Shown here piece after piece: positions 1 through 33,215 of a stretch of 33,215 nt of DNA. Within the stretch, counting starts at the first letter, position 1; each line of letters opens with the position of its first letter. Below the pieces are notes generated by a model, which was given only the letters and a program-made list of their open reading frames with translations, was not told the origin of the DNA and did not search any database. The DNA is from Candidatus Nanoanaerosalina archaeon. GTDB taxonomy: Archaea > Nanohalarchaeota > Nanosalinia > Nanosalinales > Nanoanaerosalinaceae. The stretch is from positions 1-33,215 of the forward strand of contig JALDAH010000003.1 in NCBI GenBank assembly GCA_022729275.1, written 5' to 3'. A program made the position numbers and the translations under genes.

Positions 1-435
1 CAGGTTACTGCTGACTTTAAGCAGGCTGTTTCGGGTAATATCATGTCAGAGGTGCAGATGCAAACCAAGTCGATGGAAGACATAAACAGGATAGAGTCCA
101 AATACGGAGCACAGTTCGCCAGAAGGATAACTTCGGAGGAAGTGGGTACAGGTATGATCCAGAACCCACAGTACAACGATGGAGACCCATGGTTCGTTGA
201 CTTCAGACCTACACTTCACAACCCTCACAAGATCACAGACAGCAAGTTGGAGAGTTATTACGAATACACCGATAGGATAGACAAGCTGAAGGCAAAAGTG
301 GATAAAATGGAAGAGAAAGGAAAGAACGTCTACGACTTCAGGTTAGAACTTAAGCTTGCCGAGGACAAGCTAAAACAGGGACGTTTCAAGATGGCTAAGA
401 TGTATGTTGAGTCCCTAGAGGACAAAATAAAGTAA
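1..435 (+). CDS. C-terminal part of a probable HerA/DUF87-like ATPase (5' truncated by window edge)
   Basis: Frame is open from base 1 (QVTADFKQAVSGNIMSEVQMQTK...GTGMIQNPQYNDGDPWFVDFRP). This resembles the post-Walker-B region of archaeal HerA/VirB4-like ATPases, followed by a coiled-coil tail. Walker motifs are outside the window. Confidence 0.55.
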   Translation, partial: QVTADFKQAVSGNIMSEVQMQTKSMEDINRIESKYGAQFARRITSEEVGTGMIQNPQYNDGDPWFVDFRPTLHNPHKITDSKLESYYEYTDRIDKLKAKVDKMEEKGKNVYDFRLELKLAEDKLKQGRFKMAKMYVESLEDKIK

Positions 436-441
436 AATTTT

Positions 442-2115
442 TTAATTGTGGGTGAAGAAACAAGTTACCTCTTCACTTCCCACATCCACAGGATTGACGA
501 AACCCTTTCTTATGAACTGTATGACCTCTCCATCTTCCTCCAGATTTGACTCGCAGAAACCTGTTTTCTCATTGCCGTTGGGCATAAGTATAGTGCATTT
601 TTTGTTGTCCTCAGCTGGAAGCCACTGTATGATAGGAAGATTATTATCTAGAGCGTAATCTATACCACCTCCAACTATCTTTACTCCTTCTTCCTCTATC
701 TTTATGTTCAGAAGATCTTTCAACCTGATCTCTTTACCTTCCTCAAAATCATCTTTCTCTATCAGAACTTTGATAACACCGTCTTCAGGTACTACCTCTA
801 TTTCTCTGAAACCTCTTTCGGGAAATTCAGGGTGTAGATCAGCTTCAGCGACTTTTTTCTCGTTTACTCCTTTTATATCAAGTTCGACAGGATTTTCCAC
901 GAAAAAATATCTGTCCGCTTCCTCATCAATTATCTTCCTGTTCTCTGTATACAGGCTCTTTACGGGAACTGTCACATTGCTTTCGGACATTCCGAAAGAA
1001 AGCACAAAGTTCCGGATCGCTTCAGGTTTGAAACCTCTCTTCTTGAGCGACTTTAACGACCATGTCCTAGGGTCTTCCCAGCCGATGTATTTTCCCTCAT
1101 CGATATTCTTTTTCGCCTTTGAAGTTGAGATGGTTATACCTTTGATGTTCATAAGGCCGTGGTTCAGTATCTCCGGTTCTTCCCATCCAAGAAGGTTCCA
1201 CATATACCTTTCCATCTTGTTCTCCATCATGAGGTCTTTACCTCTCAGTATATGTGTCATTCCGAGTTCATGGTCATCTATAGCCCATGAAAATTCCAAC
1301 ATCGGCCAGACATCGTAATCCCTGTCCACCATGGGATGATCGACGTGAGAGACTCTTAAGAGAACTCTATCCCTGAAAGCAGGGTCTTTATGCTTCATAT
1401 CTGTTTTTAATCTTACAACAGCTTCTCCCTGAGTATAGTAACCTTCAAGCATTTTTTTCCACTCTTCAAGGTTTTCTTTGGGAGTATTTTTTCTGTGAGA
1501 ACATTCTAAACCTTTTTTACGGTTTTCTCTCAGTTTTTTGGCGTTACACTTGCAGACATATGCCCATCCCTCTTCGAGGAATTTTTCACCGTACTCGTAG
1601 AAAATATTCATCCTGTCCGATTTTCTTATTATCTCATCTATCTCTATCCCGAGCCATTCAAGGTCTTTAGGTATTTCCTCATAAGCCTCTGGGATGGGTT
1701 TTTTATCCTCACTTCCTGCAGTATCATCTATCACTAGATATAATTTACCATCATATTTTTTGACGTATTCATCGTTCAAAACAGCCATTCTTGCATTTCC
1801 TATGTGTAGCATACCTGAAGGAAAAGGAGCCATACGCATGACAACTCCTTTTTCTTCATCTACATTGGGTAGTTCCGGAAGACCATCATCATGTTCTTTT
1901 TCAAAGTATTCGTGTTCCTCCATCTCTCTAAGAATTTCTTCTTCTGATAACTGGTTGATCTTTTTTATCACTTCTTCAGCCTTTTTAACGACTTTACCAG
2001 CGTCTTTCTTCAGTTCAGGGTTGTCGGCAAATACTTTACCTATAACAGCTTTTTTCTGAGCCTCACCGTAATCAGCCCTGTTCTTCAAGGCGTATTTCCT
2101 GATAAGGTCTTCCAT
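442..2115 (-). CDS. gltX: Glutamate--tRNA ligase, archaeal type
   Basis: RMAPFPSGMLHIGN (HIGH motif), THILRGKD, ISTSK (KMSKS equivalent), GWEDPR; SD GAGGTG upstream. Confidence 0.97.
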   Translation of the reverse strand: MEDLIRKYALKNRADYGEAQKKAVIGKVFADNPELKKDAGKVVKKAEEVIKKINQLSEEEILREMEEHEYFEKEHDDGLPELPNVDEEKGVVMRMAPFPSGMLHIGNARMAVLNDEYVKKYDGKLYLVIDDTAGSEDKKPIPEAYEEIPKDLEWLGIEIDEIIRKSDRMNIFYEYGEKFLEEGWAYVCKCNAKKLRENRKKGLECSHRKNTPKENLEEWKKMLEGYYTQGEAVVRLKTDMKHKDPAFRDRVLLRVSHVDHPMVDRDYDVWPMLEFSWAIDDHELGMTHILRGKDLMMENKMERYMWNLLGWEEPEILNHGLMNIKGITISTSKAKKNIDEGKYIGWEDPRTWSLKSLKKRGFKPEAIRNFVLSFGMSESNVTVPVKSLYTENRKIIDEEADRYFFVENPVELDIKGVNEKKVAEADLHPEFPERGFREIEVVPEDGVIKVLIEKDDFEEGKEIRLKDLLNIKIEEEGVKIVGGGIDYALDNNLPIIQWLPAEDNKKCTILMPNGNEKTGFCESNLEEDGEVIQFIRKGFVNPVDVGSEEVTCFFTHN

Positions 2116-2130
2116 TTTGACACCTCGGCT

Positions 2131-3444
2131 TCAAATATCTACCGTATTTCCGTTTTCAAGCAGGAACAAATCTTCGTTAAGAGTGTAACCCTCTTCTCTA
2201 GCCAGTGTCACATGAGATGCAAGCATCTCTGTTGTTCCATGGCTTGGGATAAAGTTTTTAGGTTTCAACATCAAAAGTAGATCTCTACAATCTTCCCTTT
2301 TTGCGTGTCCAGAAACATGAACTTCGCTAATGACTCTTCCTCCTTCTCTTTTGATCATCTTGTCAAGCCTGTATCTGCTTGCTCTGTTCAAAGGATTAGG
2401 GATCACGGAAGATGAGAAAATTATGTTATCACCTTCTTCGATCTCAATGGGGTACTCTCCCTTGGCAATCCTGGTAAGGGCTGCTCCAGGTTCTCCCTGA
2501 TGACCTGTACAGATAACAAGCCATTCGCTCTTTTCCTTAGAAATTTTTTCAAGAAGTTCGTTGGTTTCATCCCAGTAACTAACCACCTCAACATCATCGA
2601 GATTTATCATACCCATTTCTTCGGCTGAACCGGTGTACTCTTTCAGAGATCTTCCTATAAGTGCAACCTTTCTTCTTTCATTGTTAGCCTTTAATATGCT
2701 TATAAGCCTCTCTATGTGAGACGAAAAGGTGGTTATGAAAACTCCTTTATCATCCTGATATGCCTGGTCGATAGTGTGCACAAGCTCTGTACTCACAATA
2801 CTTTCTGACATACATCTACCAGGTTCATCAACCCTTGTGGAGTCACCTATAAATGCTTTTACACCTTCTTCTCCGAGTTCCCTGATCCTTTCATAGTCAG
2901 GAATATCTCCAAGTACAGGATCATCGTCAAGCCTGTTGTCAAGTCCATAAACCATTGTACCATCGTTGGTGTGTACAGCTGTAAGTACAGCTCCTGGTAT
3001 GGAGTGGGTCACGTTAATAAACTCTATGGCTATGTTTTCGCTTGCTTGGTAGCTTTCACCGGGTTCCATTTCAATCAGTTCATTTTCAAGACTTTTTCTG
3101 TCTTCTTTAACCATACGCCTTAGAACGCTCATCGTGAACGGTGTAGCGATTATAGGGCAGTCATAGGAACCTGCAAGTTTGGGTACTCCTCCAACGTGGT
3201 CAAGATGCCCGTGACCTATTACTATTGCCTTGACCTTATCTTTCTTATCGTGAATTTTAGAATCGTCAGGTATTGCACCGGTTTGTATAGTTTCTTTTGT
3301 TGTTAATTCTTCGATCTCTTGATCTTTTTCTACGACTTCTTCCATGTCGTAGCCCATGTCGATTAGAACTATGCCGTTTTCAACTTCTACTGCGGTCATG
3401 TTCTTTCCGACCTGATTATATCCTCCTATTGCATGTATTTTCAT
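2131..3444 (-). CDS. rnj: Ribonuclease J (beta-CASP metallo-beta-lactamase), archaeal type
   Basis: GGYNQVGKNMT, HGHLDH, THSIPG, TTFSSH, TGHQGEP, HVSGH, PSHG motifs. Confidence 0.93.
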   Translation of the reverse strand: MKIHAIGGYNQVGKNMTAVEVENGIVLIDMGYDMEEVVEKDQEIEELTTKETIQTGAIPDDSKIHDKKDKVKAIVIGHGHLDHVGGVPKLAGSYDCPIIATPFTMSVLRRMVKEDRKSLENELIEMEPGESYQASENIAIEFINVTHSIPGAVLTAVHTNDGTMVYGLDNRLDDDPVLGDIPDYERIRELGEEGVKAFIGDSTRVDEPGRCMSESIVSTELVHTIDQAYQDDKGVFITTFSSHIERLISILKANNERRKVALIGRSLKEYTGSAEEMGMINLDDVEVVSYWDETNELLEKISKEKSEWLVICTGHQGEPGAALTRIAKGEYPIEIEEGDNIIFSSSVIPNPLNRASRYRLDKMIKREGGRVISEVHVSGHAKREDCRDLLLMLKPKNFIPSHGTTEMLASHVTLAREEGYTLNEDLFLLENGNTVDI

Positions 3445-3519
3445 AGTTATTACCTCATTTAGAGTAAAAAAAATTATCTTGAATTGTAAAAAAATTGTAT
3501 TCCTTTAAACAGTTGAACA

Positions 3520-4101
3520 TTAAACCTTATAAAACATGTAAAAAACAACCCCTGACAGGAAAAGAAAAATCAAAAAGGGAGTTGTCAAACCAGTAGATTC
3601 AACTACTTCACCATCTATTGATACTGGATCGACCATAACAGTTACAGAGTCCATGTCATCAAGATGAGTTGTTTCTGATACAGCCTCGGAAATCAGTTCG
3701 GCCTGTCCCTGATGTAAGCCTGATATGTCACCTGAAGATGAGGGTTTAGCAGTATAGCTAATCTTAAAATCCTCTCCGGGACCCAGTTTCAACCTGCAGT
3801 CAAGATTTTTGTTACAACACAACTCATCAGTCTCGGTATCGAATTCGCATTCATCTAGGTCTTCAACCTCTTGATGAGATTCGATTATGTCTATGTTTAT
3901 AAGGTTCATGGCACCTCCCCTGAACTCCGTACTAATTATATCTCCTTCGGTTATAGGATTCCTGACCTTTATAAAAAAGTCCCTGGATTGTCCTATGCTC
4001 AGACGCATATCGTCAAGAGGTATTTCTTCCTGTGCTAAAGCTGAAAGTGGAAGCAAACTTATTAGAAACAGGAGGAGTAACAGGGAACATGTCTTTCTCA
4101 T
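3520..4101 (-). CDS. Hypothetical secreted protein with C-terminal membrane anchor
   Basis: Start reassigned to ATG 4101. Signal peptide MRKTCSLLLLLFLISLLPLSALA, acidic Cys-containing body, C-terminal STGL plus hydrophobic helix plus K. Confidence 0.75.
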   Translation of the reverse strand: MRKTCSLLLLLFLISLLPLSALAQEEIPLDDMRLSIGQSRDFFIKVRNPITEGDIISTEFRGGAMNLINIDIIESHQEVEDLDECEFDTETDELCCNKNLDCRLKLGPGEDFKISYTAKPSSSGDISGLHQGQAELISEAVSETTHLDDMDSVTVMVDPVSIDGEVVESTGLTTPFLIFLFLSGVVFYMFYKV

Positions 4102-4141
4102 ATAATGATTATATGTGTATTCCGGTTTATTAAAATATTTA

Positions 4142-4927
4142 TCAGTCGAAGCAAATACCCGCAAAACCTGTTGTCTGAGATTCAAGTATCGGGTCAGAGG
4201 TCTTTATTTTATGTCCAAAGAGATGGAATTTTTCAAATTTTTCACGGGATTTAATGCCTGTCAATACAGATCTCCACCCACTCATATTATAACTTTCGCC
4301 CATCTTTTTGAACTTTGCCTTCTCCAGATTACCTCTCAGACAGTTCAATATTTTTGTGTTGTACTTTTTAATGGTTTCTCTACCTTTTTCCTCTGAAGTT
4401 GCAAGGTTTGAACATGTTATTAGAAGATCCTGAGGGTTCAAGACTTCGCTAATTTTTTCAACAGCTTTTTCCCAAGTTTTTTCATCCAAATTGTTTTCGA
4501 TCATTATAGGAACTACTTTAAAATCCTCCATGAGCACCTGTAAGAATATAAGTTGCATCTCCACAAACGGCAGGTGGAACAGGTCGTCTCTCTTTTCGAA
4601 ATGTTCGGAAAAATCCAGCTGAATTGTGAAGTTCTTGTCGATTTCAACTTCTCCCAGAGGAGTTTTGAACCCTTCATCAACATAACTTATCTCTGGACCT
4701 GTTTTTACTGGAGGACTGCCGATTATAACAACATTGTTGAATTTTGAGAAATCTAATGCTGAATAAAGTTTTCCATAAACATTTCCACAGTCTGATAAAC
4801 CTTCTTCAGGGGATACGACAAGTTTTGGAACCACACCTAATTTGGGATGTTCTTTTAGAAACGATCTGACATCCTTTTCCAGAGTATTGGGATTGTTGGG
4901 GTAGTAACCCGATGAACTTTCAAACAT
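4142..4927 (-). CDS. MEMO1 family (AmmeMemoRadiSam protein B-like) protein, degenerate active site
   Basis: N-terminal SGYYP, FKTPLGEVEID, EMQLIFLQ, C-terminal TTGFAGICF; canonical position downstream of rps2. Confidence 0.85.
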   Translation of the reverse strand: MFESSSGYYPNNPNTLEKDVRSFLKEHPKLGVVPKLVVSPEEGLSDCGNVYGKLYSALDFSKFNNVVIIGSPPVKTGPEISYVDEGFKTPLGEVEIDKNFTIQLDFSEHFEKRDDLFHLPFVEMQLIFLQVLMEDFKVVPIMIENNLDEKTWEKAVEKISEVLNPQDLLITCSNLATSEEKGRETIKKYNTKILNCLRGNLEKAKFKKMGESYNMSGWRSVLTGIKSREKFEKFHLFGHKIKTSDPILESQTTGFAGICFD

Positions 4928-4962
4928 AAAGAATTAATTGGATGAGGAGAGGGATAAAGTTT

Positions 4963-5571
4963 TCATTCCTCTTCCTCTTCAGCCGACTCGTCAGCCTCGA
5001 ACTCCTTGATATTGAATCCAAAGTCATCGTCTGAATCAATGATATCTCTGTTTTTCAGGTATTCTCTTGCCAATAGATAGTATACAACCGCAAGAGATTT
5101 TCTCCCCTTGTTGTTACAAGGAATAGCATAATCGATGTATTCTAATTTGTTAACTGTATCACAAAGAGATATTACAGGTATTCTTGCTTCAATAGCTTCG
5201 TCAGCAGCTTGACTATCTTCCAAAGGGTCTGTGATAACTATGACCTTTGGTTCTATGAAATCGTCATTGTTGGGGTTTGTCAGGGTTCCCGGCATGAATC
5301 TTCCATAGATGTTTCTGGCTCCTGTTGCTTCTGAGAACTTGACAATAGGTTTATGGCCTATCTCCTTTCTTGAAATCACAAGAATGTCTTCCGGATCATA
5401 TCTCGATAGAAACTTTCCAGCGATCTCAATCCTTTCATTAGTTTTATCTAGATCAATTATAGCCAGTTTGTTTTTTTTCACTCTGTAAATAAAGGGTTTC
5501 ATGTCTTCTACCCTTCTTCTTGTACCGATGTTGACACCTGCTGAAAGATACTTTTCTTTTTCAATAAGCAT
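4963..5571 (-). CDS. rps2: 30S ribosomal protein S2 (uS2)
   Basis: YLSAGVNIG, GRFMPGTLTNP, IPCNNKGRKSL; start reassigned to ATG 5571 behind SD GGAGG. Confidence 0.97.
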   Translation of the reverse strand: MLIEKEKYLSAGVNIGTRRRVEDMKPFIYRVKKNKLAIIDLDKTNERIEIAGKFLSRYDPEDILVISRKEIGHKPIVKFSEATGARNIYGRFMPGTLTNPNNDDFIEPKVIVITDPLEDSQAADEAIEARIPVISLCDTVNKLEYIDYAIPCNNKGRKSLAVVYYLLAREYLKNRDIIDSDDDFGFNIKEFEADESAEEEEE

Positions 5572-5678
5572 AGTTATTCCTCCTATTAAGTCACTATCAG
5601 AGATTACAAGTAAATATTTATAAAATCCCTTCCGATCAGGTTTTATCAATAAAAAGTTCGGTCGTCATCAAAAAGAAC

Positions 5679-6443
5679 ATGAAACTCATAGACAACCACT
5701 GCCACCTTGACTTTCCACATTATGAAAAGGACAGGGAAGAGGTGATGGAAAAATGTATGGAGAAGCTGGAACTAGTCGTTAATTCCGGATCATCTCCTGA
5801 AAACAACATGTCCTCTCTGGAACTATCAAGAAAGTATGAAGGTTTCATTTATCCTACTATGGGTATGCACCCTGTTAAAATAGATGGTATGGGTTTAGAA
5901 CAGCTTGAGAAGGTTAAGCAAAATATAAGGGAACATCAAAAAGAGATTGTTGCGGTTGGAGAGATAGGGATGGACTATCATCACGAGACATCAAAGGAGG
6001 GCAGAAAAAAACAGGAGAGATTCTTCAAGAGATTACTGAAGCTTGGAGAGGAGACAGGTCTACCTGTTGTTGTTCATTCTAGGGATGCCGAAAAAAGAGT
6101 TCTTGACATCTTAGAGGATTATGAATTAGAATCTGTTATTATGCACTGCTTCAATGGTGATATGAACATGGTTGAAATAGCGGTAAAAAGAGATTATTAT
6201 ATATCTGTTTCCACACAGGTCCTTTACTCCAAAAGAGTCGGTAACATAGTTGAAAATACGCCCGTTGAGAATATACTTCTTGAAACCGATGCTCCTTTTT
6301 TGTACCCCGGCGATGGAAGGAACTTTCCCTACAAAGTACATGAATCGCTGATCAAGATAGCTGACATAACTGGTAGGGAGGAAGAAAAGCTTGGAAAAAT
6401 TTTCAATAGAAACACAAGGAATGCCTACCTAAAGGTTTTCTGA
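5679..6443 (+). CDS. tatD: TatD family nuclease/hydrolase
   Basis: DNHCH, GMHP, AVGEIGMD, VVHSR, MHCF, LLETDAP. Confidence 0.95.
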   Translation: MKLIDNHCHLDFPHYEKDREEVMEKCMEKLELVVNSGSSPENNMSSLELSRKYEGFIYPTMGMHPVKIDGMGLEQLEKVKQNIREHQKEIVAVGEIGMDYHHETSKEGRKKQERFFKRLLKLGEETGLPVVVHSRDAEKRVLDILEDYELESVIMHCFNGDMNMVEIAVKRDYYISVSTQVLYSKRVGNIVENTPVENILLETDAPFLYPGDGRNFPYKVHESLIKIADITGREEEKLGKIFNRNTRNAYLKVF

Positions 6444-6483
6444 CCGGCAAAACTTTTAACATTTAAAATTTATTTAAAGTATT

Positions 6484-7284
6484 ATGGCTGTCAAAAAGAA
6501 GGAACAAAATCTAAAAGACGTTAAAAACTTCATATTTGACCTTGATAGTACTGTATGGCATTGGAATAAACTTATTCCAGGTGTTAAACAGACTATTAGA
6601 AGGCTGGAAGCTAAAGGTAAGGACGTTTATTACGTTACTAATAATTCTATACTCACAAGAAAAGAATTTGCCGAAAAACTTTCGGATCTTGGTCTGAAAA
6701 CCGAGAAAGACAATGTTATCTGCAGTTCTTATGTGGCGGCCCAGGTATTTGCTGACAAGAACATTGACAGAGTCTATGCTATAGGCGAAAAGGGCCTATT
6801 GGATGAACTTGGTAAAGAGCATATCACGAAGTCCGATGATGCAGACCACGTTATAGTTGGTGTTGACAGGAATTTCAGTTACTGGAAGATGGCCAAAGCG
6901 GCCGAAGCCATAAGGTACGGTGCGAAGCTTTGGACCACGGCTTATGGAGAAAACTTTAGAGCTGGGGACAGGATTCTTCCGGGAACAGGCGCTCTACTTG
7001 AATCTGTTAAGAGAGCTGCTGATGTTGAAGATGCCGAGCTTATAGGAAAACCTTCAGACCATATGACCAAAATAATAAAGGATGAATTTCCTGTTCTCAC
7101 AAACAGAACAGTTCTTATAGGAGACCATTTGCAGACGGATATAGTTACAGGAAACAAATTAGGTATCAAGACAGGTCTTGTACTTGGAGGAACATCCAAG
7201 AAAGAAGATCTTTCGGACATAGAGAGTATCGAAAGACCTAATTTTGTTTTCAAGGACTTCAAGAGAATATTAAGGAAAGTTTAA
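6484..7284 (+). CDS. HAD-IIA (NagD-like) phosphatase
   Basis: FDLDST (motif I), VTNNS, IGKPS, IGDHLQTDI. Confidence 0.92.
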   Translation: MAVKKKEQNLKDVKNFIFDLDSTVWHWNKLIPGVKQTIRRLEAKGKDVYYVTNNSILTRKEFAEKLSDLGLKTEKDNVICSSYVAAQVFADKNIDRVYAIGEKGLLDELGKEHITKSDDADHVIVGVDRNFSYWKMAKAAEAIRYGAKLWTTAYGENFRAGDRILPGTGALLESVKRAADVEDAELIGKPSDHMTKIIKDEFPVLTNRTVLIGDHLQTDIVTGNKLGIKTGLVLGGTSKKEDLSDIESIERPNFVFKDFKRILRKV

Positions 7285-7847
7285 CTTTTTTCATTATTGA
7301 TGAAATCTTTGAGTTCGTCCACAGCTTTTTTCCTGTGAGAAATACGCTTTTTTGTTTCTATGTCCTCCGCAAAGGTATTTTCATGGTTTTCCGGTATGAA
7401 GACAGGGTCGTAACCGAATCCTCCGGATCCTCTCTTATCTCTAGAAATTTTTCCACGACACTTACCGGAAAAAGTCTTGACATCACCGTTTTTAGGGAAA
7501 TATATGGCTATGCTGGTTTTGAAAAAAGCTTTACGGTTATCCAGATTTTTCATGAGTTTTAAAAGACCTTCCTCACCACACTTTTTTATAAAAAAACCTG
7601 ACATTGAGCCTGGAAAACCGTTGAGAGATTTCACATAAAGACCTGAATCCTCAACCATCACAGGACTATCCACACCTGCTGCTTCAAACGAATCCCGGGC
7701 CTTCTTCCTTGCTACATCCTCTACGTCTTCATCATCAGTTTCCGGCACATTAACATTCAGTCTTTTGATTTTCAGATCAAAATCTTTCAAAGCGTGTCCG
7801 AACTCTCTGACCTTGTTATCGTTGCTAGTTGCAAAAAATATTTCCAT
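7281..7847 (-). CDS. rdgB: Non-canonical purine NTP pyrophosphatase (Ham1/RdgB/ITPase)
   Basis: FATSNDNK, EDSGL, GFPG, GFGYDPVF, SHR. Confidence 0.95.
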   Translation of the reverse strand: MEIFFATSNDNKVREFGHALKDFDLKIKRLNVNVPETDDEDVEDVARKKARDSFEAAGVDSPVMVEDSGLYVKSLNGFPGSMSGFFIKKCGEEGLLKLMKNLDNRKAFFKTSIAIYFPKNGDVKTFSGKCRGKISRDKRGSGGFGYDPVFIPENHENTFAEDIETKKRISHRKKAVDELKDFINNEKS

Positions 7848-7923
7848 AACTAAAGTTGTTTACCTAGTTTTAAATTTTTGAGAAGTTCTACTATTTCAGG
7901 TATACAGGGTAAAACTAAAAAAC

Positions 7924-10023
7924 TTGAACACCAACCAATCGAAACAGGTGTCAGCCTTCAAGAACAAAAAAATAGTTACTTCAGCACTACCTTACATACA
8001 CGGCATACCGCATTTAGGGAACATCGCAGGTTCTCTATTACCTGCGGATATATACAGCAGATTTTTGGATGTTGTAGGAATTGATAACATATCTATTTGT
8101 GGATCAGATGAACATGGAACACCTCTAGAGCTTGCAGCTATAGAAGCAGGTGAAGAACCGGAAAAATACTCTGATAAACAGCATGAAATAGTTAAATCAG
8201 TTATAAAAGATTTTAACATCGATTTCACGCTTTATGGGAGAACTCATACTGAACAGAACCGGGAACAGACTCATGATATGTTTAAAAAGCTTTACAGGAA
8301 CGGATACCTCGTTGAGAAAACACAGGAGATGGCTTACTGCATAAACTGTGAGAGATTTCTCCCGGACAGATACATTGAGGGAGAATGCCCTCACTGTGGA
8401 GGACTAGCAAGAGGAGATCAATGTGACGAACAGGGATGCGGCAAACTCCTGGAACCAGAAGAATTAATAGAACCTTACTGCACCATTTGCGGAAAGAAAG
8501 ATATAGATTTCAGGGATACCAAAAACCTTTATCTGAAGCTTTCTGAGTTCGAAGAAGAGCTAAAGAACTGGATGGAGAGAGGAGATCATGTTCCGGACAA
8601 TGTAAAAAAGGAAGTGATAAATCTGATAGATGAAGGTCTAGAGGACAGATGCATTACCAGAGATATTTCATGGGGTTTTGATGTACCGACTCAAGAGCTT
8701 GAAGGGCTTGACTGTGAGACTTACAGAGAAAAAGTTCTCTATGTATGGTTTGATGCTCCTATAGGATACATTGGTATAACAAGACAGTACTTCGAATCCA
8801 TAGGAGAAAAAGAAAAGTGGAAGGATTACTGGAAGGACGGTGGGGCTGAAACAATATACAGCATAGGCAAGGACAACACCATATTCCACACTATTATATG
8901 GCCATCAGTTCTCCTGGGTCAGAGAGATAGCTACAACCTTCCGGACTACGAATTCATACACCAGTATCTTCTCTCAGGTGATGTGCAGTTCTCCAAGTCA
9001 AGAGGGACAGGACTTGATGGAAGAACAGCTATAGAGATGTTACCTGCGGACTATTGGAGATATTACTTAGCTGCAACCCTTCCAGTTGGCCATGATTCTA
9101 GGTTCTCTTGGAAAGATCTTGAGGCTAAGATAAACAACGAGCTAAACGATACAGTAGGAAACTATGTTAATAGGGTACTGTCTCTTTCGGAGAAATGGTT
9201 TGAAAACAAGGTGCCCAATAAAAAACTTTCAACACTTGAAAAAGACTCTAAAGAGTTTTTATACGGTGAAAAAAGTGTTTCAGATTTAGTTGATAGATTC
9301 ATAGACTCGATAGAGAACGAGAAGAACTTGAAAAAAGGTATTGAAATAGCTGTCTCAATCGCGAGAAAGGGAGATGAATTTCTTTCAAGGAAAGAACCCT
9401 GGAACAACGAGAAAATAAGGGATGACGTGATATTTGCGTGTCTCCAGACTTTGAAACCGTTAGCTGCAACACTTTATCCCTATATTCCGGAATCTTCGTC
9501 AAAGATATGGGGTATGGCAGGATGCGAAGGCAGAATTGGGGATGGTTCGGACCATCTGAACGATTTTGTGAAAAAGAAAGATCTTCTGGAACCCGGGAAA
9601 CCGCTTGGAAACAAGGAGATACTTTTCGAGAAGATAGATGTGGAACAACTTAAAAAAGAGTTGGATGAAAAGAAAAACGAAAAAGGTGATGATATGGTAG
9701 AGATAAGCTTTAAGGAATTTCAAAAGATGGATATAAGAACTGCAACCATAAGAAAGGTTGAGGAACATCCCAATGCGGATAAACTTTACATTTTAAAGCT
9801 TGACGTTGGAGACGAGATCAAACAAAGCTGTTCAGGTCTAAAAGGGCAGTACACACCTGAAGAACTTGAGGAAAGAAAAGTGGTTGTTTTAAACAATCTG
9901 GAGACAGCTGAATTAAGAGGCGAAAAATCAGAAGTGATGGTTCTAGCTGCGGAAGATGAGGAGGGAAATGTATCGCTTTTGAAGACTGATAGAGAGATGG
10001 AAGACGGAGTAAAAGTGATCTGA
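7924..10023 (+). CDS. metG: Methionine--tRNA ligase with C-terminal Trbp111-like OB domain
   Basis: TSALPY...HLGN, Zn-knuckle cysteines, YVWFDA, QFSKS, HPNADKL. No ATG near the start, so the start is TTG 7924 or GTG 7948. Confidence 0.96.
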   Translation: MNTNQSKQVSAFKNKKIVTSALPYIHGIPHLGNIAGSLLPADIYSRFLDVVGIDNISICGSDEHGTPLELAAIEAGEEPEKYSDKQHEIVKSVIKDFNIDFTLYGRTHTEQNREQTHDMFKKLYRNGYLVEKTQEMAYCINCERFLPDRYIEGECPHCGGLARGDQCDEQGCGKLLEPEELIEPYCTICGKKDIDFRDTKNLYLKLSEFEEELKNWMERGDHVPDNVKKEVINLIDEGLEDRCITRDISWGFDVPTQELEGLDCETYREKVLYVWFDAPIGYIGITRQYFESIGEKEKWKDYWKDGGAETIYSIGKDNTIFHTIIWPSVLLGQRDSYNLPDYEFIHQYLLSGDVQFSKSRGTGLDGRTAIEMLPADYWRYYLAATLPVGHDSRFSWKDLEAKINNELNDTVGNYVNRVLSLSEKWFENKVPNKKLSTLEKDSKEFLYGEKSVSDLVDRFIDSIENEKNLKKGIEIAVSIARKGDEFLSRKEPWNNEKIRDDVIFACLQTLKPLAATLYPYIPESSSKIWGMAGCEGRIGDGSDHLNDFVKKKDLLEPGKPLGNKEILFEKIDVEQLKKELDEKKNEKGDDMVEISFKEFQKMDIRTATIRKVEEHPNADKLYILKLDVGDEIKQSCSGLKGQYTPEELEERKVVVLNNLETAELRGEKSEVMVLAAEDEEGNVSLLKTDREMEDGVKVI

Positions 10024-10329
10024 TTATTCGGATCCAGGATCTCCGGTTCCATTTATTCTTTTCTTGTACTTTTCCTTGACTTTTTCAAGAGCTATATCCA
10101 GATCTATGTTTAGGCTGTTTGCCAAAGCTATAAGAGAAAAGTAGAGATCTCCAAACTCCTCTTCTAAATACTCAGTTTTTTCTATATCTTTATCGCCGTA
10201 CTCTGTCTGAACTATTACCTGCTTTGCCACCTCACCAAGTTCGGATACAAGGTCAAAAAACCTGTATTCAGGTTCTATGTACAGACCGTAATGTTTCATG
10301 AAAATATCTATCTCTTCTTGTTTTCCCAT
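10024..10329 (-). CDS. MazG-like nucleotide pyrophosphohydrolase
   Basis: LVSELGEVAK and EEEFGDLYFSLIALAN (ExxE...EExxD). Confidence 0.9.
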   Translation of the reverse strand: MGKQEEIDIFMKHYGLYIEPEYRFFDLVSELGEVAKQVIVQTEYGDKDIEKTEYLEEEFGDLYFSLIALANSLNIDLDIALEKVKEKYKKRINGTGDPGSE

Positions 10330-10382
10330 AGAAAAGATTTGTCACGAATGATTATTAAAAATTACACAAGAAAAACTAAAGA

Positions 10383-11159
10383 GTGATCGAATTGGAGTTG
10401 ACTTTTCTTGGTACAGGCGGCTGCAGGATTTGCATGTTAAAACAGAGGAGACAGACAGGAGGATTTATTTTAAGGGATAAGAGCTTTATGATGTCGGTGG
10501 ATCCTGGTCCAGGAGCTCTTGTATATGGAATAAAAAAAGGTTTAGATCTCTCTAAACTCAACGCCATCTTTGTTTCACACCCTCACTTAGATCATGAAGG
10601 AGACGCTGAAGCAATGATAGAAGCTATGACAGGAGGATGCATGGTGAAGAAAGGTTTATTGATATCGAATAAAGACTATCTTTCAAGAGAACCGAAGTTC
10701 GGTTCTATAAGCGATTACCACAGAAAAGCTGTTGAGAGGGAACTGATTGTAAATGACGGGGATTCACACGTATTTGAAGAAAATCTAAAGATAGAATTCA
10801 TCGAACTTCAGCATAAAAACGTTGAAACAACAGGATTCAAGCTTTCCAGGGGTGGAAAAACTTTTTCATATATACCGGATACATCTATGTTTGAAGGAAT
10901 AAAAGAAAAATATTCTGGGAGCGACTACATAGTTATAAGCTGCCCAAGAACTCACAGGATAGAATGGAAAGGTCATCTAGGACTTAAAGATGTTGCTGAA
11001 CTTGTTGGTACTATAGAACCTGAAAAAGTATACCTCAATCATCTTGGAGTAACTTTTCTGGATAATATAGAGGAGGAGAAAGATTGGTTAAAGGAGAAAG
11101 GAATTTTCGACAGGGTTATAATACCGGATGATAACCAGACATTTCATATAAATATCTAA
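10383..11159 (+). CDS. Metallo-beta-lactamase fold hydrolase (PhnP/tRNase Z-like superfamily)
   Basis: FLGTGG, VDPGPG, SHPHLDH, YIPDT, GHL, LNHLG. Confidence 0.88.
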   Translation: MIELELTFLGTGGCRICMLKQRRQTGGFILRDKSFMMSVDPGPGALVYGIKKGLDLSKLNAIFVSHPHLDHEGDAEAMIEAMTGGCMVKKGLLISNKDYLSREPKFGSISDYHRKAVERELIVNDGDSHVFEENLKIEFIELQHKNVETTGFKLSRGGKTFSYIPDTSMFEGIKEKYSGSDYIVISCPRTHRIEWKGHLGLKDVAELVGTIEPEKVYLNHLGVTFLDNIEEEKDWLKEKGIFDRVIIPDDNQTFHINI

Positions 11160-11167
11160 TTTTCTAA

Positions 11168-11356
11168 TTATTCATCGAATAATTCTTCGACCTCTACTTT
11201 TATCTTGTCGAGATACTCATGTATTTTCTCCAGTTTTTTCTCTTTTGAGCTTGAGCTCTCTCCACTGCTCTCTTTTTTCAGCTCTTCTGCCTTTTCTAAG
11301 AGATCTTCCGTTTTTTTCAGGTGATCATCTGCCGAACCTTTTTTATTATCTGTCAT
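11168..11356 (-). CDS. Small charged hypothetical protein (62 aa)
   Basis: ORF fills the gap between genes; ATG 11356; K/E-rich and helical. Confidence 0.55.
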   Translation of the reverse strand: MTDNKKGSADDHLKKTEDLLEKAEELKKESSGESSSSKEKKLEKIHEYLDKIKVEVEELFDE

Positions 11357-11516
11357 GTTGGAAAGTTTGTTCCAGGTGTTTAACAAATTTTCCTGTTCAA
11401 AAGGAAAAATACGGTGTGAAATATTAAGATATGTTAATGAAAGCAGGGATATTACAGTAATTATAAAAAATCTGGTTTCCAGGTTTTAAACAGGAAAAAT
11501 TCAAGGTGCAAGACTT

Positions 11517-14132
11517 ATGACCGATGAGATCCCAAAGAACTACGATTCCGAAAGAGTCGAGAGAAAGTGGAGGAAGAAGTGGAAGGATATGGGTATATAC
11601 GCCTATGATCCTAACTCAAATAAACCAACATATTCTATAGATACTCCTCCCCCATATGTGTCAGGTGATCTGCACGTAGGTCATGCTATGAGTTATACTC
11701 AGGCAGAGTTTATAGCTCGTTACAAGAGGATGAGAGGTTTCAATGTTTTCTATCCTATGGGTTTTGATGACAACGGATTACCCACCGAGAGATATGTAGA
11801 AAGAAAGTTAGAACTTGACAAACATGATATTGGTAGGACAGAGTTTATAAAGAAATGTGTGGATGTTACGGAAGATGGAAGGAAAAATTACAGGAATATA
11901 TGGGATCTTCTAGGGATATCTGTGGATTGGAACCTTCTATACACCACTATAAGCGATGAATCTCAGAGGGTTTCACAGCTATCTTTCATCGATCTCTACG
12001 AAAAAGGCCATATGTACAGGAAAGAGGATCCTGTTATATGGTGCCCGAACTGCAAGACAGGCCTTGCACAGGCTGATATAGAGGATGACGAGAAAAAAGC
12101 ATATCTTAATCATATAACTTTTCCCTTCGTCGATTCTGAAGAGAAACTTGAGATTTCTACCACCAGACCCGAACTGCTTTCATCATGTGTCGGCGTGTTT
12201 GTGCATCCCGAAGATAAAAGGTATTCCGAAGTCGTGGGTGAAAAGGTTGAGGTACCGATATTCGGTCAGAAAGTTGAGATAAGAGAAGATCACAAGGTAG
12301 ATCCCGAATTTGGTTCAGGAGCTGTCATGGTATGCACCTTCGGTGACAAGACAGATATAGAATGGTGGAAGGATCATGGATTGGATCTGAAGATTTCGAT
12401 AAACGAAGATGGAACCATGAACAAGAGAGCAGAGGACTATCATGGGCTAAGGATTGAGGAGGCTAGGGAAAAGATAGTAGAGGATCTAAGTTCTGAAGGC
12501 TTCATTAAGGGAAGGGATAAAATTTCACATGCTGTCCAGGTACATGAGAGGTGTGACAGCCCAATCGAATACTATCTGGCAGACCAGTGGTTCGTTAATA
12601 TGCTCGACAAAAAGGAGGAACTGAAGCAGAGAGCGGAAGGAATCAACTGGTATCCAGAATTTATGAAGAAAAGATTTGATGAATGGACAGATGGTTTAAA
12701 ATGGGACTGGTGCGTATCCAGACAGAGGTTTTATGGAGTACCGTTTCCTGTATGGTACTGTGATGATTGTAATGAGATAATACTTGCTGATGAAAAAGAT
12801 TTACCGGTTCAACCGAGTGAAGAACCGCCTTCAGTAGATGTATGTCCTGAATGTGGTAATGAAAGCTTTGAACCAGAGACTGATGTGATGGATACATGGT
12901 ACACATCATCGTTGACACCGCTTATAAACAGTCATTGGAGATCGGAAGAAGAAAAAAAAGGAATATACCCCATGGATTTGAGGCCTCAGGGATACGACAT
13001 CATAAGGACATGGGCTTTTTACACGATTCTTAAGAGTCATTTACATACTGATTCTATACCGTGGAAAGACATAATGATTTCAGGTATGGGAATGGCAGAA
13101 GAAGGAAAGTCGTTCTCAAAATCCAAAGGAATCGTTGTTCAACCCGAAAAGATAGTTGAAAAATATTCAGCCGACGCTCTTAGGTGGTGGTCCTCAAAAG
13201 TAAAGCTCGGCGAGGACCTTGTTTTCAGGGAAGACGATCTGGTTGCTGGACAGAAATTAACAACAAAACTTTGGAACGTTGCAAGGTTTTTGAACCAGTT
13301 CATAGAGGAAAGACCGGAAAAACCCGAAGATATAGGTGTTATGGACAAGTGGCTTTTAATGAAACTTGATGAAACCATTGAGGTAGCCACTGACTGGTTT
13401 GAAACTTACCAGTACAACAGATCTAAGGAAATAGTTAAACAGTTTTTCTGGCATGATATGGCAGACAATTATCTTGAGATTGTTAAGAAAAGGCTTTACG
13501 ATGGAGATGGAGCAGCTAAATTTGTCATGTACCGTGCATTCCTCGATATTTTGAAGATGATGGCTCCTGTTATGCCATTTATCACGGAGGAGATATACGA
13601 CAAGATGTACAGTGAAAACGAGAACAAGGAATCCATCCACAGTGAAGAATGGCCTGAAAAGTTAGAGGCAGGGTTTGAACATGAGTATGAGACAGGAGAG
13701 TTAGGTATAGAAGTTATTTCAGCTTTTAGGAAATACAAGTCAAGGGAGAATATGTCTCTAAACCATGAAATAACCGAGGCCAAAGTTTTTGGTCCTAAAA
13801 ACCTTTCAAAGGTTAAAATGGATATCAAGGAAGCTATGTCGATCCAAAATTTGGAGTTAAGCGATGAAGAACCTAAATTAGAACGGAAAATTAGTTCCGT
13901 AGACCTTGATTACTCGGTTGTGGGACCAAAATACGGAGAAAAAGTCAAGGATATTGAAGAAAAGATAGAGACCATTTCAGAAGATGATATCAAGGAAGGG
14001 AAATTAGAAATAATGGGGACGACACTTGTTGAAGGAGAAGAATTTGAGGTCGACAGGAAATACAGTTTGAAAGGAGAGAAAGGAGATATAGTTCAGACGG
14101 AGAACTGTGTGGTGCTGATAAACAGGAAATAA
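11517..14132 (+). CDS. valS: Valine--tRNA ligase, archaeal type
   Basis: DTPPPYVSGDLHVGH, TTRPELL, WDWCVSRQR, DVMDTW, SFSKS; SD AAGGTG. Confidence 0.97.
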   Translation: MTDEIPKNYDSERVERKWRKKWKDMGIYAYDPNSNKPTYSIDTPPPYVSGDLHVGHAMSYTQAEFIARYKRMRGFNVFYPMGFDDNGLPTERYVERKLELDKHDIGRTEFIKKCVDVTEDGRKNYRNIWDLLGISVDWNLLYTTISDESQRVSQLSFIDLYEKGHMYRKEDPVIWCPNCKTGLAQADIEDDEKKAYLNHITFPFVDSEEKLEISTTRPELLSSCVGVFVHPEDKRYSEVVGEKVEVPIFGQKVEIREDHKVDPEFGSGAVMVCTFGDKTDIEWWKDHGLDLKISINEDGTMNKRAEDYHGLRIEEAREKIVEDLSSEGFIKGRDKISHAVQVHERCDSPIEYYLADQWFVNMLDKKEELKQRAEGINWYPEFMKKRFDEWTDGLKWDWCVSRQRFYGVPFPVWYCDDCNEIILADEKDLPVQPSEEPPSVDVCPECGNESFEPETDVMDTWYTSSLTPLINSHWRSEEEKKGIYPMDLRPQGYDIIRTWAFYTILKSHLHTDSIPWKDIMISGMGMAEEGKSFSKSKGIVVQPEKIVEKYSADALRWWSSKVKLGEDLVFREDDLVAGQKLTTKLWNVARFLNQFIEERPEKPEDIGVMDKWLLMKLDETIEVATDWFETYQYNRSKEIVKQFFWHDMADNYLEIVKKRLYDGDGAAKFVMYRAFLDILKMMAPVMPFITEEIYDKMYSENENKESIHSEEWPEKLEAGFEHEYETGELGIEVISAFRKYKSRENMSLNHEITEAKVFGPKNLSKVKMDIKEAMSIQNLELSDEEPKLERKISSVDLDYSVVGPKYGEKVKDIEEKIETISEDDIKEGKLEIMGTTLVEGEEFEVDRKYSLKGEKGDIVQTENCVVLINRK

Positions 14133-14193
14133 TTTTTTGGGATTATAAAAGCTTGAAGGATAAACAAATCCTTTGAGAGGTAGAACCGTAGAG

Positions 14194-15420
14194 ATGGTAA
14201 TGAACAAACATCAACTTTCAAAAGTACTTGAGGAGCTTTCGGAGTACCGAGGAAGAAATACAGAGCTTGTTAGCTTGTACATTCCTCCTGGATATGATAT
14301 AAGGAAGATGATACAGTTCTTGAATTCTGAACAGTCTGAAGCGCAGAACATAAAGTCCAAAAATACCAGGAAGAACGTTGTATCAGCTCTTGAAAAAATG
14401 GAGCGCCGTCTCAAGGAGGCGGGAGAAGTACCCGAGAACGGTGTCGCTCTTTTCGCCGGAAACGTTTCCGAGCAGGAGGGCAGACCGGATATACAGATGT
14501 GGGAGGTGGAACCACATGAACCCATCGAGTCACGTATATACAAATGCGACAAGGAGTTTCAGATAGAACCTCTACAGGATTTTTTGATAGACAAAGAAGT
14601 ATATGGAATGATATGCCTGGATAAATCTGAAGCCGCCATAGGTTATGTCAGGGGAAATCACTTGACAGTTGAACACACGCTTGAATCCAAAGTACCTGGA
14701 AAAACTACTAAAGGAGGTCAGAGCCAACAAAGGTTCGAAAGGATCAGGGAAAATCTTTATGACACTTTTTTGAATCAGATCGCGGACAAAGCCAAAAAAT
14801 CTTTTCTTGAAAAAGCCAGGGAAGGAGAACTACTTGGTCTGATTGTTGGTGGACCTGGGTTCTCCAAGGAAGACCTTACGGAAAAAGATTACCTTCCTAA
14901 AGAGCTTCTGGATAAACTTTTGACCACTATTGGAACCAATTATTCTGGAGAAGAAGGTTTGAAAGAACTTCTAAACAAGTCGGAAGATATAATAGAGGAA
15001 TCAGAGGCTATAAGGGAGAAGAAAAAAGTAAACGAATTTCTTGTTAATCTTAAAAAAGAGAACGGCCAGTCCGTTTTTGGACTAGAAGATGTTGCCAAAG
15101 CACTTCAGATGGGAGCTGTGGAAACGCTTTTAATATCAGAAGATTTTGAGAAGAAGGAGGCCAAATTTGAATGTCCGAGTTGCGGTAAAAAAGATGTTAA
15201 ACACATATCTGAATTTGAAGCTGAGGAAGAAAAGCATCCCTGCCCCGAATGTGAATCCACCATGGACCTTATAGAGAAGGAGGATGTTCTGGAGATGTTT
15301 CAGAAAAAGGCAGCTCAGATGGATTCATCGGTTATGTGGATTTCCAGGCAGCACGAGGAAGGCGAGAGAATGTGGAAGATGGGAGGCGTAGCAGCCATAC
15401 TGCGTTACAGGATAAGGTAA
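14194..15420 (+). CDS. prf1: Peptide chain release factor aRF1
   Basis: NIKS, YKCD, GGQS motifs, Zn-finger insert CPSC...CPEC; start ATG 14194 or 14200. Confidence 0.97.
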   Translation: MVMNKHQLSKVLEELSEYRGRNTELVSLYIPPGYDIRKMIQFLNSEQSEAQNIKSKNTRKNVVSALEKMERRLKEAGEVPENGVALFAGNVSEQEGRPDIQMWEVEPHEPIESRIYKCDKEFQIEPLQDFLIDKEVYGMICLDKSEAAIGYVRGNHLTVEHTLESKVPGKTTKGGQSQQRFERIRENLYDTFLNQIADKAKKSFLEKAREGELLGLIVGGPGFSKEDLTEKDYLPKELLDKLLTTIGTNYSGEEGLKELLNKSEDIIEESEAIREKKKVNEFLVNLKKENGQSVFGLEDVAKALQMGAVETLLISEDFEKKEAKFECPSCGKKDVKHISEFEAEEEKHPCPECESTMDLIEKEDVLEMFQKKAAQMDSSVMWISRQHEEGERMWKMGGVAAILRYRIR

Positions 15421-15426
15421 TATGGT

Positions 15427-15744
15427 TTACCTGACCTTTATGCCGTAAATTACGGTCATGATACCTTTTAGACCCAGGATAACCCCGAATATCCGTGAAA
15501 AATGGATCATGTAACCTGAATAGGTCGTCGCGAAATACATGGTTGAACCCGCTACAAAATCTATTATACCTGCAAAGAATGATATAGGTCCGAACCATAT
15601 TTTGATTTTTAGTATTGAGGTAATACCTCTAAACAAGATAAAAGCTGCGACCAGTGCTTTTACCCATCCTGGCATCCAGAAATCTCCCAAGAAAAACACT
15701 ATTGCTGCCGGTATGTCTAGGTATCCTAACATTTTCAAAACCAT
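15427..15744 (-). CDS. Small multi-pass membrane protein
   Basis: 3-4 hydrophobic segments; co-oriented and adjacent to the NYN gene. Confidence 0.7.
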   Translation of the reverse strand: MVLKMLGYLDIPAAIVFFLGDFWMPGWVKALVAAFILFRGITSILKIKIWFGPISFFAGIIDFVAGSTMYFATTYSGYMIHFSRIFGVILGLKGIMTVIYGIKVR

Positions 15745-15759
15745 ACTATTTTTATTTGA

Positions 15760-16224
15760 TTACTTTGTATCTATTATCACTGTTTCATCAACAGCGTTTT
15801 TTAGAGCTGTTGAAAGTCCTTGGTTTACACATACTATAGCTGTATCTTTGTTGTTCTCCTTAGCTTTTTGTATAACAGGTAGAAAGTCTGTGTCTCTAGT
15901 CGCTAAGGCTATTATGTCTATGTTTTTGTTGTAAACGGATTCCATCACTTCGACAGCCATGTAGACATCGACGTCTTTTTCTTCTTTGTCCTCTCCTGCC
16001 ACACCGACTTTAGGTTCAAAACCCTGTGATATCACAGCTTCTACAAGTTTATCGCTTGCATACTGGTTAAGAAATACTTTGCCGATTTTTAAGTTTCCTA
16101 ATGATTCGCATCCTTCTCTTAAATCATCTAGATCTATGTTAAATTCGTTTCTAATTATATTTGGTCCATCTACAAAAACAGCGACATTTTTTCTTTTACT
16201 GGTATCTTTGAAAAAGTCTAACAT
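15760..16224 (-). CDS. NYN domain (LabA/DUF88, PIN-like) protein
   Basis: VFVDGPN, KDVDVYMAVE, ATRDTDFLP, ALKNAVD. Confidence 0.92.
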   Translation of the reverse strand: MLDFFKDTSKRKNVAVFVDGPNIIRNEFNIDLDDLREGCESLGNLKIGKVFLNQYASDKLVEAVISQGFEPKVGVAGEDKEEKDVDVYMAVEVMESVYNKNIDIIALATRDTDFLPVIQKAKENNKDTAIVCVNQGLSTALKNAVDETVIIDTK

Positions 16225-16435
16225 AATAGATTATTCCCGAGAGGTTTTTTTAAACATGTCTCTTTTTCCACTACCTCCAAACGAATATTATAGGCTAAAA
16301 CAAGTGATATAAAAGGTGTATTTGATAACATATGTAGATTTTTGTTTTATAGTAACAACAAAAAACAGCCTAACAGGGTGAGATAGTTATAAAAGGAAGA
16401 TTGACTAAAAATTGATTAAATAGAAGAGGGTTACA

Positions 16436-17035
16436 ATGACGGAAAAAGGAGATCTTGATCCAGACATGCAGCATATCAAAGATACTGTTAAGGGTAAAAA
16501 AGAGGAAGAAGAGGAAAATAAGGAGGAAATCAGGGAAGAAGATTACTATGAAAAATCTGAAGACGATGAATATTACGATGAACCTGAGGAAGTAGAGATA
16601 TCCGAAGAAAATGGAGAACCACTGGAAGAGATCGACAAAGAAGAACCAGAATTTGAGGAAGAGTCAGAATATGAAGAAGAAATCGTGGAAAAGGAACTTC
16701 CCAAACCACCTGGAAGAAGAACTGAAGGGGAACCTGAAGATGAGAAAGAGGATAGTTCAGAGACTGATGAAATGCTTGTTCCAGAGACAAAGAAAATAGA
16801 TGTACCGGATATAGAGAAAGGTCCGCTTTTCATAAAGGTTAAAAAATTCAAAAAAGCCAAAAACACTCTTCAAGACATGCATGATATCAATGATAAGCTT
16901 AGAACGAAAATGAGAGGTCTTGAAAGTACTCTTGATGAAGACAAGATGAACAGCCAGGAAGTCCAAGATTTCCTGAAGGATCTTGAAGGTTCAATGGGAT
17001 CTATCAAAGAGAAAGTGGATCCTGAATACAGATAA
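16436..17035 (+). CDS. Hypothetical protein: highly acidic disordered N-terminus plus C-terminal coiled coil
   Basis: E/D-rich for about 120 aa, then GPLFIKV and a heptad-like helix; SD-like GAGG upstream. Confidence 0.8.
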   Translation: MTEKGDLDPDMQHIKDTVKGKKEEEEENKEEIREEDYYEKSEDDEYYDEPEEVEISEENGEPLEEIDKEEPEFEEESEYEEEIVEKELPKPPGRRTEGEPEDEKEDSSETDEMLVPETKKIDVPDIEKGPLFIKVKKFKKAKNTLQDMHDINDKLRTKMRGLESTLDEDKMNSQEVQDFLKDLEGSMGSIKEKVDPEYR

Positions 17036-17090
17036 ATATTTTCTCTGGAAGAGAACGTTTTATAAATTTTAAGTTATAAATCTGATTAGA

Positions 17091-17126
17091 ACCGATGACG
17101 CCCAAATAGTGGCATAAAGAGGTGTA
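17091..17126 (+). promoter_or_regulatory. Putative kink-turn in the rpl7ae 5' UTR overlapping the Shine-Dalgarno
   Basis: ACC-GAT-GA-C-GCC...GGC-ATAA-A-GA-GGT gives a C-stem ACC/GGT, a 3-nt bulge and tandem G.A/A.G pairs; TATA TTTATAAA at about 17059-17066. Confidence 0.6.
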
Positions 17127-17134
17127 AATCAAAG

Positions 17135-17497
17135 ATGAGTTATACAGAATTTGACGTCCCAGAAAGTCTTGAGGAAAAGACATACGAGGCAATCGAGAAA
17201 GCAAGGGACACTGGAAAAATCAGGATTGGAACGAATGAAACAACGAAATCTATCGAGAGAGATAATACGGACATAGTGGTTATAGCAGGAGATGTCGAAC
17301 CTGCAGAAATAGTTATGCACATACCAGCTCTTTGTGGAGAAAAGGATATAACATACACTTTTGTGGGAAGCAAAGAAGAACTGGGTATGGCAGCAGGAAT
17401 AAATGTACAGACTGCTACAGTAGCTATCTCAGATTCAGGGAGTGCAAAGGATGACGTTGAAGAAATAATAGAAAAAATAAAAGAATTAAAGGAGTGA
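17135..17497 (+). CDS. rpl7ae: 50S ribosomal protein L7Ae (eL8)
   Basis: GKIRIGTNETTKSIER, IAGDVEPAEIVMHIP, SKEELGMAAG. Confidence 0.97.
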   Translation: MSYTEFDVPESLEEKTYEAIEKARDTGKIRIGTNETTKSIERDNTDIVVIAGDVEPAEIVMHIPALCGEKDITYTFVGSKEELGMAAGINVQTATVAISDSGSAKDDVEEIIEKIKELKE

Positions 17498-17503
17498 TGA
17501 ACC

Positions 17504-17686
17504 ATGGCAGTACCAGCAAAAGTTGTTCAGATACTGAGAAATAGTGGAGCTAGAGGCATCTACAAGATAAGGTGTAAAGTGATTGAGGGCGAAGAAGAAG
17601 GAAAGATTCTTGTCAGGAACGTAATGGGCCCTGTAAGAGAGGACGATGTTCTTATGCTCAGAGAAACAAGGATGGAGGGAAGATAA
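17504..17686 (+). CDS. rps28e: 30S ribosomal protein S28e
   Basis: PAKVVQI...RNVMGPVREDDVLMLRET; conserved order after rpl7ae. Confidence 0.95.
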   Translation: MAVPAKVVQILRNSGARGIYKIRCKVIEGEEEGKILVRNVMGPVREDDVLMLRETRMEGR

Positions 17687-17688
17687 TC

Positions 17689-17841
17689 ATGGAATGTGAT
17701 TACTGCAGTGATGAAGTGCCCAAGACATCTGGAAAGATGTTGGTGATGAACAGTGGCAAAAGATTATACTTTTGTTCCTCTAAATGTGAAAAGAACTGGA
17801 ATAAGGGCAGAAAACTTGGTTATACGGAAAGGGAGAAATAA
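17689..17841 (+). CDS. rpl24e: 50S ribosomal protein L24e (not in the supplied ORF track)
   Basis: Hand-translated MECDYCSDEVPKTSGKMLVMNSGKRLYFCSSKCEKNWNKGRKLGYTEREK; CxxC...FCSSKC TRASH motif; conserved order. Confidence 0.93.
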   Translation: MECDYCSDEVPKTSGKMLVMNSGKRLYFCSSKCEKNWNKGRKLGYTEREK

Positions 17842-17864
17842 ATATTCTCTCGTTTAACTTCAAT

Positions 17865-18017
17865 GCCCCGATAGTGTAGTCCGGCCAATCATCTCGGCCT
17901 TTCGAACACCAATCGGAAGAACTGAGCCATCTGTTTTTGCTCAAGACCGGATGGCGATGATCTTAAAAGAGCATGTAAAGATAGCCGAAGACCCGGGTTC
18001 AAATCCCGGTCGGGGCA
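17865..18017 (+). tRNA. tRNA-Glu(TTC) with 78-nt intron at 37/38; CCA not encoded
   Basis: Acceptor GCCCCGA/TCGGGGC, anticodon stem TCGGC/GCCGA, loop CT-TTC-G^A, T-arm CCGGG-TTCAAAT-CCCGG. Confidence 0.95.
17905..17982 (+). ncRNA. tRNA intron with a canonical bulge-helix-bulge and internal hairpin
   Basis: BHB: CTTT(17899-902) pairs with AAAG(17977-80), bulges CG^A and AT^A, outer ACA/TGT; internal stem GCCATCTG/CGGATGGC. Confidence 0.9.
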
Positions 18018-18177
18018 TAATATCCATCATTTTTATTTTCTGAACTGATCGAGTTATTAACATCCTTTTCCAATTTAATGATGTAGTCTCTAGATTTTTT
18101 CCGAACCAAGAACTGCTCAAAATCACAGGATTGTTACTATCAAAAAGTTATTAAATAACGCTGTTAAATTTTTGTTT

Positions 18178-18996
18178 ATGCTTGACAAAGCTTCTTTTTC
18201 AGGAAAGGTTACCAAATATTTAGGAGGTTTACTCACTGGAATAGGGCTCTTAGGAGCAGTTTTTACTGGAAATATTGTGGCAGAAGGTTCTGAAAATATA
18301 CATAAAATGGAAGAGAAGGAACAAATCGAGATGCATTATAAGGATAGAATAGATTATGGTAACGCTATAAATAACGGACTTGATCTGAAAACAGTATTTT
18401 TAGGAGATTCTAAGGATGTTTACTCCCTGATTTTTACGGAGATAGAGATTCCTTACAGGCTAGAAGTAATGGCGGATCAAAACTTTCGGAATCGTATAAA
18501 CGAGATAACAGAATATGCCTTTGAGGAGGCAGTTAATGAGATTTACACGCTGTATTTCACGGAGGTAGATGTATCGGATGTACCGGAATTTTTGGTGAAC
18601 TTGTACGCAACAGAAGAAAGGATAATGAACAACGCGGTAGATATAACCATGGATAGAGTTTATGATAATTATGCTATTGAGCTGAAGAGGGTTGATTCAA
18701 AAAAAGTAAACGGAATTTACAAGCAGAGTTTTGAAGGGATTTACGAGTTTGAAAGAGATATTAAGTTCAGAAGAGATGGCGAATTGCTTTTTTCAAGTGA
18801 AGACATGAAAATCGGGACAGATATATACACTTGGAGATCCGAAGAATCCGAAAATATCTATTCGATTGTACTGAATTACCCAAAGCAGGATTTGGTACTA
18901 AATAATTATTCTAGCAATTTGGGAAAGTCTTCTGAAATTATCGAGATTTACAAGGGAGTTGAAAAAGATCTTGAATCCCTGATAGAATCCCTTTAA
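18178..18996 (+). CDS. Hypothetical protein with N-terminal membrane anchor
   Basis: Long ORF with hydrophobic YLGGLLTGIGLLGAVFTG near the N-terminus; no recognised motif. Confidence 0.75.
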   Translation: MLDKASFSGKVTKYLGGLLTGIGLLGAVFTGNIVAEGSENIHKMEEKEQIEMHYKDRIDYGNAINNGLDLKTVFLGDSKDVYSLIFTEIEIPYRLEVMADQNFRNRINEITEYAFEEAVNEIYTLYFTEVDVSDVPEFLVNLYATEERIMNNAVDITMDRVYDNYAIELKRVDSKKVNGIYKQSFEGIYEFERDIKFRRDGELLFSSEDMKIGTDIYTWRSEESENIYSIVLNYPKQDLVLNNYSSNLGKSSEIIEIYKGVEKDLESLIESL

Positions 18997-19011
18997 TATA
19001 ACACTGTTATA
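18997..19011. promoter_or_regulatory. Palindromic operator-like box TATAACA-C-TGTTATA upstream of nucS
   Basis: Perfect 7-1-7 inverted repeat; TTATAAGATT TATA element at 19019-19028; identical copy upstream of lhr. Confidence 0.65.
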
Positions 19012-19049
19012 CTTTTTATTATAAGATTGAATCCTAAATATAGGTAGTT

Positions 19050-19838
19050 ATGGAAGAGTTTTTCAGTGATCCGTCACTTGACACTGTTGAAGAAGTGCTT
19101 TCAGAGTACATCTCAAGGCCTTTTTTAGTTATTGTTTCTGGAGACTGTTCTGTGAATTATCAGGGCAGAGCCAAGTCAAAGCTTGATGCCGGACAGAGGA
19201 TTTTGATGATTAAGCAGGATAATGCTTTGCTTGTACATGGACCTGAGAATTATCAGCCCAAGAACTGGCAGCCACAAACGGATGAGTTTGAAATTAGGAA
19301 GGAGTCCGGAAAACTGGTATTGGTCTCAAGAAGATTTAATCCGAAGGAAGTAGTTGAGATACGTTTTGATTCCGTTGAGATGATTTTTGTCACCAGACTT
19401 GTGGACGAGAGAGATCTTGTGGTGAGAGGTCATGAAGTTGATATACACGAAGCTATTGAGAGAGATCCTAGCATAGTTGAGGAGGGTTTATGTGTTATAG
19501 AAAGGGAGAAAGAGACGGATGCTGGGTTTATAGATGTTTTTGCTAGAGGAGATGAAAACGAACTTGTTGTCATCGAGGTCAAGAGAAACCCTGACCACAA
19601 CTCTGTTCTCCAGTTGTCCAGGTACATGGATGAGGTTGAAAAGGAGTTTCCATCTAGAAGACTAAGAGGGATACTTGTGGCTCCTAAAGCCTCTGAAAAC
19701 GTTATAAATTACCTTAAAAAGAGAGATCTGGAGTTCGTAGAAATAAAGATGGAGGATGTCATACCCTCCTATGAAAAGTTCGCTCAAAGCCAGTTAAGCC
19801 TTGGACAGTTCGGGAATTCCTATAAAAAAGGAGATTAA
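19050..19838 (+). CDS. nucS: Endonuclease NucS/EndoMS (mismatch-specific)
   Basis: CSVNYQGRAKS, KQDNALLVH, PKNWQP, E...GFIDV...VIEVKR...QLSRY, RGILVAP; C-terminal PIP-like QLSLGQF. Confidence 0.95.
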   Translation: MEEFFSDPSLDTVEEVLSEYISRPFLVIVSGDCSVNYQGRAKSKLDAGQRILMIKQDNALLVHGPENYQPKNWQPQTDEFEIRKESGKLVLVSRRFNPKEVVEIRFDSVEMIFVTRLVDERDLVVRGHEVDIHEAIERDPSIVEEGLCVIEREKETDAGFIDVFARGDENELVVIEVKRNPDHNSVLQLSRYMDEVEKEFPSRRLRGILVAPKASENVINYLKKRDLEFVEIKMEDVIPSYEKFAQSQLSLGQFGNSYKKGD

Positions 19839-19996
19839 CTGTCTTTTTCCTTCTTTCCTTTCTTGGAAATCTTGGTCCTGTCCACGAGCTGAGTCTTGAC
19901 TTTTTCCAGTATAACTATTGTTGTTGCAAGGTCAAAGTTCGAGTTTGTATTTATCTTTCCTTCTTCATCTACTTCGATCTCGATTTTTTGAGTCAT
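19835..19996 (-). CDS. Small hypothetical protein (53 aa, not in the ORF track)
   Basis: MTQKIEIEVDEEGKINTNSNFDLATTIVILEKVKTQLVDRTKISKKGKKEKDS; AGGA upstream; shares a TTAA stop overlap with nucS. Confidence 0.6.
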   Translation of the reverse strand: MTQKIEIEVDEEGKINTNSNFDLATTIVILEKVKTQLVDRTKISKKGKKEKDS

Positions 19997-20086
19997 CGTT
20001 ATCCTATAAAAATTCGTGTTTTAAGTTTAAGTAAATTGTATTTTAAGCCATTTTTTATAAACTAGTTCTTTCAAATTGTTTTTTAG

Positions 20087-20410
20087 GTGATAAAACTGCC
20101 TAAAGAAAGAAACCCTATACTTGTACTGGTATTCACGCTGATAACCTTTGGAATATATGGGATCTACTGGATGTATCAAGTATTCAAGCAGGTACTTGAC
20201 CAGGATGAGAGCCCGATTCTGTGGCTTTTAGGGATGATGGTTCCTATCCTTAACTTTGTGATCTTATGGAAATTCTGCCAAAAAGTAGAGGATTATTCAG
20301 GTGGAGAACACGATGGAATTATACTATTCATTCTCTATGTGGTATTCGCACCTGCAGCAATCATCTTAATCCAGATGGATCTGAACAAAGGACTAAAAAT
20401 GAAGGGTTAA
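20087..20410 (+). CDS. DUF4234-like membrane protein
   Basis: RNPILVLVFTLITFGIYGIYWMY...IQMDLN pattern; start GTG 20087, or CTG 20096 if GGTGA is the SD. Confidence 0.8.
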   Translation: MIKLPKERNPILVLVFTLITFGIYGIYWMYQVFKQVLDQDESPILWLLGMMVPILNFVILWKFCQKVEDYSGGEHDGIILFILYVVFAPAAIILIQMDLNKGLKMKG

Positions 20411-20499
20411 GCATCCCTTCATATTTTTTCTTATTTTTTTCCTTGACCAAAAACCTCCCATTCCTTTTTTATATGTATTCACGTAATAGTAGTATATCT

Positions 20500-21657
20500 A
20501 TGGATTATGATGGTGAATACTCAGAAAAAGAAGATATATTGTTACATCATATGCACTCGATGTCATCCTCTTATGGAGAAAAATTAGTTGAAGAAGATAT
20601 TAATGGAGAAAAAAGCTTTAATGATTTCATAGAGGACGTATACAAGGACGGTAAATTTGAAGGCAACCATTTCATAGATTATTTTCAGATAAGAAAGAGA
20701 GTTGATAAAGATCTTAATTTGATCTTTAATGATACAACACACCGCATTAAAGAGGATAAATCCTATGATTTTCTCTATGAAAAAGTTAAGGAGGAAAACG
20801 GAGAATTCAGAAAGTTCAACAGACATGTATACTTCGAAATAAATGGGAAGGAAGCAGCAGTCATAAACTCTTCAGAGGTAGAGGTATCTGATTTTGGACA
20901 TGAAAGAAGCCATTTCACGGTTACCGGACTTGAAATGGGTTACGAGGAATACAAGGACATGACTTTGGATCAACTCACAGACCTTGCAAAAGAAGCTGAA
21001 ATGACTTCTGTAGCTCATCCCTACATGCCATTCTTCCAAACCGGCAAAGAACTTTTGTATGGGTTTCTCGATGAGACAAAGAAAGGAGAGTTCAAAGCGG
21101 CAATAAATTATGCTAAAGGTTACTTCCCGCTTGGAAACAAATTGACGAGGGGAGAAATACAGAAATACAATCCACTAAAAAAGTTTATAGATAGTAAAAG
21201 TGAGAAACTACCAAACTTTTTAACCGAACAGCTGAGAATCGATGAGGATTTGAAGGAGTTAGCAAAAAAATACGATTTACCTCTTATACCCGAAATAGAT
21301 GGGCATTCGATGGTACCAAAAAAACTACAGGGGTCTGCTCTGCTAAAGGATTCTGCCATGAAAGAACTTAGAGAGGGAGAGTTTCCCATGGAAAAAATAT
21401 TTGATGTTGAATTGGTTGATTACGGCAAGAAAGGAATTTCGATCCCTGAGTTTGTAAGGATGTATTCAGAAGTTTTTCCAGGTATGAAATATGAGAAAGG
21501 TTCGAAGAAAGGTTTGAAGGAGAGAATACTTTCTCCTATATTCAACTACTATCCTGAAGAATACATAGAAGATTTCTACAAATCTCTCGAATCATTGAAA
21601 GATGTCAGTGTAGAAGACATCAGAGAGAATTCTTATGATATCATAAAAAATAATTAG
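20500..21657 (+). CDS. Divergent PHP-superfamily metallo-phosphoesterase-like protein
   Basis: LHHMHS (HxH), SEVEV, SHFTVTG, VAHPY, EIDGH (DxH); start reassigned to ATG 20500 about 30 nt after TTTATAT. Confidence 0.6.
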   Translation: MDYDGEYSEKEDILLHHMHSMSSSYGEKLVEEDINGEKSFNDFIEDVYKDGKFEGNHFIDYFQIRKRVDKDLNLIFNDTTHRIKEDKSYDFLYEKVKEENGEFRKFNRHVYFEINGKEAAVINSSEVEVSDFGHERSHFTVTGLEMGYEEYKDMTLDQLTDLAKEAEMTSVAHPYMPFFQTGKELLYGFLDETKKGEFKAAINYAKGYFPLGNKLTRGEIQKYNPLKKFIDSKSEKLPNFLTEQLRIDEDLKELAKKYDLPLIPEIDGHSMVPKKLQGSALLKDSAMKELREGEFPMEKIFDVELVDYGKKGISIPEFVRMYSEVFPGMKYEKGSKKGLKERILSPIFNYYPEEYIEDFYKSLESLKDVSVEDIRENSYDIIKNN

Positions 21658-21680
21658 TATTCAGGATTTAACGATATCCA

Positions 21681-21983
21681 TCAATTCATCCATTCCTTTA
21701 TATTCTCTTTTTTCATCATACCGATTTCCTGTCCCTTGACATCTCCTTTTTCCATCTTGATAAAAGTGGGAACAGATCTTATACCATAAGTATTTGTGAG
21801 GTTCTGTTCTTCACCTATGTTTACTTTTCCAAAGTTTATGTCCTCCATCTCCTCCGATGCTTCTTTGAAGACAGGTTTCATTTTTTTGCAAGGCGCACAC
21901 CAAGGAGCCCAGAAATCGATTATCCATTTACCATTCTTTGTCTCTTCTTCAAAATTTTTCTCTGTCAATTTTTTTACTGGCAT
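21681..21983 (-). CDS. trxA: Thioredoxin
   Basis: DFWAPWCAPCK, GIRSVPT; start ATG 21983. Confidence 0.95.
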   Translation of the reverse strand: MPVKKLTEKNFEEETKNGKWIIDFWAPWCAPCKKMKPVFKEASEEMEDINFGKVNIGEEQNLTNTYGIRSVPTFIKMEKGDVKGQEIGMMKKENIKEWMN

Positions 21984-22046
21984 GAAAAACAGATTTTGAT
22001 ATGAATTTTTTAACATTTTAGGTTGTGAAAAATCAAAACTTTTTAA

Positions 22047-22069
22047 AAAATATAACACTGTTATATTTT
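22047..22069. promoter_or_regulatory. Palindromic operator-like box AAAATATAACA-C-TGTTATATTTT upstream of lhr
   Basis: Perfect 11-1-11 inverted repeat; TTATAAGATT at 22078-22087; core identical to the nucS box. Confidence 0.65.
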
Positions 22070-22107
22070 GGATGTATTTATAAGATTTTGAAATAAATTG
22101 GGAGTCT

Positions 22108-24747
22108 ATGTCTAAAATATCTTTTGTAAGTGAACAAAAAGCGTCCGAGAAGCTGCCTGAGGGTTATGCACCATACGTAAGAGAGTGGTTTTACGAGAAT
22201 TTTGATTCTTTAACTCCTCCACAGAGATTTTCATTCGATCTGATTCATGAGGAGAAGAACAGTCTTATATGTGCGCCTACGGGAAGCGGAAAAACTATTT
22301 CAGCTTTTTTATCAACACTGAATGAGCTTTTTGTGAATGGTGGAAACGGCGAACTTGATGACAAGGTTTATGTTCTGTATGTATCTCCTCTCAGAGCGCT
22401 GAACAACGATATACAGAGGAATCTTAAGGAACCTCTTGAGGGTATAAAGAAAAAAGCAGAGGAGATGGGTTATGATATACCTGAAGTAAGGAGCGCAGTC
22501 AGAACAGGTGACACCACAAAGAAAGAAAGAAGGAATATGAGGGAGAAACCACCTCATATATTGATAACCACTCCGGAATCTTTGGGCATCATACTGAACT
22601 CTCCAAAGTTTAAAGAGAGTTTTAGAGATGTTAAATATGTTATAACCGATGAAATACACTCTATATGTGATAATAAGAGAGGAGTTCATCTTTCGATTTC
22701 CCTTGAAAGATTGGAGGAAATGGTTAACGGAAAATTTACCCGAATAGGTCTTTCAGCCACACAGGCACCTATAGAAGAAATAGCCAAGTACCTGGTTGGT
22801 TTCAAATGGGAAGGAGAAGAGCTCAAAACAAGAGGATGTAACATAGTGGACGTTGCTGCTTCAAAGATGATGGATCTAAACGTTGTGTCCCCTGTAGAAG
22901 ACCTGATATATTCCCGACCCGATGAGATAAGAGGAGAAGCATACAGAAAAATTCACAAAATGATTCAGGACCATGAGTCAACTCTTATATTCACAAATAC
23001 CAGGGCTGCAACTGAGAGAGTAGTAAATACTCTGAAAAACATGTACTCTGATTTTTATGATGAAAACATAGGTGCACATCACTCGTCCATGTCCAGAAAC
23101 AAGAGGTTCGAAGTAGAAGAAGCGCTAAAAAACGGAGATCTCAAAGTTGCGGTTACTTCAACATCTCTTGAACTCGGTATAGATGTGGGTTATATAGATC
23201 TTGTGATCCAGATGGGTTCTCCCAAAGGCGTTGCCAGAGGAGTTCAAAGGATTGGAAGATCCGGTCACAACCTGAACGAAGTAGCTAAAGGAAGAATGGT
23301 TGTGATGGACAGGGATGACGCTCTTGAATGCACAGTTTTACTTAAAGACGCCAAGGAGGACAATATGGACAGGGTCAGGATTCCAAAAAACTGCCTGGAC
23401 GTTCTCTCACAGCACATAGTTGGAATGGCTTGCAACAAGGTATGGGGTGTTGAAGAAGCCTTTGATGTTATAAGAAGATCTTATAACTATACAGAGCTTG
23501 GAGAAAAAGATTACAAAAAGGTGCTTGAATATGTGGCGGGAGAATATGCGGAACTGGAGGACCAATACGTTTATGGTAAGATATGGGTCGGAGAGGACAA
23601 TGATAACCCTGAAAGAACTGTTTTCGGTAGAAGAGGTAAAATGACACGTGTTATATACATGACCAATATAGGAACGATACCTGATGAATCCAGCTACCGT
23701 GTTGCTTTGAGAGGTAACGATGAAATAGTTGGTACACTTGATGAGGCGTTTTTGGACAGGTTGACAAAGGGAGATGTTTTTGTTCTGGGAGGCAGCACCT
23801 ACAGGTTTATTTATGCAAGAGGTATGAAAGTATTCGTGGATGCTGCACCCGACAGCAGTCCCACGGTTCCATCCTGGTACTCTGAGATGCTTCCGCTCTC
23901 ATACGACCTTGGTAAAAACATCGGTGAGTTCTGCGATAAGATATCCAGGCAGCTGGAGATGGGTTTTGGAGAAGATGAAATCGTCAATTGGATTTTCTCA
24001 AACTACTATGTTGACGAAAACTCCGCAAAAGCTATTTTTTCGTACGTCAAAGAGCAGTATGATTACATGGGATTTGTGCCTTCCGACAAGAAGATTTTTG
24101 TGGAAAAATACGTGGATGATGACAACAGGTTGAACGTTGTTTTCCACACCATATTTGGTAGGGAGGTCAACGATGCTCTTTGCAGGGTTATGGCAAACAT
24201 AGTCTCAAAAGAAGTTGGTTCCAACATTGGTATGGTTGTTGATGACCACGGATTCGTTCTTAACTGTCCCAGAAGACCTGTGGATTACAGAAAGTTGGTT
24301 GACAGGTTGACAGAGGTCGATCTTAGAGCTGTTCTAAAGGATGCTGTCAGGAGAACTGAGCTGATGAAAAGACGTTTCAGACATGTTGCAGGGAGAGCAT
24401 TGATGATTCTGAGGAATTACAAGGGCAAGTCAAAAACCGTTGGACAGCAACAGATGAAGTCGCACTTCCTTTTGGCTGCATGTGAGAAAGTTGACAAGGA
24501 TTTTCCACTTGTGGAGGAAACATATAGAGAGATTATGGAGGATGCTATGGACGTTATACATGCGGAAGAAGTGGTTGAAGGCATAAAAAATGGCGGGATA
24601 GAGGTAGTTGTAAAAGAAAATGATGTTCCATCTCCTTTCGCTCATTCTCTTGTTTTGCAGGGGCAGTCAGATGTTATAAGGTTAGGTGATAGAAAAGAAA
24701 GGCTTAGACAGCTGCATGAACAGGTTCTTGCAAGGATAGAGGAATGA
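22108..24747 (+). CDS. lhr: ATP-dependent helicase Lhr (SF2, archaeal Lhr-core)
   Basis: APTGSGKT, SPLRAL, DEIH, GLSAT, HHSS, SLELGID, QRIGRSGH, NIGTIPD, PSWYSE. Confidence 0.95.
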   Translation: MSKISFVSEQKASEKLPEGYAPYVREWFYENFDSLTPPQRFSFDLIHEEKNSLICAPTGSGKTISAFLSTLNELFVNGGNGELDDKVYVLYVSPLRALNNDIQRNLKEPLEGIKKKAEEMGYDIPEVRSAVRTGDTTKKERRNMREKPPHILITTPESLGIILNSPKFKESFRDVKYVITDEIHSICDNKRGVHLSISLERLEEMVNGKFTRIGLSATQAPIEEIAKYLVGFKWEGEELKTRGCNIVDVAASKMMDLNVVSPVEDLIYSRPDEIRGEAYRKIHKMIQDHESTLIFTNTRAATERVVNTLKNMYSDFYDENIGAHHSSMSRNKRFEVEEALKNGDLKVAVTSTSLELGIDVGYIDLVIQMGSPKGVARGVQRIGRSGHNLNEVAKGRMVVMDRDDALECTVLLKDAKEDNMDRVRIPKNCLDVLSQHIVGMACNKVWGVEEAFDVIRRSYNYTELGEKDYKKVLEYVAGEYAELEDQYVYGKIWVGEDNDNPERTVFGRRGKMTRVIYMTNIGTIPDESSYRVALRGNDEIVGTLDEAFLDRLTKGDVFVLGGSTYRFIYARGMKVFVDAAPDSSPTVPSWYSEMLPLSYDLGKNIGEFCDKISRQLEMGFGEDEIVNWIFSNYYVDENSAKAIFSYVKEQYDYMGFVPSDKKIFVEKYVDDDNRLNVVFHTIFGREVNDALCRVMANIVSKEVGSNIGMVVDDHGFVLNCPRRPVDYRKLVDRLTEVDLRAVLKDAVRRTELMKRRFRHVAGRALMILRNYKGKSKTVGQQQMKSHFLLAACEKVDKDFPLVEETYREIMEDAMDVIHAEEVVEGIKNGGIEVVVKENDVPSPFAHSLVLQGQSDVIRLGDRKERLRQLHEQVLARIEE

Positions 24748-24748
24748 A

Positions 24749-25372
24749 CTAGTTTTTGATTTCTATGGTCGTGACTCCGTCCTCATCTCTCCCGGTGTTG
24801 ACAATGTTTAGGTTTGTGGACCTCCTTATGCTTTCCTCTCCTTCAAGGTTGATATCATCCTTATCGTATCTAAGTATCGTTCTTATTATTTTACTTTCTA
24901 CAAGCCTGTTAACGAAGTTGGGGTTCGCGTATCTGAAAATATCTGGATTATTATGATAACCCTCGCCTATGTTTTCTTTCCTGTTCTCTATATCTTGGTA
25001 GGTTCCTCTGCTGAATGGTAGCAAAAATTCAGCCGAAGGTGTTTCTTGACTGATTTTTTGGGTCATACTTGATTCCACGGACTCGCTTATATCGTATTCA
25101 AGTCTTTGAAAATTTCCAAAATTTACTATGCCAGCCACTATATCTGTTTGAGATGCTGTCTGAGATACTATGTAAGGGTATTCAAGATCTGTTTCTTCTC
25201 CATAACCATCGACCTCTTCTCCTTCCACATATTCTTCTGTTTCTCCTTCATCAGGTATATTCCATTCCATCCTAAGTGTGACATTGTCTATCTGTTCGGG
25301 TACAGATATAGCTGTGGAGAAAAGTAAGACTGCTACAAACATTAAAGACCATGTTTTCAAGATTTTTTCCAT
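24749..25372 (-). CDS. Hypothetical secreted protein
   Basis: Signal peptide MEKILKTWSLMFVAVLLFSTAIS; acidic body. Confidence 0.75.
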   Translation of the reverse strand: MEKILKTWSLMFVAVLLFSTAISVPEQIDNVTLRMEWNIPDEGETEEYVEGEEVDGYGEETDLEYPYIVSQTASQTDIVAGIVNFGNFQRLEYDISESVESSMTQKISQETPSAEFLLPFSRGTYQDIENRKENIGEGYHNNPDIFRYANPNFVNRLVESKIIRTILRYDKDDINLEGEESIRRSTNLNIVNTGRDEDGVTTIEIKN

Positions 25373-25434
25373 ATATCTATTTATGTTTTAGTTCTGTTAT
25401 TGTTTAAATTTATCTTTTTTTCAAATCTTTTTTT

Positions 25435-26190
25435 ATGGAGAGAATTTACAGAATTCTGTTCGCCTGTTTTTTTATACTGGGAGTGTTTTCACTGTTATTT
25501 TCAGAGTTATTTGAGTTATCCTCGGATAGTATAGATGTTGAAGAAGCTTCTATAAAAAGAGTGATAGATGGCGATACTGTTGTGTTAGAAGACGGTGAGA
25601 GAGTGAGACTTTTAGGTTTTGACAGTGAAGAAGAAGGAGAGGAGTGTTTTGAACCCGCAACGGAATATTTGAAAGAACTATTAGAATGTGATGATGTCGA
25701 ACTCGTTCATCAGGGTGAGAGGAACAGGGATTATTACGGAAGATTGTTAAGGTATATTTTTCAGGATGGGATAAATATCAACAAGAAGATGGTCAAAGGA
25801 GGACATGGAGTGGTGGTTCTGGGAGATGAAAACGATGAATACATAACGGAGATGATAGAAGCAGAAGAATACGCTTGGAGAAATAAAGCTGGTTGTTTAT
25901 GGAGTGAAAGAAAATTTAAAAATGTATGCGACGCTGATAATTATGTTGGCGAATGGAACATATTTGAAGGGAAGATAAAAGAAATACACAGTTTTGAGAC
26001 CGGATTTTTCATTAATTTTGGATCCGAATATCCTGATAACTGTTTCTCAGCAGTTATATGGGATGAAGAGGTGTTTGAAAAAAGTCAATTGAGAGAAGAA
26101 TCAGAAATCAAATTACACGGCGAGGTTGAAACTTACAGGGAAGAACCTCAGATAGTTGTTGACAGGAAGAGCCAGTTAATGATTAAATAA
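25435..26190 (+). CDS. Membrane-anchored thermonuclease (SNase) with C-terminal OB-fold
   Basis: N-terminal TM, RVIDGDT, RLLGFDSEE, DYYGRLLRY, GCLW; C-terminal FINFG...FSAVIW...YREEPQI. Confidence 0.9.
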   Translation: MERIYRILFACFFILGVFSLLFSELFELSSDSIDVEEASIKRVIDGDTVVLEDGERVRLLGFDSEEEGEECFEPATEYLKELLECDDVELVHQGERNRDYYGRLLRYIFQDGININKKMVKGGHGVVVLGDENDEYITEMIEAEEYAWRNKAGCLWSERKFKNVCDADNYVGEWNIFEGKIKEIHSFETGFFINFGSEYPDNCFSAVIWDEEVFEKSQLREESEIKLHGEVETYREEPQIVVDRKSQLMIK

Positions 26191-26244
26191 ACAACTTTTT
26201 GTTTCTCCTGAAACCGAAATCAAATCAATCACAGAAGTTTTCGT

Positions 26245-27135
26245 TTAACTGAGAAGTCTCTCAACCATAACATCAGGGTCGAACTCTTCAAGATCTTCGT
26301 ATCCCTGACCTGTGCCAAGAAAAAGTATGGGTCTTCCAGTGAGGTATCCCAAACTAAGTGTGGCACCTCCTTTTTTGTCAACATCTACTTTGGTCACAAC
26401 TATACCATCGAAACCTATCTCCGTGTATTTCTTGGCCTGTTCGACAACATCGTTTCCGGATAATGCATCCACTACAAGTATCTTCAAATCCGGTGAATTG
26501 ACTCTGCACAACTTGTCAAGTTCTTCCATCAGGTTTTTATCTGAGTGACTTCTGCCTGCAGTGTCAGCAAGAACTATGTCGTATCCCTGCTTTTTAGCAT
26601 GTTCTTTTGCATCATATATTACCGCAGCACCATCAGAACCATAATCGTGTTTTATAACCTTTAAATCGAGGTTGTTACCGTGTTCTTCAAGCTGATCGAT
26701 GGCAGCCGACCTGTAAGTATCTCCTGCTGCCAGAAGCACTTTATTATTTTTTTTGAGCCTGTGAGCTATCTTGGCCAGTGTAGTGGTTTTTCCACTCCCA
26801 TTGAATCCCATGAAAAGAACAAGCCCTGGTTTTTTATCTGTAAAATCTTCTATACTGTATTCAGGAGTTTTTAATACTTTTCTGATGCTTTTCTTAAGAG
26901 AATTTTTTATTTCTTTTTCTACTTTTGTTCTTCCTACGGTTTTACCGATCAATTCGTCCTTGAGATCTTTTTTTATTTCGTCAACAACTTTCTGAGCCAC
27001 GTTGTTTTGCATGAGTTCGAGTTCAAGATTCCAAAGAACGTCTTCCAGAAGCTCTTCTTTTATCTCTTTCTCTACTACAGTCTCCTTTACTTTGTCAGAG
27101 AAGTCTTTTATGGAGCCCTTAAGTTTATCGAACAT
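26245..27135 (-). CDS. ftsY: Signal recognition particle receptor FtsY
   Basis: GFNGSGKTTT, DTYRSAA, DTAGR, TKVD, GTGQGYEDL. Confidence 0.97.
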   Translation of the reverse strand: MFDKLKGSIKDFSDKVKETVVEKEIKEELLEDVLWNLELELMQNNVAQKVVDEIKKDLKDELIGKTVGRTKVEKEIKNSLKKSIRKVLKTPEYSIEDFTDKKPGLVLFMGFNGSGKTTTLAKIAHRLKKNNKVLLAAGDTYRSAAIDQLEEHGNNLDLKVIKHDYGSDGAAVIYDAKEHAKKQGYDIVLADTAGRSHSDKNLMEELDKLCRVNSPDLKILVVDALSGNDVVEQAKKYTEIGFDGIVVTKVDVDKKGGATLSLGYLTGRPILFLGTGQGYEDLEEFDPDVMVERLLS

Positions 27136-27136
27136 A

Positions 27137-27559
27137 TTACTGTCCCTGGTTGTTCTGCCTCATTTTCTGTAGTTCAGGAACGAGTTTCTGTAGCTTATTC
27201 TGGTTTTCTTGGATAGTCTCGTTCACCTCTTTTCTCGCATTTTCAAGTTTTTTTCTCCTTTTCTCAAGAAGCTCTTTTGCCTTATCAGGGTTTTTGCTTG
27301 AATAAGCGTGCGATCCAAGATTTACTATGAGTTCATCTGTTTTTTCAAGCTCTGCTTTAATATATGCGCCTGAACCAAGAGGTACCAATATTTCATCGCC
27401 TTTTTCCTTCTTTTCAATCTCATCAACAGCGTTTTTAGTGGCTTTTAATTCCTCCACATTTTGTTCAAGTTCTTCAACGTACTGCTGAAGCTCCTGTTGC
27501 TGCTGCTGGAGGGCCTGATACTCCTGCATTTTCCTCTGCATCTCCTGTTTTTGACTCAT
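27137..27559 (-). CDS. pfdA: Prefoldin subunit alpha
   Basis: Coiled coils flanking ILVPLGSGAYI...VNLGS; conserved position before ftsY. Confidence 0.95.
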   Translation of the reverse strand: MSQKQEMQRKMQEYQALQQQQQELQQYVEELEQNVEELKATKNAVDEIEKKEKGDEILVPLGSGAYIKAELEKTDELIVNLGSHAYSSKNPDKAKELLEKRRKKLENARKEVNETIQENQNKLQKLVPELQKMRQNNQGQ

Positions 27560-27568
27560 TTTTATTAC

Positions 27569-27742
27569 CTATTTCTCCTCTATTTTTTCTATGTTTACCT
27601 TTGAACGGTTAATACCGTGTTTGCTACCGTATATGCTGTAGATAAGTTCTTTTGCATGTTTTTTGGACTCTGCTTCCACTTCTTTTTCGAACGGTAGTGT
27701 TTCTCTTCCCACTTCTGCTGTTCCTTTTATGATGTAATCCAT
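27569..27742 (-). CDS. rpl18a: 50S ribosomal protein L18Ae/LX (eL20; not in the ORF track)
   Basis: Hand-translated MDYIIKGTAEVGRETLPFEKEVEAESKKHAKELIYSIYGSKHGINRSKVNIEKIEEK; FxKEVxA...YSxxGSKH signature; SD GAGGTG. Confidence 0.93.
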   Translation of the reverse strand: MDYIIKGTAEVGRETLPFEKEVEAESKKHAKELIYSIYGSKHGINRSKVNIEKIEEK

Positions 27743-27854
27743 ATTTCACACCTCGCCTTTAAAATAAAGGCTTATGGAATTTTTAAATAGTTTGGATTTT
27801 TTCGCCTCGAAACTTTTTAATCAGTAAGTCAAGACATTTATTTCAGGTGTTTTT

Positions 27855-28415
27855 ATGGAGAGCATAACCCGTAGAGAAGCAATTGATAAAGTCAAACAAA
27901 ACGTCTCTGACGACAAACTGAGGAAACACATGTACGCTGTATCAGATATAATGACGATTGTGGCAGAAGAACTTGATAGAGATGTCAAACAGTGGTCATT
28001 GTCCGGTCTTCTTCATGATATAGATTATGAGAAGACACAAGAGGATTTCAAAAGACACGGTAAAATCTCTGCGGATATGGTTTCCGGAGAAGTTTCTGAA
28101 GAAATTTTGGAGGCTATAAGAGCTCATAATTTTGAGAACACAGGATTCGAACCTGAAAATGATATGGATTACGGTTTGATAGCTGCTGATGCTCTTTCAG
28201 GTCTTATAGTTGCTACGGCTCTTGTGATGCCTGACAGCTCTCTTGAAGAAGTCAGGGTCGAATCGGTGATGAAGAAGATAGGAGACAGTTCATTCGCAAA
28301 ATCGATAGACAGGGACAGGATAAAGATGTGTGAAGAACTTGGTTTGGAGCTCGAAAAATTTGTTGAGCTGGGTCTTGAGGCCATGAAGAAGGACTCGGAA
28401 AGGCTGGGACTCTAG
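27855..28415 (+). CDS. HD/HDIG-domain phosphohydrolase
   Basis: LRKH, GLLHDIDY, RHG, IRAHN, ADALSGL. Confidence 0.92.
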   Translation: MESITRREAIDKVKQNVSDDKLRKHMYAVSDIMTIVAEELDRDVKQWSLSGLLHDIDYEKTQEDFKRHGKISADMVSGEVSEEILEAIRAHNFENTGFEPENDMDYGLIAADALSGLIVATALVMPDSSLEEVRVESVMKKIGDSSFAKSIDRDRIKMCEELGLELEKFVELGLEAMKKDSERLGL

Positions 28416-28463
28416 GTTTTTGCTCCCACCTTTTTTTAAATATCGGTTTCTCTTTTCTTACTG

Positions 28464-28994
28464 ATGATAAAAGGAAGGCTTTTGCAGAACAGAGTGCGTG
28501 TTTGGGAAAACTTCGAAGACATCCATGAGGAATTATACTATGGAAAAGTGTTCGAGAATCACATGGATCTTTCTTTGTGTGAAGCGATGCACCTTGTGGA
28601 AAGAGACGAACTTGAAGTGTCGGACGGAGATGGTAAGATAAATATAGAAGACTTATTTGATAGTTTTTGTTCCCTTGACGAGGAATTTCAGCATAAATAC
28701 ATTGTTTATTCGGATTTGAGGGAGAGAGGTTATATTTTGAAGTCAGGTTTCAAATTCGGAGCTCATTTCAGAGTATATCCCAGAGGTGTTAACCCCTACA
28801 AGGACGGTCCCAAGTCCCAGAAGGAGCATACCAAATGGGTGGTGCATGCAGTTCCTGAAGATCATTCATTGACTTTTTCTGAGATGTCTAGGGCTGTTAG
28901 GCTTGCTCAGAATATCAGATCTACCATGCTCTGGGGTGTGGTGGATTCCGAGAAGGGTGTTACTTATTACAAGGTTGAGAGGATAACTCCCTGA
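28464..28994 (+). CDS. endA: tRNA-intron endonuclease
   Basis: LSLCEAMHL, VYSDLRERGY, GFKFGAHFRVY, EH, VTYY. Confidence 0.95.
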   Translation: MIKGRLLQNRVRVWENFEDIHEELYYGKVFENHMDLSLCEAMHLVERDELEVSDGDGKINIEDLFDSFCSLDEEFQHKYIVYSDLRERGYILKSGFKFGAHFRVYPRGVNPYKDGPKSQKEHTKWVVHAVPEDHSLTFSEMSRAVRLAQNIRSTMLWGVVDSEKGVTYYKVERITP

Positions 28995-29040
28995 TTTTTT
29001 TCCGACAAATATTTTATACAGAGCAAGGCAATCATTTAAC

Positions 29041-30270
29041 ATGGTTAAGAGGAAGGGTCAGACTGTAGGAGTTGATTTTGCTATAGCAATGTCAATTTTT
29101 GTGATAACCGTTGTGACAGGTATTTTCTACGCGGTGAATGTTTCCATACCTTCCAGTCCTTTCAGCGAACAGGTTAGGAGTTCAACATTAGAAGCTGGAA
29201 AAAGTTTTTACACCATGACTTCATGGGAGAAGTACATGTACACCGTTCAAACATCAGATGTTTTTGGTGTACAGGACTACCCTATAGAAATAGATTTCCG
29301 GACGAATTATCCTCTAGAGAATTTTTCAAGGATACTTGAGAACGGGGACAACATATCAGCAGATTTTTACAATGAGCTCAACCAGACGGTTTTCCTTGCA
29401 GATCTCTCCCAGGACTACGAACTGATTTACACAGAGGATAAGAACCTGGGCGATCAAGAAACAGAGGAAAAGATATTCTCCGATGATGATCACAATGTAT
29501 GGAACGATGTTGGTCTTGAGGCATCCGTTGGTGATGATGGCATCGAGAGCTACAATCTTTCTGATGATGCTCTGATAAATTATATGGATATAGATGGAGG
29601 TGGTAAACCAGATCTTTTTTCAGGAAATTTGAGGGAGTACTTCGAATATGGCGATTTATCTTTAAGGTTTTTTGGAGGTTCGAGTATAGTCAAGGTCCAT
29701 GGAAACGATGATGCGAATATCAATTTCTCTGATTCATATGAAGAAGCAGTTTTTGGCAATATCACGGGAGAGACAGAATCGGTGGATTTCTCAGGAGGAG
29801 AATCCTTTTCAGGTCACGCGGATTTTTTCAACCTCACGGGACAGGTTGAAAATTTTTACTTTTTGAGCGGATCCATGGATATAGAGGCATACGGATCCGG
29901 AGATAATATAATGATCGAAATCAACATGGGTTCAGATGATTCTCTGTTTTATGCGGGAGATTCCCAAGAATTTGAGGGTATGAAACAGGTTTTTTTCGAC
30001 CATTCTCATGAAAAACTGTCGGTTTCCAGGAAGTCGTCAACACTTTCTGATACTAAGATCAAAGAACTGGGAGAGATGGACTACGAGACATTCGGGCAGA
30101 GCCTTGGAATCGTGGAGATGGGATACAATATAACGGTTGAAGATGTTTTTTCGAAGGGAGGAAACATCCCATCAGGTCAAGACGTTTTTGTTCTCGAGTA
30201 CCCTGTTACCATAACCGATTCAAGGGGTAACCGCACCAATAAGTTTTTTAGGCTCGGTGTGTGGACCTGA
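29041..30270 (+). CDS. Class III (prepilin-type) signal peptide surface protein
   Basis: MVKRKG/QTVGVDFAIAMSIFVITVV; acidic beta-rich body. Confidence 0.75.
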   Translation: MVKRKGQTVGVDFAIAMSIFVITVVTGIFYAVNVSIPSSPFSEQVRSSTLEAGKSFYTMTSWEKYMYTVQTSDVFGVQDYPIEIDFRTNYPLENFSRILENGDNISADFYNELNQTVFLADLSQDYELIYTEDKNLGDQETEEKIFSDDDHNVWNDVGLEASVGDDGIESYNLSDDALINYMDIDGGGKPDLFSGNLREYFEYGDLSLRFFGGSSIVKVHGNDDANINFSDSYEEAVFGNITGETESVDFSGGESFSGHADFFNLTGQVENFYFLSGSMDIEAYGSGDNIMIEINMGSDDSLFYAGDSQEFEGMKQVFFDHSHEKLSVSRKSSTLSDTKIKELGEMDYETFGQSLGIVEMGYNITVEDVFSKGGNIPSGQDVFVLEYPVTITDSRGNRTNKFFRLGVWT

Positions 30271-30289
30271 AAGAAACAATCTCAAAACC

Positions 30290-30432
30290 TTTTTAAGTAT
30301 TGTTCTGTAAATCTTTAGGCAATGAAGGGTGGATATCTTACACTTCGGTTATCCAAGTAGTTCTTTTCCAAACAGTTTTCTCAATTTCTTTTCTGAAATA
30401 ATTCTAGAAGTGAAAGTTATGGAGGTTTTAAT
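30290..30432 (+). promoter_or_regulatory. thrS promoter and structured leader with a 12-codon uORF
   Basis: TTTTTAAG at 30290; ATG 30322 to TAG 30360; hairpin TGGATA/TATCCA; pyrimidine tract; SD GGAGG 30421. Confidence 0.45.
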
Positions 30433-32361
30433 ATGAACAATATCGAACTAGAGTTTCCTGATGGATCAAAAAACGAATTTAAACAAGGAATAACAGTAGA
30501 AGAAGTAGCTTACAGTATAGGTACAGGCCTTGGAGATGCTTGTATTGCTGGAAAGCTTGATGGAGAACTTGTTGCAAAGGAACAAGAGATATATTCTGAC
30601 GCTGTTATAGAGATAGTAACAGAGGATTCTGAAGACTACATAAAGGTTTTAAGACACACAGCATCCCACATATTAGCTCATGCTGTTCAGAAAGTTTTTG
30701 GAGATGTGAAACTTGGTATGGGCAAATGGGCGGACAATGAACGATTTTACTATGATTTTGGAGATCTTGACGTGGAAAAGAGCGATTTCGAGGCTATAAA
30801 GGATGAGATGATTTCTATAATCGAAAAAGACTTTGAAATTGAGAGAGTTGAAAAAAGCCTCGAAGAAGCAGAAGAGATACTGTCCGATCAGCCCTTTAAG
30901 ATGGAGCTTCTGAAAGAAATTGATTCAGAGGGTGGAGATATAACTTTTTACAAGCACGGCGATTTTATAGATCTTTGTAGGGGACCTCATGTCAAATCGA
31001 CAGGAGAAGTTAAATCATTCAAGCTTTTGGAAATCTCAGGAGCATACTGGAGAGGAGAAGAATCCAACGAGATGCATACAAGGATATATGGAACTGCTTT
31101 CACGAAAGAAAAAGAATTAGAAGAATTTCTGGAAAAGATGAGAAAAGCAAAGAAGAGAGATCATCGCAAGATTGGCAAGGAGATGGGAATATTTCAGATA
31201 AACGAGATCGCTGGTTCAGGACTTCCTCTCTTCGGTCCAAATGGAAAAAAAATAATCAACCAGTTGCAGTCGTACATGCACGAGATAAACGACAGGCTTG
31301 ATCACGTATCTGTACAGACTCCTCATGTTTACAGAACAGAACTTTGGAAGAAGTCAGGTCACTACGAAAACTACAGGGAGGACATGTTTTTGATGGATGT
31401 GGACGATGAAGAGTATGGTATGAAACCCATGAACTGTCCCGGGCACTGCCTTATCTACAAAAATCAGTCAAGAAGTTACAGAGATCTGCCTATACGTTAT
31501 GCTGAAGACGGAACAGTGTACCGTAGAGAACAGAAAGGAGAGCTCTCAGGCCTTTTCAGGCTTTGGGGATTCACACAGGATGATGCACATCTATTTGTAA
31601 GGCCTGATCAGATAAAAGAAGAGGTTTCAAACCTTTTAGAATCCGCAGTAGAAATCATGAAGACTATGGGAATGGATTTTTCCATTAAACTCGCAACCAA
31701 AAATCCTGATAGATACATGGGAAGTGATGAGATATGGGATAAATCAGAGAGTCTGTTGGAAGAAGTCCTAGAGGAAACTAAAGTTGAATGGGAATTAGAA
31801 CCTGAAGACGCTGCTTTTTACGGCCCGAAAATCGATTTTGCTATGATCGATGCACTTGGAAGAGAATGGGACGGACCAACAATCCAGCTTGATTTTAACA
31901 TGCCTGAAGCGTTTGATCTGAACTACAAGGGCGAGGACAACGAAGACCACAGATGTGTGATGATCCATAGAGCTCTATTGGGAAGCTATGACAGATTTCT
32001 AGGTGTGCTGATCGAACATTTTGGAGGAAACTTTCCTGCATGGCTGGCACCTGAACAGGTCAGGATTCTACCTGTCAGTGATGAATACATAGGTTATGCT
32101 GAGAAAGTGAAGGAGGAGATCTCAGGTTTCAGGGTAGAGATAGAGGAAAGGTCATGGACTTTAGGCAAGAAAATTCAGGCCTCTCATGACGACAGGGTTC
32201 CCTACATGCTTATAGTAGGGGATAATGAGAAGGGTTCTGGAACAGTTTCAGTTCGTGACAGAAATGAGAGAGAAGCTAGAGATGTTGAGATATCAGAGTT
32301 TATCGACCATCTAGAGGATGAAGTGGAAGAAAAATCGTTGGAGCTCAGTTTTTTGGACTGA
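30433..32361 (+). CDS. thrS: Threonine--tRNA ligase, bacterial type (TGS plus HxxxH editing domain)
   Basis: RHTASH, DLCRGPH, RDHRKIG, KPMNCPGH, FTQDDAH, AFYGPKID, HRALLGS. Confidence 0.97.
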   Translation: MNNIELEFPDGSKNEFKQGITVEEVAYSIGTGLGDACIAGKLDGELVAKEQEIYSDAVIEIVTEDSEDYIKVLRHTASHILAHAVQKVFGDVKLGMGKWADNERFYYDFGDLDVEKSDFEAIKDEMISIIEKDFEIERVEKSLEEAEEILSDQPFKMELLKEIDSEGGDITFYKHGDFIDLCRGPHVKSTGEVKSFKLLEISGAYWRGEESNEMHTRIYGTAFTKEKELEEFLEKMRKAKKRDHRKIGKEMGIFQINEIAGSGLPLFGPNGKKIINQLQSYMHEINDRLDHVSVQTPHVYRTELWKKSGHYENYREDMFLMDVDDEEYGMKPMNCPGHCLIYKNQSRSYRDLPIRYAEDGTVYRREQKGELSGLFRLWGFTQDDAHLFVRPDQIKEEVSNLLESAVEIMKTMGMDFSIKLATKNPDRYMGSDEIWDKSESLLEEVLEETKVEWELEPEDAAFYGPKIDFAMIDALGREWDGPTIQLDFNMPEAFDLNYKGEDNEDHRCVMIHRALLGSYDRFLGVLIEHFGGNFPAWLAPEQVRILPVSDEYIGYAEKVKEEISGFRVEIEERSWTLGKKIQASHDDRVPYMLIVGDNEKGSGTVSVRDRNEREARDVEISEFIDHLEDEVEEKSLELSFLD

Positions 32362-32440
32362 GCTATCCCAACATATATTCTCCCAGCGCTGATTAATTTT
32401 AAATACTGAACAAACAAACTTTTTTTTAGGTAGTACTAAA

Positions 32441-32677
32441 ATGTTAGGTCTAAAGATGCTGAAAGGTTATATAACACTAGCAGTAGCTATTCTGACCGTT
32501 GTGTTATTTGTAATCCTTTCTGGTATTGGAGAAAAGATTAGCATGGAGTATATTGTGCTTAATATACTTGTAATACTTCTCACAGGTGCTGTGCTTTTGA
32601 ATTCCATTATTCAAATACACATCTTCGAGGAGGCAGAAAAGCTTCGAAAGAAATTCGTTGATGAGAAAGAGGAATAA
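32441..32677 (+). CDS. Small two-TM membrane protein
   Basis: Two hydrophobic helices and a charged C-terminal tail. Confidence 0.65.
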   Translation: MLGLKMLKGYITLAVAILTVVLFVILSGIGEKISMEYIVLNILVILLTGAVLLNSIIQIHIFEEAEKLRKKFVDEKEE

Positions 32678-32704
32678 TCTCCCTTCTCTTCTATTTTTTT
32701 ATTT

Positions 32705-33214
32705 TTAATCTACAACAGTTGGAGAGGTCTTTTCATACTCTTTTATCTTTTCTTCCATCTCTTTCACCGTCTCACGGTTATCTTTTAGTTCTTCTGTTAA
32801 TTCTTCAAGCCTCTGTGTTAACTGTACTAGTTTATCCTCATTGTTTATTGTTTTATGGGTGTTCTCAGACAACTTTTCCGTAGTTCTCTCCATCTGTTCC
32901 TCTATATTTTCAACTTCTGTTGTTGCTTTTGAGGTCTTTTCAAGAACGTTTTTCTCTATATCTTCTATCCTGTTATCAAGCTGCTCTATCTTTTTTATCC
33001 TTGCTTCTTCCTTATCCTTGACCACATCTTCTCTATCCATCAGTTTGTCGTACATATCTCTGATATCTTCTAGATGGTTGTTGATTTTGTCTTTTAGGTC
33101 TTTTTTAGCTTTTTCTACATCTTTGACCTGTTTTTCGTATTTAGTTCTGGTATCTTTTAGTTGGTTGTTGATTTTGTCTTTTAGGTCTTTTTTAGCTTTT
33201 TCTACATCTTTGAC
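32705..33214 (-). CDS. C-terminal part of a long coiled-coil protein (5' end beyond the window)
   Basis: Frame is open from the window edge through ATG 33055 to stop 32705; K/E-rich heptads; ends SPTVVD. Confidence 0.8.
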   Translation of the reverse strand, partial: VKDVEKAKKDLKDKINNQLKDTRTKYEKQVKDVEKAKKDLKDKINNHLEDIRDMYDKLMDREDVVKDKEEARIKKIEQLDNRIEDIEKNVLEKTSKATTEVENIEEQMERTTEKLSENTHKTINNEDKLVQLTQRLEELTEELKDNRETVKEMEEKIKEYEKTSPTVVD

Positions 33215-33215
33215 C
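33075..33215. repeat. 87-bp-period tandem repeat (29 aa), truncated by the window end
   Basis: 33075-33128 is identical to 33162-33215; encodes VKDVEKAKKDLKDKINNQLKDTRTKYEKQ on the minus strand. Confidence 0.9.

Follow-up and report, generated by a model that had tools for sequence, protein, structure and literature searches.

The window, a 33,215-nucleotide stretch of a Candidatus Nanoanaerosalina contig, carries two DNA-repair genes whose identities, proposed earlier from the nucleotide sequence, are borne out by Pfam domains. Close homologues are named as Nanohaloarchaeota, in agreement with the earlier DPANN placement. The product of nucS/EndoMS (19050–19838, plus strand; 262 aa) matches NucS_N (1.4e-19) and NucS_C (1.2e-19) above the Pfam cut-offs, and that of lhr (large helicase-related; 22108–24747, plus strand; 879 aa) contains DEAD, Helicase_C, WH_Lhr, and DEAD_assoc (1.3e-58) domains. 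A pattern search of the window recovered the exact 17-mer AATATAACACTGTTATA at 18995–19011 and 22049–22065, as described in the sequence-only reading. Its core, TATAACA-C-TGTTATA, is a perfect 7-1-7 palindrome. At nucS this core occupies 18997–19011 (TATAACACTGTTATA; −53 to −39 from the ATG) and begins 1 nt after the stop codon (18994–18996) of an upstream 274-aa ORF. At lhr (core 22051–22065; −57 to −43 from the ATG), it is extended to 11-1-11 (22047–22069) and lies in an intergenic region common to lhr and a divergent thioredoxin gene (21681–21983, minus strand; Thioredoxin 4.8e-26), with its centre 75 nt upstream of the thioredoxin ATG (21983). The window contains no further perfect copy of the palindrome, and a search allowing up to three mismatches returned, beyond the two 17-mers, only their own reverse-strand readings. 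Chance expectation for the 17-mer pattern was 0.12, and none of 100 shuffles reached at least four matches.

Both copies are followed by the element TTATAAGATT, at 19019–19028 for nucS and 22078–22087 for lhr (plus strand in each case), whose start precedes the nucS ATG (19050) by 31 nt and the lhr ATG (22108) by 30 nt. The palindrome centres (19004 and 22058) lie 15 and 20 nt ahead of it. Among the 353 genes of the genome with an upstream spacer of at least 70 nt, TATA-like hexamers start −32 to −28 from the ATG in 101, with roughly 1–15 per position elsewhere; this peak supports the assignment of both elements as TATA boxes and the earlier proposal that nucS and lhr are leaderless. Because TTATAAGATT occurs six times in the genome, it is a good TATA box and not a special element. 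The evidence also supports the earlier view of the palindrome as a non-random, conserved, protein-site-like element immediately upstream of the BRE and TATA box.

Across the 849-kb genome (G000), the general motif TATAAC-N3-GTTATA has 17 perfect copies, compared with 0–1 copies of composition-matched control palindromes. Variants with N2, N4, and N5 spacing have zero, one, and zero copies, and the everted form has none. For TATAACANTGTTATA, copies with zero, one, two, and three mismatches number 13, 2, 13, and 100, and five control palindromes have zero perfect copies. The palindrome is a non-random motif, with A-C/G-T as its preferred centre. Only four one-mismatch copies of the general motif accompany the 17 perfect ones, an excess that would be unusual in a transcription-factor regulon. 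A crude ORF call (coding density 91%) places 14 of the 17 copies in intergenic DNA, and the remaining three proved on inspection to lie upstream of real genes. Dispersed sites, scored with these crude ORF calls and in related genomes that are not independent of one another, fall 35–75 nt ahead of a start codon in 26 of 50 cases. Another five of the 50, such as a site between convergent genes (G000 C1 4705), have no gene start downstream and so cannot be promoter operators. An RNA or single-stranded-DNA hairpin (terminator or processing site) or a mobile-element remnant is a highly improbable explanation of these copies. The conserved 6-bp arms and variable 3-nt centre would permit a stem-loop, several copies lie 8–15 nt past stop codons, and the extended lhr copy has a folding energy of −5.8 kcal/mol (z = −5.1), but the nucS core hairpin reaches only −1.5 kcal/mol, the arms show neither variation nor compensatory changes over three families, neither the nucS nor the lhr site was called as a T-tract terminator, Rfam gave no match, and sites are found upstream of promoters and inside the predicted origin described below. 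The flanks are not conserved, so the palindrome is not a MITE.

In the sequence-only reading, the palindrome was an operator through which a DNA-damage (SOS-like) regulon would coordinate repair genes. Identical sites at equal promoter positions of two repair genes agree with that proposal, as do sites after the polB stop codon (G000 C10 4541; also in G001 and G005), after a NUDIX gene, after a YfbR-like nucleotidase gene, and upstream of Nre in G006. However, the expected conservation in relatives proved to be confined to the genus: the nucS site is present in G001, G002, and G003, the lhr site is present in G001 and G003 but absent in G002, and in other genera and families neither site is present (0 of 36 regions). 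Nor was enrichment at other repair genes observed, as RadA, photolyase, MCM, TatD, Ham1, SNase, the PolD small subunit, and polB's own promoter have no site within 300 nt (at least three mismatches in 12 positions); UvrB was looked for and not found. Copies near unrelated genes had been named in advance as evidence against the proposal. In the window's genus, extra copies occupy roughly a dozen intergenic regions, among them the promoters of nucS and lhr, and the neighbouring genes other than nucS and lhr are functionally mixed: NAC, proteasome alpha, TctA, MgtE, a PIN protein, a DUF2582 protein, an AI-2E transporter, RtcB, tRNA synthetases, and others, with the majority of site neighbours unrelated to repair. 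The most conserved targets are instead the predicted replication origin and the promoter of the candidate factor's own HTH gene. The palindrome resembles the LexA/SOS box and the Sulfolobus Orc1-2 regulon as a motif common to some DNA-repair promoters, and differs from both in its genus-specific sites and siteless repair genes; no LexA-like or Orc1-2-type link was found for it. The SOS-like interpretation is largely refuted by its own criteria, and we consider it very unlikely. Judged from sequence, the palindrome is a genuine site of transcription-factor type, for which a candidate factor can be identified, and not part of an SOS-like regulon.

No factor had been evident in the window, and the most likely binder is a 118-aa HTH protein encoded elsewhere in the genome (G000:C11 7704–8057, minus strand). 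A copy of the palindrome lies between the TATA box (TTAAAA) and ATG of this gene in G000; a site ahead of an HTH gene had been suggested as a sign of autoregulation. An orthologue is present in 37 of 41 genomes, and a promoter site with no more than two mismatches within 200 nt upstream was found in 26 of 36 relatives (8, 11, and 7 with zero, one, and two mismatches); the same search in control regions gave 0 of 36, with a background of 0.02 sites per 200 nt. The other 10 relatives have no such site, and family f4 is poor in them (2 of 7). The recognition helix TQPAVS-Y and R54 are invariant across 29 orthologues. Beyond the Nanohaloarchaeota, 5 of 55 HTH loci, in five other DPANN genomes, have a site (0–1 mismatch) abutting the TATA box. 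G041, G042, and G044 have three, one, and two perfect copies genome-wide, in each case with one at the HTH promoter. Methanobacteriaceae homologues with an identical recognition helix showed no convincing promoter site. Nothing in Pfam or NCBIfam reached cut-off for the protein, and its Pfam matches to HTH_3, HTH_37, and Sigma70_r4 are all sub-cut-off. A small HTH protein whose own core promoter is overlapped by a perfect inverted repeat recalls autoregulated XRE/Cro-type repressors with palindromic operators; the differences are these weak family matches and a second conserved target that is a replication origin instead of a neighbouring operon.

This origin is predicted, not mapped. In G000, three or four copies (centres C68 14057, 14143, 14194, and 14223) cluster upstream of orc1/cdc6, with the gene for the PolD small subunit next after it, and canonical ORBs with G-strings adjoin the cluster. 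The geometry was scored in 21 genomes of the order (Nanohaloarchaeota) as the position of the best palindrome (0–2 mismatches) relative to inverted TCCA-N3-GAAA cores. In 19 of the 21, the palindrome is enclosed by an inverted pair of canonical ORBs, 36–40 bp from the orc1-proximal core and 45–81 bp from the distal core; the distal distances are stepped and match 1–3 tandem palindrome copies. Complete genomes of family f3 have only 1–7 perfect copies, and the origin copy is always among them. Five orc1-upstream regions from four other DPANN genomes with an HTH-promoter site contain no palindrome copy, so the origin link is lineage-specific; presence of the palindrome at the Nanohaloarchaeota origin does not prove that the HTH protein acts there.

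Location in a predicted oriC adjoining orc1 raises the alternative that the palindrome is a variant mini-ORB bound by Orc1/Cdc6 (the initiator or a Cdc6-like paralogue), with dispersed copies regulating transcription. In G000, a Cdc6-like paralogue has a copy 406 nt upstream, and Sulfolobus Orc1-2, which reportedly acts on transcription in the DNA-damage response, offers a precedent as a regulator. ORB and mini-ORB elements (PMC1904270, PMC4010727) are likewise repeated in the spacer upstream of orc1/cdc6, with dyad symmetry around CA(C/G)TG, the centre that the palindrome shares with the Pyrococcus mini-ORB TTCCAGTGGAACT (PMC1904270), and with extra copies dispersed in the genome (about 30 mini-ORBs in Pyrococcus). 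However, the same origins have canonical ORBs beside the palindrome, which already supply the initiator with its sites, and ORBs are polar, whereas the palindrome is symmetric and has neither G-string nor TTCC...GGAA core. Moreover, DPANN genomes with no copy upstream of orc1 have one at the HTH promoter, and the G003 contig with the Cdc6-like paralogue holds no perfect copy. Binding by Orc1/Cdc6 is distinctly unlikely.

The sites, bound by the HTH protein or by another one, might also be architectural (nucleoid-associated, MCM-related, or centromere-like, parS-like marks) and not act directly on the transcription of nucS or lhr, an explanation we regard as unlikely. The excess of perfect copies recalls parS, as does clustering near oriC in complete genomes (5 of 7 perfect copies within 6.3 kb in G020, 3 of 7 within 3 kb in G030, and 2 of 3 within 600 bp in G026). 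The HTH orthologue in G026 has weak ParB-HTH similarity (PF17762, 2.4e-4), and HTH_ParB is found on 15–19% of members of related Atlas clusters, but the 118-aa protein lacks a ParB N-terminal domain and no ParA/SegA-like gene was seen adjoining the HTH gene in G000. Sites between convergent genes, and the finding that UBP binding in Sulfolobus is uncorrelated with transcription of neighbouring genes (PMC12141716), fit architectural marks; the narrow band before start codons, just upstream of TATA, that holds over half of the dispersed sites, and the classic transcriptional-repressor position in the HTH promoter, do not.

A close parallel is in Sulfolobales, where the ucm site is found halfway between ORB2 and ORB3. 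Its binder UBP, a β-rich saddle protein of 111 aa that is monomeric on DNA, has 329 binding sites (ChIP peaks), mostly intergenic (Dhanaraju et al. 2025, PMC12141716); that study raises the question of analogous origin proteins in other archaeal lineages. In both cases, a short sequence-specific motif lies between inverted ORBs of an orc1-adjacent origin, is also scattered over many, mostly intergenic, sites, and has a small protein as its binder or candidate binder. The ucm motif, given as a 10–11 bp asymmetric sequence (TTATACAAAC) in a preprint (10.64898/2026.08.15.744077), differs from a 15-bp palindrome present in 1–3 tandem copies at a fixed distance from one ORB. The compared genomes have 1–27 perfect copies each, far from the number of UBP peaks, and the candidate here is an α-helical HTH protein with no PDB match to UBP. 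Among bacterial regulators, CtrA and Spo0A bind oriC as well as promoters. With these, and with Fis/IHF, a comparison already drawn for UBP (PMC12141716), the system would share sites inside an origin and at many promoters for one sequence-specific protein, although the domain of life and protein families differ and control of replication initiation is here only presumed.

At a probability of roughly 0.6, we favour the palindrome as the site of the small HTH protein and an element of the predicted Nanohaloarchaeota origin, with extra copies at the nucS and lhr promoters. Both 17-mers would then be copies of a 15-bp protein-binding palindrome, TATAAC-N3-GTTATA, recognized by an HTH protein of about 108–122 aa, probably as a symmetric dimer. 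The oldest targets of this protein look like its own gene, where the site position suggests autorepression, and the centre of the replication origin, where one to three tandem copies between inverted Orc1/Cdc6 boxes are a fixed part of the predicted origin at the place expected for MCM helicase loading; the palindrome does not look like a DNA-damage switch. In the window's genus, extra copies have spread to intergenic regions including the two repair-gene promoters. There the palindrome abuts the upstream edge of the BRE/TATA of leaderless promoters, and a bound factor would therefore modulate TFB/TBP recruitment, by activation or repression. If this is true, nucS and lhr could be tied to replication or growth state and not to DNA damage. 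A possible weak third copy in the window (AATAACGCTGTTAAA, 18153–18167) differs at 2 of 12 specified positions, and its centre lies 18 nt ahead of the ATG (18178) of the 274-aa ORF; with 63 two-mismatch copies genome-wide, it may be due to chance.

The exact 17-mer AATATAACACTGTTATA occurs twice in the window, at 18995–19011 and 22049–22065. When up to three mismatches were allowed, the only other matches in the 33-kb window were reverse-strand readings of both these places; 0.12 occurrences were expected by chance, and none of 100 shuffles reached the observed count. The core of both copies, a 7-1-7 palindrome without mismatch that at lhr grows to 11-1-11 (22047–22069), spans −53 to −39 relative to the ATG of nucS and −57 to −43 relative to that of lhr, just 5′ of the BRE/TATA region. 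The downstream genes encode NucS/EndoMS and Lhr, with family domains above the Pfam cut-offs, and a thioredoxin gene (21681–21983, minus strand) is divergent to lhr. Downstream of each palindrome lies TTATAAGATT, at 19019 (31 nt before the ATG) and 22078 (30 nt before the ATG). The sequence-only reading had described this arrangement correctly, and its view of both promoters as leaderless fits the genome as a whole, where 101 of the 353 genes with a sufficiently long upstream spacer have a TATA-like hexamer starting at −32 to −28. Since TTATAAGATT occurs six times in the genome, it is merely a good TATA box. A search of public sequencing runs returned four DNA runs from one study and none for RNA. 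A two-mismatch palindrome is also present at 18153–18167, centered 18 nt before the ATG (18178) of the unannotated 274-aa ORF ahead of nucS, where it overlaps a possible TATA box of that ORF and could be a chance occurrence.

The window corresponds to contig C59 of its genome. This genome (G000; 849 kb in 82 contigs, 38% GC, 86% complete) contains 13 copies of TATAACANTGTTATA and 17 perfect copies of the more general form TATAAC-N3-GTTATA. The spacing is specific, with no copies for spacers of 2 or 5 nt and one for 4 nt; the everted arrangement is absent, composition-matched control palindromes occur zero to one time, and five scrambled palindromes gave no perfect copies. For a 14-position form, the numbers of copies with 0, 1, 2, and 3 mismatches were 13, 2, 13, and 100, respectively. 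Fourteen of the 17 perfect copies are intergenic according to a crude ORF call (91% coding), and inspection placed the remaining three just 5′ of real genes. Sequences flanking the copies are not conserved, and the palindrome is therefore not a mobile repeat of the MITE type. An RNA hairpin or terminator was rejected based on weak folding energies, no terminator call, and no Rfam match. Perfect copies of TATAACASTGTTATA number 11–27 in three genera of the same family and 0–2 in other families, and the reversed control is absent from every genome. By genome, 11–27 perfect copies were found in G001, G002, G003, G005, and G006, and a search with the 12-position pattern gave 1–7 in five complete genomes of family f3. 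Distances to the nearest start codon were compared for 50 dispersed sites (G000 and five relatives): 26 are 35–75 nt before it, 6 are closer, 13 are farther, and 5 have no downstream gene start; these assignments rest on crude ORF calls in phylogenetically linked genomes.

The palindrome had been proposed to be the operator of an SOS-like DNA-damage regulon, and its presence at two repair genes invites that interpretation. The perfect nucS site is found at the same position in G001, G002, and G003, and a perfect lhr site occurs in G001 and G003 (the best match at lhr in G002 has five mismatches). Beyond this genus, none of 36 regions upstream of nucS or lhr from other f1 genera, f3, and f4 contains a match with two or fewer mismatches. 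From their presence in the window's genus only, the nucS and lhr sites are best read as recent, genus-level acquisitions. Within G000, the best match in the 300 nt upstream of other repair and replication genes has 3–4 mismatches of 12, leaving RadA, photolyase, MCM, the promoter of polB itself, and the PolD small subunit without a site; UvrB was not found in this 86% complete genome. A LexA-type regulon was rejected because the core repair genes lack the site and those at nucS and lhr are limited to one genus. The window also contains genes for a TatD DNase (5679–6443), Ham1 (ITPase; 7281–7847), and an SNase-like protein (25435–26190), none with an upstream palindrome by the same 300-nt comparison. 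The remainder is mainly housekeeping: five aminoacyl-tRNA synthetases, aRF1, an RNase J-like protein, S2, L7Ae, FtsY/SRP54-type and prefoldin genes, and a tRNA-intron endonuclease.

The genes that do carry a site are functionally diverse. Site neighbors in G000 include NAC and TctA (divergent), proteasome alpha, a DUF2582 winged-helix gene, and MgtE-like, PIN, and AAA_17 genes; other sites lie between the polB stop codon and a gene for an M24 peptidase, and between convergent NUDIX and DUF1295 genes. Neighbors in relatives include an AI-2E transporter, Nre, RtcB, a DEAD-box helicase, a ZIP transporter, tRNA synthetases, Lyase_1, and PrpD, among others. Sites common to G000 and G003 are those at the predicted origin (oriC), NAC/TctA, proteasome alpha, nucS, lhr, DUF2582, MgtE, and the gene of a putative helix-turn-helix (HTH) protein. 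A palindrome lies 8–15 nt after the polB stop codon in G000 (C10, 4541), G001 (locus L147, 1560), and G005 (L127, 1563), and the gene that follows varies (M24 peptidase vs. PrpD). In G003, an NrdR-type regulator gene (Zn_ribbon_NrdR and ATP-cone domains; L118, 817–1272) is 301 nt from a palindrome, and its homologue in G000 (contig C38) has no site. An RtcB gene of G006 that is 65 nt 3′ of a copy (L140, 1617–3101) contains an intein, identified by an Intein_splicing match. In genus g4, both genomes have a nucS homologue with one in-frame TGA (G006:C128:1–696 and G009:C4:1219–1983), which may reflect a sequencing error, a pseudogene, or recoding. The Lhr match is split in two near residue 236 within a single open frame in G011 (C3), G027 (C25), G030 (C1), and G034 (C22), which suggests a small insertion at this point.

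Archaeal origins are commonly pictured as Orc1/Cdc6 origin recognition boxes (ORBs) around an AT-rich unwinding element. The origin of G000, predicted from its ORBs and the neighboring orc1, is outside the window on contig C68 (13970–14235), next to the orc1/cdc6 gene (12733–13926, minus strand), which is followed downstream by the PolD small subunit gene. Four copies of the palindrome (three perfect, one degenerate) occupy the spacer (~310 bp) upstream of orc1/cdc6. Outward from the orc1 ATG (13926), the elements are a mini-ORB-like box (about 13972–13984), an ORB with a G-string (13998–14026), a palindrome centered at 14057, an inverted ORB (about 14099–14121), and three further palindromes centered at 14143, 14194, and 14223. 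Copies also cluster directly 5′ of the orc1 orthologue in all five close relatives checked. This clustering raised the possibility that the palindrome is itself a mini-ORB, and it does lie where ORBs are found, in the spacer beside orc1/cdc6 and flanking an AT-rich region. The palindrome contains neither an ORB core (TTCCA-N3-GGAAA type) nor a polar G-string, and the mini-ORB interpretation was dropped because canonical ORBs with G-strings adjoin it. Such ORBs (TCCA-N3-GAAA core plus G-string) form inverted pairs in the orc1-upstream regions of 20 relatives and G000. In 19 of these 21 genomes, comprising every examined member of f1, f3, and f4, inverted ORB cores stand on either side of the best palindrome (0–2 mismatches of 12); the exceptions are the single f2 and f5 genomes. 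The distance from the palindrome center to the orc1-proximal ORB core is 36–40 bp in all 19 cases, and that to the distal core is 45–81 bp, rising by ~18–19 bp per tandem copy (one to three). The complete f3 genomes always have an origin copy among their few perfect copies. The palindrome has a fixed place in the ORB–ORB core of the predicted origin. A second Cdc6-like paralogue was considered as the binding protein and rejected, since the site is 406–417 nt distant in G000 and G001 and the paralogue's contig in G003 holds no perfect copy.

A different candidate is suggested by G026, in which one of just three perfect copies sits 13 nt before the gene for a 113-aa HTH protein (HTH_3 match, 7e-6; 26.4 bits, above the 23-bit cut-off). 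The G000 orthologue is a 118-aa protein (C11, 7704–8057, minus strand) encoded near a tRNA, a 134-aa ORF, and a nucleotidyltransferase-like ORF. Its promoter contains TATAACCGCGTTATA between a TTAAAA box and the ATG, centered at −15, a position whose geometry is that of putative autorepression. Orthologues were identified in 37 of 41 genomes searched (the f2 match is weak); the f5 genome and three incomplete genomes gave none. Among the 36 relatives, the best site within 200 nt upstream of the gene has 0, 1, or 2 mismatches in 8, 11, and 7 genomes, respectively; the best match in the other 10 has more than two, and f4 is weak (2 of 7 with two or fewer). The background rate is 0.02 per 200 nt, and none of 36 control regions matched. 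The resulting binomial P of ~1e-35 overstates the case because the related genomes are not independent. The orthologues share the motif GYTQ-EIA---L--TQPAVSQYL, and within it the putative recognition helix (TQPAVS-Y), together with R54, is invariant in 29 of them. The G000 protein falls below the cut-off of every Pfam HTH family and reaches no NCBIfam cut-off, and PDB searches with the protein and its profile gave no close relative, only sub-threshold generic HTH matches. The family is widespread in archaea, with 848 cluster representatives at E ≤ 1e-10, and its members are named only “hypothetical” or “HTH domain-containing” in their sources.

Two further protein assignments were assessed. 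A ParB/parS system was considered, the protein having a weak HTH_ParB match; it was rejected because the 118-aa protein lacks the N-terminal (CTPase) domain of ParB and no ParA gene adjoins its gene in G000. The DUF2582 winged-helix gene has a site 57–58 nt upstream in G000, G001, and G003, and its product was rejected as the cognate factor because only 3 of 18 orthologue loci carry one; neither the other f1 genera nor f4 yielded the gene.

The association of the candidate HTH gene with the palindrome was examined in other archaea by scanning species genomes for the helix [VIL]TQPAVSQY. Of 393 loci, 80 were kept and 55 examined; the omissions comprised 21 Nanohaloarchaeota-clade loci, three short contigs, and a mislabeled one. 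Three loci have a perfect TATAAC-N3-GTTATA and two a one-mismatch copy, all five being labeled Nanoarchaeota or unclassified archaea. Four of these copies adjoin a TATA box (center −35 to −40), and that in L285 runs into the start codon. No convincing site was found among the examined loci of Methanobacteriaceae, Aenigmatarchaeota, and Bathyarchaeota. Perfect copies are scarce in G041 (three), G042 (one), and G044 (two), and one lies at the HTH promoter in each. The palindrome was absent from all five orc1-upstream regions of four such DPANN genomes. Given promoter sites in other DPANN lineages and orc1-upstream regions that lack them, the link between protein and palindrome looks old; adoption of the palindrome by oriC seems to be an innovation of Nanohaloarchaeota, and its spread to promoters such as those of nucS and lhr later still. 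Nanohaloarchaeal-type HTH genes also occur on two contigs titled as bacterial (L216, Planctomycetia; L288, Colwellia), which are probably mis-binned.

An additional essential origin motif (ucm) and its binding protein (UBP) were first shown in 2025, in Sulfolobales (PMC12141716). In Sulfolobus, ucm occupies the midpoint between ORB2 and ORB3, and oriC1 requires it for firing; UBP gave 329 mostly intergenic ChIP peaks, contacts MCM, and is confined to Sulfolobales and Desulfurococcales, and the authors raise the question of analogues in other lineages (PMC12141716). By analogy, ucm/UBP is the closest known parallel to the palindrome and the candidate HTH protein. Like ucm, the palindrome lies between two inverted ORBs of an orc1-linked origin (19 of 21 genomes) and is also dispersed over many mainly intergenic sites (17 perfect in G000). 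Unlike ucm, described as the asymmetric TTATACAAAC in a preprint (10.64898/2026.08.15.744077), the motif here is a palindrome and differs in copy number, and the HTH protein differs from UBP in fold and in its autoregulatory site. No UBP chain was among the PDB matches of the HTH protein or its profile.

The symmetric 15-mer is strictly conserved, and its position over the core promoter of one specific HTH gene is seen at distances as large as those between phyla. The HTH protein would bind the palindrome as a dimer and repress the gene that encodes it. Its effect at nucS and lhr would be to modulate recruitment of TFB/TBP, in either direction, and at the origin, following the UBP precedent, it would act on MCM loading or exit. 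These proposals can be joined in a single reading, to which we give a tentative probability of little more than one in five: a small DPANN HTH protein may serve Nanohaloarchaeota both as an origin-core component (one to three copies midway between Orc1 boxes, at a fixed distance, gating MCM loading or exit) and as a transcription factor, coupling origin state to expression in a CtrA-like circuit with nucS, lhr, NAC, the proteasome, and its own gene among the members. All support for these readings is computational. If the joint reading is true, the protein would parallel Sulfolobus UBP without being its homologue, and archaeal lineages would have independently recruited sequence-specific accessory factors into an ORB–DUE–ORB core. 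The observations place a different motif and a different candidate protein in the same origin location in a DPANN order, with strikingly constant spacing. They also define a concrete, testable protein–DNA pair and a first candidate transcription factor/operator pair for Nanohaloarchaeota. A literature search, with supplementary files outside its scope, found no description of the element. Because cultivated co-cultures of Nanohaloarchaeota exist, EMSA, DAP-seq, and marker-frequency mapping could be carried out. For annotation, a promoter palindrome common to two repair genes need not mean an SOS system.

A large ORF of unknown family beside oriC contains copies of TATAACGSCGTTATA, at 6853 and 8260 of L068 (G020) and at 4102 and 5490 of L071 (G030); these matching positions in two genera could be a coding coincidence or functional origin-proximal sites. 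In the orc1-upstream regions of two other DPANN genomes (L293 from G043 and L294 from G041), a different perfect palindrome, TTCTATATAGAA, is located between ORB-like boxes, and GTTATATAAC, with everted half-sites, is closer to the gene. Origin-core palindromes may thus differ between lineages.
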